Of a stretch of 58,724 bases of DNA, positions 1 to 58,724 are shown one piece after another (the stretch's first letter is position 1; each line of letters begins with the position of its first letter). The translations under genes were made by a program, and so were the position numbers. The stretch is taken from positions 163,434-222,157 of IMG/VR virus record IMGVR_UViG_3300012007_000007, one strand, 5' to 3'. This DNA is from a virus (lineage: Duplodnaviria; Heunggongvirae; Uroviricota; Caudoviricetes). The notes beneath the pieces are model-generated. The model was not told the DNA's origin. It made no database searches and was given only the letters and a program-made list of their open reading frames with translations.

Positions 1-83
1 TCGGTTACACACATTGCGGGGCAACGCGCAGTGCGGTGTTCGGTATCATCAACCATCTTGATTGCGGTATTAACTGTCGGCAT
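1..83 (-). CDS. Hypothetical protein, 5' part only (MPTVNTAIKMVDDTEHRTARCPAMCVT...), runs off the window
   Basis: ATG at 83 preceded by AAGGAG; TTGCTATATT promoter-like motif at 129-138; frame open to the window edge. Confidence 0.6.
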   Translation of the reverse strand, partial: MPTVNTAIKMVDDTEHRTARCPAMCVT

Positions 84-202
84 GATAACTCCTTGTTGAG
101 AACTTATGGCCCATTCAGGTCTGTAAGTAATATAGCAATTTATCACGCGAGTGAATCACCAAGTTGGTGAAAATTGTTGTAAATTTTTATTTACATATTT
201 CG

Positions 203-275
203 AGCTGACGGTAGGAATCGAACCCACTCATGCAAAGTTTTGCAGACTCGCCCGTTCCCACTTCGGCACGTCAGC
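203..275 (-). tRNA. tRNA-Cys(GCA)
   Basis: Cloverleaf by eye: GCTGACG/CGTCAGC acceptor, loop CTGCAAA, TTCGATT T-loop, U73; weak anticodon stem. Confidence 0.85.
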
Positions 276-284
276 ATAAAGTAG

Positions 285-366
285 TCCCGCAGGCAGGACT
301 CGGACCTGCACGCCACTAGGCACTAGTTCCTAAGACTAGCGTGTCTACCAGTTCCACCACTGCGGG
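285..366 (-). tRNA. tRNA-Leu(TAG)
   Basis: CCCGCAG/CTGCGGG acceptor, CTAGT-CTTAGGA-ACTAG anticodon arm, long variable arm, T-loop TCCGAGT. Confidence 0.9.
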
Positions 367-371
367 AGATA

Positions 372-442
372 TTGGCCAGCCAGGCTTCGGACCCAGCCCT
401 GATGGCTCAAAACCACCCGTGCTACCGCTACACCACAGGCCA
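372..442 (-). tRNA. tRNA-Gln(TTG)
   Basis: TGGCCTG/CTGGCCA acceptor, GGTGG-TTTTGAG-CCATC anticodon arm. Confidence 0.85.
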
Positions 443-448
443 TCATAG

Positions 449-532
449 TCCGGAAGGCGGGACTTGAACCCGCACGGAGTATGCCTCCAACGGATTTTAA
501 GTCCGCATTGTCTACCATTCCAACACTACCGG
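449..532 (-). tRNA. tRNA-Leu(TAA)
   Basis: GCGGA-CTTAAAA-TCCGT anticodon arm, long variable arm, GCGGG-TTCAAGT-CCCGC T arm. Confidence 0.9.
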
Positions 533-536
533 ATAG

Positions 537-619
537 TCCCGAGAGCAGGACTTGAACCTGCACGTCTTGCGGACAGGGGATTTTGAGTCCTCCGCGTCTA
601 CCAGTTCCGCCATCACGGG
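537..619 (-). tRNA. tRNA-Leu(CAA)
   Basis: GAGGA-CTCAAAA-TCCCC anticodon arm, long variable arm, canonical T arm. Confidence 0.9.
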
Positions 620-624
620 TCTTA

Positions 625-695
625 TTGGGGACAAAGGTTTCGAACCTCTAATTCCAGAGTCAGAGTCTGGCGTGCTACCGTTACACCAGTCCCCA
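625..695 (-). tRNA. tRNA-Gln(CTG)
   Basis: TGGGGAC/GTCCCCA acceptor, CCAGA-CTCTGAC-TCTGG anticodon arm. Confidence 0.9.
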
Positions 696-705
696 TCGTT
701 TTTAG

Positions 706-778
706 CTCTACCCCCAGGCTACGACCCTGGAACCTCCCGGTTAACAGCCGGGCGTTCTACCAGTTGAACTGGGGTAGA
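706..778 (-). tRNA. tRNA-Asn(GTT), atypical (C8; T-loop GTCGTAG)
   Basis: TCTACCC/GGGTAGA acceptor, CCCGG-CTGTTAA-CCGGG anticodon arm, G73. Confidence 0.85.
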
Positions 779-1633
779 TTATGTATATACACTTACCAGT
801 GAAAGGTCAGATGGATAATGTGTTCTTTTACCAACCGTCTTGCCGCTTAGATATTTTGGTATGAATTTCTTAAATGTGTAATACAAAGCCACTTTGGATA
901 TTTTTAATTCATTAGAAAAATCCTCTAGCTTTGAATAATTACCGGAATGATACCTATCCCATAATTCCCTGGCACGTTGAATTGCTGCATTATGTAGTTC
1001 AATCCTTGGTCTTTTAGTGATTTTCCCGGAGACGGTATTTATGCCAGATGATGCATTCGCTGCACATATTTTGCCACACGGTTGACCCTTTTGTTTTGCA
1101 TAAGCAAATATTTTACTTCTTATAGAAGTGCTCTGCCCATGATACAAATTTCTTCCACGGACCCATTCTTTAGCATCTGGCGGCATTCGGAATACCTTAG
1201 ATTCACCGGTTATATAATTGGTATACCACCGGGTTCCGTAATGTGAATTTCGCTGGCCCCGTTGTGTTATTGCCGTTGTATACCCAACTACTTTAGCAAA
1301 TTGACAACGCAATGTTTCGTATATTCTGGCATTTATATATCGACTGTGGTTATCATTAGTACTACGCATTCTCCAAAACGCAAACATCATTTTACGGTAT
1401 TCATTTGATTCGGGTGGATACAATTTCGTTAATAGCCAATGGCATATAAAGTGTTCTTTAGCAGTAAGCAACGCTCGGTTGCATAATCGGTCTACACCAC
1501 CCAATGCCTTTGGTATAATATGGTGTAGTTCATAGTATTGGCCATGTTTTTGTTGCCAACGACGCTGCTCATAATCAGCTTGCGCTCGCAAAACGATACT
1601 TGCGTATATTCTATTGTAATTCATAACAAACAT
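779..1633 (-). CDS. Free-standing HNH homing endonuclease with C-terminal HTH-like region
   Basis: ELHHIIPKALGG...RALLTAKEHFICHWLL HNH motif; AT-rich; inside the tRNA cluster; TATAAACT motif at 1660-1667 upstream. Confidence 0.85.
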   Translation of the reverse strand: MFVMNYNRIYASIVLRAQADYEQRRWQQKHGQYYELHHIIPKALGGVDRLCNRALLTAKEHFICHWLLTKLYPPESNEYRKMMFAFWRMRSTNDNHSRYINARIYETLRCQFAKVVGYTTAITQRGQRNSHYGTRWYTNYITGESKVFRMPPDAKEWVRGRNLYHGQSTSIRSKIFAYAKQKGQPCGKICAANASSGINTVSGKITKRPRIELHNAAIQRARELWDRYHSGNYSKLEDFSNELKISKVALYYTFKKFIPKYLSGKTVGKRTHYPSDLSLVSVYT

Positions 1634-1671
1634 CCGGCAATGTTTTATGTTCTGCCTTCAGTTTATAGGGA

Positions 1672-1733
1672 ATGCTAGGGTAAGACTATGTCAAACATAG
1701 GTCAGGCAGTGCCGGCTGCTTGTCCCCTAGCAC
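1672..1733 (-). other. Branched stem-loop between tRNA-Tyr and the HNH gene
   Basis: GTGCTAGGG...CCCTAGCAT closing stem enclosing GCAG-CCGGCA-CTGC and CTATGT-TTG-ACATAG hairpins. Confidence 0.5.
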
Positions 1734-1796
1734 TACTTAAACTACAACATGTTTATCCAATTTATATAATTATATGAATTGATAGAATTTACTTAA

Positions 1797-1881
1797 TGCC
1801 AGCGGTTGGACTCGAACCAACGAAAGCAGTTTAATGCGAGAGGGTTACGGCCTCCTGGAATTGCCACTATCCGACGCTGGC
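1797..1881 (-). tRNA. tRNA-Tyr(GTA), C33 variant
   Basis: GCCAGCG/CGCTGGC acceptor, GGAGG-CCGTAAC-CCTCT anticodon arm, long variable arm. Confidence 0.88.
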
Positions 1882-1882
1882 T

Positions 1883-1952
1883 TGGTGGAGCATTTCGTAT
1901 GCAAGCCCCCAGCATTAGAGCCAAGCTCAACAGGCACCATCTATGAAGCCCC
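1883..1952 (-). ncRNA. 70-nt tRNA-like RNA with Ala-type ends (GGGGC...GCTCCACCA), no canonical cloverleaf
   Basis: Ends pair G1:C, G2:C, G3:U, G4:C, C5:G followed by A-CCA; fills the gap between tRNA-Asp and tRNA-Tyr. Confidence 0.55.
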
Positions 1953-1962
1953 ATATTTTTAA

Positions 1963-2036
1963 CGATGCCTGAGAGATTCGAACTCTCGAATGTCGGTTAG
2001 ACAGACCGATGTGTTAGGCCACTTCACCAAGGCACC
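1963..2036 (-). tRNA. tRNA-Asp(GTC), U37 variant
   Basis: GGTGCCT/AGGCATC acceptor, TCGGT-CTGTCTA-ACCGA anticodon arm, G73. Confidence 0.85.
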
Positions 2037-2044
2037 ATTCTTAG

Positions 2045-2117
2045 TGCCGCCGGGAGGAATCGAACCTCCGACACGGGGATTTTCAGTCCCCTGCTCTACC
2101 GACTGAGCTACAGCGGC
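2045..2117 (-). tRNA. tRNA-Phe(GAA)
   Basis: Canonical cloverleaf, GGGGA-CTGAAAA-TCCCC. Confidence 0.95.
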
Positions 2118-2127
2118 AAACTGTTCG

Positions 2128-2202
2128 TCCGCGACTCTCGACTTGAACGAGAACATCTCCGCCTTATCAGAGCGGCGTGTTAACCAATTACACCAGACGC
2201 GG
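2128..2202 (-). tRNA. tRNA-Ile(GAT)
   Basis: CCGCT-CTGATAA-GGCGG anticodon arm, TCTCG-TTCAAGT-CGAGA T arm. Confidence 0.88.
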
Positions 2203-2206
2203 ATAG

Positions 2207-2279
2207 TAGCGCCGCCGGGATTCGAACCCGAGTTCCATGAATGAAAATCACGTGTCCTAGGCCTCTAGACGACGGCGCC
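2207..2279 (-). tRNA. tRNA-Glu(TTC)
   Basis: GGCGCCG/CGGCGCT acceptor, GTCTAGAGGCCTAGGAC D arm, CGTGA-TTTTCAT-TCATG. Confidence 0.92.
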
Positions 2280-2294
2280 ATATTAGTTTGTTCA

Positions 2295-2371
2295 TAGTCA
2301 CTGAGAGGCTCGAACTCCCGACCTCCGCGTTCGTAGCGCGGCGCTCTGAATTCCAACTGAGCTAAGTGACT
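2295..2371 (-). tRNA. tRNA-Arg(ACG)
   Basis: AGTCACT/AGTGACT acceptor, CCGCG-CTACGAA-CGCGG. Confidence 0.92.
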
Positions 2372-2375
2372 GTAG

Positions 2376-2449
2376 TGGAACGTGACGGGGCTCGAACCCG
2401 TAACCTCCTCGTTGCGAACGAGGCGCTCTTCCAATTGAGCTACACCCCC
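2376..2449 (-). tRNA. tRNA-Ala(CGC) with 1-nt acceptor-stem bulge
   Basis: 5' GGGGGTG, 3' CAC-G-TTCC-A; CCTCG-TTCGCAA-CGAGG; G3:U70 retained in the bulged register. Confidence 0.88.
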
Positions 2450-2457
2450 AAAGTTAC

Positions 2458-2531
2458 TGGAACGTGACGGGACTCGAACCCGTAACCTCCTGAATGCAAA
2501 TCAGGCGCTCTTCCAATTGAGCTACACCCCC
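2458..2531 (-). tRNA. tRNA-Ala(TGC) with 1-nt acceptor-stem bulge
   Basis: Same body as 2376-2449; CCTGA-TTTGCAT-TCAGG. Confidence 0.88.
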
Positions 2532-2539
2532 ATAGTTAC

Positions 2540-2615
2540 TGGACACATATCGGGCTCGAACCGATGACCTCCTGCCTGCCAGACAGGCGCTCTACCAAAA
2601 CTGAGCTAATGGCCC
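2540..2615 (-). tRNA. tRNA-Ala(GGC) with 1-nt acceptor-stem bulge, different sequence body
   Basis: 5' GGGCCAT, 3' ATG-T-GTCC-A; CCTGT-CTGGCAG-GCAGG. Confidence 0.88.
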
Positions 2616-2677
2616 ATAAAGAAAAACACATCCGGAATTTCAATCTGCAGCAACGCTGCTCGAACGCTGCACTTTAG

Positions 2678-2751
2678 TGGAACGTGACGGGGCTCGAACC
2701 CGTAACCTCCTCGCTGCCGGCGAGGCGCTCTTCCAATTGAGCTACACCCCC
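2678..2751 (-). tRNA. tRNA-Ala(GGC) second copy, C33 variant, 1-nt acceptor-stem bulge
   Basis: Same body as 2376-2449; CCTCG-CCGGCAG-CGAGG. Confidence 0.82.
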
Positions 2752-2765
2752 AAACGGTTAAACGG

Positions 2766-2798
2766 AAAGGGCGGTTGCCGCTGATGCAACCGCCCTTT
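2766..2798 (-). terminator. Intrinsic terminator directly upstream of the first tRNA-Ala (attenuator terminator)
   Basis: Perfect 13-bp inverted repeat AAAGGGCGGTTGC-ATCAGCG-GCAACCGCCCTTT followed by CCGTTT on the minus strand. Confidence 0.8.
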
Positions 2799-2845
2799 TC
2801 GTCTCTTGTAAACCTTTCGTCTACCTGGAACTAGGTTGCATCAGC
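2780..2845 (-). promoter_or_regulatory. Antiterminator helix of a putative attenuator
   Basis: Perfect 12-bp inverted repeat: minus-strand GCTGATGCAACC (2845-2834, last leader codons) pairs with GGTTGCATCAGC (2791-2780, terminator 5' arm and loop). Confidence 0.75.
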
Positions 2846-2938
2846 CTCCGCGTGTTCTGCGAAATCCAACACGGCAAAATAGCGGTTACCCTGTGCGGCA
2901 CCCGCTAAGTTACAAATATTGTTGAATTGCTTCTGCAT
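2831..2938 (-). CDS. Putative attenuator leader peptide MQKQFNNICNLAGAAQGNRYFAVLDFAEHAEADAT (35 aa, 8 Ala)
   Basis: Translated by hand (not in the ORF track); AAGGAA ribosome-binding site upstream of ATG; last codons coincide with the antiterminator strand. Confidence 0.72.
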   Translation of the reverse strand: MQKQFNNICNLAGAAQGNRYFAVLDFAEHAEADAT

Positions 2939-2969
2939 CGTTAATTCCTTTGACGTAATGTTTATAACA

Positions 2970-2998
2970 ATTGTAGAAATAAATATCCCGTTTTGCAA
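2970..2998 (-). promoter_or_regulatory. Sigma70-like promoter of the leader/tRNA operon
   Basis: TTGCAA (2998-2993), 17-nt spacer, TACAAT (2975-2970); a late-like TATAAACA follows at 2966-2959. Confidence 0.65.
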
Positions 2999-3018
2999 GA
3001 CTGTAAGTAAAAAATAAG

Positions 3019-5490
3019 TTATTTTTTCCTGTCGCGGACGCAGTACACCGTGAAATACCCCCGGAGTTCCCTCAGGGAACCCTCGGCCGTTATCGTTATC
3101 TTCCCCTTTGACCGGTCCAGCTCCGCGACGGCGTACAGGGTCCCGTCCTCTTCCCGGGAAGTCTCGTTGTCGTCATCGGGAATATCGTCGTCAGCTTCGC
3201 CGATTATTGTCCATGTTCTCGCCGGTATTCCCCTCATCCCCTTCCGGAGCTCCCGGGAATTCCCGCCCCTCCCGGGAGGAATCACCAGCGGAATCATGAC
3301 CCTGCCTGTGTTTGACGGCATGTCGACGTCGCTTGCCGTGGCCGGCATGGTGAAACCGGCATCCTCCATGGAACGGATGTCCAGCGCCGGGAACCTCAGC
3401 CCGAGCTGCGGCAGCGTCCGGTCGATGTTGATTCCGAACTCCTCGGTACCGGTCTCGTAGTAGCGGGACTCGTCGAGGTCTTCATCCACGGAGACCCCGT
3501 CCTCCGCGTCCCGGTCCCTCTCGGGCCGTACCGCCTGGTGCCGGCGTTCCATGTTCCCGTCGACGAAACCCTCGAACAGGCATTCGGACACGGTATCCCT
3601 CCCGTCCCCGGGGGTTGCCTTCACCGGGAAGTCCCCCTGGTGCGATACCCGGAACTTGCGGAACACCGAGAGGCGGTCGTCGTCCATGTCGAATTCCGCC
3701 GTCGAGCCGTGCCGCATCGCCATGGAGATGAACTCGTCGACCGTCGGTAGGCGCCAGCCTTCCGGTATGGCGGTGGGGACGTATTGCGCCCGGTACTTGA
3801 CGAAGTTCCTTCCCGGCGTGGAGATGTCGTCGACCACGACCGGCTGGCCGTTCACCGTGTATGACGGCGGGTACGACCGGCAGAAGCCTAGCGGGCTGGC
3901 AATCTCGAGCGCGCACCAGTCGTTGAACATGATGGACATGGTACCGTCCTCGGCGTAACTGGTCACATCGTGGTTCTCGGCTCCCGGAATCGGGTCGCAG
4001 TCGTCCCCGCCCAGGTTCTCCGAGCGCCATTTCTTGTAGAGCGAGCAGCTGCTGTCGTAGTTGGCGGTCCCGAGGCCGATGTCCGACTGTACCTGGCTGA
4101 GGACGGCGACTTCGTCGGCACGGTACACGGAGATGCCGCCTCCCGGCATACGGAGTACCGACAGGTTCCGGTATTGCGGTCTCGTGTCTTCCGTGTCCTC
4201 CTCCACGCACTGGTCCCCGTCGTATTGCACCGGGTCCCCGGGTTCGGCAGTGGGGTCATCCGCCACGCACAGGCTGACTTCCGTCCTGAACGAGTACCGC
4301 GCCTGCACCAGCCGCATGTCCTCGTCGTACCGCCTCCATCCCTCCTCGACGGCCTGCCTGTCCGCCGCGAGCCCGTCACCGCGCATGATGTTCCGGAACG
4401 GCACCGGTATGGTCGACACGGGTTCCAGCAGCCACGTTGTCCCGGCATCGGTAACGGCGCGCATCCTGCCCCCTTCAATTTCCATGTTGCGCGCCTTCCC
4501 GCTGGACGGCTTCCTGGAGAGCGCGCCCGCTATCCTGCCCGCCATGAGCCTGGCCCAGCCGAGACAGAACCTGTTGTCGCGTTCGCGGGCCGTGCGGAGC
4601 GCCGCCTCGTACCTGCGGTAGTCCCTCTTGGTGTACGGTGTGCACAGCCTGTAGAATGGCGCTCCCAGCAGTTCCGAGAGTTCCCGCTCGGAATACTTGT
4701 TGTCGCCCTTGCGCTCGTCCACGTTGTCGTGGGCGTGGTTCCACCGGTTGTTGACGTGCATGAGCCGGCCGTCCGGGCCGATGTCTATCCCGAGCATGGA
4801 CTCCCCGTAGAGGGGGTCGTCCTCGGTCATCGTCTCGAAACCCGGTAGGACGGCAAGGTAGAGCTTCACCATGGACAGCATGGTGGTACCGTCCTTGGCG
4901 GTGCGGCGGTTGAATGAGTACGAGTCGAACATGCTCTTGCTGTTGAGGTGGCACCACCCGTGGGGCTGCGTGTACTTGTAGTATGGCTTCCCGGTCTCGA
5001 ACCGGTCCAGCCATATGATTCGGTATCTCCTTGGACCGTAGCTGATTTTCCTCAGTTCGCGCTTCAGTTCCTTCCAGTTGTCCGCCGCGGTCCCCCCGTA
5101 GCGCTCGGTAAGTTCCTTGAACGATAGCTCCGTCCCTCCCGTGGCGAGGTGGCGGGTGTATTCCTCGAAGTGCGCGATGGATATTATGCGGATGTAGTCG
5201 CGCAGGTCGGCCAGCTGGCGGAAGTCCTCGTCGCCGGTACCGAACAGCAGTTCGCCGAAAGCGATACGGGCAGCCCCGGGAGCGAACTTAATCTTGCACT
5301 GGCCGTCACGGAAGAACTGCCTTCTGAGTTCCATGTACGCCGCCCTGGTCCACGAGGTTATCCCGCGGTTCCGCGCAATCTCGTCGTATATGCGTTCCAG
5401 CTCCATCCTGTTGGGGAGCGAGAGCAGGACCTTCTTCGTGTAGCGGTATGCGTCGCCCTCGGAACCGGGGCCCAGTTCTTTTTCCGGCAT
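3019..5490 (-). CDS. Large hypothetical protein (823 aa) with FISUMP/DUF1566-like C-terminal motifs
   Basis: PEGWRLPTVDEF and terminal YCVRD motifs; start set at MPEKEL because the longer ORF overlaps a terminator and a structured RNA. Confidence 0.65.
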   Translation of the reverse strand: MPEKELGPGSEGDAYRYTKKVLLSLPNRMELERIYDEIARNRGITSWTRAAYMELRRQFFRDGQCKIKFAPGAARIAFGELLFGTGDEDFRQLADLRDYIRIISIAHFEEYTRHLATGGTELSFKELTERYGGTAADNWKELKRELRKISYGPRRYRIIWLDRFETGKPYYKYTQPHGWCHLNSKSMFDSYSFNRRTAKDGTTMLSMVKLYLAVLPGFETMTEDDPLYGESMLGIDIGPDGRLMHVNNRWNHAHDNVDERKGDNKYSERELSELLGAPFYRLCTPYTKRDYRRYEAALRTARERDNRFCLGWARLMAGRIAGALSRKPSSGKARNMEIEGGRMRAVTDAGTTWLLEPVSTIPVPFRNIMRGDGLAADRQAVEEGWRRYDEDMRLVQARYSFRTEVSLCVADDPTAEPGDPVQYDGDQCVEEDTEDTRPQYRNLSVLRMPGGGISVYRADEVAVLSQVQSDIGLGTANYDSSCSLYKKWRSENLGGDDCDPIPGAENHDVTSYAEDGTMSIMFNDWCALEIASPLGFCRSYPPSYTVNGQPVVVDDISTPGRNFVKYRAQYVPTAIPEGWRLPTVDEFISMAMRHGSTAEFDMDDDRLSVFRKFRVSHQGDFPVKATPGDGRDTVSECLFEGFVDGNMERRHQAVRPERDRDAEDGVSVDEDLDESRYYETGTEEFGINIDRTLPQLGLRFPALDIRSMEDAGFTMPATASDVDMPSNTGRVMIPLVIPPGRGGNSRELRKGMRGIPARTWTIIGEADDDIPDDDNETSREEDGTLYAVAELDRSKGKITITAEGSLRELRGYFTVYCVRDRKK

Positions 5491-5510
5491 CTTAATTGTA
5501 TCCTGTATTG

Positions 5511-5538
5511 AAAAAAATGGCGGGGTTTCGCCCGCCCC
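5511..5538 (-). terminator. Intrinsic terminator after the tRNA-Gly/ncRNA unit
   Basis: GGCGGG-CGAAAC-CCCGCC followed by ATTTTTTT. Confidence 0.75.
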
Positions 5539-5550
5539 AAATATAGCAAA

Positions 5551-5807
5551 AGTTGGAGCGCATGCGCAACCCCGGCGGACTGACAGCCGTAAGAACGCAC
5601 CGCGGCTAAGCCGCACCGTCGACCATAACGCCAGCCGTTTAGACTCCTTGCGGAGGGCCGTCGCCACAGGACAGCGCAACCGTTGCGCAGCACCGGGCCG
5701 TCATCCCGCTTATCGCGGACCCCCAGGTTTGCCCCTCGGCCTCCCGTTTCGAACCGGGAAGCTCCGGAATGGCCAAGCCCGCGTGGGGCGGCGCATGCAC
5801 GCCAACT
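5551..5807 (-). ncRNA. Candidate 257-nt structured ncRNA of unknown class
   Basis: 17-nt closing inverted repeat (one mismatch, one G:U on the minus strand); several internal hairpins; begins 5 nt after tRNA-Gly and is followed by a U tract and a terminator. Confidence 0.7.
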
Positions 5808-5812
5808 CTTAG

Positions 5813-5885
5813 AGCGGGAAAAGGGATTCGGACCCTCGGCATCGACCTTGGGAAGGTCGCGCTCTGCCAACTGAGCTATTCCCGC
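5813..5885 (-). tRNA. tRNA-Gly(CCC)
   Basis: GCGGGAA/TTCCCGC acceptor, CGACC-TTCCCAA-GGTCG, U73; TTTTGCTATATTTG motif 8 nt upstream. Confidence 0.92.
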
Positions 5886-5992
5886 TGATACCACAAATAT
5901 AGCAAAAATATCTACCGGTGGAACGAAAAATCTTCTAAAAAATCAATTTCCTGTCGTTCCGGGGATTGCTATCACGTGCGATACCACGGTAC

Positions 5993-6223
5993 CTATTTCT
6001 TTATGGATACCCCCATCCCGCCAACATCGAGGAGCCTCCCGTCGGTGAGGTAGAGCCTTACGAACGTGTTCCCGAAGGAGTCCTCCATGGATTCGGCCTT
6101 CTTCACGTTGTAATAGACCTGCGTATAGCAGTGGTTGTACCTGCAAAGTTCGAGGACGACAGTATTCTTCGCCGGGAAGGCAAATGACACGACGAATGCG
6201 ACAATGAACAGAATCTTCTTCAT
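5993..6223 (-). CDS. Small exported protein (76 aa)
   Basis: MKKILFIVAFVVSFAFPA signal-peptide-like N terminus. Confidence 0.65.
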   Translation of the reverse strand: MKKILFIVAFVVSFAFPAKNTVVLELCRYNHCYTQVYYNVKKAESMEDSFGNTFVRLYLTDGRLLDVGGMGVSIKK

Positions 6224-6233
6224 ATCCGAGAGT

Positions 6234-6398
6234 TTAGTAAATCTGGTACTCGGTATCGCCACACACCTTGGTGGAGTCGCTGGTCGTCTGGCACTGGTAC
6301 AGGTAGCTGGAGCCGTCATCCTTGGAGCATCCCTGGAGGGTGTAGGCCATCAGGGCAAGGAGGCCGACAAGCAGTATTACGCAAATATAGCTACGCAT
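6234..6398 (-). CDS. Small lipoprotein (54 aa; MRSYICVILLVGLLALMAYTLQG-CSKDDGSS...)
   Basis: Translated by hand; hydrophobic stretch plus LQGC lipobox-like motif; fills the gap between ligase and the 76-aa gene. Confidence 0.6.
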   Translation of the reverse strand: MRSYICVILLVGLLALMAYTLQGCSKDDGSSYLYQCQTTSDSTKVCGDTEYQIY

Positions 6399-6405
6399 GA
6401 TGTCC

Positions 6406-8514
6406 TCACTTGAGCAGGTCCAGGAACTGCTGCAGGGTTTCCGGGGTGTATACCGTTATGTCCTGGCCGGCACGCTTCAGCTGGTCTATCTTCTGCACCT
6501 TGGAAGGCCCGGCGTTTTCGCCCATGAGGACCACGTTGCACTTCTTGGTTATTGACGAGCAGATGGTGCCGCCGTTGGCCACAACCATGTCCTTGAACAC
6601 ATCGCGGTCCAGCTTCTCGAAGGTGCCGGTCATGATGCACACCTTCCCGGCGAGCTTGGCCGACTGGACTTCCTTCACTTGCTGGGCTACCCCCCACGTG
6701 GCAAGTTCGGCAAGGTCGTCCGCATACTTGGTCACGAACTCGCAGAACTTCCCGGATATTACCGGGGAAATCCCGGCCTTCTGCGCACGGTAGCAGAAGT
6801 CGTCGATGAACCCGGTAGGCTCCCCGTCAGTGTAGAGACGGATGAACCCGCCGGAATCCTTGACGCACTGGGCCACCGCCGGGGCGACCTGGTGTCCGAT
6901 ACCCGGGATGGAGAACCCCTCGATGAGCTGGTGCAGGTAGTTGGACTTGGACTTCTCGATGCTCTGCGTGAGCTTCCTCGCGCCGGCCTCGGTCTTGCCG
7001 CATGCATCCATGATGTCCTGTTCAGTAAGGACGTAGAAGTCACTGAAGAAATGGAGCTTCCCCGCCACCAGCAGCTGTTCCACTATCGACTCGCCTATGC
7101 CCATGATGTTCATGCAGTCGCGGGACACGAAGTTGGTGAGTTTTCCGCCAATCTGTGTCTGGCATTCCTCGTTCGAGCATACCCATGCCACGAGTTCCCT
7201 TCCCTCGGAATTAACCTGGCAAGCCAGGTCTCCGCCGCAGCAGGGGCACTTCACCGGGCGCAGGTAACGGGAATAGGCCCTTTCCCCTTCGGTGCTCGGC
7301 ACCCACGGACTGACATGCGGAATCTTGTCCTTGTCGCACTTGGCACGTTCGACCTCGTAGGTATCCTTTGAACGCCCGGTCTCGGTACACTTCACCAGTT
7401 CCGGGATGATTTCGCCCGCCTTGCGGATTACCACGTGGCAACCCCGGTGGAGCCCGAGGTAGTCGACGAGGTCCCAGTTGTGGAGGGAGCAACGCGATAC
7501 CGTGGTCATGGCCAGGTGGACAGGCCTGATGATGGCGACGGGCGTAATGGCGCCGGACATGCCGATTGACTCCTCTATGTTGAGAAGTTCAGTCTCCTTC
7601 TCTTCCGGCGGGAACTTGTATGCACGGTAGAAGTTAGGGGACTTCGCGGTGTAGCCGAAGCGATTCTGGTCCAACTTGTCGTCCACCTTCAGCACCACGC
7701 CGTCGATGGTGTAAGGCTGTTCGAAACGCTTCTCGCGCATCTTCTCGGCCAGGGAGACTACTTCGTCTACCGTATCGGCAACCCAGTGCTCCGGTACCTC
7801 GAAACCCATCTCGGCGAGCGTATCGATGTCCTTGGCCTGGCTTCCGTTCGGACTCCCTTCCACGATAAGGTACGACACGAAGGACAGCCCGCGCGACTCG
7901 ACCTCGTCAGGGTCATGTGACTTGAGGGTTCCGGCAGCGCCGTTCCTGGGGTTGGCGAACGCCTTCTTGCCGTCGGCGATGAGCTGGTCGTTTATTGGTT
8001 CAAAGTCCGCGTACTTCCATACGGTCTCTCCGCGTATCTCCACCTTGCCGGGCAACGGAATCCTGGTAAGCACTCCCTTGACCCGAAGGGCGTTCTCGAA
8101 GACCGAATCGCCGACGTTGTCCTTGCCGCGGGTAACCGCGTCCACCAGCTGGCCGTCCCGGTACTTGAGCGCGAGGCCGAGGCCGTCGAGCTTGTATTCG
8201 CCCTCCAGTCGGGTGACGCCGCGGTTGAACATCATCATCGCCCATTCGCGCGTCTCCTCGATACCGTTGGAGTTCGCGATGGAAATCATGGGAATCTCGT
8301 GACGGACCTTGCGGAAACCGTCAGCCCCGTCCTCCACGTGACGCGTGGGGGAGGTGTCGAGGATGAAGTTCGGGTTCGCCGCCTCGAACTCCTTGAGCTG
8401 AATGTAGTTCCTGTCGTAAACGTCGTCCGGTACGGACGACGTGCCCGCGGCATATGCACTTGCCCACTGGGAAAGTACACAGCACATTTCCGTGTATTGC
8501 TTGAAGTCTATCAT
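6406..8514 (-). CDS. ligA: NAD+-dependent DNA ligase
   Basis: YKLDG adenylation motif, AVTRGKDNVG, FANPRNGAAG, DGVVLK, AYKF, OB fold, Cys zinc finger, HhH and C-terminal BRCT. Confidence 0.97.
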   Translation of the reverse strand: MIDFKQYTEMCCVLSQWASAYAAGTSSVPDDVYDRNYIQLKEFEAANPNFILDTSPTRHVEDGADGFRKVRHEIPMISIANSNGIEETREWAMMMFNRGVTRLEGEYKLDGLGLALKYRDGQLVDAVTRGKDNVGDSVFENALRVKGVLTRIPLPGKVEIRGETVWKYADFEPINDQLIADGKKAFANPRNGAAGTLKSHDPDEVESRGLSFVSYLIVEGSPNGSQAKDIDTLAEMGFEVPEHWVADTVDEVVSLAEKMREKRFEQPYTIDGVVLKVDDKLDQNRFGYTAKSPNFYRAYKFPPEEKETELLNIEESIGMSGAITPVAIIRPVHLAMTTVSRCSLHNWDLVDYLGLHRGCHVVIRKAGEIIPELVKCTETGRSKDTYEVERAKCDKDKIPHVSPWVPSTEGERAYSRYLRPVKCPCCGGDLACQVNSEGRELVAWVCSNEECQTQIGGKLTNFVSRDCMNIMGIGESIVEQLLVAGKLHFFSDFYVLTEQDIMDACGKTEAGARKLTQSIEKSKSNYLHQLIEGFSIPGIGHQVAPAVAQCVKDSGGFIRLYTDGEPTGFIDDFCYRAQKAGISPVISGKFCEFVTKYADDLAELATWGVAQQVKEVQSAKLAGKVCIMTGTFEKLDRDVFKDMVVANGGTICSSITKKCNVVLMGENAGPSKVQKIDQLKRAGQDITVYTPETLQQFLDLLK

Positions 8515-8571
8515 ATACATAAATATAGCAAAATGCATAAACATTCGTATGCACTGGACTAGTTTCATAGT

Positions 8572-9285
8572 ATGCAAATAGATATAGACTACTTCGGATG
8601 GCCAGAAAAGTTCACCTATATGGTAGAGTTCAACAACGCCATTTTCGAGAGCCTGGAACCTTCCCGGGAGGACCTCTTTATAAGACGAATGAATGAGGCA
8701 TTTCCCGGATTTTCCGCCAAAGTCATACCGAACATGCTTGGATATCCCATGGGATGCGTCATTGTGTACCGTGGAATACTGGACGATTGCGCTCTCGACG
8801 AGCTGACGGAACGTGCCGAGGCATTCTCCTACGCCACTACAGACCATGCGGACAAGAACGTAATCATATTCAAGCCGAACAACGCTCCATCCGGGCTACC
8901 ACCGGAAAGCCGATACATTCACCTGAGCCCGGTAGACTCCCTCGATTCCACCGGCATACGGTGCAAGTCTTCCGGGAAATTCGAGACATACGAGCCAAGA
9001 ATATACCTTTTCCCACTTTCATCACTGGTAGACCCGCACTCCCCACAAGACAAAATGTATGATGAACTTGAGAAAGAATGCATAAAAATAGCCAGGCTGT
9101 TCAACGACACCTACCTGAAGAAAAAAGTCATCGAGCAACGAGAAATCTACTATATGTACCTGGTAGACCTCCCAACAGCATTCCAGCGTTATGACGATTT
9201 CTCGTTCGACAGGCCATCAGTGTACATATTGAATAACATCACACCGGACAAAGTCACCAAAATAGGAGTTCTCGAAAATTCTTAA
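8572..9285 (+). CDS. Hypothetical protein, possibly with an ADP-ribosyltransferase-like C-terminal domain
   Basis: Clean AT-rich ORF; YIHLSP...GIRCKS...YEPRIYLF loosely resembles ART-fold signatures (weak). Confidence 0.5.
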   Translation: MQIDIDYFGWPEKFTYMVEFNNAIFESLEPSREDLFIRRMNEAFPGFSAKVIPNMLGYPMGCVIVYRGILDDCALDELTERAEAFSYATTDHADKNVIIFKPNNAPSGLPPESRYIHLSPVDSLDSTGIRCKSSGKFETYEPRIYLFPLSSLVDPHSPQDKMYDELEKECIKIARLFNDTYLKKKVIEQREIYYMYLVDLPTAFQRYDDFSFDRPSVYILNNITPDKVTKIGVLENS

Positions 9286-9301
9286 ACCAGGAGTTTACAA
9301 C

Positions 9302-10168
9302 ATGAAACCCATAGCAATCAGTGTAAATGGCGGTGGAGCCCTCGGTATAGGCCCCTTGGCCTTAATGTGTAGGCTTGAGCAGGATATTGGTAAAAAGATT
9401 GGCGATATTGCAGTCGCATTTGCCGGTACGTCCACCGGAGCAATCATTGCTGGCGGCCTGGATGAAGGCTATTCTGCCCATGAACTATTCGACCTCTATT
9501 ATAACAATCTTGGCAAGATATTTACGAAATATTCATGGTACAAGCGGTTACAACCCACTTGTCCAACCTACGACAACACAAACCTCATTAATATTCTAAA
9601 GAGCAAATTCAAGGGAAACGTATGTGACTGGAAAAAGCCCATATTCATTCCGACTACGCACACCAATGGCAAGAGTGTTGAGAAGGTATGGGACCTGGGT
9701 GACAAAAATGTTCCTAAATGGTTTTCCATTTTAACCAGCACGGCAGCTCCGTCGTATTTTGATGTTGTAGTGAAGGATGGACAGTCCTATATTGATGGTG
9801 GTTGTTGGGCAAATTCACCCATAGCTGTATTGAACGCTGGCTTGAAGAAATCATCATACAATGGTAATCTGAAGATATTGGCATTTAATACTGGAATGGA
9901 CCACCCAAATAATAAAATAGGAAACAAGACGTTACTCGGTTGGGCCGACTACATGCTTACCGAATGGGTCGCTCGCGCTGGTAAAAGCAATGAATATGAA
10001 GTTAGTGCTGACATTGGCGCAGATAATGTTGCTGTTGCCTCCCCCTATGCCGACAAGATTCACAAGATGGATGACGTGTCTAAGAAGCACCTGAACGAAG
10101 TGATTGATATCTGGGAGAAATATTATGAAGAAAATAGAAAATACTTCACCAAGTTCGTTACAGGTTGA
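9302..10168 (+). CDS. Patatin-like phospholipase
   Basis: GGGALG oxyanion loop, GTSTG nucleophile elbow, TAAPSYF and DGG catalytic Asp. Confidence 0.92.
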   Translation: MKPIAISVNGGGALGIGPLALMCRLEQDIGKKIGDIAVAFAGTSTGAIIAGGLDEGYSAHELFDLYYNNLGKIFTKYSWYKRLQPTCPTYDNTNLINILKSKFKGNVCDWKKPIFIPTTHTNGKSVEKVWDLGDKNVPKWFSILTSTAAPSYFDVVVKDGQSYIDGGCWANSPIAVLNAGLKKSSYNGNLKILAFNTGMDHPNNKIGNKTLLGWADYMLTEWVARAGKSNEYEVSADIGADNVAVASPYADKIHKMDDVSKKHLNEVIDIWEKYYEENRKYFTKFVTG

Positions 10169-10332
10169 TATCGCCAGTGCGGAAGATTTGAATGTCCTTA
10201 AAGAAATGCGGCCTAAACATGAGATGCGAGCAAAGCATGTCTCGTTTGTATGTAATGATTGTAAAGAGATAAAAACACTTAGATTACGTTCAATTACTTC
10301 AATACGAAATAAACTTTCCTGATATCAATAAG

Positions 10333-10357
10333 AAAGGCGGTGAGCATCACCGCCTTT
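10333..10357. terminator. Bidirectional intrinsic terminator
   Basis: AAAGGCGGTGA-GCA-TCACCGCCTTTT between convergent units. Confidence 0.8.
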
Positions 10358-10361
10358 TAAC

Positions 10362-10946
10362 TTATTGTCCACCGCCAGCACCACCTCCCGTACCTCCCCC
10401 GGCATACCCGACGTCCGTTCCCTGGTAGTTAAGCGGATTGGTTATGGTGTACCCGCAGCGCATCGGCATGGTGCAGTTGGGTACGCCCATCATCATGCGG
10501 TCCTGCTGGTTCTTCTTGCCGTTCCTGGAAAGGTCGTCTATCACGGAGCTCTTGCACTTGTCGTACTTGGTAGGCACCGGGGTCCCCGCCGTTCTCCCGC
10601 GCAGCAGCGCGTCGTTGAGCTTCCCCTTCTTGAACTGGGCGAAGTCCGGTACTACCCAGCTGTCCTTCAGCGTCTCCTCCCCGATATCCCGGGTGGCCCC
10701 GGAGTTGACGATGGTGTTCACCTGGGCCGGGCAGACGTCCGGCTGGTTGGTGCCGCATGCGGCATGCGGGACCAGGTGCATGAATCCCTTGTAGTCGATT
10801 GCCGGGGTCTGCCTGGTCGCTGACGCCGGCATGAACTGCTCCAGGAATATGTTCCTGTACAGGTCCATGGCCTCGAGCACCGCGGGGCACCCGGTCTCGC
10901 GGTATAGGTTGTCCATGAACTCGAGCATTTCGTTATGCCGACGCAT
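10362..10946 (-). CDS. Hypothetical protein (194 aa), Gly-rich C terminus, probably late/virion
   Basis: ORF with consistent codon style; co-transcribed behind a late motif. Confidence 0.6.
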   Translation of the reverse strand: MRRHNEMLEFMDNLYRETGCPAVLEAMDLYRNIFLEQFMPASATRQTPAIDYKGFMHLVPHAACGTNQPDVCPAQVNTIVNSGATRDIGEETLKDSWVVPDFAQFKKGKLNDALLRGRTAGTPVPTKYDKCKSSVIDDLSRNGKKNQQDRMMMGVPNCTMPMRCGYTITNPLNYQGTDVGYAGGGTGGGAGGGQ

Positions 10947-11325
10947 TTGCCTGGTCCTGATGGTTGTTCTGGGTGTCCTGGCTGGACTGGCCCTGTGTGT
11001 CGTTGGATGCTATCGCCAGCGTATCCCGGAGGTTCTGTACCTGTTCGCCGGCAGTCTTCTTCAGGTCCTCGAGCTTCTTCTCCTCGGTCTCGACGGCCTT
11101 CGCCGTTGTCTGGGCAGTCTTCAGCTGGGCCGGTATCGTGTTGGCCGCAGTGCTGTTGACCACGTTGCCGGTATCCACAGGCACGGTGTCATTCTGTGCC
11201 TGCTGGGTTGTGGTTCCGGTTGCCTGGTCGTCCTCGAACAGGCTACTGTATGCCTTGATTACGCTTTCTCGGAAAATCCCGGAAGCCCCACAGCATTCTT
11301 TCAGCAATTCATCGGTACATGACAT
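10933..11325 (-). CDS. Hypothetical low-complexity/coiled-coil protein (130 aa), probably late/virion
   Basis: TATAAACT at 11356-11363 upstream; FRES/LFED motifs near the N terminus. Confidence 0.6.
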   Translation of the reverse strand: MSCTDELLKECCGASGIFRESVIKAYSSLFEDDQATGTTTQQAQNDTVPVDTGNVVNSTAANTIPAQLKTAQTTAKAVETEEKKLEDLKKTAGEQVQNLRDTLAIASNDTQGQSSQDTQNNHQDQANASA

Positions 11326-11416
11326 GATACTAACCCATTCTAGCTTACATCAGCCAGTTTATACGGAAACGCCTCCCGGATTCCCCGGGAGGCTTCTATG
11401 TTCCGGCTGTCATGGC

Positions 11417-12544
11417 CTAGAATATCAGCGAAAGTACCAGGCAGACCGTCGATATCGCGGCGCATGCCGCCGGCACGTAGTTCCTGACCCTCGCCTTCAT
11501 CGCCAGGAGGGCGACCTGGTGGCGCAACCCGCTAATCTCCTCGGCGTTCAGGTCACGCACGGCGTCACACTTCTCGTCCATGGAACGGATGGCCTCGGCC
11601 GCCATCGCGTCGATGTCGGATACCTTCTCCTGCAGTCCCTGTATTCCCCTGACGTTCTCGACGGCGATGCCGTGGGTCTTGACGGCGAAGTCGCTGAGCC
11701 GCCTCACCGTGTTCGCCATGACCTGCACGACCCGGAGGGACGCGTATGCCTCCATCGCCTCTTGGTTCGGTCCAGTCATCTGCCCGCGCAGTTCGTCGTC
11801 CACCCCGCTCTCTACCCCCATCGACCCGGAGTCGTCGTAACCGGCTTCGCCGTACACTTCCCCGGTGGATGACACGTTTTCCGTATGTGCCAGGAACTGG
11901 GGCATGTCGTAGTCGTACTTGCCGAACACCTCCCAGGTGGTCAGTATGGTGGCAATGAGGCGGTCAAGTTCCCGCTTCGACTCCGGGACGAGCTCGGAGT
12001 CCGACGGCTCGTTCATCTCCATCTCCATGCGGCTGATTTCGGCATCCAGCTCGCTGTCATCCAGGTCCTTCGCCTTGCACCTCTTCATCTCGACCAGCTG
12101 GAAATCCGGTTCCAGCTCGGTGGACTCGTCCATTTCCCAGCCCCGGTACTCCGGGAGCTTCCCGGGGCACTCGTCGGCAGTGCAGTTCATCGCGATGAAC
12201 AGCCGGTCCAGCCTGTCGCTGTCGACAACCGAGCGGTAGTTTGTCTCGTCCGGGAACACCGCGGTCTTGAGGTCGGAATCGCTCTCGGCCAGCCTCCGTA
12301 CGACGCTCTTGAAAAGCCAGTTGCCCTGTATCGGCACGACCGTCGGGCAGAGCGCCAGGATTCCCGGGATTGCCCCGGCCTCGGCCATGTGTTCCGACAT
12401 TATGGCGACGTTCCCGTAGAATACCTCGGTCAGCCTGGATATGTTCCAGGTGGGCCGCCTGGCGAATATGTTCGCCGGCTCGTACTGTCCGGTGGAGCAG
12501 TTGTAGTTGAGTATAACGCTAATTTGTGCCATTGCCGCCTGCAT
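11417..12544 (-). CDS. Hypothetical coiled-coil protein with C-terminal membrane anchor
   Basis: Acidic coiled coil; terminal AACAAISTVCLVLSLIF; true start may be 12532. Confidence 0.65.
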   Translation of the reverse strand: MQAAMAQISVILNYNCSTGQYEPANIFARRPTWNISRLTEVFYGNVAIMSEHMAEAGAIPGILALCPTVVPIQGNWLFKSVVRRLAESDSDLKTAVFPDETNYRSVVDSDRLDRLFIAMNCTADECPGKLPEYRGWEMDESTELEPDFQLVEMKRCKAKDLDDSELDAEISRMEMEMNEPSDSELVPESKRELDRLIATILTTWEVFGKYDYDMPQFLAHTENVSSTGEVYGEAGYDDSGSMGVESGVDDELRGQMTGPNQEAMEAYASLRVVQVMANTVRRLSDFAVKTHGIAVENVRGIQGLQEKVSDIDAMAAEAIRSMDEKCDAVRDLNAEEISGLRHQVALLAMKARVRNYVPAACAAISTVCLVLSLIF

Positions 12545-12944
12545 CTATAGCCACGTAGCTCACCGTGTAGTCGGTGACAACCCCGTTCTCGTCCTCGTCG
12601 CCTATTCCTACCGGCATGAAACCCACCCCGGCCTCGATTGACTTCTTGAGGAGGGTGCCGTACTTGTTGTTCTTGATGTCGAAGGACACCATCAGCCGGT
12701 TGTCGACCACTTCGGCCTTTGTCGACGTCGCCATGGCGTGTTCCGGCCACGAGTAGCACACGGGAACCTTCTTCAGCTTGCGTTCCAGCGGGGAAACTTC
12801 CTCGATGGTTATTGGCTTCGTATTGATATCGGCGGCCAGCTTCTCGATGAGGGGCTTAGTGTAGACCCTGTTGTTGCGGGTTGGCTGGTCCGCTATCAGA
12901 AGCTCCACGTCTATGGTGCCTAGCGGCTTCTTACTTCTGGGCAT
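12519..12944 (-). CDS. Prohead-protease (T4 gp21/S77)-like protein, apparently lacking the catalytic Ser motif
   Basis: PTRNNRVYT resembles NRNGRVYP; GFMPVGIG sits where GVSSRGxG is expected. Confidence 0.5.
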   Translation of the reverse strand: MPRSKKPLGTIDVELLIADQPTRNNRVYTKPLIEKLAADINTKPITIEEVSPLERKLKKVPVCYSWPEHAMATSTKAEVVDNRLMVSFDIKNNKYGTLLKKSIEAGVGFMPVGIGDEDENGVVTDYTVSYVAIDAGGNGTN

Positions 12945-13233
12945 CTTCCTTCCTCCACGCCTCGAGATAGCTGTTCATCCCGACTTCCTCCATCGTACGT
13001 TCCAGTGCAAGCCTGCGGCGGTTCCAGTAGTCGGTGGAGCACTTCATGAGGAGCAGGCGCACTTCCGGGCCGGTCTCCTTGGCGGTTATGACCTTCTTCG
13101 CGCTGTCGTACATCCTGCGGCAAAGAGTCCATTCGGCATGGAGCTTCTCCACGTCGCCGAGCAGGGTGTTGTACAGTGCCTCCTGCTCGTCGGTGAACGA
13201 CTGCTTAATCTTCTCAATCTTCTTCAGGTCCAT
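12931..13233 (-). CDS. Hypothetical protein (100 aa)
   Basis: Start MDLKK overlaps the upstream stop (ATGA-type coupling). Confidence 0.6.
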   Translation of the reverse strand: MDLKKIEKIKQSFTDEQEALYNTLLGDVEKLHAEWTLCRRMYDSAKKVITAKETGPEVRLLLMKCSTDYWNRRRLALERTMEEVGMNSYLEAWRKEDAQK

Positions 13234-14060
13234 CAGAACACACTCCCCTGGTCGACTAGGCCGAGCTGCTGGGCACGCATCGCAAGCATCTGTGACACCT
13301 CGTTGCTGAAGTCCTGCACCGGGAACATCTGCTGCGTAGCCGCCTCGCTGGAGAACCAGCATAGATAGCACTGGCCAATGGGAATGCCGGTGGCCTCCAT
13401 GAACAGCTTCTTGTACATGTTGAGCTGCAGGGAGTACTTGTGGTACTCGCAGTTCGCCAGGTGGCTGAAAGGGGGATTGAACTTGAAGTTGGAATCCAGG
13501 TCGAACTTCTCGTTGGTCTTCCAGTCCCATATCTGGAACTCGTTCGCCTTCTTGTTCCAGAAAATCTGGTCGACGATGCCGCACACCATGTACTTGGGCG
13601 AACCCACCACCTGTTCGGACAGTACAGGTATCAGCTTGCCCCGGATGGATTCACGGAAACTATCGACCTGCAATATGATGCGGTTGTAGCGGTCGCGCAC
13701 CGGGTCGCTGGTGTCGTTGGGGAATTCCTTCATCACGGCCGCATCGTCGTAACGGTAGAACTTGTTTGCTATGGCCGCCTCGAGATACGCGTGGACGTTG
13801 ATTCCGAGGACGGTGGAGACCTTGCCCTTGTGGTTCCATTCGGCTATGACCTCCTCCGGGGTGACCGGGACGCCACGCTCCCTGGTCCACTTCTCGGCTG
13901 TCTTGGCCGACTGCGTCACCTTGTCGAATGGTGGTATGTACGACTCAATCAGCTTGTTCACGCCGAGCAGCTTCACCGCGTTTATCGTGAACGTGCTCCA
14001 CTTCGTGTCGGCCTTAATCATGCCGAATGCATTGTCTACTCTCTCGAAGAATTCCTGCAT
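13233..14060 (-). CDS. PD-(D/E)XK (RecB/Cas4-like) nuclease
   Basis: G..VH..LE, SEQVV, CGIVDQI, IWDWKT, YSLQLNMY motifs. Confidence 0.88.
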   Translation of the reverse strand: MQEFFERVDNAFGMIKADTKWSTFTINAVKLLGVNKLIESYIPPFDKVTQSAKTAEKWTRERGVPVTPEEVIAEWNHKGKVSTVLGINVHAYLEAAIANKFYRYDDAAVMKEFPNDTSDPVRDRYNRIILQVDSFRESIRGKLIPVLSEQVVGSPKYMVCGIVDQIFWNKKANEFQIWDWKTNEKFDLDSNFKFNPPFSHLANCEYHKYSLQLNMYKKLFMEATGIPIGQCYLCWFSSEAATQQMFPVQDFSNEVSQMLAMRAQQLGLVDQGSVF

Positions 14061-14090
14061 CTTTGCTTCCTCTACGCAGAAAATTAAATC

Positions 14091-14110
14091 AAAAGGCCGT
14101 CACCCGGCCT
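14091..14110 (-). terminator. Intrinsic terminator
   Basis: GGCCG-GGTGA-CGGCC followed by TTTT. Confidence 0.55.
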
Positions 14111-14112
14111 CC

Positions 14113-14586
14113 TTATTTTACATTCCAGGATTCAAGGTGAATGTACCTGCTGCCGAGCCGGTATCCCTCCGGTATGTCGGGCTCCGCGTTCAGAGTCTTT
14201 GCCAGCGTGTTGTCCCAAAGCTCGTCCAGCGCATCCTTGATGGCATCCTCCAGGGTACAGCTTATCGCGGAGTCTATCACCATGTCCGGCATCGGCTTGC
14301 TATCGAACGAATCGGGATATTCCGTCTTGAGGTACTTCTTCCACTTCTTGACCACTTCCCTGGGGGCATTGTATTCCGGGATAATCCTGGTCTCGGCTCC
14401 ATTCGGGTCGAGTCCCTCGAATCCCTTGATGTACAGGGGGACATACTCGGAAAGCTCATCGGGAACCTCAAGGGTGAGGTCCACCGAGTATGCGTTCATG
14501 GGAAGCATCATCGGCCGGTCGGTCTCATTCTCCTTCAGCATGTACTGAACAGTGAATCGACTGACCGTTATGTTGACTACAGACAT
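14113..14586 (-). CDS. Hypothetical protein (157 aa)
   Basis: ORF tightly packed with its neighbours. Confidence 0.6.
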   Translation of the reverse strand: MSVVNITVSRFTVQYMLKENETDRPMMLPMNAYSVDLTLEVPDELSEYVPLYIKGFEGLDPNGAETRIIPEYNAPREVVKKWKKYLKTEYPDSFDSKPMPDMVIDSAISCTLEDAIKDALDELWDNTLAKTLNAEPDIPEGYRLGSRYIHLESWNVK

Positions 14587-14587
14587 C

Positions 14588-15433
14588 CTATTTCCCCTTC
14601 TCGGTGAGCTTCAGGAGCATCTTAGCGGTTATCGGCGAAGTGGCCAACATCGTGTTGAAGGAATCGATAAACGAGCGCACCCGTTCCGTACTTACCGGGT
14701 GGGTCCTGAACAGGTTCGGCTTCTTCCTGGAGGATTCGCTCACGTAAGGCGAGTACTTTCCCTGCATCCAGACGAATGAGACATCCAGCACGACCGCGCC
14801 GATTGCCCCGGCATACCCGTTTCCTATCGACTGTGCAACCGAGGAAGCGAACAGGTCGGCGCAACGCTCGTTGTTCCGTGACAGAGACTTCTGCTCGGGA
14901 GTCCACGCATGCCCGAGACAGGCGTGGCCAAGCTCGTGACCCATCAGGCCCACCAGTATGGCTATCGCGTACATCCTCACGACCTCTTCGCTGCGACCGT
15001 CGCAATGTATGGAGAACTCGTCCAGGAACCTCTGTACGAAGTCGCTCCCGGCATTAAAATTTGTCAGACGTTCGGAGGCCCACATGAGCATCTTCCTCGC
15101 CTCGCCCATCTTCCTGGTACGGTCGATGTACTCGCACACGTGCGCCACCATCGTAACCCACCGGCACATCCCGGTTGTTACCATCAGCATATGGCAGTAG
15201 CTGTCCCAGTCCGGACCGGGGTATTCCTTCAGCAGGTACTCGCGGACCTCGTCGCTCAGGTGGGCGCAGTACGCGTTGACCTCGTCATTGTCGCTCACCC
15301 TGAGGAACGTGGCGTCGACGACGGCCTTGTATTGCCTGTTGTCGGCGATGAACTCGCACGCCTTGCACTGAGCGAAGGCGGTCTCGCAGTCCTTGTCGGT
15401 TACAAAATAGGACGTTCCTGATTTGTTAGGCAT
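14588..15433 (-). CDS. Zinc metallopeptidase (M48/U49-like)
   Basis: GHELGH zinc motif, downstream NERCAD and THP...ERV motifs. Confidence 0.8.
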   Translation of the reverse strand: MPNKSGTSYFVTDKDCETAFAQCKACEFIADNRQYKAVVDATFLRVSDNDEVNAYCAHLSDEVREYLLKEYPGPDWDSYCHMLMVTTGMCRWVTMVAHVCEYIDRTRKMGEARKMLMWASERLTNFNAGSDFVQRFLDEFSIHCDGRSEEVVRMYAIAILVGLMGHELGHACLGHAWTPEQKSLSRNNERCADLFASSVAQSIGNGYAGAIGAVVLDVSFVWMQGKYSPYVSESSRKKPNLFRTHPVSTERVRSFIDSFNTMLATSPITAKMLLKLTEKGK

Positions 15434-15666
15434 CTGGGTATCCCCTTGCTTTCTAGTACGGCCATCACCTGCCCCGGTATTTCCGAGGGGCGCTTGGCCT
15501 TGGTAATGGCTTCCTTGATTTCAGGCGCCGAGCGCACGCGGTTCCATACGGCCCACTCCCTGTCGGTCATGTCTCCGCGGTCCACGTTCGTAATCCCGTA
15601 GCTCCCGGCCCTGTACATGGGGACCACCACGTAGTCCCCGGTAAATTCTTCAAGTCTTGCAATCAT
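15400..15666 (-). CDS. Hypothetical protein
   Basis: ORF behind GAGAG RBS-like sequence and a CTATATTT motif. Confidence 0.5.
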   Translation of the reverse strand: MIARLEEFTGDYVVVPMYRAGSYGITNVDRGDMTDREWAVWNRVRSAPEIKEAITKAKRPSEIPGQVMAVLESKGIPRCLTNQERPIL

Positions 15667-15758
15667 GGCAGTTTCTCTCCTCAAATATAGTATAAATCTA
15701 GTTCATTGACGCGGCCCCGCCGGTATAAACTTGTAAAAAACATGGAAAATACCCGGCA

Positions 15759-16301
15759 ATGTACTCCGTAGACGAAATATTCCTCATGTCAGGCATGGCG
15801 GACAGGGCCCTGGCCGAATCGCTGTACCTGGGACTCGACGAGATAGGCAGGCACCAAAAACCCCTCCAGGAAGGCATAGGCGGGAAACTGCTCACGATAG
15901 GCGCCATCCTGGCCGGTACCATATTTTCCGGGTGTGCCGGCAACCAGGCAAGGAACGTGCCCGCCCTGGATGTCGACCAGGCCGCAACGGTAAGCAACCA
16001 GACCGTCAGCACGCTGGCCATGGAGATTGCCAACGGGATACATGACGAGATGGAGACCAGCGACAAAGTGACCGATACGCAGTCGTGGCAGGCGGCCAAG
16101 GACATCTACAAGAACCTGGTGGACAGCAAGAAGCAGGGCCTCGCCGACATGTTCGCCCGCGTGGTCAACCGGAAGACCAAGGAATTCTTCAACGCACCCC
16201 CCTGCTGCGACAACGCGACCTACGACAACACCAGGCAGGAAGTCCCGGAGCAGCATTCCGAATACAACCCGGCCACCGGGTACTGGGAGGTCAAGAACTG
16301 A
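15759..16301 (+). CDS. Hypothetical late protein with internal hydrophobic/lipobox-like segment
   Basis: TATAAACT at 15724-15731; LTIGAILAGTIFSGC segment. Confidence 0.65.
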   Translation: MYSVDEIFLMSGMADRALAESLYLGLDEIGRHQKPLQEGIGGKLLTIGAILAGTIFSGCAGNQARNVPALDVDQAATVSNQTVSTLAMEIANGIHDEMETSDKVTDTQSWQAAKDIYKNLVDSKKQGLADMFARVVNRKTKEFFNAPPCCDNATYDNTRQEVPEQHSEYNPATGYWEVKN

Positions 16302-16303
16302 TT

Positions 16304-17002
16304 ATGCAGAACGTATTCGAATCGATGATGGACATGGATGCGGCCCTCGCCATCTGCGAGGCAATAGGCGATTCCCAGGAACCCCAGGAAACTACAGCCG
16401 AACTGGACCCGGAAAGGTTCAAGGCCTACGCCAAGTCCCCGTCCGACATAGACGAGGCCACCCTCAGGGACATAGCCGCGGTCATCGACGGCAAGGACGA
16501 CCTGTCGCCTCCCCCGGACAACCACGTGCCGGTTGCCACGCCCAGCACCCTGGACAGGCTGCTCAACTCCGTCACCGTCGTCTACATCACCGACAACGAC
16601 TACCCGGTGGCCGCGGCCAACCTGATAGACCCCACAAAGGAGGACTACAGGGGAATCGTGCCAATCAAGTACTACAGCCTCCTGAGCGGGTACAACCTGG
16701 ACGGGAGGGTGCAACAGGAATTCTTCGCCGTAGCCGAGGAATACCGGAACAGGGGAGTCGGGACGGAGCTCAGGGCCCAGATTAACGCGCTGGACACCCC
16801 TACCTTCATCGTGGTCGACAGCACCGACAGGGACTGCATAGAGGGGCTCGCCAGGAGCGGGTACCAGTTCGTCGCCCAGGTGGCCGACGAGACCGCCGTC
16901 TACCCGGTGCAGCTGTGGGTGGACAACGCCGATGCCGACCCGGCTTCCCCGGAAAACCCGGAAGAACCCGCGTTCCTCGACGACGCGGTCGAATTGATGT
17001 AG
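16304..17002 (+). CDS. GNAT-family acetyltransferase-like protein
   Basis: FFAVAEEYRNRGVGTELR acetyl-CoA-binding motif A; start MQNVFES. Confidence 0.75.
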   Translation: MQNVFESMMDMDAALAICEAIGDSQEPQETTAELDPERFKAYAKSPSDIDEATLRDIAAVIDGKDDLSPPPDNHVPVATPSTLDRLLNSVTVVYITDNDYPVAAANLIDPTKEDYRGIVPIKYYSLLSGYNLDGRVQQEFFAVAEEYRNRGVGTELRAQINALDTPTFIVVDSTDRDCIEGLARSGYQFVAQVADETAVYPVQLWVDNADADPASPENPEEPAFLDDAVELM

Positions 17003-17012
17003 TTTCAACAGT

Positions 17013-17243
17013 ATGATAGCAAGAACAAAGGACGACCAGTACCTCAACATTTTCGAGCTGGCGTGGCTTATCGCGTCGGCGGAGTTCTTCATTGCGATGA
17101 GCTGGCTCGGCCTGTACGACATGGAAAACGACACCTGGCACAGGAGAAGGATTTTCTGGTACGCTGCCGGGTTCCTGGCCGTACTCCCAGTCCTGCTCGC
17201 CGGGATTTTCGGCACAGCCGCGGCGATAAAGTACCTGATGTGA
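17013..17243 (+). CDS. Small two-helix membrane protein
   Basis: Two hydrophobic segments in 76 aa. Confidence 0.55.
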   Translation: MIARTKDDQYLNIFELAWLIASAEFFIAMSWLGLYDMENDTWHRRRIFWYAAGFLAVLPVLLAGIFGTAAAIKYLM

Positions 17244-17250
17244 GGCGGCC

Positions 17251-17556
17251 ATGACACTGGACGAACTGCTGGCAATGAACCCGAACCTGGGAAAGATGTC
17301 GGGCTTCATGAAGGAACACCCGGAATTCCCGGTGAGGTTCTGGGATGACGGAACGGTGGACATCACCATACCGGAAACCGTCAGGATTGCGAGCTTCGTG
17401 GAGAAGTTCCGCTGCCCGTGCTGCCAGTCGCCAACCGAAGGGCCGTATATCCAGACTGACAAGGAAGACATCAAGGGAACTTTCCGGAAATGCAATGAAT
17501 GTTCAATCCGGTTCTTCATCCACAACAAGGTCAAGTTCGGCGGGACCGCTAAATAA
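17251..17556 (+). CDS. Small zinc-ribbon protein
   Basis: CPCC...CNEC. Confidence 0.6.
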   Translation: MTLDELLAMNPNLGKMSGFMKEHPEFPVRFWDDGTVDITIPETVRIASFVEKFRCPCCQSPTEGPYIQTDKEDIKGTFRKCNECSIRFFIHNKVKFGGTAK

Positions 17557-19675
17557 GCTCCGATGCCTCAGCCAGCTCGCAACATGCCGAGAAGATGTTA
17601 TCGTCGAGCGTCGCCTTCACGTCCACGTTCACCATATGGTCAGACGCTGATGACTGACCGGCCTTAAACAGGCAGTTCACGTTCAATGTGTAAGGAAGGC
17701 TGAACGTGTACGACCCGGGTATATTGAACGTCCTGGTGACTCCCCCGATGTCCAGCACGCACACGTAGCACTTCGGTACATTGCCGGGAATGCTCGCGCC
17801 TATGCCTTCGGTAATCTTCACTTTTACGACCACATCCACCGAGTAGAGGGTATCCTCCATTACCTTGAACGGGCTTGACTGGTTGGTAATTAGGGAGGTG
17901 CCCGTACCAACAACCACATAGGAATGCCCGGTACTGGTATAGTGCCGGTTCGTCGTAGGCGTGGATGTCCATGACGTAGTACTCCCGGTCCCGGACTGGA
18001 GCATCATGCCTTCCGTAGGGGCATTGGATGGAGGAAGCGCATGCAGAACGGACGACATGTCCAGCGTAACACCCGACGACATGTTGTACCCAATCTCGAA
18101 TGTTCCGGACGAATTACGCAAGTTAGCGAAGGCAATCGTCGATGCGGAATGCACATGGTCGGCTGGCGCGACATACACATATCCGTCGGATGACGGGACA
18201 GTAGTACCGGGTGAACTTGTGCCGCTTATCGGCTGTATGTGAGAACTTTCCGGCGAATCCGGTTCGTCCGACGGCACGGCAATCTCGACCAGTCCCGTAA
18301 CCTTTTCGACACCGTCAGTCGTTGCCGCAGTCGCCGGGAAAGTTATTTCTTCGCTACCTACGCCGGTTACGTGGCCCGTCGAGGTTACAGTCAGGCTAGG
18401 CTCATGAAAAGTTCCGCCGAATCCTGATATCGCATCGTATGCGAATTCTCCACCCGCGTCGCCTATCCCGCTCTTGCTGTGGGCGATACCTTCGGCCACG
18501 GTACTGGTAAGGACGTTTTCATCGGGTTCCCCGGGAGTTCCGATGTTCAGGTCTATCTGCCTGGTATAATGGGACTCATCGCCATCGCTGACGATGGTCC
18601 CCTTTCCAGGTACCATGGTATAGTTGCAGGCGATTGGGACAAACGACCCGGTCTTCGGACTGCCTGATGACGCACCGGCTTCCTCCACCCACCTGTAGAA
18701 CTTGTCAGGCTGTCCATCCTGACGGAGGCAGTAGACTTTATCAATGATTCCATATGATGGCAAGATTGGAACTATTTCAACATATGAACAGTCGGATATG
18801 CATGACGGCATATTGACTGCCGGAATTTTTCCTTGTGGACCGGTTACAACTAGTCGCTCTGCACATATACGCTTACCAAAATACTTCCCGGATGGTGGCC
18901 TCGGTACATCACGAACTAGCCTGATATATCTACAGTTACCGTAAGGAATATGATAAAGCGCTATACTATTTCCATCTAGATATAATGCCGGCATCATTGG
19001 GGCAGAACCAGAACCCCTCAAATAGCCACCGTAATGAACCAGGTAGTCCATGAAGTAAAACTCCATTTCGCCCACATAGGCTAAGCACGTGCCGCCCGGT
19101 AGTGCGTTATACCCATATTCATCCGTCCCATTCCATTCTGTTGACCTCAATTTCTGCCCATCGTAACCCGCATAGTGAATTAAATCCTCAAAGTCATTTG
19201 CCCTTGGAACACGCCACCCATCAGCCAAACCAAATTCTTCCAAGTGGCCTTGCAAGTAAGTTATTGCTGCTCCACTGTATAATAGCCCATACCGTTTTCC
19301 ACTCTGCCCATATTCTTCCTCATTATACTGATAGTAAGCTGCCTGAACGACAGGAGCACTGTAATACGATTCGGGTGGAATAAGAGGGTTGCTTGCATCT
19401 TTAAACTCTAATCCTGGGAATACCCAATCCAAATTTTCGGTCAGCCATTCCTGATTCCCAATCCGTGTTGTCCCATACGTTCTTCCACCAATATCAACAG
19501 CACCATGTGGTCCTGGCTCGGGCGGAATTACTTCATCCATGCTATCTATCCCAATCCACCAGTTCTTGTTTTCCGGGTTGCCCGCCAGGACACCGACCGG
19601 GTCTTCCGACTCGTCGCCGAATGGGACCAAGTCCCTAATTCGGTAGTGGGTCATGTCGTATATTGACTTCTCCAT
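17549..19675 (-). CDS. Tail-fibre/receptor-binding protein with a FISUMP (Fib_succ_major)-like domain
   Basis: TTRIGNQEWLTENL, YGLLYS, GWRVP, GTDEYGYNALPGG, YIRLVRD; shaft paralogous to 19677-21245. Confidence 0.8.
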   Translation of the reverse strand: MEKSIYDMTHYRIRDLVPFGDESEDPVGVLAGNPENKNWWIGIDSMDEVIPPEPGPHGAVDIGGRTYGTTRIGNQEWLTENLDWVFPGLEFKDASNPLIPPESYYSAPVVQAAYYQYNEEEYGQSGKRYGLLYSGAAITYLQGHLEEFGLADGWRVPRANDFEDLIHYAGYDGQKLRSTEWNGTDEYGYNALPGGTCLAYVGEMEFYFMDYLVHYGGYLRGSGSAPMMPALYLDGNSIALYHIPYGNCRYIRLVRDVPRPPSGKYFGKRICAERLVVTGPQGKIPAVNMPSCISDCSYVEIVPILPSYGIIDKVYCLRQDGQPDKFYRWVEEAGASSGSPKTGSFVPIACNYTMVPGKGTIVSDGDESHYTRQIDLNIGTPGEPDENVLTSTVAEGIAHSKSGIGDAGGEFAYDAISGFGGTFHEPSLTVTSTGHVTGVGSEEITFPATAATTDGVEKVTGLVEIAVPSDEPDSPESSHIQPISGTSSPGTTVPSSDGYVYVAPADHVHSASTIAFANLRNSSGTFEIGYNMSSGVTLDMSSVLHALPPSNAPTEGMMLQSGTGSTTSWTSTPTTNRHYTSTGHSYVVVGTGTSLITNQSSPFKVMEDTLYSVDVVVKVKITEGIGASIPGNVPKCYVCVLDIGGVTRTFNIPGSYTFSLPYTLNVNCLFKAGQSSASDHMVNVDVKATLDDNIFSACCELAEASELI

Positions 19676-19676
19676 C

Positions 19677-21245
19677 CTACTTCACCTCGGCTATCTGGAT
19701 GGAACCGGTAGTGGACCAGCTTACTCCGGACCGCGTGCACGCAACCTTGAACATACAGGATGTCTCGGCGGCAACTATGGTCATGCTCCCGTTCACGTGG
19801 TTAGGAATACCGTTACTTCCGGTAATGCTTTCATCGATGATGTGCCTCCGATTGTAGTTGCTGCTTGCAAATGTTGCAGCAAAAATCAACTCATCCAGGT
19901 ACAATCCGGCCGTCGCCAGCGTGATGCTGAGACTGTATGTGACCACATATACCTTCCCGACAACCAGTCCGGTAACCTTGTTGTTGGACACGTTCATGTC
20001 GGAACTGCGAGCGCTTGGAGTAGCGAGGGTAAGCGCAGATGCCGTCGAGGTACAGGTACCAGATACGTCGATGAACGCGTATGATGGCTGTATCACCGCC
20101 CTTGTGTCCTTCCATGCCGACACCAAGTTGCTCCCGCTCGTTTCCGTGGTCAGGACAAGACCGGCTCCAGCAGGGGCTGTCGAAGGCAGGGGTACCTTCA
20201 GGAACTTGTCGAAATCATAGCTTACGGCCGCGCTGCCGTTGTATGTCTTTGTTCCGTCGTTGGTGTTGATAAGTGAAAGCGAAGCGGCATTGTGCGTGTG
20301 GTCGGCCGCAGACACGAGGACATATCCGCTAGATGGATTGTACGTTCCGGGACTACTTGCGCTGCCTATTGCCGTAGCGCTGTCGCCAATCTGCACCAGC
20401 CCGGGTACGGTTACGCGCGCCGGCGTGCTGGGCACTGTTACGTCTGACGAAGAAGCGGTCGTGACATGTCCAGCCGAATCCACAACAAACGACAACGACT
20501 TGAAATTACCGCCAAAATCCGGGGTGGCGGTCTGGGTTGCCGGATAGGTACCGGCAGTTACTCCCGATGTGCTGTGCCGCAACGTGTTGCTTGCCGCATC
20601 GACAAACAGAATCTTCTTCTGCCCACCAGTCGACGAGTCTGGCTCCGGTGAAGGCGTGCCTATCTCTATGTCAACCTGCCTGGTATATGCGGCGTCATTA
20701 TCAACTACGAACGTACCAACGCCGTTCTTCATCACCAGGTCGCTTGGAATTGGAACGAAGTGCCCAGTTTCGGTGGTCTCCCCGGCATGCTCCGGGTCGG
20801 CAACATACCTGTACTGAGTGTATATCGTCTTGCCGCCTACCGTCCTCACGTCACGGTACACGTTGTCTATTACCGGCTGTTCTTGAGGGTCCACCGCAGG
20901 ACCGGGGCAAACGTACTCCGTACCGGTAGCAGAATCGGTAAATACCCAGTCGCCGGTGGGGTCCTCCGGGATGGCCATCGTCCCGTCTATTACATTATCC
21001 ACTTTGTGGGGAAGCATGTTCTGGGGGACCAGATGTGTCTTGGTTAGCAAGGCTATGCGGTTCATCGGTATGTGACGGGTTCCCTGGTCTATCAACGGGG
21101 ATTGACCCTCGACGGGGTCCGGAACCACATAATCTATTGCGGCCGACCACTTTGCAGCCTCCTCCGGATTCTTTATGAGGGTATCTATCTGGGCACTGGT
21201 TATCGGGTCCAGCTCTGCTATGCGTTTTTGCTTCAATTTGGCCAT
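19677..21245 (-). CDS. Tail-fibre protein
   Basis: Thr/Ser/Gly-rich; VDSAGHVT and ADHTH fibre motifs; TATAAACT at 21341-21348. Confidence 0.72.
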   Translation of the reverse strand: MAKLKQKRIAELDPITSAQIDTLIKNPEEAAKWSAAIDYVVPDPVEGQSPLIDQGTRHIPMNRIALLTKTHLVPQNMLPHKVDNVIDGTMAIPEDPTGDWVFTDSATGTEYVCPGPAVDPQEQPVIDNVYRDVRTVGGKTIYTQYRYVADPEHAGETTETGHFVPIPSDLVMKNGVGTFVVDNDAAYTRQVDIEIGTPSPEPDSSTGGQKKILFVDAASNTLRHSTSGVTAGTYPATQTATPDFGGNFKSLSFVVDSAGHVTTASSSDVTVPSTPARVTVPGLVQIGDSATAIGSASSPGTYNPSSGYVLVSAADHTHNAASLSLINTNDGTKTYNGSAAVSYDFDKFLKVPLPSTAPAGAGLVLTTETSGSNLVSAWKDTRAVIQPSYAFIDVSGTCTSTASALTLATPSARSSDMNVSNNKVTGLVVGKVYVVTYSLSITLATAGLYLDELIFAATFASSNYNRRHIIDESITGSNGIPNHVNGSMTIVAAETSCMFKVACTRSGVSWSTTGSIQIAEVK

Positions 21246-21434
21246 TTTGCTTCCTCGTACCTACCCGTACTCATACGTCGACATGATGGTCTTGCCGCCA
21301 AGACAGTCATGTCTTTCGGATACTGCGTCTCACATTCACCAGTTTATACAGGTTTACCCTAGCGCCGACCGCTAGTAGCAGCCATAATGTAACGAGCTAC
21401 CGTTTTCGGAAGCATGTGTGAACTACCAAAAATA

Positions 21435-22700
21435 TCAATGTGTATCGGTCGTTGACAGCTTGTACCTGAAGGTGAACTTGTATGACTGCCCGAACTGCTT
21501 GCGCCACGGCTTGGAAACCCATACTGGGTTGTCCGGGTCGGTGTTGTCGTAATACCCGAAACGGAAATATGCACCTTCATACGCGAATCCAAAAATATCT
21601 TTATACTCTGAGTCGATATTTGGATATGATGGATTGATTATTACAATTCTATCTCTGACAAAGCTACCAGGTACATAATCCAACTGAGTAAATGAACAAT
21701 TTTGATAATCTATGTCATAAGTAGAATACAATGAGCCACCTATAGAACCTGAACTAGAAAGGATAGGAATTAAATCACTTTCTATTTTTGGAATAAGTAA
21801 ATTAGCTGAACTTACAGTACCTTGATATGAACTGTTTTCGTTTGAAACACTTACTGGACCTACAGTATGGTATGGGGTATTTCTAGGAACACTTCTTCCT
21901 AGACCGTTGGTACCTATGGCATACGGTATCTGTATAAGTTTCGTTGTTACGCCATTTCCGGAATAATTACCATTTATCCATCCCGGCTGTTCTGGATATT
22001 GTACGAATACCGGCCTCTGGCATGTACCCCTCAATGGATTCCCATCAGAATCAATCAGTCCAGAAAATAACGAAGACACATCATGTTCAGCTTCGTATTC
22101 ATTGATGTTCACCTGATAGCATACACTCAATCGGTCTCCAGCATCTAGTTCAATGCCATCTGGAAGGACCACTCGTGAAAACATCGGATACGTATCTTCT
22201 GCATAATACTTACCAAACCAACCAACCTCATGTATAGTAACACTGTTATCCATGGCTACAGACTGAAGCGTTATTCGAAGCTGAATGTTGTTGTTTGAAA
22301 CGTCAAAGTTCGTTCCATTATATGGAGCCACGGTATACGCAACCTCTTCACTGAATCCTCCAGCCTGAGAATATAGTCCCGTATCGGTAAAATTGGTTTC
22401 GTGGTCACTCGTCCCAACCGCAATAAATTGCAAGCAACCGCTGTAATTGTCTTTAGCGCTCTCACTAGCCACTCTTCTGCGCCACCTATTGTAATAAGTG
22501 ACGTAACCCGTATATGACCCTTCCCACGTCGGGCAATACTTTACCGCACTGTTACTTCCGTTAAATGTCAATAGATAGTCTAGCCCGCCGCTCACTATCC
22601 TATTGTGGATAGGCTTGTCAAGCCATCGGAATTCCTTACTTCCATCCTTCCTTATTTTTCCGAGGCCTACTACCAGGCCGTGCAAAGTCTGTTCAATCAT
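21435..22700 (-). CDS. Tail/baseplate-associated structural protein, AT-rich
   Basis: NRIVSGGLDY, AVGTS and EVGW motifs typical of tail-fibre-proximal proteins; position in the tail block. Confidence 0.6.
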   Translation of the reverse strand: MIEQTLHGLVVGLGKIRKDGSKEFRWLDKPIHNRIVSGGLDYLLTFNGSNSAVKYCPTWEGSYTGYVTYYNRWRRRVASESAKDNYSGCLQFIAVGTSDHETNFTDTGLYSQAGGFSEEVAYTVAPYNGTNFDVSNNNIQLRITLQSVAMDNSVTIHEVGWFGKYYAEDTYPMFSRVVLPDGIELDAGDRLSVCYQVNINEYEAEHDVSSLFSGLIDSDGNPLRGTCQRPVFVQYPEQPGWINGNYSGNGVTTKLIQIPYAIGTNGLGRSVPRNTPYHTVGPVSVSNENSSYQGTVSSANLLIPKIESDLIPILSSSGSIGGSLYSTYDIDYQNCSFTQLDYVPGSFVRDRIVIINPSYPNIDSEYKDIFGFAYEGAYFRFGYYDNTDPDNPVWVSKPWRKQFGQSYKFTFRYKLSTTDTH

Positions 22701-22924
22701 TGTGCAATCTCCTCTATTGAAATTAAGCCCATCTCTATGCCGCAGTCATCTGCAAGGGTGTGCATATATGGCATCTCCCTCACTGACTGCAAGCCCATCT
22801 CTATGCCGCAGTCATCCACTGGTATGCCATGGCCGAGGCTGGTCGTGACATTCTCGTCCTCCATCCAGCCCTGCTCGTAGCTCCCGCCCCTCGTCAGGCT
22901 GTTCGCTCCGTGCGTCAGTATCAT
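22697..22924 (-). CDS. Small hypothetical protein with duplicated DDCGIEMGL
   Basis: ATGA overlap with the downstream gene; in-frame internal repeat. Confidence 0.5.
   Translation of the reverse strand: MILTHGANSLTRGGSYEQGWMEDENVTTSLGHGIPVDDCGIEMGLQSVREMPYMHTLADDCGIEMGLISIEEIAQ
22725..22816. repeat. Perfect 26-bp direct repeat, two copies, period 66 bp
   Basis: AAGCCCATCTCTATGCCGCAGTCATC at 22725-22750 and 22791-22816. Confidence 0.9.
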
Positions 22925-22934
22925 CTTACACCTC

Positions 22935-23882
22935 CTACGGGTTGGACATGGCGAACTCGGCCAGCGTCCAGCAGCTGCCCACGCAGGTGACCTGGTAGAG
23001 CTTGCCGGTAGTCAATGAATTACCGCCAGATACGGACGGGCTCAGTGTGGTCGTGGTGCTGCCAACCGTCTTGGTTACGGTCAGGGTCACATCCACGCTC
23101 GGTGTAACCTCAACGGCGAAGTTTGGTACCTCGCCGGAACCGACATTGACATTCAGCGTGAGAGCGGCCTGTGCCGTCGCAAGTGTAGAGAGGGCATTGT
23201 TAGGCACGTTCACGGAGGACGCGTCAATCAGAACACCGCCGTTGTTGACTCCGTTCAATGCCTGTTCAGTGACTATCCATACATCATCCTCCACTTCCAG
23301 GATTTCATTCGTTCCGGTAAATTTCATTCGGACATGGCCACTTCCGCTGTTGCGATAGGTCAAGTAGAATACATCGTAACGGCTCGGATAGCTTGTGCGT
23401 ATTAGGACAATATCCTTTCCCTTCAGTAATTTGGCATTCATGTCTGCGATAAGCGGGTAATCCGTGCCAGAGAATTTGAACACAGCAATAGGTGCGGTAT
23501 CGCCACCGACCTTGAGCCACTCGCCATTTTCAGTCCAGGCAACCTCGTCGCCCACGTCCACGACGATGCTCCCATCAGTCAAAGTACCGGCATCGGTCAG
23601 CGTGTAGGTCCATCCAGCCTGGATTCCAGTAATTCCGGAGTTGAGCTGTGCGACGGTGGCGGGCCCCTTCCACTGCAGCGGCTTGCCGATTGATTCTACT
23701 TCCTCGCGTACCTCATTCAACTCAGTCGCATCGGCCTTCCCAGCCAAGGACGTACCCAAGTCGAACTTTTTGGCCATCTCTAGGGCAGACTGGTCAACTG
23801 GTACGTACAGTCCCGGAGAAAGACTGGAAATTTCATCCAGTTCATATATTCTCTTTTCTTCCGATTGATTTGCGTTAGTCAT
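22935..23882 (-). CDS. Tail-fibre-associated protein (315 aa)
   Basis: N-terminal KRIYELD paralogous to KRIAELD of 19677-21245; QWKGPAT...GDEVAW fibre-type repeat. Confidence 0.65.
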   Translation of the reverse strand: MTNANQSEEKRIYELDEISSLSPGLYVPVDQSALEMAKKFDLGTSLAGKADATELNEVREEVESIGKPLQWKGPATVAQLNSGITGIQAGWTYTLTDAGTLTDGSIVVDVGDEVAWTENGEWLKVGGDTAPIAVFKFSGTDYPLIADMNAKLLKGKDIVLIRTSYPSRYDVFYLTYRNSGSGHVRMKFTGTNEILEVEDDVWIVTEQALNGVNNGGVLIDASSVNVPNNALSTLATAQAALTLNVNVGSGEVPNFAVEVTPSVDVTLTVTKTVGSTTTTLSPSVSGGNSLTTGKLYQVTCVGSCWTLAEFAMSNP

Positions 23883-23897
23883 TGCTAGTCTCTCCAG

Positions 23898-26800
23898 TTA
23901 ATCGTTCTTATGGTATGCCAGCTTCACGCCTTCACCTAGCGTGATGTTTATGCCATCCTTGGCGATAATCCATTCTCCTGATTGGGGCGGAACCGGTCCA
24001 ATTGGTTCTCCTGGTATGGCTGCCGTCAGTATGAAGTTCTTGTGATTACCGAGTTGAATATTTCCAGTATCCATCAAGTTGGTCGTTCCGTTACGCTTTG
24101 CGTAAACTAGGTAGTTGACCGCGCGGTCCACGTCCGGATATTCCGTGTCGGGAAGATGATATTCCACCTCGTTCTTTTCAGGGTAGTCATATTGACCCCA
24201 TAGAACAGAATCTGCCATTATACCGCCAGACGGTTCGTATTGCTTGTACATCTCGTCGTCGCGGTAATAGTGTGGGATGTCGCCCACCGCAACTGCTCCG
24301 GTGGCAGGACGTAGATGAGGACGGACACTCCAGAAATTGGCATGTACCAGCTTCTCGTAGTCGGTAACCACTCCATACCCGTTCTTGTCCAGCGGAGCAT
24401 TAAGGCCGAGCCCACCTTCGGACACCGGCTTGTAAGATAGAGCAAGCCGGTTACGTATGTTGGTTACCTTTAGGTTCTTGATTGCCAGCGTACCCCTTCC
24501 GTTACTAAAGTCGGTGCGGAGCCCAACATAGCACTTACTGTAATAATAAAACCACGTACTACTTATATCAAAGTCGGTCTCGTAGTGATATGTACCGCTT
24601 GGGTTGGCAAGCAAAAGTTCCTTTGGACGGATGACATTGTTCAAGGCGGTACACAAATCATTTGAACCCTCCCACACCCATTCCTCGGTATTTTTATCGT
24701 GCCGTGCACCCTGGAACCGGCAATCGAATTGCTCCGGATGGTCTATATACGTGAAATCCGACCATTCAAGGTCGAGAGACACGTGGTACTCGTTCATTGT
24801 ACGGTCCGGAGTGAATTCTATTCCATTGATGCAGGAATTTTCCACGTTTCTTGACGGAACATACTCTATCGATACATCCCCTTGTTCTAGAATGAGCCTG
24901 GGAGACACTACTTCGTTTACAATGGCCGGGTTGATATCCATCGGCCTGTATTCCTCGTATGTATGCGACAGCGCATCCCGCCAACTGTACGTACCGCAAC
25001 CGGGCGGTATCCAAACACGGTGCCCGTCAATTGTCTCTTCTAACGCGTTTGCCCCATACAGCGGGCTCAGGTAGGAAACCGGAGCTTGCCTGTAATCAAC
25101 ACAGTACCACCTTCCGGCATCCGCACAGAAAGTAAATTTCATGAATACCCTGACATATCCCACCGCATTTTGGTCACGGTACGTAGCAAACGGGGAACGA
25201 CTCCTGTAGTCGCGTGTGCACGAGTATGGCGGAACACTGTAGTCCATAGACAGAGCTTCATATGCCGAATTGAACATAAGCCTGTTCATGTTCGGGTCAT
25301 CGAACGTGTAACTGACAACGAACGCGTCAGCCGCATATTCCCCACGGTAAGAATCTTCGCAGTCGGTACCGTTCCACGCCATACGAGTAAGAAAAGTCGA
25401 TTTCTTTCGGTCATATTCGGTAGGTTCTGCTTTCACTTTTACTCGGAAGCCGTCCCAATGTCTTACCGTCATAGCGGCACCGTAACTGGATACGTATTCT
25501 TTCAGAAAACTTGCCAGCGAATCATCTGTCGGCATGGTGGTGGCAATGAATTCATCATTCGACATAGATGCCCAGTCGTTCAACAACTTGTAGTATCCAT
25601 AAGCGTCTCCAGCGATGAATGCATATTGCTCCTCGGTCATCCCGGCATCGTCGTACTTGAATGATGCCTGTACACTAGGTACCGGTATATTGTCCGGCGA
25701 CAATATCTTGGTAAATGCGTCGAGTGGTTCAAGCCACGGACTACTATACCTCGACACCGGGGTACGCAGAACACCGGAATCATTAAAGTTGATTGCCGAC
25801 AGTTCAGCTGCCCTGAGTAGGTCATCATATGCGCTAGTATTTTGTAACCAAGGTATATTCTTTTCAGTGCACGCATTTACTATGCTGTTAACTGAGAATA
25901 CTCTGGTACTGGTATTGTTTGTCACTTCACATGGGGTGTCGGAAATTTTATCCGTTGTCCCGTAAGTGTCGTATTCGTACGGGTTACTGGCGTAGTACGA
26001 ATACTCGTCGCCAACATACGGATATGCGTATAGTAGAGGTGAAATGGGCTCGCCAGTATCACTTGTACCTGCCGTTGCTATATACGTCGGAAGATGACTC
26101 AGTCGAATCTCGTTAGCCATCTCTTCGTATTTATTGCCGATTTGCATTGGCAGACTATCTTTACCAGATAAATCCCATGACGTATCGATGGGGTCCGCAT
26201 TCTTTAGAATGGAGTCACTTGAACTTATGTCATAGGTCGTCCACCTCGCACGGCTGTTGCGATAATCCCGGGAAAGCAGCTTGACTGCCTTGATGGCCTG
26301 GCGTACCGGCTGTGCCGGGATTTCGGGAGAAGGTTCATCATACTGCGCGACCGAAAGTACCGCCCCTATGAATGATATATTGTTTTTCAGTGAATCCCCA
26401 TATCTGCTTGCTATGTAATCCCGAGAAACAGACAAGTCAATCGGGTACTCTTCCGGGGTGAATGCAACTGCATCATATTCTGTTGGCCTAGTTGCATTGA
26501 CTGCTCCAATAATATCCAGGTCCATTTCCCTGGTATATGCAAACAGGCTGTTGTACCCGAGGTCAGCCTCGTTGGTCATCAGTTTTTCCAGGAAGTTCTG
26601 CTTCCTCCTGTGGGTGAGTGCCCAGGGGAACGTGTTGGTGACCGTCGGGTACACCGTCGCCACTACCTGCCTTTGGTCGTCCTTTGGATTCCCCTCGTCA
26701 TCAAACAGGACATGATGCCTGGTATCGTCGTCCTGGTCAACCGTATACAGCTTGTTGTACTGTTCGACTCCGCCATCCGTTTCGCCGAAGTCAGCACCGA

Positions 26801-29012
26801 GTACCCCGTCCTCGCACCTGACGGCGTTCAGTCCGATAGGAGTGGAACCTTCGGGAAGTGTCCCATTGTTCGGCTCGACGTATGCCGCTCCGCATATGGT
26901 ATTTGGCGTCTTCCTGGTGGGCGGTATGGTCAACAAGCGCTTGACATTCTCATCCACGTCGAAAGTATCATACAGCTCTATTCCCGGGTTCCCGTCGACC
27001 TGGGCAAGGACTCCGGTCATATCGAAATCTTTTTTCTTGTAGGAACCGAACGAAAGCTTTACCCTCACATCGGTACCGTCCGGCAGAGGGTTCCCGTCAG
27101 TATCGAGGAATTCCTCGCTGAGCTTCACCTTGGTAAGGTCGCCAGAAATAGTGAACTCGACCGGGGTTTCACTGAACTTCCACGTACCGCTCATGACGTA
27201 CACCCTGGGCTGAGAGATGTACGCATAGTACCCGCTGAGGTTCTTCAGGTCGTCAGTGTTGTCACCCTTGAACGCCTTGTCCAGGGACACGTTAGGAAGA
27301 GATACGGTAATTTCGAACTCGTCCCCGTCCCTGGTAGTAATCGGGGTTGCCAAGTTGACAAACGTCTTCTTCAGCACTGTAGTGCCGGCCGTATGGCCGT
27401 TGTCCGAATTTGAAGGTTCGAAATCGTTATATAGGCAGACGTGCACCTTGTTCATATCCACGTTCTTTCCGTGGACTGTGCCGGTTCCACCGCACGTACT
27501 GCAGCGGAACCCGTTTACCGCACCAGTCCCATCGCACACGTCGCATTTCGCCGAATGCCCGCTCCCCAAGCATACCGGGCAGTCCTTGTCGTCGACCTTG
27601 CCCGTTCCCTGGCATCTCCCGCATTCCGGAACTTCGCCAGTCCCGCGGCATATTGGGCAAGGGACGTCATTCCCGTCGTCGGCAATTGTCCCGTACCCGT
27701 CACACCTGGTGCATTCCGGGTCTATCCTGTCGAGCCTCCCGTAAACCTTGCCGTTCACCAGGGCACCTTTCCTTATAAGGGTGATGCTATTGTCCACCGT
27801 GGTGTTGGCGTACTGCGAATTGTCGGTGAATGGCCAATCCATCGGCAGGGCCGGTACGCTGTTGTTGCCCGTCAGCTTGTCGTCGTGCGCGGTGCCGTAG
27901 CCGAATGTAATCCACTGGCTGTCTTTCACTTCAGTCTCTGGCTTTCCCTCGGGGGCACGTTCGCCCGTGACGCATGACTGGAAATACCCGGAACCCAGTC
28001 CGAATCCGGGCACCATCACCTGGTTATCCCCGGCACCGCCGGATATGTCCACGTCGGCACACGACACGAACCACTGGACGAATGCACCGGCACCCGTCAG
28101 TTCCCCCGGATATGGCGATGGATGCTTGCCATGCCCTATAATCCCGCCAACTCTCCCGGAAACCCAGGCACGCACCTCGGAACTCCCATACCCGTTCCTG
28201 GCGTTGCAGGTCGGCACATCTTCCACTTCATCGCCGTCTTCCGGTTCCGGAAGTGGGCATACCTTGCGGAACGGTTCTCCCGGGGTATTCCCTACAATGA
28301 AGATTCCGTTGGCCTGCTCCGGGTAATTGTCCTTCACCGATACCAGGTTCGGGCCATCTCCCTCAGTCTCGTATAGTATGGCAAGTTCCAGCTTCCCCGG
28401 CCCGGCTATGCCGGAAAACGGCGCGCCCGGCTGGTTTCTCACCTTAATCGTCGATACTCCGTCGACTACGCTTACGCTATCTATATCGAACCCGTTCTCG
28501 CCGATAAGCCCGGTAGGTGCATAGTCGTCGGATGTGACGTTGTACAGCCTGATTGCCCCGGCAGTGAGTGACTCATCGTCGCAGTCCCTTATGTCGCCGG
28601 TTACGACAACCACATAGAGCGACGGGTCCTCATCGTCTACCGTGACCGACAGCACCGGGAACTTCAATTCAGTTCCAGAGAAACTGGAATACGGCCCAGC
28701 CAGGTGGTACTTGACATATCCGTACAGCACGTCCGGAGGTACCGGTTTCCCCTCGTCTTCCGGTGTCGGCGCAGGTATCCCGTACATGTCCCCGTAGTAT
28801 ATCGGGTACGCCATCATGCCCATGGTTGGCTCTGCCGTTTCCAGCACGGAGCCGTCCGGGGTCATCCCAAAACCTAGCGGGTTCACCGGGTATATCCCGT
28901 GCTCGTCCGGGAGAAGCTCGCCCGCGGTAAGCGGTCTCCCAGTCACGAACTGCCTTATCGTGTAGGCGTTTCCCTCGGTTTCTTTTACAATGTAAGGATT
29001 ATCTGCGACCAT
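23898..29012 (-). CDS. Large structural (tail/baseplate) protein, 1704 aa, with a six-repeat CxxCxGxG zinc finger
   Basis: In the late tail block behind CATAAACTAC; DnaJ-type repeats at 27480-27713. Confidence 0.7.
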   Translation of the reverse strand: MVADNPYIVKETEGNAYTIRQFVTGRPLTAGELLPDEHGIYPVNPLGFGMTPDGSVLETAEPTMGMMAYPIYYGDMYGIPAPTPEDEGKPVPPDVLYGYVKYHLAGPYSSFSGTELKFPVLSVTVDDEDPSLYVVVVTGDIRDCDDESLTAGAIRLYNVTSDDYAPTGLIGENGFDIDSVSVVDGVSTIKVRNQPGAPFSGIAGPGKLELAILYETEGDGPNLVSVKDNYPEQANGIFIVGNTPGEPFRKVCPLPEPEDGDEVEDVPTCNARNGYGSSEVRAWVSGRVGGIIGHGKHPSPYPGELTGAGAFVQWFVSCADVDISGGAGDNQVMVPGFGLGSGYFQSCVTGERAPEGKPETEVKDSQWITFGYGTAHDDKLTGNNSVPALPMDWPFTDNSQYANTTVDNSITLIRKGALVNGKVYGRLDRIDPECTRCDGYGTIADDGNDVPCPICRGTGEVPECGRCQGTGKVDDKDCPVCLGSGHSAKCDVCDGTGAVNGFRCSTCGGTGTVHGKNVDMNKVHVCLYNDFEPSNSDNGHTAGTTVLKKTFVNLATPITTRDGDEFEITVSLPNVSLDKAFKGDNTDDLKNLSGYYAYISQPRVYVMSGTWKFSETPVEFTISGDLTKVKLSEEFLDTDGNPLPDGTDVRVKLSFGSYKKKDFDMTGVLAQVDGNPGIELYDTFDVDENVKRLLTIPPTRKTPNTICGAAYVEPNNGTLPEGSTPIGLNAVRCEDGVLGADFGETDGGVEQYNKLYTVDQDDDTRHHVLFDDEGNPKDDQRQVVATVYPTVTNTFPWALTHRRKQNFLEKLMTNEADLGYNSLFAYTREMDLDIIGAVNATRPTEYDAVAFTPEEYPIDLSVSRDYIASRYGDSLKNNISFIGAVLSVAQYDEPSPEIPAQPVRQAIKAVKLLSRDYRNSRARWTTYDISSSDSILKNADPIDTSWDLSGKDSLPMQIGNKYEEMANEIRLSHLPTYIATAGTSDTGEPISPLLYAYPYVGDEYSYYASNPYEYDTYGTTDKISDTPCEVTNNTSTRVFSVNSIVNACTEKNIPWLQNTSAYDDLLRAAELSAINFNDSGVLRTPVSRYSSPWLEPLDAFTKILSPDNIPVPSVQASFKYDDAGMTEEQYAFIAGDAYGYYKLLNDWASMSNDEFIATTMPTDDSLASFLKEYVSSYGAAMTVRHWDGFRVKVKAEPTEYDRKKSTFLTRMAWNGTDCEDSYRGEYAADAFVVSYTFDDPNMNRLMFNSAYEALSMDYSVPPYSCTRDYRSRSPFATYRDQNAVGYVRVFMKFTFCADAGRWYCVDYRQAPVSYLSPLYGANALEETIDGHRVWIPPGCGTYSWRDALSHTYEEYRPMDINPAIVNEVVSPRLILEQGDVSIEYVPSRNVENSCINGIEFTPDRTMNEYHVSLDLEWSDFTYIDHPEQFDCRFQGARHDKNTEEWVWEGSNDLCTALNNVIRPKELLLANPSGTYHYETDFDISSTWFYYYSKCYVGLRTDFSNGRGTLAIKNLKVTNIRNRLALSYKPVSEGGLGLNAPLDKNGYGVVTDYEKLVHANFWSVRPHLRPATGAVAVGDIPHYYRDDEMYKQYEPSGGIMADSVLWGQYDYPEKNEVEYHLPDTEYPDVDRAVNYLVYAKRNGTTNLMDTGNIQLGNHKNFILTAAIPGEPIGPVPPQSGEWIIAKDGINITLGEGVKLAYHKND

Positions 29013-29054
29013 ATCGTATCCCGCGTTTTCCGTAGTTTATGCAGTTCGCCGGTC

Positions 29055-29085
29055 AAAAAGAAACGGGCGGCAACCGCCACCCGTT
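29055..29085 (-). terminator. Intrinsic terminator
   Basis: AACGGG...CCCGTT hairpin followed by TCTTTTT. Confidence 0.6.
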
Positions 29086-29107
29086 AAACTACTTCCTTGT
29101 TCGCCGT

Positions 29108-30925
29108 CTAGCTTTCGATACGATTCAGCTTTACCGCGCCGAGGTCCATTCCGCCGAACGGGTCCTGCATCAGCGGGAACCCGGCAGTCTGTACACCGGT
29201 GTATGGCCTGTCCGTCCCGTATACCCCGTCTTCTTCCCTGTCGGATGGGTCGACGAATCCCTTCGGGGATAGGAATACGTGGTCAGGCACCTGGTAATAA
29301 TCGTACGTCCTCCATTCTTTCGACGTCTTGGAGTAGATGAACCGGGCCTTGTAAAATACCGGGCGGTTCGGTATTGCGATATTTTCCGCCCAGACGTAGA
29401 AGTTCGTCAGCCTGGCCATGCTGAACTTGGCGATAATCTCGGCACCGTCATCCATCATGTCCGCCCTCGGGAGGCTGTACACGTATATCTGGGACTTGTT
29501 GATGATGAGGTCTGCCGTCTCCTTCCCGTTGTATTCGGTGTTCGGCCATATCCGGAACATGAACTCGAACATCGCACCATCCCTGGCCTCCACCAGTGAT
29601 GCCTCGCCCTTCGGGCCGCGAACAACGTCCTCTGCCGGAAGATATATGGCCAGGCCGCAATCCAGGTCCGGGCCGTCGTAGTTGATTATGTTGTGGTTCT
29701 TCGTCATGTCGTCGGCATGATGGAACACCATCTTGGCGGTGTAGCTACCCGACGTGCTGTAGTCCGTCCCGCGTTGCCAGAGAGTGTGGGTGTTGTTCGG
29801 CCAACTGATGAAGTTGCATGAGTTGAACAGGCCGACTCCCCGGTGCGGCTCCGACGACCCTTCCCTGATGGCCGTATTTGCCAGGACGCTTACTTGCCCC
29901 CTGTCCGGCGACCTTGATTGCAGGATATATCCCCTTATGTCGGTCGTCGGGGTGTGGTGCAGGACAGAGGACTTTTCGAAATCGACCACCGGGGCGACCA
30001 TAATCGGGCCGTACCAGTTGTCCTCGTCCAGATGTCCCGCTTCGTCGAACGGGGTGAACGCCTTGCCGTCAGCCTTCGTAGCCCCGTCGCCGATATACAT
30101 GTACATCGTCGCGTCCGCGTAGTCCGGGTCAGCTTCGGGGTCCTCCTGGGGGGTGTAATAAAGATACAGCTCACCCTTCGAAAGAGTGGCCCCATCGGGA
30201 AGGTCGTTGAGGGATTCAGCCAGGAAATCCCAGTTGCTGTCCGCCGAACCCGGGGGTTCCGAATTGCTGCCCCCTCGCAATATATATCCGCGCAGGCTGT
30301 TGTTGCCGTCCCCCGTGGGAACTACCCTGTACGCTACCATGCCGGGATACTGCGAATAGAGATAGACCTCGTTGTGTTTCCATAGGGTTATCGCCCTACG
30401 GCACGTGGAACTTATCGTATCCCCCGCATTCACGTCCTGAACCGAGACATACACCCCGTTGGCCTGCGGGGTAGTGGCGGACCTTACCCTGATGAACGAA
30501 CCCTTTATGTATCCCCTGGTAGCCACGTCGTCTGCCTCGTCGTACACGACGACGTTCTGGTACAAGGTCCAGTTATGGTGGTGGCCTTCGTCCACCGACA
30601 GGCGCAGCGTGTTCACATCCGTCGTTGTCGAAGCGATATCCAGCATATTATCGTAATCGAACTGCCCATTGCCGACTGCCGTGGAGCCGAATACGCTGTT
30701 TGTCTTGGAGAACATTGAACGGGACGGGAACGTATAGTCTACAAACCCCGGGTCATCATCCGTTACCAGCCTGACGGTGACTTCCTGGCTGTCCGTAGTG
30801 TTCCAGGTCACGAGACCGTTCAAAATGGCCTCGTAGTTCGTCCTCGCCTTGGCCAGGTCACTTGTAATATGCTCCAGGGGATTGATGTCCCCGATGTTTA
30901 CTGTCTTGATGTTTACATTTCCCAT
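29108..30925 (-). CDS. Structural protein (605 aa), tail/baseplate region
   Basis: Long ORF in the late block; no recognised motif. Confidence 0.6.
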   Translation of the reverse strand: MGNVNIKTVNIGDINPLEHITSDLAKARTNYEAILNGLVTWNTTDSQEVTVRLVTDDDPGFVDYTFPSRSMFSKTNSVFGSTAVGNGQFDYDNMLDIASTTTDVNTLRLSVDEGHHHNWTLYQNVVVYDEADDVATRGYIKGSFIRVRSATTPQANGVYVSVQDVNAGDTISSTCRRAITLWKHNEVYLYSQYPGMVAYRVVPTGDGNNSLRGYILRGGSNSEPPGSADSNWDFLAESLNDLPDGATLSKGELYLYYTPQEDPEADPDYADATMYMYIGDGATKADGKAFTPFDEAGHLDEDNWYGPIMVAPVVDFEKSSVLHHTPTTDIRGYILQSRSPDRGQVSVLANTAIREGSSEPHRGVGLFNSCNFISWPNNTHTLWQRGTDYSTSGSYTAKMVFHHADDMTKNHNIINYDGPDLDCGLAIYLPAEDVVRGPKGEASLVEARDGAMFEFMFRIWPNTEYNGKETADLIINKSQIYVYSLPRADMMDDGAEIIAKFSMARLTNFYVWAENIAIPNRPVFYKARFIYSKTSKEWRTYDYYQVPDHVFLSPKGFVDPSDREEDGVYGTDRPYTGVQTAGFPLMQDPFGGMDLGAVKLNRIES

Positions 30926-30939
30926 CCTAATTCCCGCCT

Positions 30940-33900
30940 TTATTCATCGGTTTCCAGGTCATCCTCGACGTCGCCGTAACGTCGGCCGGAGGATGCACTG
31001 TCGAGCCCGTACACGCCGCGGACAAAGTTCACCCATTCCGGGGATATCCAGTCAGTACGGCACATGCTGGCCGCAACAAACGGTACTATTCCGGAGAATG
31101 TCACCCTTATGTTTGCGGGAATTGAACCGGATACCACACAGCGTAGCTCGATATACAGGAACCCGTCGTTGAATACCTTCGCCTCGGCATGCAGGTCCTG
31201 GAAATCGTAGTCGCCGTCATCCTTGGCATACTTGTAGCCTGTCGTTATATGCCCCGGAATGATGCGGTACTTCGTCGATGAACCGTCAGCACTGGGTGTC
31301 TGCTCCTCGAACGTCACCAGCGAAGACCCCGGGCACTTACTGTGGTCAACTACACCGCAGCCGATGAAGAACGGAATTCGTATTCCCCTGTAATCGGTAT
31401 CGAATTTAAGCGGCCCGTTGCCGGAGGTATTGAATTGCATTTCCAAGTCCAGCCAGTTTCCGTTAAGCGTATATGACATGTATACACTGCCACCACCGTT
31501 CCCCCATATGCCTGAACCCAGCGCAGACCTGATATCGAACCGGTTCGAGAATGTCATACCCATCTGTGCCATCTGCGCCGAGTCAACGCCAAGTGTCCTG
31601 GACGATAAGATGCAAACCGGGTACGCACGGTACTTGCTGGATACCTTCCAGCTCTTGTCGGATGAATCATACGTAGCTATGGGCATATATATGCATGCCA
31701 TGCTGTCTGTTATGCCAAGCGGGCCCATTATCCTGGAATCGGACTTCGTATCGGTTATTGTGCTGAATCCGCAGCGCATCATCGGCCCGGAAGACCACAC
31801 GTTGGCTTCTACCGTATCATCGTACGTGGCCAAGTGATAACTGAGGGCATTCCCAACTGAATTACTGTTGCCTATTCCCGAGTAAGATGACACCGTGACC
31901 ATCGGTCTCCAGTATGACGACGATATGTACGCGGTTCCCATGACTGACCTGTATATATCCGTATTCGGACGGTCAGCTATGGTCAAGGATGCTGTGTGGT
32001 ACAGCCTGTCCTTGTCATTATATACGGTACTGTTGAATACATGCAGGCCCTGCCCTTCCCATGACTGCGGCGTGTATGGCATAGCAAATCCTTGCCCGTT
32101 TGTCCCGAAATAGAACCCGCTTCGGCCGCTGGTATTACCGTACAGGATGTCCGTCATCTTTCCGGTCGTGCCGGTTCCACCCTGCCTCTGTGCGAGCCAG
32201 AAAGATTGCGCCTCGTCGGTGGCAGTAAGCTCACCGAAAGTATCTCCCTTGATACGGAGAGCCTTGAATGACAGGGTCAGGTAACTACATGTCTCGATGT
32301 TGATTCCGCGCCCCAGCCTATTGTCGGTATTCCTGATATCGATTCCGTCCTGGGCATAGATTGCCACCGCGTTGTCGCTGGAATTCTTTATTACGCTGGA
32401 CCTGGTAAGCAACGCATTGTCCACGCCGCCTTCCGACGTACCATCGCTCCTCAGATATGAACCAGCCGCTATGACCGCGGTTCCCTGGAGGCTCCTTACC
32501 ACAGTGGCTACGTTGTATGACGGATTCACGAGCACGCCAGGTGCAGCAGATGCGGATATCAACGCATTGGACTTGCCGTCGGCCAAGTAGGTCTCCATCG
32601 AAGCGGATGCGGGCGTTGCCGTCACGTAGCTAGTGCCGCCATGAACATACGACGTGCCGGTTCTGATATATGCCGAAGACCTGGAGTACATGAAAGACCC
32701 GCGATAGACTTTAGTCCTGTCCTGGTCGTCTATTGTCGAGTTTCCGCCAGCAACTCCCATGACCGCGCTTCCGTCGGCTATCCTCATGTAGCCGTAGTAC
32801 GGGGCAACCACCAATCCATTGGACCTGGCCAGCGCGTTCGTTGAACCGACATATGAAGATGATGTGCCCGGTGCCGTCCCGGTACCAACGATGAAATTTG
32901 CCTCGTAATTGCTGGTATTGCTTATACCGGCAACTAACTGGTTATCACCTGTAGCTATATTATTGTACCCGAATGTGGCCGAGTTCTCGCCAAGCCTCAG
33001 ATTCCTCGTACCGCCGAGTGCCAGCGAGGAGTTGGTTGTATTTATCTTTCCTACCTGCCTGGAAATATAGGCCCCGGTCAGATTATACAGCGGATTTTCC
33101 ACAGGAATCGGGTTATCCAGGGTAATTTGCATTTCGGATAGTGTTCTTACGCCGTTCCTCTCGATATATTTCGGGGAAACCGCCGCAACAGTTGTCACAA
33201 ACCTGGCACTGGCGTACCCATCCAGGTCACATGCGGTCACACCTCCGGTGATATAGGACGTGCGGTCGGAACCCCTGACCATGCCGTTGTATATATGGTC
33301 GTATACAACAATCGTATCGCCTTCCTTTATCTCAAAAGGCATCCCGGACGCATCTATAACACCCGCCGATATACGCATGACTTTTTTCGATGCGGTAAGT
33401 GCCTGGGCCTGCAGGGTACTGGATGCCACGCACTTTCCCTCAGTAGATATCTCTATCGTTTCGCATGGCACCGTTGTGATGTCAGTACTGGTAATGAATT
33501 CAAACCGGTACGGATATCCGCCGGTAACGTTTTTCCGGTTCGCGGCGAACGAATTGTCCCCTATTGCATAATTGTTGTAGTTCGAGGCAAATCCCCTAGT
33601 ACCAACCGTTACAAGTTCCTCGCCACCTCCGATGAATGAATTTGGCCCAAACCCGCGAGACCTGCGACCGAAGACCACCGCACCCGGGGCTACTGCGACC
33701 GACTGGAAGCCAAATGCTGCCGAATTGTCCTTGAACGCATAGCTTTCTCCACCCCAGCTGAGAGTATTGATGCTGTCACCGTAATTTGCCAGGCGATTTT
33801 CCGGATTGGATACCTTTCCCAGGGTAATCCGGTTTCCGCTGAACGTAAGCGTGTCCGTCACATCTATAGCCCAGTTCTTTCCGCCAGCCAGGTAAGATTC

Positions 33901-34473
33901 CTCGTCTCCGGGAATACCCAACAACTCGGCCCGCTGATATCCGATAGGGAACAGATAAGTCTCGTATTGGCTAAATGACTTCACCGACAGGTTTTCGTCG
34001 TACAACGGAGTTCGCAGGTTGAGGGGAATCGGCGCAGTCGACACCGTAACTTTCGGTGATACCGAATTCCTGATACGTTCCAACCAGTAATCGTAGTTTG
34101 CCTCTCCCGTCTTGCTGGCATCCGAGGCAGTCATGAATAGTATCTGCGAATGCTTGACCACGGCCTCAGTGGCCAGTGCGGAATCCTCGCTGATAGTCTT
34201 TCGCCACCTGGCGTCTGCAGCCGACAGAATACTGTAAAACGAGGTTTCATCCGAGGGAAAATTCTCTGACTCCCATGACTGGTAGAAGTCATACAGCCGA
34301 TATATGTCGGACCTCGTCAGTACAATCTCGTTCCCGTACTTGGTCACCTTGTATCCACTGGATGACCCGGAGGCCACGCATGAGCGAATAAGGGCATTGA
34401 GCACCTGCTGGGAATTTGCAGTCAGTGCGTCGATGCGTTTCACCAGGTCATAAAGATTGTTCATAAATGACAC
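30940..34473 (-). CDS. Tail fibre/spike with YadA-head-like beta-roll repeats (1177 aa)
   Basis: NSAAFG..SVA, NSFIGGG, NSFAAN, NSATFGYNNIATG repeats; CATAAACTAC upstream. Confidence 0.7.
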   Translation of the reverse strand: MSFMNNLYDLVKRIDALTANSQQVLNALIRSCVASGSSSGYKVTKYGNEIVLTRSDIYRLYDFYQSWESENFPSDETSFYSILSAADARWRKTISEDSALATEAVVKHSQILFMTASDASKTGEANYDYWLERIRNSVSPKVTVSTAPIPLNLRTPLYDENLSVKSFSQYETYLFPIGYQRAELLGIPGDEESYLAGGKNWAIDVTDTLTFSGNRITLGKVSNPENRLANYGDSINTLSWGGESYAFKDNSAAFGFQSVAVAPGAVVFGRRSRGFGPNSFIGGGEELVTVGTRGFASNYNNYAIGDNSFAANRKNVTGGYPYRFEFITSTDITTVPCETIEISTEGKCVASSTLQAQALTASKKVMRISAGVIDASGMPFEIKEGDTIVVYDHIYNGMVRGSDRTSYITGGVTACDLDGYASARFVTTVAAVSPKYIERNGVRTLSEMQITLDNPIPVENPLYNLTGAYISRQVGKINTTNSSLALGGTRNLRLGENSATFGYNNIATGDNQLVAGISNTSNYEANFIVGTGTAPGTSSSYVGSTNALARSNGLVVAPYYGYMRIADGSAVMGVAGGNSTIDDQDRTKVYRGSFMYSRSSAYIRTGTSYVHGGTSYVTATPASASMETYLADGKSNALISASAAPGVLVNPSYNVATVVRSLQGTAVIAAGSYLRSDGTSEGGVDNALLTRSSVIKNSSDNAVAIYAQDGIDIRNTDNRLGRGINIETCSYLTLSFKALRIKGDTFGELTATDEAQSFWLAQRQGGTGTTGKMTDILYGNTSGRSGFYFGTNGQGFAMPYTPQSWEGQGLHVFNSTVYNDKDRLYHTASLTIADRPNTDIYRSVMGTAYISSSYWRPMVTVSSYSGIGNSNSVGNALSYHLATYDDTVEANVWSSGPMMRCGFSTITDTKSDSRIMGPLGITDSMACIYMPIATYDSSDKSWKVSSKYRAYPVCILSSRTLGVDSAQMAQMGMTFSNRFDIRSALGSGIWGNGGGSVYMSYTLNGNWLDLEMQFNTSGNGPLKFDTDYRGIRIPFFIGCGVVDHSKCPGSSLVTFEEQTPSADGSSTKYRIIPGHITTGYKYAKDDGDYDFQDLHAEAKVFNDGFLYIELRCVVSGSIPANIRVTFSGIVPFVAASMCRTDWISPEWVNFVRGVYGLDSASSGRRYGDVEDDLETDE

Positions 34474-34513
34474 CTTGTACGGACAGTTTTCCGTAGTTTA
34501 TGATTGTTTGCGA

Positions 34514-34540
34514 GCAAAAAAGGGCGGCCCAGGCCGCCCA
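34514..34540 (-). terminator. Intrinsic terminator after the glycosyltransferase
   Basis: GGGCGGCC-TG-GGCCGCCC followed by TTTTTT. Confidence 0.65.
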
Positions 34541-34543
34541 ATG

Positions 34544-35686
34544 CTAAATGAAAGCCTGATATCCGGGCGCAGTAGTCCCAAAGTTCAGGTGAGCCGGCAT
34601 TCCATCGTAGCCGCCATACCCATATCCGTCATCGATGGTGTCTGGCTGCATTGGGTCAACCGTGGACAGGGATGCCGACATATTCCTCTGCAGCTCCTCT
34701 TTTACCATGAAGACAATAGACCGGATTTCCTCCTTGTCATAAATCTTCATGTTAAGCCACAGATTATGCATCTTTGGCGGCTTGATGGTCATTAGCTTAT
34801 CAAGGCACTTCAGGGAGTACTCGTAGTCGCCTTTCTCGAAGTTGTACCTGGCACGATAGTAGTAGCCCTCGCCCCGGGTGGGGAACTCCTCTATCATCTG
34901 CAATGAACGGGTCCCTAGCTCCTCAAGGTCAGTCCTCGTCATTACTATCATGGCACATATCTGCTCCATGGACTTCAGGCGGTCCTCGTTGTGCTCTTCC
35001 GGGAACTCGTCCACCGCGACGCTGTACCATTCGTAAGCATGCGCATAGTCCTTCAGGTCGGAATAGGAATTTCCGAAGTAGAAGGCGGTGCGCTGGGTTC
35101 GTTCCTGCTTCCAGGATTTGCTTAGTCCGGCAATGTTCCTGACTATGTCTCTGCCCGGCTTGTAGTTCTCGAACACTTCCTTGGTATGCACGGTCGGGGC
35201 GTTCGGGTCCGTATTGACTACCATCTCGTGGATAATACCCTTGAATTTCGCATGTTCCCTGGGAAGTATCCTCAGCCTAGGGAATGAATGAGTGGGCGTA
35301 ACCTTCGTCAGCATGCTTATACCGGCGGTTGGATACTTGGCCACTATGTTCTGGAACAATGACCTGGCATGCTTGCCATTGAGAAGTATGTCGTTGACAT
35401 CCACCCACATAACATACTGGCAGGTAGCAATCGATATTGCATAATCCTTGGCCGCGCCGAAATCAAAGACGCCATCCTTGTCGTGAAACTTGGAGCCAAC
35501 CTTGTCCAGTATCACTCTGGACTTTGGGTGACGCTTCATCCAGTCAGCAACCAACTCCAGCGTACCGTCAGAAGACCCGGTATCCACCAGGACATACTCA
35601 TTCACCATCGGTAGTAAGGCATCAAGACAGCGCAGGATGCTACCCTTGCCGTTCTTGACAACGATGCATGCACTCAACGTAGGCAT
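34544..35686 (-). CDS. GT2-family glycosyltransferase with C-terminal TPR repeats
   Basis: SACIVVKN, LVDTGSSDGT, DFGAAKD, WVDVND (DxD equivalent), IHE; helical TPR-like C terminus. Confidence 0.9.
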   Translation of the reverse strand: MPTLSACIVVKNGKGSILRCLDALLPMVNEYVLVDTGSSDGTLELVADWMKRHPKSRVILDKVGSKFHDKDGVFDFGAAKDYAISIATCQYVMWVDVNDILLNGKHARSLFQNIVAKYPTAGISMLTKVTPTHSFPRLRILPREHAKFKGIIHEMVVNTDPNAPTVHTKEVFENYKPGRDIVRNIAGLSKSWKQERTQRTAFYFGNSYSDLKDYAHAYEWYSVAVDEFPEEHNEDRLKSMEQICAMIVMTRTDLEELGTRSLQMIEEFPTRGEGYYYRARYNFEKGDYEYSLKCLDKLMTIKPPKMHNLWLNMKIYDKEEIRSIVFMVKEELQRNMSASLSTVDPMQPDTIDDGYGYGGYDGMPAHLNFGTTAPGYQAFI

Positions 35687-35698
35687 GGTGAACCCCCG

Positions 35699-36205
35699 TT
35701 AGTGGTCAGCCGGCTCTTCGTCGCGGATAATACCGTTGCCGTTATTGAAAAGGGCATCCCAGATAGCCCAGGCGTTTGGCCCCTGGATAGACACATCGGC
35801 GGAATTAATCGTATAGAGGTCAACCTCCACGGTTTCCTCCAGGGTCTTGCGGCGTTCAGCTTCCGTGGCATTGTTCTTTTCGATTACATCCTTGTATTCC
35901 TCGTCGATTGCAGCCACCTTGGCCGTAATCTCGGCACGCTGTTCTTCCGGCAGCGCAGCAAATTCGCTGGTCGTGCGCACATTGGCTTCCTCGTAAATGG
36001 CATCGTGCTTTGCGGTATATTCACCCCACTTTGGGTCTACCGGGTAAGCCTGCATAAACCCGTCATAATATGTCTTGGCCACGTTTCGGTCCATGTACAC
36101 CTTGTAGGCAATATTTCCCTTGCAGTCCCCGGAAAAAATTCGGTCCGGCTGAGCAAGAATGTTGGCGAGCTGGATAAGGTAGCTGTGCTTGACTGTCATT
36201 TTCAT
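35699..36205 (-). CDS. Hypothetical protein (168 aa), possible fibre assembly chaperone
   Basis: Helical acidic ORF directly after a tail-fibre gene; chaperone role inferred from position only. Confidence 0.55.
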   Translation of the reverse strand: MKMTVKHSYLIQLANILAQPDRIFSGDCKGNIAYKVYMDRNVAKTYYDGFMQAYPVDPKWGEYTAKHDAIYEEANVRTTSEFAALPEEQRAEITAKVAAIDEEYKDVIEKNNATEAERRKTLEETVEVDLYTINSADVSIQGPNAWAIWDALFNNGNGIIRDEEPADH

Positions 36206-36273
36206 ATGAAAATTCCTCTCTGTAGGTTTCTACGAGAGGAAAACTATATCAATTTGCTCCACCCTGCTACATT

Positions 36274-39200
36274 TTATGCCATCCGCAGCAACAAATATTG
36301 CCCATATGGTGATGTAGAGCTCGATGAACTTATATAAGAGGTCTTACGGCACAGTAAGTTTCCGTCGGTTGACGCAACTGTGCATGGACCGCCGAGCGCC
36401 CCATTGTATCCGCCACCATACACTTCGTATGCACTATAGCATATGGCGAATTCATCTCCCAGGTTCATATCATTGTTGACTGACAAAACAAGATACGCTC
36501 CACTAGTTGTCGGCAACGTACCCGCACTGATGTTGTACAGTCGTCCACGTCTCGGGTAGAATAGGATTTGCACGGGTGTTGTTCCGTAGGAAATGGAATA
36601 ACTATAGTCATCGGTCGTTACCGTCCCATCGACACTATTAATCGTCACGGGAACGTACGTGAATTCGGTAGTCAGTCCTCCGCCACCGAACGGTTTTCCC
36701 TTGTATGTGATAATTGTATTGCTCGCATCGTATCCCAGGTCGCTTTCTCTCATGCAGCCGGCTCCGTTCGGAAACAGTCCAATCTGCAAGGTTCCGTCTG
36801 GCTCCTGTGTATCGAGAATGCCCAGAACTCGTCCGCCGTATGGGCACTCGGTTGTGCCGGTTACTATTTTCGGGATAATCGGGTCGGAAGTTACGTCACT
36901 GACCCAGCCGCTAACCGGATGGTTAGTTATATAGGCAGACGGCACCGCACTGGACCCGAGCCTGATAAGACCCGGATTGCCTCTGGTACTGTCATCGTTA
37001 ACACCGCGGGCCCCAACGGGCTTTCCGGCCAAGGCTATGCCACCGGTATATATCATGGAAGCGTCTGTCTTGTTTATCATGCTCTTGATTTCCGGCTTCG
37101 TCCTGCCCTGGAATATCTTACCCACGCCGCCAGTCGCCAAGTATATGCCTTCGGGATTAAAATCGTACGGGTTATACTCAAAATAACTTTCATCACGGTT
37201 GACCGTGGCGGAATTATTCGCCGAAGGACCATTGCCATCCAGGGGACTGTAGCTCGAGTAGCACGTTGGAACCGGGAATATGCCCAGTACTTCCGGAATC
37301 TGGTAGGCTGAACTCAAAAATACCAGTGCATTCGAGTAATCGGTAGTCGCCATGTCCGCCGGAGAGAACAAAGCGTTCAACGTGGCAGCACCCTGCTGAG
37401 CCAGCACCATAACGTTGGTTAACCTGTGATTCCTGGCGGAGCCATCAGTATTCACCTCGTTTGCCTTATTTTCATGAGAATGCGGGCCATAGAAAGAACC
37501 GTCCCCGATAATTAAGCAATGTTGCATGGTGATGTTACGCGCATCGTTACCGTTTCCCAGTATAATGCTGTTCACCGTATTTGTCCCGATATTATTTGAG
37601 TCGCCAAGCACGATTGTCCTGTAAATGTCCCTGGAAGCCGCCCAGTGCTGGGATATCCGTCCATAGCCACTTTCTAGGGGAGAAAGGCCAGTACCCTGCA
37701 CGCCATCCCTGGTGACGGTCCCCAGTGTCTCACCTCCGTATGTATAGGTTCCGCGGTCCTTGTAGATAGTGGCAACCCTGTCAACATACGGGGTGTATGA
37801 TACCGCCAGGTTTTCATCCACCACGACACCCGCATGATAACCATTCTCAGCCTCCAGCTCTACGAGAGCTCCCCCGGCTTCTATAACCGGATGCTCGCCT
37901 GGACTGGATAGCAATACATAGTTACCCGCCGTAAGATTACCGGCAAGCTGTATTTCCCTGAATTTCTCCGCGGGCAGCATTATTTCCCACGTGCCACCAT
38001 TTCCACCATTGCTATTTAACCAAATATTTGATGCGCTTCTGACCGGGAAATTCGAACCGCCGCCAGCAAGGATGCTATTTCTCGTTCCTGTCGGAATGTT
38101 GCTTCCCCCAGTCAATACGAGGTTGTTCTCGAAGGTCATGTCATACGTTTCTTCGCCCGGATACCCGATTACCGTGTCGTTTGCGTCAATATACTGCGGC
38201 TGGGTCATGTTGTACTGCGTGCCACCGGTAGATGACAAAAGCGAGCTCCATATTGTACCGCGCATCCGAACTCCGTAACCGTTTACCATTACAGTGTCAT
38301 ACACGTTAGGAATTACGCTCTGCAGTAATGCATCCTCTGATTTTCCCTTCTCGGAAGCAAGCCATTGCATGTAATTGTAGTCATTCTCGGTAAGACATGA
38401 TGAGCGGTTTGCTCCGGAAAGGAAAGAATTGTTAACAACCCTACTATTCCATGCATCGGAACCAACCTTTTCAATAATATCGGTTACGCCATAGTCTCCA
38501 TATCCCTGCCCAAGTACAACAGAATCTGTAATACGCCCTATTTGGTACATGTAGTCTACAGGGTTCTCACTAGTTCTAAGAACTACACTGTCTAATATAG
38601 ACGGCGATTCCATTTCTCCTATGGCGACAGAACCTTGTATGTTAGCAAGCTTGAGTTCCTTGCCGGCATAGCGTCCAATAATCAGCGAAGTATCGGAATT
38701 TTCAATTTTTCCAAAAGCTCCACCAACTATAGTATTGTTCACATTGACGGCAGTGGCCTTGTTGTCCACTGATGACGATTCGCTGCCATAATAGCTGGTT
38801 CCCAGGAAAGCCGAATGATAACTGTTTGCCACATCGGTGTTGGTTGCTCCCAATGCAACAGTATCATGGGACAATGCATCGACTGTCGTGCTTACACCCT
38901 GGACAATTTGCCTGTCCCCGTATGCCCCGGTATCTTCACCAAGTTGCAGGCTATTCTTTCCAACGCCTGCTGCCGCCGATTCCACCTTAGTATTGACACC
39001 GCGCACCGCACCCTCCGATACAGTACCATCGACAAGATTCCTCAGATAGTCATGGGTATGGTCCTTCAGTGCATATTCAGTACAATCCTGTGTCGCTCCC
39101 CCACCGGCACAGTTTTCGGTCATGTTACGGTTAAGCAAGTGAGCCACGCCGACCCCTAGGTTGGTCACTGCCTCAGACAGGCCAGCCGTTGCGAGCAACT

Positions 39201-40662
39201 GGTTCTGATACCACGTAATAGCTTCATTTTCCACAAGGTTGTAATATACTTCCGGTTCCTTGCATATACCGGAATCCGCATCCGCCTCGAGGTGGAGAAT
39301 GAATTCGGTACGGAACCGGTCCATGCCGAACGAAGCATCCTCGGACATCGAAACTTCATCTAGCCTGATAACGGCAAACAGGATTGGGTCTGCATCCGGT
39401 GAAATTCCCACCTGGTAGTGAGTTGACCGGCAATCAGTACGATTCTCCGCATCACCCTGCTTGTAAAAATGCCTGATTGTTGCCGGAACCGCGTATATGC
39501 CTATTCGGTTGAACTTGAATGAATTCACGCTATTGCCGGAGAATATATCCTCATTTGCCGCCTCAGCCTCGCTTTCCCTTTCGTCACCAGCATTCTTTGC
39601 CTGGTATTCCAATGTGGCGAAGTATTCCTGCATACTCTGGCGAGCACCGCGCAGGTCAAGGTCAATGATATACTTGATTTGGGACAGGCTACCCTTTTCA
39701 GTAACACTCGGGTTCGTCGTGGAAGGGTCCTTGGCGTCAATCTCGTACTGTGCAATCGGGAAGAGCTTGGTCACCCTGCTCATGTTGTGGCATGATTCCT
39801 GCGCGTTTATCCCGTATCCTTCCGACGACACATGCCCATGGGCCTTGTTGAAATTGGAAATACTGACGAACTCGGCAAACTGGTCAATGTAATCATCCTC
39901 GCCACTCCTGGTCTCGGATGATGCGATGACGCCGAACGGGTCATTTTCTGAACCAGATGGGATAGACCCAAATTCGGCACCGTCCGGGCGGGGAACCGTT
40001 CCGAAATAATACCTCATGTCGGGGGTGACTAGCGGGACCGGATGTCCATCCGAGTCGAGAGCATCCGAATTGAGGGGCCAGTCGCTGCCAACCTCGTCCA
40101 CGAATTCTTCCGCGGTCATGCCCGATGTGTATGACTTTCCATGGCCAAGATAGAACAGCGGTGCAGGACAAGGAATCCTCGAATCACCCGCCACGCTTAC
40201 GTCATTGCCGTCACCCATCTGGACACCGTCATACACCTTGTAGCCCGTCCTGATATAAGACGGGGTCTCACCGCCCGACAAGCCAACTGCATTACCGTCC
40301 GTCGTCCACGTGACAAGACGGTTGCACCCCTTGTCGGCATCGTAAATGTAGCGGAAATTCGCTGACAGGTTGCGGTCGTACAAAGTTAATCGGGTAAGCG
40401 AGTTGCTGGCAATTGAGTGGCCTTCGTTCGTAATGTCGCTCTGCCATATATTGTAGATATAGTCACCGGATTCGCCGTCACCCGAACCGCTGTCCCCGGC
40501 CGTGCCGGCGTGAAAAATAAGCTCGTTGTGACTCGCGTCGAACTTGGACTGGTCGGGCACGTATGCCAACCCGTAATACCCTACCCAGTATGTCTGCCCC
40601 CCGTTGATTGTGTTCCTGTACAGAATGTCTTTTCCAGCGGAGGTAAGCGTGATGTCATTCAT
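36274..40662 (-). CDS. Long tail fibre/spike (1462 aa): baseplate-anchor N terminus plus beta-helix repeats
   Basis: ITLTSAGK...FNRIGIYA...LFAVI resembles the P2 gpH/DUF3751 anchor; NSIILG/SVVLG repeats; TATAAACTAG at 40697-40704. Confidence 0.75.
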   Translation of the reverse strand: MNDITLTSAGKDILYRNTINGGQTYWVGYYGLAYVPDQSKFDASHNELIFHAGTAGDSGSGDGESGDYIYNIWQSDITNEGHSIASNSLTRLTLYDRNLSANFRYIYDADKGCNRLVTWTTDGNAVGLSGGETPSYIRTGYKVYDGVQMGDGNDVSVAGDSRIPCPAPLFYLGHGKSYTSGMTAEEFVDEVGSDWPLNSDALDSDGHPVPLVTPDMRYYFGTVPRPDGAEFGSIPSGSENDPFGVIASSETRSGEDDYIDQFAEFVSISNFNKAHGHVSSEGYGINAQESCHNMSRVTKLFPIAQYEIDAKDPSTTNPSVTEKGSLSQIKYIIDLDLRGARQSMQEYFATLEYQAKNAGDERESEAEAANEDIFSGNSVNSFKFNRIGIYAVPATIRHFYKQGDAENRTDCRSTHYQVGISPDADPILFAVIRLDEVSMSEDASFGMDRFRTEFILHLEADADSGICKEPEVYYNLVENEAITWYQNQLLATAGLSEAVTNLGVGVAHLLNRNMTENCAGGGATQDCTEYALKDHTHDYLRNLVDGTVSEGAVRGVNTKVESAAAGVGKNSLQLGEDTGAYGDRQIVQGVSTTVDALSHDTVALGATNTDVANSYHSAFLGTSYYGSESSSVDNKATAVNVNNTIVGGAFGKIENSDTSLIIGRYAGKELKLANIQGSVAIGEMESPSILDSVVLRTSENPVDYMYQIGRITDSVVLGQGYGDYGVTDIIEKVGSDAWNSRVVNNSFLSGANRSSCLTENDYNYMQWLASEKGKSEDALLQSVIPNVYDTVMVNGYGVRMRGTIWSSLLSSTGGTQYNMTQPQYIDANDTVIGYPGEETYDMTFENNLVLTGGSNIPTGTRNSILAGGGSNFPVRSASNIWLNSNGGNGGTWEIMLPAEKFREIQLAGNLTAGNYVLLSSPGEHPVIEAGGALVELEAENGYHAGVVVDENLAVSYTPYVDRVATIYKDRGTYTYGGETLGTVTRDGVQGTGLSPLESGYGRISQHWAASRDIYRTIVLGDSNNIGTNTVNSIILGNGNDARNITMQHCLIIGDGSFYGPHSHENKANEVNTDGSARNHRLTNVMVLAQQGAATLNALFSPADMATTDYSNALVFLSSAYQIPEVLGIFPVPTCYSSYSPLDGNGPSANNSATVNRDESYFEYNPYDFNPEGIYLATGGVGKIFQGRTKPEIKSMINKTDASMIYTGGIALAGKPVGARGVNDDSTRGNPGLIRLGSSAVPSAYITNHPVSGWVSDVTSDPIIPKIVTGTTECPYGGRVLGILDTQEPDGTLQIGLFPNGAGCMRESDLGYDASNTIITYKGKPFGGGGLTTEFTYVPVTINSVDGTVTTDDYSYSISYGTTPVQILFYPRRGRLYNISAGTLPTTSGAYLVLSVNNDMNLGDEFAICYSAYEVYGGGYNGALGGPCTVASTDGNLLCRKTSYISSSSSTSPYGQYLLLRMA

Positions 40663-40748
40663 AGCAAAAAATCCAGGCTGTTCCCGTTAAAAAACTAGTT
40701 TATATACCCGGAAAGCGGCATGAAACATGCTAGAATGCGATAAGTGCC

Positions 40749-43700
40749 TCAGAACTTGCAAGTCTTGGCGCTCGGGTCGCCGTATTCGACCTTTATGTCG
40801 TCAGCGTCCCCGGCATTCACCAGAGCACCCAGCCCGGTACTCCCGGATATCCCGCCCAGGGTTATAGTCGGCTTCAGGTACACGGTATCGACCACCCTGT
40901 ATAGGAAATCCCGGAACACCACGTTAATCGGCTTGAACACCCTAATCTGTTCCCTCAGCCGTTCGATGTCGCTTTGCATTACCGAGAATTGCGGCAAGTC
41001 GGCGTTGCTGGTCACCTCGATGTCAATATACGGGGTAGGCACCCATTTCCCCTTGTCCCCGTCCTCGTATCTGGCCTCGACTTCCTTCTTCGGGATGAGT
41101 TCCTTGTATGGGTGGTTCGCGTCGGTCCAGAGCGTCAGTACATCGGCAATGACCCCGAACGTGCTCATCAGCATGTGCAGACCGGAGCGCGTCCCGCCCA
41201 GGGCATAGTATTGCGGGAGGTTAGCTATGGTCTCCCTGACAGCAAGCTCCCTGTCGGTCTTGTTCCTGTACAGGCTGCTCTCGGTCACGTCATCGCCGAG
41301 CGGTGTAATGTCATATCCGAGGAACCTGGCCAGGTACTCTATCATGTCATAGTCTATCACCCTGGCGTCTCGCAGGTAGCACAGACGTTCTATTTTCTCC
41401 GCCAGCGGATACTTCATTGACGGTATCCCCTTGAATCCCGCCTTCATGTTGTGTCTTGGGGCAACTGTAGAATAGTCCTCGCGGGACGAATATTCCTCGT
41501 CCGCTCTCCTGGTGGTATCCATCTCGTCTATGGATGGGAGGTAGAATTGCTGGTTGGCGACACACCGGTACCCAGCCATGTACACATCTGCATCGAAGGT
41601 GGCGATATCTACATCGCTGTACGTCTCGTACTTTTCCCTGGCTTCCCCGGAATTGACGTCGGTTTCGTCATACTTCCCGTTCAGGTAGCTGTACACTCCC
41701 AGGCTGGAGACCTTCATCGAGCGCTTTGACCTCACGGGAACCCAGTATCCGTTGGCCACCACTCGCCATGTCATTATCTCGCACGGGTTCTGCTGGGCAA
41801 GCGCTACCACTATGTCGCCATTCCTGAACCTGACGTTCTTCCCTCCCAACGAATGGAGTTTCCTGGTATACTCGTTCCTTAGCGAGCCCAGGTCGTCAAG
41901 CCGGTCAGTCAGCACGACTCCCCTGGAAACGACACACCCAGCCAGGCTGTCGGCGACTACCCTGTCCCCGTCCAGGGTCACTAGGCGTGCCGCCCTGCCG
42001 CCGGTTACTGCCCTTACCCGGTAGCAACCTATCTTGTTGGATAATGTATCCACGTTGTCCCGGTCGACAGTTATCAGGTTTTCCAGGCTTCCCACGACCA
42101 CATAGTCCCCGTCGCGGAGGCCGTGCTCGCGTTCCGTTATTATTTCGTCGCCAACGCCGTCGGTTATCCCGTTGTTCAGCGAATAGGTGACACGGTTGCT
42201 TACCTTGTTCCAGTCCAGGCCCTTCACGGTAAACGCATACCACCGGCCCTCGTTCAGGTACATCTCTTCCCCGTTCACTCCCAACCCCGGAACCAGGTCG
42301 GATTCCTTGGCAAAGCGCATCGTGACCTTGAATGCTTTGGGACTTATGACTTCAGTAACGGTATGCCACCCGTTATACTGGCTCGGGGTAACGTTGGCAA
42401 TTCTTACCATCGTCCGGCCGTTTATAACCTCGGCATTGTCCACAGTGAAATGCGGGAGCATGTCCTTCAGCCGCACTATGGCGGAATCCATGCCGTCAGG
42501 AATGATAGAGTCTATCCTAATGTCCTCGCCAATCGCCCACTCCGGGTTCGTGGCCGACGTATCAATCAGGTTTTTCCGGGACAGCAGTACGGAAGGTATG
42601 GCCAGGTCGCTCTTCTCGGCGTGTTCCCACACCCCGTCGGAAACATGGTATACTTCATCATCCACAAGGACGTAATCGCCCACTGCGGGGTCCCGGCGTA
42701 TGTGGAAATGGTGGCCAAGCTGCGACAGGAGGGTATTGTCCCCGCAAGATACCCTGATTGCTGTATCATCAAGGTCACCTTCATCAAGCACCGTAACACT
42801 GAATGTCGGAAGGCCGTCCGCCTTGCCAGTATCTACGTCCAGGTCGCACAGCTCCAAGATGTCTCCCGGACGAATGCCTATTGCGGGACTGACTGTCTTA
42901 ATCCTGTAGTCCTCGACGACCGCAGATACCTCGACGGTATCCATCCAGTATTGCCCAATATACCTTATGCTGGAACCCTCGCTAACCGTAACATAGGTCA
43001 TGGTCATCACGCTGATTCCCTTTTCAACGGGCGCATCGAAGCTGAAATTGTCCCCGTCGATTACATGAAGCCGGAAATATCCATTGATGTCCACGTCGTG
43101 TTCCTTGCCGAAACCGGCCACACGTATCAGGGCGCCCTCCACCATGCCGTGCCCGGCGGATGCCACCGTGACGGTCCAATGGTCCCCCATGTACTCAACC
43201 GGGATAGATACTGGGTTGTCCACATCCAGCGGGATATATGCTTCCGTTCCGCGCTTCACGAGCGGGTAAGTGATGTTCCACTTGGCCTTGCTGTCAAGCG
43301 TGGCCGTGACAGCATCTATCCTGGTCTCTATGTATGAATCTCCGCCTGACCTGGCTGAACTAAATATGTCTACCGAACCATTCCTGTCACGGTTGTTCAT
43401 GTTCATCATGGTACCGTAATTCAGGAACTCCCGGTGCTCCCAGCCGTATTTCAGGCGGTTCTCGACGACCTTCGTTATGTACAACGGTCTGGTGACTATC
43501 GACATATCGCCAAGATAATCCACAGTACCCCCGTAGTCAAGAGCCTTAACCTGGCCATAGTACGGCATGAACTTGTTGTATATCTCCGTATACTCCGTCC
43601 TGAACTTGCTTACCTTGTCCAGCTTGAAGTACTCCATGTTACCCGGAAGGTCGCCATCCTGCGGTACGCACGGCGAGGTGCACCGGTATATGTTGCCGTC

Positions 43701-45860
43701 TTCCGGACAGTAGACGGTTTCACCGACGCTGTACCTTCGGTTCGTTACAAACTCGGTTACTTTCACTTCACCCTGAATCAGTTCCATGAAAGCACTGTTT
43801 CCCTTGCTGTCGTATACGTAGAACAGCCCGTCGGTAAACACGTCCCCGGCATACTTGGTGCACTTGCCGGACCAATTCCCATCCGTTCCCCGGGTCACCC
43901 CGGTAATTTTCCGGGCACGCCCCCACTTGTTGCCCGTGGCGCCGACGCTTTCCCTGGTAGGATAAACATTGGCGACCGTGCAGGCATACGTAACTTCCTT
44001 GGCCTCCGCATCATACGGAATATCCCCGGGCACAAATTCTATTTCCCCAGTAAGCCGGTTTACCGAAGTCACCCTGGCGTTGTAAGTGCTGCCGCCAGGA
44101 GCATGACACTCGAGGTAGCCGGTTACATCGCCACTCAATTCGTCTGAACATACCGCCGACGCAACCTTGTCCAATGACCCGTCCGAATAATCCCCACCAG
44201 AATACGGGTTCCATTGACCTTTTCCCGGGCCAGTAACCTTCATTATGCCGGTCATACCGTACATCAGCTGTACGTTCCCGCAGTAACTCCAGTTCAACGG
44301 AACATCCATCCGCACGCTTACCTGGCCATCGTATTCGGGAACGACGCTCTTGACCGTGTGTATCCCATCCCATATAGTATTCCCGCAATAAATGTCCATT
44401 CCAGGAAGGACGGTACCGTATATGTTCCCGGGAGCATAGAAAGTGTATGCGCCGTCCTTCGACGGCTTGCGCCGGTCATCGAAATAGAACACCGTGCCGG
44501 CGGTTTCCGTGTCGGCCCCGCACCTTTCTATTGTAGCCGTGGCCCAGTCGATGTGCCCCATCTCCGGGCTGTCCTTCCAATGAATTAGCGGCGTGGACGT
44601 ACGGAAATCGGGCATTCCCTTCGTATAAAACAGCGGAAAATTCAAAACGCAATTGTCGCTGGCCGGTATGGTGTCGGAGAACTCCGTCCATACCGCACTC
44701 ATGCGGGTTACGTACACTTCGTCTATGAAATATGACGGGGAAGCCACGAATTCCCCCTTGCACTCGCCGGTGTTCTTGTCGCTTACATAAAACCGGGTCC
44801 CGCTAGCCTGCGGTAGAGGGGACGATGTACGGAATTCCCAAGTACCTGTGAGTATATCAAACACGGCGTCACTGGTAAGTGCATACTTATCGGACTTCAG
44901 TGCGATGGTCGGGTCAACCGCGAGTTCCTCATTCTTTCCCATGGCATCCCCGACGGCGGAAAGCTTCGCCCCGGTAGTATCCTTCAGGTAAAACATGCCG
45001 GTTGGATACCCGTCCTTCCATTCCCACCCATCTTCCGAATAGAATGAAAGCGATGTATGGTATTTCCCGCTTGGTACATAACTCATCCCGTAGTAGTCAA
45101 CCAGTATGTCGTCCGCCACTCCATCCACACGGTCAGCGTCATATCTTACCTGCTCTGTAGCAGGTTCATTCTTGACGTCGCTTATTCTGGCAGTGAAGAA
45201 AATTTCATAGTACGTGTTGCCAGAATTCTCGCCACCGTACCGTTTCCCTATGGATGATATGTCGTCAACCAGGAATGAAATCATGCGGGTAGCCAGGTTA
45301 TCGGTATCAGTGAACGGGTCCTGGGTGGTGCCCTCGTCATCCGCTATCAGGCTATTCTTTTCCCGGCAGTAGTAATAGGCCTTCGTTATTACCGGGTCCA
45401 TCTTTATGTACCTTACGAACACCACATCGCCATCATCCATCGAGGCGACCTTCCTGTCTATACCGGATATCCCGTTAATCTCGTCATATATCTCATCGTA
45501 GGATAAGTCGATATAATACGGCGTATGCCCGGTATTTTTCCCAAATACGACATTAGATTTAACGTTTGCCCGAGGCACCGACAGGTAATAGACCCTGTCG
45601 CTTCTCCCGGAAGCCAGGGTAAACATCGTCCTGAGTCTGGATAGTGTATCCATCGCACTGGCTACCTTTGGTTCGGCGACGCACAGCTTGAACTCGAACT
45701 CTTCCACATCCTCGATATTCCTGTACGCGTCGTTGATATAGTCGCTCATCAGCTGTAGAAAGTCAACGACGTCCGGCTCGTCCACCAGGAACTCCGGGAG
45801 GTATGCTACGAAGTCGGTATATCGGAACTGTCCACGGTCATTTAGGGGTATTGGATTCAT
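40749..45860 (-). CDS. Baseplate wedge protein, gp7/P2 gpI-like (1703 aa)
   Basis: Directly after the gp6-like gene; C-terminal YLARFLGYD...NLPQYYALGGTRSG...FG motif. Confidence 0.7.
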   Translation of the reverse strand: MNPIPLNDRGQFRYTDFVAYLPEFLVDEPDVVDFLQLMSDYINDAYRNIEDVEEFEFKLCVAEPKVASAMDTLSRLRTMFTLASGRSDRVYYLSVPRANVKSNVVFGKNTGHTPYYIDLSYDEIYDEINGISGIDRKVASMDDGDVVFVRYIKMDPVITKAYYYCREKNSLIADDEGTTQDPFTDTDNLATRMISFLVDDISSIGKRYGGENSGNTYYEIFFTARISDVKNEPATEQVRYDADRVDGVADDILVDYYGMSYVPSGKYHTSLSFYSEDGWEWKDGYPTGMFYLKDTTGAKLSAVGDAMGKNEELAVDPTIALKSDKYALTSDAVFDILTGTWEFRTSSPLPQASGTRFYVSDKNTGECKGEFVASPSYFIDEVYVTRMSAVWTEFSDTIPASDNCVLNFPLFYTKGMPDFRTSTPLIHWKDSPEMGHIDWATATIERCGADTETAGTVFYFDDRRKPSKDGAYTFYAPGNIYGTVLPGMDIYCGNTIWDGIHTVKSVVPEYDGQVSVRMDVPLNWSYCGNVQLMYGMTGIMKVTGPGKGQWNPYSGGDYSDGSLDKVASAVCSDELSGDVTGYLECHAPGGSTYNARVTSVNRLTGEIEFVPGDIPYDAEAKEVTYACTVANVYPTRESVGATGNKWGRARKITGVTRGTDGNWSGKCTKYAGDVFTDGLFYVYDSKGNSAFMELIQGEVKVTEFVTNRRYSVGETVYCPEDGNIYRCTSPCVPQDGDLPGNMEYFKLDKVSKFRTEYTEIYNKFMPYYGQVKALDYGGTVDYLGDMSIVTRPLYITKVVENRLKYGWEHREFLNYGTMMNMNNRDRNGSVDIFSSARSGGDSYIETRIDAVTATLDSKAKWNITYPLVKRGTEAYIPLDVDNPVSIPVEYMGDHWTVTVASAGHGMVEGALIRVAGFGKEHDVDINGYFRLHVIDGDNFSFDAPVEKGISVMTMTYVTVSEGSSIRYIGQYWMDTVEVSAVVEDYRIKTVSPAIGIRPGDILELCDLDVDTGKADGLPTFSVTVLDEGDLDDTAIRVSCGDNTLLSQLGHHFHIRRDPAVGDYVLVDDEVYHVSDGVWEHAEKSDLAIPSVLLSRKNLIDTSATNPEWAIGEDIRIDSIIPDGMDSAIVRLKDMLPHFTVDNAEVINGRTMVRIANVTPSQYNGWHTVTEVISPKAFKVTMRFAKESDLVPGLGVNGEEMYLNEGRWYAFTVKGLDWNKVSNRVTYSLNNGITDGVGDEIITEREHGLRDGDYVVVGSLENLITVDRDNVDTLSNKIGCYRVRAVTGGRAARLVTLDGDRVVADSLAGCVVSRGVVLTDRLDDLGSLRNEYTRKLHSLGGKNVRFRNGDIVVALAQQNPCEIMTWRVVANGYWVPVRSKRSMKVSSLGVYSYLNGKYDETDVNSGEAREKYETYSDVDIATFDADVYMAGYRCVANQQFYLPSIDEMDTTRRADEEYSSREDYSTVAPRHNMKAGFKGIPSMKYPLAEKIERLCYLRDARVIDYDMIEYLARFLGYDITPLGDDVTESSLYRNKTDRELAVRETIANLPQYYALGGTRSGLHMLMSTFGVIADVLTLWTDANHPYKELIPKKEVEARYEDGDKGKWVPTPYIDIEVTSNADLPQFSVMQSDIERLREQIRVFKPINVVFRDFLYRVVDTVYLKPTITLGGISGSTGLGALVNAGDADDIKVEYGDPSAKTCKF

Positions 45861-45861
45861 C

Positions 45862-48489
45862 TTAGTTCACCGTCCCGGTTAGAAGTGATGTGGACTGGGC
45901 AACACTGAGTTCTATCAGCTCGTTCGGTATGTTGAACTGCACGATTTCGTTGTCGTTACTGTACTCGGTGATGTTGCCCGTATCCTTATTTATCAAGGAA
46001 GCCGTGGCCTTTGCACCAAGAATCCGCCTAACGAGCTTGATGTAATCCATGGCGTAACGCATGTAATCGAACAGTACACTGCCATTCACTTCAGCCATGT
46101 CCGCCATATCCTCGGTGTCCTTGAATGTTAGGGATTCCTTTCCCATGTCCCAGCACTTGATTGTATCGAGCACAGCCCTGTAATACAAGGCATCTTGCCC
46201 GCTATTGTATGCTTCACCGAGCGTCTCGGTTACCGGATAGTAAATCTCCTGCATGACCCTATCCCATATAAACGCAACGAATCGGTCAATCAGTTTGTCG
46301 GTTATCCTCCCGGTTTCTACGGTAGGTGCAACATATACTTTGTAGTATTCCGATATCTTTGCCTGTATTTCGCCCTGGTCCCTCATGGAAAATACCGAAG
46401 TCTTTGAAGTACCGTTATACGTTCCTCTCAAGGTATATTTCATGCCGTCAAACGAGGTCGTCCCCATGTTGCAGAAGGTTGCGGTCGAATCACCCATCCA
46501 CGGATAATTGGCTACGTTAAGCTCTGTAAATGCACTGTCGGCCGGCTGGAAATACACGTCGACGCCGGCAACCTCCTTCATCCGGTGCACCAGGGAAGCT
46601 ATCTTGGAACGATAGATTGGTGTCCCAAACTCAGTATTTTCCTTCAGGAACTTGTACACGACAGTCTTTATCCTTTCGCGTATGTCAGTAAAGTTGTTTC
46701 CCTTGAACAGCACTACGTTCATCTTCATTTCCATAGCGTGCACCGACGGATAGACGTAGTTATGGAATCCGTCTCCCACGGTAAGCATGCCTCGGCGGTT
46801 CAATGCGACCATTATACTGTGCAGCTCGGACCCATCAACCACAAAATCAAGCGGAGTCATCATCGTCGAAAACACCGTATCGTCGAGCGTGATGGCGGGA
46901 ACGCTGCGCGATATCGCCTTCATGAGTATATCTACCATTCCGGATAATGTCTCGTCATCGACCGGTGCGGGGCAATTTGCATTTTTCAACACTTCCTCCA
47001 GTGCAGCCGGCAAGTCTTCCCGGATACCGGCGAGTATCTTTGCCCCGTCTTCCACGACACCTTCGTTTGGGTCCTGGAAATCATACAGCCAGTTATACAT
47101 CAGGCCGTTCACCTTGTATCCTTCCAGAAGGTACTCGTCTTCCCCGGTCGGATAGTACTTCCCGTCCTTCAGACGGTACAGGTCCTTCAGCGCGGTGAAC
47201 CTTACCTGGTTCATGTACTTCACGTTGATACCGCCGTTCCTGAGCTTCGTATTGAGCACGTCCTCGCCGAAAGCGGTCGCGTACTTCACATCGGCATACC
47301 TGCGGAGGAAAATCTTGTAGGCTTCCCGGGTAACCAGCCTGTCAAGCGAGTTGAAGATTCCCGAAGCATTATTCTTGATTGATTCCGCGGACTCTATGTC
47401 CAGGCCGCCCCTGATGTCCGACGTAAGACAGATGTTCAGGTCGTTCAGCGTTACGTCCGTCTCCTGCCCGTCCTTGGTGGTAATGGTGATGCCGCCACCC
47501 GCCGTCGACAGGGCAGTACCAAACACGCCGAGCATATTGCCCGCCTCTCCCCTGGTGGAAAAATAATTGACCTGTATGTTACCGAACGGGATTGCCGCCT
47601 TCAGCCCGTCACCGAACCTGAGCGCCACCGTACCGTCATTGGCGGTCTCTATGAGCACCGTGTAATTGTTGCTGTAGTTTCCCTGGGCAGTAGAATAGGT
47701 AAGCGTCTCGGCATTCTGGGGAGCGAGGCCCGGGTCCTCCAATCCCCTGCGCGAAATTCTCCAGTACAGCTTGTCGTCTATGACGACATCCGGGTCTATG
47801 TTGTCCATCAGCGTGGCATCCGACGTGACCGTGGTGAAGCAGGCCGGCCTGTGGGCAATGTTGCCGTCGTCAGAAAAGTTTGGGTCGCTGTCACCGAAAA
47901 AATCAGAAAATGACGTATCCGTAATGTAGAATACCTGGTTCTGCGTGCCGTTGGACACGAGCACTTCACTGCGTGCCTGCCCTTCGGCCAGGACGTTGAA
48001 CCCGCTGGTAAGTTCCATGAGGCCAGTCTGCGCGGTGTCCTGGTCATAATCGTAATCGAACTCCATGTCGGCCATCGAAGTCAGCGTGGCCCCGGACATG
48101 GTGAACACGGTGCCCTTCGGGATGAACACCTTCAGCGTGGCATGTTCCCTAATCTCGGCCACCCGGATACCTATGGAGCACTTTGCGGGCACGGGTCGCC
48201 GTACGCTGTAGCCCAGTGACCTGGCCCCGGCATATATCGGCGGCTTAGCGTAGGCAGTCTCCAGCCAGGAGTTCTCGAATGCGGATTCCACCCAGTTCGC
48301 CGTAAGGTCTCCATAACCGGCGAACAGTTCCAGCATCATCTTGCCGTAGGCGCTGTCACCCAGGTCGGCCATCGGGCCTTCCTTGGCCCTCACTATGTCC
48401 ATCAGGTGCGACCTGATTTCGTCGAAGGATATGTTCGTGTATTTTCTTGCGACAGCGGTAGAAGCAGCCATTGTAGGTATCCTCATCAA
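45862..48489 (-). CDS. Baseplate wedge protein, T4 gp6/baseplate-J-like (875 aa)
   Basis: NISFDEIRSHL, FGDG..AAIP, GGLDIESAESIK, RLVTREAY motifs. Confidence 0.88.
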   Translation of the reverse strand: MMRIPTMAASTAVARKYTNISFDEIRSHLMDIVRAKEGPMADLGDSAYGKMMLELFAGYGDLTANWVESAFENSWLETAYAKPPIYAGARSLGYSVRRPVPAKCSIGIRVAEIREHATLKVFIPKGTVFTMSGATLTSMADMEFDYDYDQDTAQTGLMELTSGFNVLAEGQARSEVLVSNGTQNQVFYITDTSFSDFFGDSDPNFSDDGNIAHRPACFTTVTSDATLMDNIDPDVVIDDKLYWRISRRGLEDPGLAPQNAETLTYSTAQGNYSNNYTVLIETANDGTVALRFGDGLKAAIPFGNIQVNYFSTRGEAGNMLGVFGTALSTAGGGITITTKDGQETDVTLNDLNICLTSDIRGGLDIESAESIKNNASGIFNSLDRLVTREAYKIFLRRYADVKYATAFGEDVLNTKLRNGGINVKYMNQVRFTALKDLYRLKDGKYYPTGEDEYLLEGYKVNGLMYNWLYDFQDPNEGVVEDGAKILAGIREDLPAALEEVLKNANCPAPVDDETLSGMVDILMKAISRSVPAITLDDTVFSTMMTPLDFVVDGSELHSIMVALNRRGMLTVGDGFHNYVYPSVHAMEMKMNVVLFKGNNFTDIRERIKTVVYKFLKENTEFGTPIYRSKIASLVHRMKEVAGVDVYFQPADSAFTELNVANYPWMGDSTATFCNMGTTSFDGMKYTLRGTYNGTSKTSVFSMRDQGEIQAKISEYYKVYVAPTVETGRITDKLIDRFVAFIWDRVMQEIYYPVTETLGEAYNSGQDALYYRAVLDTIKCWDMGKESLTFKDTEDMADMAEVNGSVLFDYMRYAMDYIKLVRRILGAKATASLINKDTGNITEYSNDNEIVQFNIPNELIELSVAQSTSLLTGTVN

Positions 48490-48495
48490 TTATCG

Positions 48496-48537
48496 GTAGT
48501 TTATATGCCCCGGACACCCCGTCCCTGTATAAACTAC
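48496..48537. promoter_or_regulatory. Back-to-back late-promoter-like motifs (TATAAACTAC on each strand)
   Basis: GTAGTTTATA 48496-48505 and TATAAACTAC 48528-48537 between divergent baseplate and neck genes; same motif upstream of many structural genes. Confidence 0.75.
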
Positions 48538-48554
48538 GGCAAGAGGTTGCTACC

Positions 48555-49571
48555 GTGCCATCACTTCCGCTAGACATACAGGGATTCGTCAGGGCGAGAC
48601 ACGTCCTGGTGCCGGAATTCAGCGTCCAGGCCAACGTGTCCAAGCCCCTGTGGGAGGACAAGGCGGCCGGATATGTCGACCGCACGCCGAAGTCGCACTA
48701 CAACCACCCCGACTTCGAGCAGAACACCAGGCTCGGATACGGCAGCTTCTACCGGAACGAGAACGCCTTCCATGCCCAGAAGAAGTACAAGGACACCACG
48801 TACGACTGGATTCGCAACCACGGGGACAGGTTCCTGTACTACACGACCACTTTCGACACGTCGGCCAACCCGCTCACCAAGGAAGACAACGCCCGTACAA
48901 TAGACAGGGTGTTTGACCTGAAGGCCAAGATTACCTTCACGCCGCAGAACGAGATTTACCGCAGGTTCGGTATCCAGTTCACCGACAAGACCGAGGTGTT
49001 CATCCACATGGGTCTGTTCCTCGACCGGAACTACCGGAGTCTCCGGGATGCTGGCATCGAACCGCTGTGCGACCCTGGCCTCCACGACCCGGAATGGTCG
49101 CAGCGAGGCTACTCCACCTTCGTATACCACGGGTACACGGCTGCCCAGATATTCCCGAAGGCCGGGGACTTCATGAAACTGGAGTACAACAACATACTGT
49201 ACCAGATTTCGTCGATAACCGACGATATCCCGGATTACGAGTACATGTGGCACAAGTACTGGTGGAAGGCGTACATCGAGGTCGCCACCGACAACGGACA
49301 GAATGTATCCCAGGAAGTCAAGGACGACCCGCTCCAGCAGCACTTCATCGACAACCTGTTCGGCTCGACCTCCCTCGGGAAGGCGACGGACGGGGATGCG
49401 ACCGCCACTCTCGCCGACAACACCGGGAACCCGCTCGCCCTCGACAAGGACACGGTGCTTTCGCTCAAGCAGGACGTCCTGTTCCGCCCGCCGGAGGTCG
49501 ACAAGTGCGTCAAGGACGTCACCGGGGACTCCAGCTACTACCCTTGCGGCGAACTGCTCGGCAAGTGGTAA
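48555..49571 (+). CDS. Neck/head-closure protein, T4 gp14-like
   Basis: YRRFGIQFTDKTEVFI and PKAGDFMKL..NILYQI motifs; GTG start. Confidence 0.75.
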   Translation: MPSLPLDIQGFVRARHVLVPEFSVQANVSKPLWEDKAAGYVDRTPKSHYNHPDFEQNTRLGYGSFYRNENAFHAQKKYKDTTYDWIRNHGDRFLYYTTTFDTSANPLTKEDNARTIDRVFDLKAKITFTPQNEIYRRFGIQFTDKTEVFIHMGLFLDRNYRSLRDAGIEPLCDPGLHDPEWSQRGYSTFVYHGYTAAQIFPKAGDFMKLEYNNILYQISSITDDIPDYEYMWHKYWWKAYIEVATDNGQNVSQEVKDDPLQQHFIDNLFGSTSLGKATDGDATATLADNTGNPLALDKDTVLSLKQDVLFRPPEVDKCVKDVTGDSSYYPCGELLGKW

Positions 49572-49605
49572 TCTTACAAAAAACTTACAATACTGCCGGG
49601 CCGCA

Positions 49606-49619
49606 TTTTGCTATATTTG
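49606..49619 (+). promoter_or_regulatory. TTTTGCTATATTTG motif, putative host-type (TAnnTTTG) promoter
   Basis: Recurs at 5538, 5894, 8521, 51075, 51589, 52677 and 54068, always just upstream of a gene or tRNA and in its orientation. Confidence 0.7.
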
Positions 49620-49623
49620 CGGC

Positions 49624-50283
49624 ATGAGCATCAAGACATACCTATCGATAGACACCGAGACCGGCGGTCTCGACTACAACAAGCACCCGCTGCTCCAGGT
49701 CGGCGTAGGCATATACGCGCTGGACGATTCCACCCTCCAGTACACAACAGTTACCGAGTGCGAGTGGAACCTCAAGCCGAGCCAGTTCCCGTGGGCGGCA
49801 GCCGACCCGGAGGCAATCGCGGTAAACAAGCTGGACCTCTACGAGCTCGAACGCAACGGGGTTACCCGGGAGGAGGCCTGCGATGTACTGTCCAAGCTGA
49901 TTGACTCCAGTTCTCCCGACATTGTCCTGGGCCAGAACCTCCCGTTCGACATGGGATTCCTCCGGAGGTACCTGGTACCGGAATGCTTCATGAAGCTGGA
50001 CAGCATCCGCCGCAAGGACCTGTTGGACACATCAGAGGCATACAATTTCCTTACCTGGAACAACCCGGACAAGTACCCGAGCCGGTCTCTCGGTACGATG
50101 TGCCCGAGGTTGGGTGTTGTAAACGACAGGGCACATGCGGCGCTGTCCGACGCCAGGGCGACATTCCTCTGTCTGGTCGCCATGTTCAAGAAGTTCAGGG
50201 AAGCCAATAAAGTGCTCCAGCACATACGCAACAGAGCGAGCGAGACGAAAGATATTCTCGATACGGCAATGAATCTGCTCTAG
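49624..50283 (+). CDS. DEDDh 3'-5' exonuclease (DnaQ-like)
   Basis: SIDTETGG, GQNLPFD, HAALSDA. Confidence 0.92.
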   Translation: MSIKTYLSIDTETGGLDYNKHPLLQVGVGIYALDDSTLQYTTVTECEWNLKPSQFPWAAADPEAIAVNKLDLYELERNGVTREEACDVLSKLIDSSSPDIVLGQNLPFDMGFLRRYLVPECFMKLDSIRRKDLLDTSEAYNFLTWNNPDKYPSRSLGTMCPRLGVVNDRAHAALSDARATFLCLVAMFKKFREANKVLQHIRNRASETKDILDTAMNLL

Positions 50284-51035
50284 CTCAGGTCCGTCATCAT
50301 GAACGTGCCGGGGGCTTCCTGCTTCATCAGGTCGAATAGCTTGTCCCACTTTGCCGTGGCGTCGGTGTAAATCAGCGTGCCGTTAATCTTTCCACCACCC
50401 GGTATGGCGTAGTCGTCACGCTTCAGAATGTCGCCCAGCTGCTGCTGTGCCCTGGCGACCGCCATGTCACGGAAGATGACATTGTTATACAGTTCGGACT
50501 TCTTCGCCTTGGTGTAGACCATGGCGATTGCGTTTCTGGGGGTCTTCGGGGTCGGGAACACCCTCAGGAGGTGGTCCACCGGGTGCAGCTTGATGTTGTA
50601 CTGGGTACCGACGAGTTTCTTCACGTCCTGCAGGTAGCGCATTGCCCCGGTCATGGTGACAAGGTCGAACTGTCCAAGCCCGCCCATGCCGGCACCTCCT
50701 ACGCCTATGAGGGATTCGCCGGGCCCGACGTCCCATGCCATCATCGGCGAGAACGTGTTTCCGTAGGACGGGGTCAGTTCGACCACGTTCATGACTTCCT
50801 CCGGTACATGGTACTCGATTACCCCCGGCTGAAGACGTATAAGCATGTAGTCCACGTACGCAGCCTCGTCAAAGCAGTAACGGTAGAAATAGTCGGCCGT
50901 GTCGTTGATGGCCATGTAGACGTGTCCCAGGCCATGGTGTTCCTCGACCACCATCTCTATCTCGTTCACCTGTCCGCCCATCCTGGATATGATGTAGCGG
51001 GCCATGTCGTCGGTCGTAATGAAATGTACGTTCAT
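50280..51035 (-). CDS. Neck/head-tail adaptor protein, T4 gp13-like
   Basis: ARYIISRMGGQVNEIE N-terminal motif; GGGKINGTLIY..A; GATAAACTAC upstream. Confidence 0.8.
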   Translation of the reverse strand: MNVHFITTDDMARYIISRMGGQVNEIEMVVEEHHGLGHVYMAINDTADYFYRYCFDEAAYVDYMLIRLQPGVIEYHVPEEVMNVVELTPSYGNTFSPMMAWDVGPGESLIGVGGAGMGGLGQFDLVTMTGAMRYLQDVKKLVGTQYNIKLHPVDHLLRVFPTPKTPRNAIAMVYTKAKKSELYNNVIFRDMAVARAQQQLGDILKRDDYAIPGGGKINGTLIYTDATAKWDKLFDLMKQEAPGTFMMTDLS

Positions 51036-51090
51036 AAGCTTCTCCGATATCCGTAGTTTATCTACCGAACAAAATTGCTATATTTGTGCC

Positions 51091-51588
51091 ATGAGCATTA
51101 TCGACCGCATCAGGGTCACGAACTGGACCTTCATCAGCAGCGTGCTAGCCGTCAACGCCAGGGAGCATGACATCCCGGCCACGGCTGTCGGCGAGATGCG
51201 GTGCGCATACCTTGCCCATCGGCTTTTCGATACACTCGGCGGTTCCGAGTCCATGGCCGAGGAATACGTGGCCAAAGTACTGAGACGGCAACCTCCCGGC
51301 GCACGCAGTGCAATATCCTCCGGCCTCTCGGCTTTCCTGGATAACCCGGTGGACCACGGGCTGCTGCACAAGTACGAGCTATCTGCCGAGGACCTGGTGT
51401 CCAACTGGACATTCGAGTGTCTGGACGACCCCACCATCATGGAAAAGTTCAATGTCGGGGCCAGCGTAGAATGCGAGCACCATACCAGATGGAAGAAGGA
51501 GAATACGTCGAACAATACTCACCAGAGTCAGGAAGCCAGCGCAGTTAAACCGCCCGTGAGCGAGGTGGATTCGCTCCTTTCCCTATAA
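51091..51588 (+). CDS. Hypothetical protein (165 aa)
   Basis: ATG 4 nt after a TTGCTATATTTG motif. Confidence 0.6.
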   Translation: MSIIDRIRVTNWTFISSVLAVNAREHDIPATAVGEMRCAYLAHRLFDTLGGSESMAEEYVAKVLRRQPPGARSAISSGLSAFLDNPVDHGLLHKYELSAEDLVSNWTFECLDDPTIMEKFNVGASVECEHHTRWKKENTSNNTHQSQEASAVKPPVSEVDSLLSL

Positions 51589-51617
51589 TTTGCTATATTT
51601 TGCACCGAGGTATTTCC

Positions 51618-52667
51618 ATGTTCGAATACATTCCGGATTCAAAATTAAAGGACGCCATCATCCAAGGTTATTCACTGTGCAAGAAAGAGCACAACTTCTC
51701 TGCATTTGCTGGATTCCTCGATGAGTTGAACCTCGACCCCGGACTGTCGATGCGGATTGTCCTCGACACATTGAAGCAATCGACTGCCCTCAACGAAGGC
51801 ATACAGACCGGCCTGAAGAAAATCCTTACGGACGCTGGTCTGGCAGACCGCAATACCGTTCATATCGTCGACGGAAATGAAGGAATCATGAACCTGGATT
51901 TTTCCGCTCCAAAGCCATACAAGAGCACCCTCATGTTGGCTAATGGCGAATACAGCGGCAAGATGGAATGCTACTCAATTCTAGGTAGAACCAACGGCTC
52001 CGCCAATGACGGGAATCCGTTAATATATGCCCTGAAACGAATCAAGAACTGGCGTCTGGCATCGGTTGATGATTTCCGGGTTCTTCTATCGTATTTCATT
52101 GATTCATGCAATTCATCCTACGGAAATGACATATTTGATGGTGTCGACTGCATGGTTCCCGTTCCGTCTTCGGCAAAAATCAATGACGCTATGGTCAGTT
52201 GCATCCACAAGTATGTCGATGCATCAATCATATCGCTAGACGGTATACAGAAACGGTCAGTAGAGTCGGTTTATGGCCAGATGGACTACGAATCCTTGGA
52301 GACCCTTGTCGGTTCCCTGCTGTATCCGAACATGAGGACTGATACCAATTTCTATGACGAGACGGTGAAAGAAGTATATTCCGTTCTACAGACATCCCGC
52401 AAGAGAAATGAGGATGCCAACAGGCAGAATGGAGTAAAGGGAAATCCGTTCGCAATAAAGTACGTTCCAGCCAAATACAGGAAGCTGTTTGATTCCTATG
52501 TAACCGGCGAATTTGAAGAGGGAACGTTTACGGGAAAAAACGTATTACTCATAGACGATTCGATATCCACGGGAAAATCCATTACCGGTATTGCCGAGGA
52601 ATTTATATTGCCACAAAAGCCGAAGGAGATACGTGCTTTGACCCTGCTATCTCCCCTAATTCGATAA
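51618..52667 (+). CDS. Type I phosphoribosyltransferase-fold (ComF-like) protein
   Basis: LIYALK, MVPVPSS and VLLIDDSISTGKS PRPP-binding loop. Confidence 0.82.
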   Translation: MFEYIPDSKLKDAIIQGYSLCKKEHNFSAFAGFLDELNLDPGLSMRIVLDTLKQSTALNEGIQTGLKKILTDAGLADRNTVHIVDGNEGIMNLDFSAPKPYKSTLMLANGEYSGKMECYSILGRTNGSANDGNPLIYALKRIKNWRLASVDDFRVLLSYFIDSCNSSYGNDIFDGVDCMVPVPSSAKINDAMVSCIHKYVDASIISLDGIQKRSVESVYGQMDYESLETLVGSLLYPNMRTDTNFYDETVKEVYSVLQTSRKRNEDANRQNGVKGNPFAIKYVPAKYRKLFDSYVTGEFEEGTFTGKNVLLIDDSISTGKSITGIAEEFILPQKPKEIRALTLLSPLIR

Positions 52668-52721
52668 ACCGTAGCATTTTTGCTATATTTGTAGCATCAC
52701 TATCAACTACAGGATACCATC

Positions 52722-53036
52722 ATGAACATGACATCTGAAGAAAATACCGCCCCCATCCACCCGGAAGAGGCCGAGGCCGCCAACTACAGCGTCCCGAAGA
52801 TGACCAAGGGAGCCCTGTGGCGCATGAAGCAGAAACTCGAGAAGATGCGCAACGACCCCGAACGCATGCGTCAGTTCCAGAACTGGCAGCGGACCCAACA
52901 GGAATACGAGCAGCTGCTCAATGCCGACCAGGAAACCCGCAGGAAAATCCTGTTCCATGGTCAGTGCATCCTGATGTCCAATTTCAACAATGCAGTTGCC
53001 AAGGGTAACTGGAAGCCTCGCCTGGTGTACGCCTAG
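52722..53036 (+). CDS. Hypothetical protein (104 aa)
   Basis: ORF behind a TTTTTGCTATATTTG motif and AGGA RBS-like sequence. Confidence 0.6.
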   Translation: MNMTSEENTAPIHPEEAEAANYSVPKMTKGALWRMKQKLEKMRNDPERMRQFQNWQRTQQEYEQLLNADQETRRKILFHGQCILMSNFNNAVAKGNWKPRLVYA

Positions 53037-53425
53037 GCCTTGCTCAGCATATATCCGACATTGGACTTGGGGTCCGGTTCTTCGACGAACACGAACCCCA
53101 TTTTCTTATAGAAGCCGAACGCATCCCTCATGGCCACCAGCTTCACGTCGTCGTATTCGTTAAGCACGTCCTCCATGACCCGTCTCCCATAGCCGAGCCC
53201 CCTATATCTCGGAGATACTTCCAGACACCATACCTTCGCATAAAGCGGATACGCGTCGGGGTCGACTATCGCGACAGCAATTACCTTGCCGTCCTCGACA
53301 TACGCGTGCATCGGCATTCCGGTAAAGTCATTCTTCGCCATCATGGCCTGCACCAGCTGCAGGTCCTCCCAACCGGGAATCTCCCGTACGTTCCCGGGAG
53401 CAGTCATTTTCTCTAGTGTCGCCAT
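53033..53425 (-). CDS. GNAT-family acetyltransferase
   Basis: LEVSPRYRGLGYGRR motif A; AFGFYKKMGF motif B. Confidence 0.9.
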   Translation of the reverse strand: MATLEKMTAPGNVREIPGWEDLQLVQAMMAKNDFTGMPMHAYVEDGKVIAVAIVDPDAYPLYAKVWCLEVSPRYRGLGYGRRVMEDVLNEYDDVKLVAMRDAFGFYKKMGFVFVEEPDPKSNVGYMLSKA

Positions 53426-54003
53426 CCGAAGTGTGAAGGGAACGAATCAACGGTCCCGGTGAGTTTATCATCCAGCCTGAAGTCCGACCATTCCGCTATC
53501 CTGTTTGAATTCACCGGCTTTCCCCCGGGAGGTATCGCGACGGTCACGTGCGGAATGGGATTCTTCGACCTGAAGTCCCCGGAGAGCCCGACAGCCATCG
53601 CATCACCCGACAGCCCGACCGACACGGCATCCATCGAGGCGCTCTTCCCGAGATTCCTCGCAATGTACTCGAACACTTCCCGGTTGTCCGCCGGGTCGCC
53701 GAACGAAAGCGTGCAGTGGTGGCACAGGACGGTCCACCCGGAGGGAATCATCTCAATGAGGGAATCGATGAGCAGGTTCTTCGACCGTTCGTCCAGGAAT
53801 ATCCCGAAATACACCGGCTTCTTCCCGTCGCCGAGGTCCATCATGTGCTGCATGTTGTAGCCTACGTTCCAAGCCTCAGCATGTTCCTTGGTCCACTCAA
53901 CCATCCTGCGCTCGCCAAGGTCGGTTCCTGCCTTCTCGGAAGCTATGTACTTATCGCGGAGCATCTCCTCTGCCTGCGCCTCAGCTCTCTTCTTCAAGTC
54001 CAT
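53413..54003 (-). CDS. 2H phosphoesterase with small N-terminal helical domain
   Basis: Two HxT motifs: HHCTLSF and PHVTVA. Confidence 0.8.
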   Translation of the reverse strand: MDLKKRAEAQAEEMLRDKYIASEKAGTDLGERRMVEWTKEHAEAWNVGYNMQHMMDLGDGKKPVYFGIFLDERSKNLLIDSLIEMIPSGWTVLCHHCTLSFGDPADNREVFEYIARNLGKSASMDAVSVGLSGDAMAVGLSGDFRSKNPIPHVTVAIPPGGKPVNSNRIAEWSDFRLDDKLTGTVDSFPSHFGWRH

Positions 54004-54086
54004 GGTGAACCTCCGGTAGAAGTTTAGTCGAAAAAAGGAATCCGGGCACCCGGACTCCCAATTCAAGAATATAGCAAAATCCGTAG

Positions 54087-54629
54087 CTAGCTTACGAACC
54101 TGGCCCACTTGTATATGATTGTCGTGATTTTCTCGTCGAAATCGGCAAAAATGTTCTTCACGCCCTCGCTGAACTTCGGGTTCTTCCCGATTGCCTCCTG
54201 CATCCTGGCCTGGAGGTCCTTCAGGTGCTTCAGGACGGCGGCATCCTCGGTATCGGTGCTAGGGAGTGCAGGTGCCTTCTTGACGTCTATTGACCTGTCG
54301 ACAATGGCGATATACGCCTCGGCGAGCTTGTCCCCCGTGGAACGGCACAACTCGTAAGCCTCGTCAAGAAGCTCGTGCTTCACGTTGCGGTCGACATTCC
54401 AGTGAATGACGTTGAGGGCGTTACCCTCAACCAGCAGGTACATCGCCATGTCTTTCAGCGTATCGTACGCGTTTCCCTTGCCGTCGGCTGCCTCGAACAT
54501 GGCGCGGAACCGGCCGTCGGCATTCGCGCTCGCCGCGACACTCTCGCAGATGGACATAATCATGTCGGCCTGTTCCTCGTCCTGAACGACACCCATGATT
54601 CCTTCACGCAGAACATTCTTCAGGGACAT
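54087..54629 (-). CDS. Ferritin/Dps-like four-helix protein (DUF5856-like)
   Basis: IHWNV...HELLDEAY...DKLAEAY pattern; TATAAACTAC at 54660-54669. Confidence 0.75.
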   Translation of the reverse strand: MSLKNVLREGIMGVVQDEEQADMIMSICESVAASANADGRFRAMFEAADGKGNAYDTLKDMAMYLLVEGNALNVIHWNVDRNVKHELLDEAYELCRSTGDKLAEAYIAIVDRSIDVKKAPALPSTDTEDAAVLKHLKDLQARMQEAIGKNPKFSEGVKNIFADFDEKITTIIYKWARFVS

Positions 54630-54719
54630 CTTCCCACGCTCCTCTAATTGAGTATACCGGTAGTTTATATGCGTGGCAGGTTGCGTGCCGCCACGTGTCC
54701 CGCAACCGCCCGAATTTTG

Positions 54720-55388
54720 CTAACCTATTGTCTTCTTGGTCCTGCGGCGAATCTGCCTGGGGGCTTTTTTCGGTTCAGGCTTTGCTTCGGCGGTGGAAAT
54801 GACCGGGGTTGCCTGGTATGGCATGCCGGTGACCGGCTCGCTTGCCTTGGCCTCAATCGCCATCTCGCCTTCCGCGGTGGAAACCCCGTTCACCGGGGTC
54901 GCTTCGGTGGATTCGGCCTTCGGGACGAAGTACATCGGCCCTTCCTTGGCCAGTTCAGCCTCGAGCTTCTTCAGGAACACCTTGTACTGCGCCTTCAGCT
55001 TCTCAATTATGTCCTTGTTCACCTCGACCTTGGTATCGCCATTTTTCTGTGCAACGACGGCGATTGCCTGTTTCTGGATGCGCTCGGCGGCACTCATGGA
55101 AGGTGCCGGGGCGGCAGCCGGCGGAGGGGGAGGTACCGCTGCCGTAGATACACTGGCCTGCCTGGCTATGCTGGCCTGCCTTGCAATGCGCTGGGCAGCA
55201 CTCACCGATGCGGGAGCCGCCTTTGGCGCAGGTGGAGCAGCCTTCGTCACAGTAGCCTGCTTGGCCATTCTCTGAGCAGCGCTCACCGTCGCTGACTTCG
55301 TTACACTCTTCATCGGGGCCTGATGGGAGGCCACCGCTGCCCTGGCCTGCATGGCCATCCTTTCTGCTATTGTCATGCCCATAGTCAT
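54720..55388 (-). CDS. Ala/Pro/Lys-rich low-complexity protein (222 aa)
   Basis: Repeats TIAERMAMQA, SAAQRMAKQA, SAAQRIARQA, SAAERIQKQA. Confidence 0.65.
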   Translation of the reverse strand: MTMGMTIAERMAMQARAAVASHQAPMKSVTKSATVSAAQRMAKQATVTKAAPPAPKAAPASVSAAQRIARQASIARQASVSTAAVPPPPPAAAPAPSMSAAERIQKQAIAVVAQKNGDTKVEVNKDIIEKLKAQYKVFLKKLEAELAKEGPMYFVPKAESTEATPVNGVSTAEGEMAIEAKASEPVTGMPYQATPVISTAEAKPEPKKAPRQIRRRTKKTIG

Positions 55389-55409
55389 GCTCTGCCTCAT
55401 AAAATGTAT

Positions 55410-55640
55410 ATAAAAGTATAGGCGGAATTGCCTATGCCTTAAATATAGTTTATGGTTGCGTTGGCAACTTGGTTCCATAGACGATTGAAGAAATCGTCCA
55501 CCATTGCCGTCCGACCATCTCTGGTAAGTAAGCAATGAGCATCATCCTCGGTAGTTTCACCAGTTCCCGAAAGGGAAGAGGCCAGAGCTACCAAGTCCGC
55601 TGGCGTGAATTTCCGACGGGCAATGTCGGTATTGAATCTC
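55410..55640 (-). ncRNA. Putative omega-RNA/right-end region overlapping the tnpB 3' end; boundaries approximate
   Basis: CCCGTCGGAAATTCACGCC motif typical of TnpB 3' ends; hairpins GGACGATT/AATCGTCT, GTTGC/GCAAC and ATAGGC/GCCTAT; non-conserved-looking C-terminal protein tail. Confidence 0.6.
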
Positions 55641-56821
55641 TTATTTAGTTCATTGAACAAGGCCTCCGCGAGGATGTTGATTGCGGCGTTGGTATCGCGG
55701 TCGATGACCAGTCCGCATTCCTCGCAGATGAACTCCCGTTCGGACAATGAAAGTTTTTCTTTCACGTGTCCGCAACCGGAACATTTCTTGCTGGACGGGA
55801 AGAACCGTCCGACTTTCAAGAGCATTGTTCCGTACTTGTCACTCTTGTATTCTAGGAACCTACGTATCATGCCGAATCCGCAGTCCGAGATGGCCGATGC
55901 CAACTTGTGGTTGGACACCATGCCCTTGACGTTCAAGTCCTCTATGGCGACAACCATATTGCGCTTGACAATTTCCGTCGTCGCCTTATGTATCAAGTCC
56001 TTTCTGAAGTTCTTGATATAGGCATTCTTCTTGTCGAAAGTCTTCTTGATGTCCTTGTAGTGTGTAGAATTGTACTTCCTGCGAGACATCATCCGCTGAT
56101 ATCGCTTCAGTCGCTTGTAGTGCCGCTTGTTGATATGCTCGTTGGCAACGCATTCCCCTGTCGATAACTGCATCAATGTCTTGACACCCATGTCTATGCC
56201 GACAAGGCCATTCTCGCCAGTTCCATACAAACTTGCGGTGTCATCGTAAGTATAGGATATCGAGATGTACCAACGGTCGTTGCTTCCCTTGGATACAACG
56301 AAGTTGTTGATTTTGCCATGCAAGCATTCTTGTTTGACTGGCTCCGCCAGTCTGACCGGTGTCTTGATTAACGGCAACTTGACATGGGTAGGGTCTACAA
56401 TCCTCGCCTTGTCGTTCTCTATGTAGAACGAACGCTTCGCCTTGTATTTCTTTCGCTTGGGAAACCCGAACAGTTCCGGATTCTCGTAATGCCTTTTCTT
56501 GGCAAGTACGAAGTTCTTGATTGCCTGGTCCATCGCGCCCTTAGGGCTCTCGTACATCCAGTCACTCTTCTGTGCGTTGAACTCCTTGCGGAGTTCCGCA
56601 CACGTCACCGATTTCTGTCCAGCTTTCTTCTTTGCGAACCAGGTATCCCTAGCCCAGTTGTATGCGTAGCGAGCGCAACCGCATGCGCGGTTCAACGCGC
56701 TTGCCGTCTTACCATCAACTATCAACCTTATCTTCTGGGCGGTCGTTATCATATAATAGGAAATGCCCCGAAGACACTTAGTGTAGGATTTAGCATCTTC
56801 AGGGCATCTAAACTCTTTCAT
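55439..56821 (-). CDS. tnpB: TnpB RNA-guided endonuclease (IS200/IS605 OrfB family); alternative start 56752
   Basis: N-terminal HTH (RACGCARYAYNW), RuvC GIDMG, AIEDL, DRDTNAAINI, CSGC...CEEC zinc ribbon. Confidence 0.95.
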   Translation of the reverse strand: MKEFRCPEDAKSYTKCLRGISYYMITTAQKIRLIVDGKTASALNRACGCARYAYNWARDTWFAKKKAGQKSVTCAELRKEFNAQKSDWMYESPKGAMDQAIKNFVLAKKRHYENPELFGFPKRKKYKAKRSFYIENDKARIVDPTHVKLPLIKTPVRLAEPVKQECLHGKINNFVVSKGSNDRWYISISYTYDDTASLYGTGENGLVGIDMGVKTLMQLSTGECVANEHINKRHYKRLKRYQRMMSRRKYNSTHYKDIKKTFDKKNAYIKNFRKDLIHKATTEIVKRNMVVAIEDLNVKGMVSNHKLASAISDCGFGMIRRFLEYKSDKYGTMLLKVGRFFPSSKKCSGCGHVKEKLSLSEREFICEECGLVIDRDTNAAINILAEALFNELNKRFNTDIARRKFTPADLVALASSLSGTGETTEDDAHCLLTRDGRTAMVDDFFNRLWNQVANATINYI

Positions 56822-56924
56822 CGAACCGAAGAAATCCTACTAACTTCAATTCATTAATAAGTTTATATAGTTTCAATTTTATTTTACCTATATGTTACTA
56901 TACATTTATGTATAAAATTATGGA

Positions 56925-58724
56925 CTAGATATTATCTCCAGCTAAGTTCGTTTTTATCCATTCAAGCCAGGTGCCGGATTCTTTGCCGGCCATTTCCATG
57001 CATTTCGTCAGTCGTCCACCAATCGGGTCGTCTCCCAGACGGTGCTTCGGGTCAAAATGGTTACACATAGCGTCCAGAGCCGGATATAGTTCCTTGCTGC
57101 CCAATGGTATGTATTCGGCTATACCGAGGTCATACAGTTTCCATTGCTTATCGTCACCAAGTACCGCTACGAGTGACGAGGTTCCAAAATGCCTAACTGG
57201 AGACTGAATATCCAAGGCGGGTTCCAACGATGATAGTTCCCAGGAAATGCCGTTAAACGCGGCTAGTTGCTTGTGGTTTCGCCCATACTGTATTATATAG
57301 ATATCGGGCGCTTCAGATGCGGTATCGGCAAGCCCGGCCTTCCGGCTCTTTTCGCTGAGGATATCATCCACGCCGGGCCATATCGTGTGCTGCAATAAAT
57401 CAGGCTCGTCATCCATCCAGCTGCCGTTCAGGGGAGACTTAGACGCTATGTCATATATCAGGAACCTGTCCTTCCCCGACCGATTCATTTTAAGCACTGT
57501 TCCATTATACACGCCACTCTGGAAAAGGCCGTCAAATTCAACGGAACACTTCTTGTCGTCCTCAATCGAACGTATAACGAAACGGTCAAATTCATCACTG
57601 ATATATAGGTCATGTGTATATGGATAACACTTACCGTCCATCGGCCGGTCATATATCGGCTTTCCCGATGGCCAGTCGAACAGGAAAGTATTCCCCTTCT
57701 TGTCAGTGCATTCAAGGACTCGGTGTTCGGGCATGGCACATAACATCGGTGAATCTATATCCAGCTGTATTCTTATATCGGCCCACCCGGAATCAAACAG
57801 AGGCTTTCCATCAGGACCCAAGATATTCTTTGTCCTATGTCCACGGTCCGTGGATATTATGCCTTCGGTGTCGCTGCACATGGTCAGGTTGTCCATGGTG
57901 AACTTGCCGGTTGACAGGTCGAACAACAGCTCATTTCCACCATACGGGATTACGTGGACCAAGGACCCGTACCTTGGCGGAAGCATCGTCATGCTTTCGC
58001 AGTTATCATGCAGCTTGCGTTCCTTTCCGTCGATTAGGGCATACAGCGTTGCATCCAGCAGGTATACAAGCGATGCCTTGCTCCTTGACGGGTAGATATA
58101 TGCCAGCGACTTGAGGTCTCCCTCGGTATACCTGCGCATCCCCAGGATTTCCCTGTACCGGCCATCCGCGTAGCTTATGACCTCGGGGCATCCGTCAACC
58201 GTGTCGAAATCGGTGACGTACTCGCTGGAATCAATGTCGCAACATATCAACTTGTCGTCTTCCCTGACGCTTATCCGGCGATGAAAACTGGAAACTCCGG
58301 TAAAGTCGCTGTTTACGAGTATCTGCGTATCGCCATTATCGCGGTACCCAACCTCGGCAAGATACAAGTGCGGCAGACCTATCGAAGTCACGTCGACAAC
58401 TTCCTCATCCAGCAGGCTGTCTTCCTGGCAATCGATGTCATTTGACCCAAGCACGATGCTATCGCCGTCGGCACGAAGCAGGCATTGCAGGCATATGTCG
58501 TCGCCGTATTCGTCGGTACCGGACAGCGCCTCCGCGTATATGCATGTGTCATCCAGGGGCCTGAATGCCTTGAGCTCGACATCCCACTTCGGCCGCATGG
58601 TCTGGCTGTCGAGCAGTATAAAGGAACCGGATGACATCTCATATACAGTCAGGTCCCATCCATAACTATTTGCGTATTGTTTCCCATATTCCCTAAGCCG
58701 TGAGCCGTCGAACACATCTTCCGG
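56925..58724 (-). CDS. Hypothetical protein (at least 599 aa), 5' end probably outside the window; possible beta-repeat fold
   Basis: Frame is open upstream of the GTG at 58715 to the window edge. Confidence 0.65.
   Translation of the reverse strand, partial: PEDVFDGSRLREYGKQYANSYGWDLTVYEMSSGSFILLDSQTMRPKWDVELKAFRPLDDTCIYAEALSGTDEYGDDICLQCLLRADGDSIVLGSNDIDCQEDSLLDEEVVDVTSIGLPHLYLAEVGYRDNGDTQILVNSDFTGVSSFHRRISVREDDKLICCDIDSSEYVTDFDTVDGCPEVISYADGRYREILGMRRYTEGDLKSLAYIYPSRSKASLVYLLDATLYALIDGKERKLHDNCESMTMLPPRYGSLVHVIPYGGNELLFDLSTGKFTMDNLTMCSDTEGIISTDRGHRTKNILGPDGKPLFDSGWADIRIQLDIDSPMLCAMPEHRVLECTDKKGNTFLFDWPSGKPIYDRPMDGKCYPYTHDLYISDEFDRFVIRSIEDDKKCSVEFDGLFQSGVYNGTVLKMNRSGKDRFLIYDIASKSPLNGSWMDDEPDLLQHTIWPGVDDILSEKSRKAGLADTASEAPDIYIIQYGRNHKQLAAFNGISWELSSLEPALDIQSPVRHFGTSSLVAVLGDDKQWKLYDLGIAEYIPLGSKELYPALDAMCNHFDPKHRLGDDPIGGRLTKCMEMAGKESGTWLEWIKTNLAGDNI

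What the first reader, a model, noticed from the sequence alone, without database searches (positions are those of the whole stretch)
5551..5807. Unclassified 257-nt structured RNA co-transcribed with tRNA-Gly
Seen: a very GC-rich non-coding interval closed by AGUUGGCGUGCAUGCGC / GCGCAUGCGCUCCAACU. It contains CUCC-GCAA-GGAG (GNRA), UCCCG-GUUCGAAA-CGGGA (T-loop-like), CCGC-GAUAA-GCGG, GCGCAA-CGG-UUGCGC, GCGGC-UUA-GCCGC and CUUGGCC/GGCCGAG stems, and two GACGGCCC copies that could compete for GGCUGUC. The unit reads promoter motif (5894-5908), tRNA-Gly, this RNA, terminator (5511-5538). The G:U pairs and GNRA loop fit the minus strand. Established: large ncRNAs such as GOLLD and ROOL occur beside phage tRNAs, but this one is shorter and I cannot match RNase P, tmRNA, SRP or 6S cores. 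Inference: a new phage ncRNA class released by tRNA processing.
Basis: partly seen in the sequence, partly recalled or inferred. Interest (0 to 1): 0.78.

Follow-up and report, generated by a model that had tools for sequence, protein, structure and literature searches.

The report
Phage RNA paired with effector gene
A folded non-coding RNA in a giant gut phage matches no known RNA family and, across related phages, stays beside one particular uncharacterised protein gene rather than beside the tRNA, so it is probably that protein's RNA partner.

Summary
The 257-nt interval (5551-5807, minus strand) is a real, conserved structured RNA: z = -5.1; in ten homologues 26 of 87 pairs change on both sides; G-U outnumbers A-C 183 to 12; no Rfam match. 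The tRNA link belongs to one phage clade only. Across about eight lineages of giant gut phages (28 further loci), an RNA with the same bulged-helix motif sits beside the gene for the same protein domain (here ORF 3019-5490), upstream or downstream, mostly with its own promoter and no tRNA. Five paralogues with capsid-packaging leaders have no RNA. The RNA-linked proteins are leaderless and carry a basic helix. Best reading, inferred and not shown: the RNA binds and restrains a cytoplasmic copy of a virion effector domain, like a type III antitoxin, though it is no member of that family. Expression and binding are untested. This scan noted one distant form before (e1-5386490).

The parts
5894..5908 (-). 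Promoter motif 1 (core 5896-5904); start site inferred at 5889
   Evidence: 54 copies of the core in the genome, many 6 nt before a leaderless ATG
5812..5885 (-). tRNA-Gly(CCC), no encoded CCA; upstream neighbour only in this clade
5550..5808 (-). Structured ncRNA, about 257 nt: closing helix, three-way junction, 5' arm, long rod
5714..5785 (-). 5' arm: stem 5775-5785 with 5714-5723, enclosing the T-loop hairpin and a conserved 6-nt bulge at 5722-5727
   Evidence: 4 of 9 stem pairs change on both sides; coordinates
5739..5762 (-). Hairpin with 8-nt T-loop-like loop (5747-5754); a similar loop lies 46-59 nt from the 5' end in four lineages
   Evidence: 7 of 9 pairs change on both sides
5578..5705 (-). 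Long rod with two large internal loops
   Evidence: 7 of 12 pairs of its base helix change on both sides
5632..5660 (-). Class-defining bulged helix: 5656-5660 paired with 5632-5636, 7-nt bulge 5637-5643, 4-bp GNRA hairpin 5644-5655; candidate protein-binding site
   Evidence: descriptor hits once in 222 kb of this genome, in 25 of 28 related RNAs, once in 202 kb of their flanks; 14 invariant columns across three distant lineages
5538..5550 (-). Promoter motif 2 (core 5540-5548); inferred start 5533 lies inside the 5' arm of the terminator
   Evidence: kept in 10 of 11 homologues
5511..5536 (-). Intrinsic terminator hairpin and U-run between RNA and protein gene
   Evidence: hairpin kept with changed sequence
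3019..5490 (-). 823-aa protein; N-terminal 290 aa form an undescribed domain with a weak PcfJ/GNAT-like half; leaderless; basic helix at residues 136-158; proposed partner

Best explanation
The RNA is the partner of the protein encoded next to it. Shown: RNA and gene travel together, and the RNA keeps one short sequence-specific bulged helix while its length and layout vary (135-370 nt). Inferred: both are made early from host-type promoters. In this clade the RNA is cut from the tRNA-Gly precursor and ends at the terminator, while the protein mRNA starts from a second promoter inside that terminator; in other lineages the RNA is a leader with a terminator before the gene, or a separate transcript behind it. 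The protein is a cytoplasmic, leaderless copy of a domain that giant phages usually pack into the capsid and fuse to swappable binding modules. The RNA binds it through the bulged helix, probably at the basic helix 136-158, and most likely holds this probable enzyme inactive until RNA turnover or competition frees it, as type III antitoxins and AbiF RNAs do. Odds: genetic coupling 0.85; direct binding 0.55; binding that restrains the protein 0.3; binding as scaffold or cofactor 0.25.
For: Adjacency in 29 loci of about eight lineages, down to 47% domain identity, in three layouts and with different other neighbours. Where the RNA lies behind the gene, the next gene varies and the preceding one does not. 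L170 was fetched after the motif had been written down and has two copies. None of five leader-bearing paralogues has room for an RNA or a motif, including three from genomes whose leaderless copy has the RNA. Residues 136-158 carry +3 to +9 in 16 RNA-linked proteins and -4 to +3 in six without an adjacent RNA. Promoter-RNA-terminator-gene order in L123, L130, L132, L142 matches the layout described for RCd22/AbiF and type III systems (PMC12373285).
Against: No binding, expression or toxicity data. All loci are related phages, so linkage and the basic helix may be shared inheritance; there are only a few independent rearrangements. Two leaderless lineages show no adjacent RNA: L153, and L140/L141/L146, whose helix is still +9 (flanks limited). 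The distant RNA forms do not align to each other by profile search; their kinship rests on position, the motif, the closing helix and the loop. The protein's activity is unknown: PcfJ match best E 0.014, GNAT Z 3-4.4. The query RNA has one motif, not tandem repeats.
Confidence: 0.5

Rival explanations
1. Stand-alone phage RNA of the GOLLD/ROOL kind that acts alone or on a host target, perhaps as a multimer through the palindromic 6-nt bulge; it sits by the gene only through shared early regulation and inheritance.
For: tRNA-island position in this clade; own promoter in most lineages; the bulge at 5722-5727 is self-complementary in the A, B and G forms; palindromic loops bridge OLE and GOLLD chains (bioRxiv 10.1101/2024.12.08.627333).
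Against: It does not explain why the RNA stays beside this gene when it moves from upstream to downstream and all other neighbours change. It is much shorter, and no pseudoknot was found. The palindrome is absent from the C form.
Confidence: 0.22
2. Cis-acting leader or attenuator that sets expression of the downstream gene, for instance by autoregulation when the protein binds the motif in its own leader.
For: In L130, L132, L142, L143 and L123 the RNA precedes the gene with no promoter motif between them.
Against: In the query clade a second promoter starts the mRNA after the RNA; in the F and H forms the RNA follows the gene. It can hold only as an added role in some lineages.
Confidence: 0.1
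3. 6S-like decoy that sequesters host RNA polymerase at the early-to-late switch.
For: Long rod with a roughly 10 by 10 nt internal loop and a terminal hairpin beside an A-rich bulge; the resemblance to 6S is from memory.
Against: No 6S family hit even at E 5-10; three-way junction; length 135-370 nt; the motif is inverted along the rod between lineages; gene linkage unexplained.
Confidence: 0.06
4. DNA-level element, such as a replication origin or recombination site, bound by the neighbouring protein.
For: One copy per genome beside a fixed gene; weak helical-lid matches to ORC and DnaA (Z 3.2-4.8).
Against: G-U 183 against A-C 12 in paired columns, GNRA and T-loop-like loops, a promoter before and a U-run after each copy.
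Confidence: 0.03

Closest known systems
Type III toxin-antitoxin RNAs (ToxIN, CptIN, TenpIN) and RCd22/AbiF (PMC12373285)
   Same: ncRNA encoded beside its protein; promoter-RNA-terminator-gene order in several lineages; short conserved motif, doubled in L132 and L170; phage-borne.
   Different: No tandem repeat array; the protein matches no ToxN, CptN or Abi_2/HEPN family; the RNA is larger and branched, often has its own promoter or lies behind the gene; toxicity untested.
GOLLD and ROOL RNAs (bioRxiv 10.1101/2024.12.08.627333)
   Same: Structured phage RNA of unknown function, next to tRNA genes in this clade; GOLLD env-38 also lies downstream of a tRNA.
   Different: No Rfam match; 135-370 nt against more than 800 nt for many GOLLD members; no pseudoknots found; tied to one protein gene, whereas no protein partner is known for ROOL.
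Bacterial Y RNA and Ro60 (PMC4201824)
   Same: Long helix joining the ends, a T-loop-like element, and a gene that travels with a protein partner.
   Different: No TROVE gene in the record (78% complete); no YrlA hit on the RNA; the Ro-binding strands are not both present.
PcfJ-like proteins (PF14284) and GNAT-fold domains
   Same: Residues 150-285 of the partner give weak PcfJ and GNAT matches by three methods.
   Different: All below significance; I found no report of a PcfJ-like protein with an RNA partner.

Membership tests
Type III TA / AbiF | Antitoxin RNA made of tandem repeats | tested here: not met
   One motif in the query and no second copy; two dispersed copies only in L132 and L170
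Type III TA / AbiF | RNA and gene co-transcribed with a terminator between them | tested here: inconclusive
   Layout met in L123, L130, L132, L142; second promoter in the query clade; RNA downstream in F and H
Type III TA / AbiF | Protein of ToxN, CptN, TenpN or Abi_2 family | tested here: not met
   No such Pfam or PHROG family for the query or 122 relatives
Type III TA / AbiF | Toxicity neutralised by direct RNA binding | not testable with these tools
   Needs bench assay
GOLLD / ROOL | Match to the family covariance model | tested here: not met
GOLLD / ROOL | Location near phage tRNA islands | tested here: met
   This clade only
RNase P RNA | Both conserved strands of the P4 helix | tested here: not met
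   Neither in the query; 3' strand in none of 16 RNAs; no Rfam hit
SRP RNA | Helix 8: GNRA loop with the conserved symmetric internal loop | tested here: not met
   GNRA present, symmetric loop absent in all 16
tmRNA | tRNA-like domain with CCA end and tag reading frame | tested here: not met
   ARAGORN finds none; pattern absent
6S RNA | Unbranched rod with central bubble; match to 6S models | tested here: not met
   Branched consensus; no hit at E up to 10
Y RNA | Ro60 gene and Ro-binding bulged helix | tested here: not met
   record is 78% complete
Retron ncRNA | Adjacent reverse transcriptase | tested here: not met
   Neighbour is no RT; no RVT_1 in the record
Group I / II intron | Catalytic core motifs; interruption of a gene | tested here: not met
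   Motifs absent; flanking tRNA and ORF intact
PcfJ-like / GNAT (partner protein) | Significant profile or fold match | tested here: inconclusive
   PF14284 best E 0.014 in 5 of 122; Foldseek E 0.011; Z 4.4 at rmsd 4.1 over 93 residues

The most novel reading that the evidence does not exclude
A new kind of phage ribonucleoprotein in which an undescribed RNA acts as the cofactor or switch of a widespread, normally virion-injected enzyme domain (843 clusters), with the loss of the packaging leader and the gain of the RNA marking a change from injected effector to RNA-controlled enzyme.
Probability: 0.25. Interest if true: 0.9.

Novelty: new variant of a known kind. Interest (0 to 1): 0.74.

Why it matters
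Most large phage RNAs beside tRNA islands have no known partner, which has blocked functional work. This family comes with a named candidate partner, a 29-nt candidate site, natural minimal versions (135-175 nt) and natural negative controls (leader-bearing paralogues), so binding can be tested directly. It would also give a first handle on a domain found in hundreds of giant-phage protein clusters with no assigned activity. The promoter nested in a terminator is a compact way to set RNA and protein levels separately.

Tried and rejected
Exact-pattern scans of viral contigs gave chance hits or loci already held. No exact match to the query-clade motif in 185,579 species genomes and no relative of the protein there; nothing beyond tRNA in GenBank phages. 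Expression: no RNA holder listed; three DNA runs hold close relatives only. Coding reading: the 886-codon read-through frame is not kept (0-70 open codons before the start). No antisense or guide match in the own genome. A class-C profile did not find the other forms or anything in L140, L141, L146, L153; those records could not be searched whole. Model R1 does not reach the C-F and H forms; its 26-31 bit hits on B and G are similar in size to reverse-strand self hits, but in G001 the B form is the only hit in 260 kb. Fold searches gave no solved match above Z 4.8. The polyvalent-protein paper (PMC5512222) does not mention PcfJ. The candidate list of Fremin et al. (PMC10690425) could not be checked, as no supplement is held; the RNA may be in it. 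No complex prediction was run: the tool takes no RNA. The host is not shown; Fibrobacter is inferred from Fib_succ_major domains.

Full report
Setting. The window is the last 58.7 kb of a 222-kb virus record, 78% complete, with 31 tRNA genes. A promoter-like 9-mer occurs 54 times, often 6 nt before a leaderless ATG. Fib_succ_major domains suggest a Fibrobacter host; this is inference.

Observation. The interval 5551-5807 folds on the minus strand at -144.5 kcal/mol, z -5.09, against z -2.20 on the plus strand. Rfam gives nothing but the tRNA. Of the listed stems, the closing helix, the GNRA hairpin and the T-loop hairpin hold; four others have pair probabilities of 0.07 or less and decay in homologues, and the proposed competition is absent.

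Homologues and structure. DNA patterns found no new relatives, so I anchored on the downstream 823-aa gene. Ten sequences of 255-265 nt (mean column identity 75%) give a consensus of 87 pairs: a 22-bp closing helix, a three-way junction, a 5' arm with an 8-nt T-loop-like hairpin, and a rod ending in a bulged helix and GNRA loop. 93.4% of cells pair and 26 pairs change on both sides; no shuffle of 500 reaches either value, and slid registers pair 37-44%. The alignment was made by sequence alone. Ten related sequences are few, and the tool warns that kinship inflates such counts. G-U cells outnumber A-C cells 183 to 12, which fixes the strand and points to RNA. No reading frame is kept. A model of these ten also finds the 330-340-nt form B and the 220-nt form G at E about 1e-6, and in the 260-kb genome G001 form B is its only hit.

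The constant neighbour. In more distant phages the tRNA is gone but a structured RNA remains beside the same gene: directly upstream in L136-L138 and L143 (290-370 nt) and in L130, L132, L142 (135-175 nt), and directly downstream with its own promoter motif in L129-L135 and L152 (about 320 nt) and in L170. Their z-scores run from -1.7 to -5.6. None matches Rfam. Other neighbours differ completely. RNA forms follow the clades of the protein tree. All share a short helix, GGCC paired with GGCU, beside a 5-7-nt bulge. In forms A, B, G and part of E the bulge points to the tip of the rod; in C, D, F, H and L130 the element is inverted. A descriptor hits 25 of 28 RNAs, once in 202 kb of flanks, once in this genome (the RNA itself) and three times in 917 kb of unrelated viral DNA. 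The in-RNA count is circular, but L170 was fetched after the motif was noted and carries two copies. Four forms also have a T-loop-like hairpin 46-59 nt from the 5' end. Profile searches do not link the distant forms, so their kinship is likely but not proven.

The protein. Residues 1-290 form a domain absent from Pfam and PHROGs with 843 relatives at 50% clustering, fused to WG, LRR_5 or Fib_succ_major modules. The model is confident (pLDDT 93.6) and has no clear solved match; its second half resembles GNAT and PcfJ-like folds weakly. Six positions are invariant in 122 sequences, among them a Cys, an Arg and an Asn, which suggests an enzyme. Most relatives begin with a leader ending in Leu/Ile/Phe-x-Glu, the pattern cut by T4-type prohead proteases (own knowledge), and one lies among major capsid, S77 protease and neck genes. 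Five such copies have tight flanks and no RNA, three of them in genomes whose leaderless copy has the RNA. The query record has only the leaderless copy. Residues 136-158 are +3 to +9 in RNA-linked proteins and -4 to +3 in six without. Exceptions: L153 (leaderless, acidic helix, no RNA) and the L140 lineage (basic helix, no RNA within the flanks held).

Transcription, inferred. Promoter 1 starts at about 5889 and yields tRNA plus RNA. The tRNA lacks CCA, the phage encodes a PolyA_pol-family enzyme, and the RNA begins 1-6 nt after the tRNA, so 3' tRNA cleavage would free it. Promoter 2 overlaps the RNA's 3' end and starts inside the terminator's 5' arm, so the protein mRNA should escape termination; this layout holds in 10 of 11 homologues with changed hairpin sequences, and L123 lacks promoter 2.

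Mechanism. Shown: structure, single copy, linkage, motif, leader contrast. Inferred: binding (0.55), and restraint of the protein (0.3) or cofactor role (0.25). The closest working model is RCd22/AbiF and type III systems, where an adjacent RNA binds and neutralises its protein and a terminator sets the ratio (PMC12373285). Membership fails on repeats and protein family. RNase P, SRP, tmRNA, 6S, Y RNA, retron and intron features were tested and not met.

Verdict. A real and apparently undescribed phage ncRNA family, best read as half of an RNA-protein module. Neither expression nor binding is shown, the sample is one group of related phages, and presence in an unchecked candidate list is possible. 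Interest 0.74.

Noticed in passing
window 1630-1790 (-): ORF-free stretch between tRNA-Tyr and a 281-aa ORF (782-1633) that has an HNH-like start by eye but no Pfam hit; folds into a branched stem (-39 kcal/mol), no Rfam match.
   Followed up: partly
window 5533-5548 (-); L004, L005, L107, L110, L117: Promoter motif whose inferred start lies inside an intrinsic terminator hairpin, conserved with changed hairpin sequence.
   Followed up: partly
L169, L172, L173, L180; 42 copies in the genome: A second 7-nt motif (ATAAACT) lies at the start of leader-bearing paralogues; candidate late promoter.
   Followed up: partly
L174 391-7259: A member of the partner domain family sits in the head operon with major capsid, SLT, S77 protease and neck genes, so the family is probably virion-packed.
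   Followed up: partly
window 2377-2751 (-): Four tRNA-Ala genes, three nearly identical apart from the anticodon arm.
   Followed up: no
L005, L113, L117, about 30 nt before tRNA-Gly: A small conserved hairpin between promoter and tRNA-Gly in form-B phages.
   Followed up: no
L127 1207-2500: An unrelated ORF is inserted between the RNA and the partner gene, which has its own promoter motif.
   Followed up: partly
L137 after 5605: Short GC-rich double hairpin behind the partner gene.
   Followed up: no
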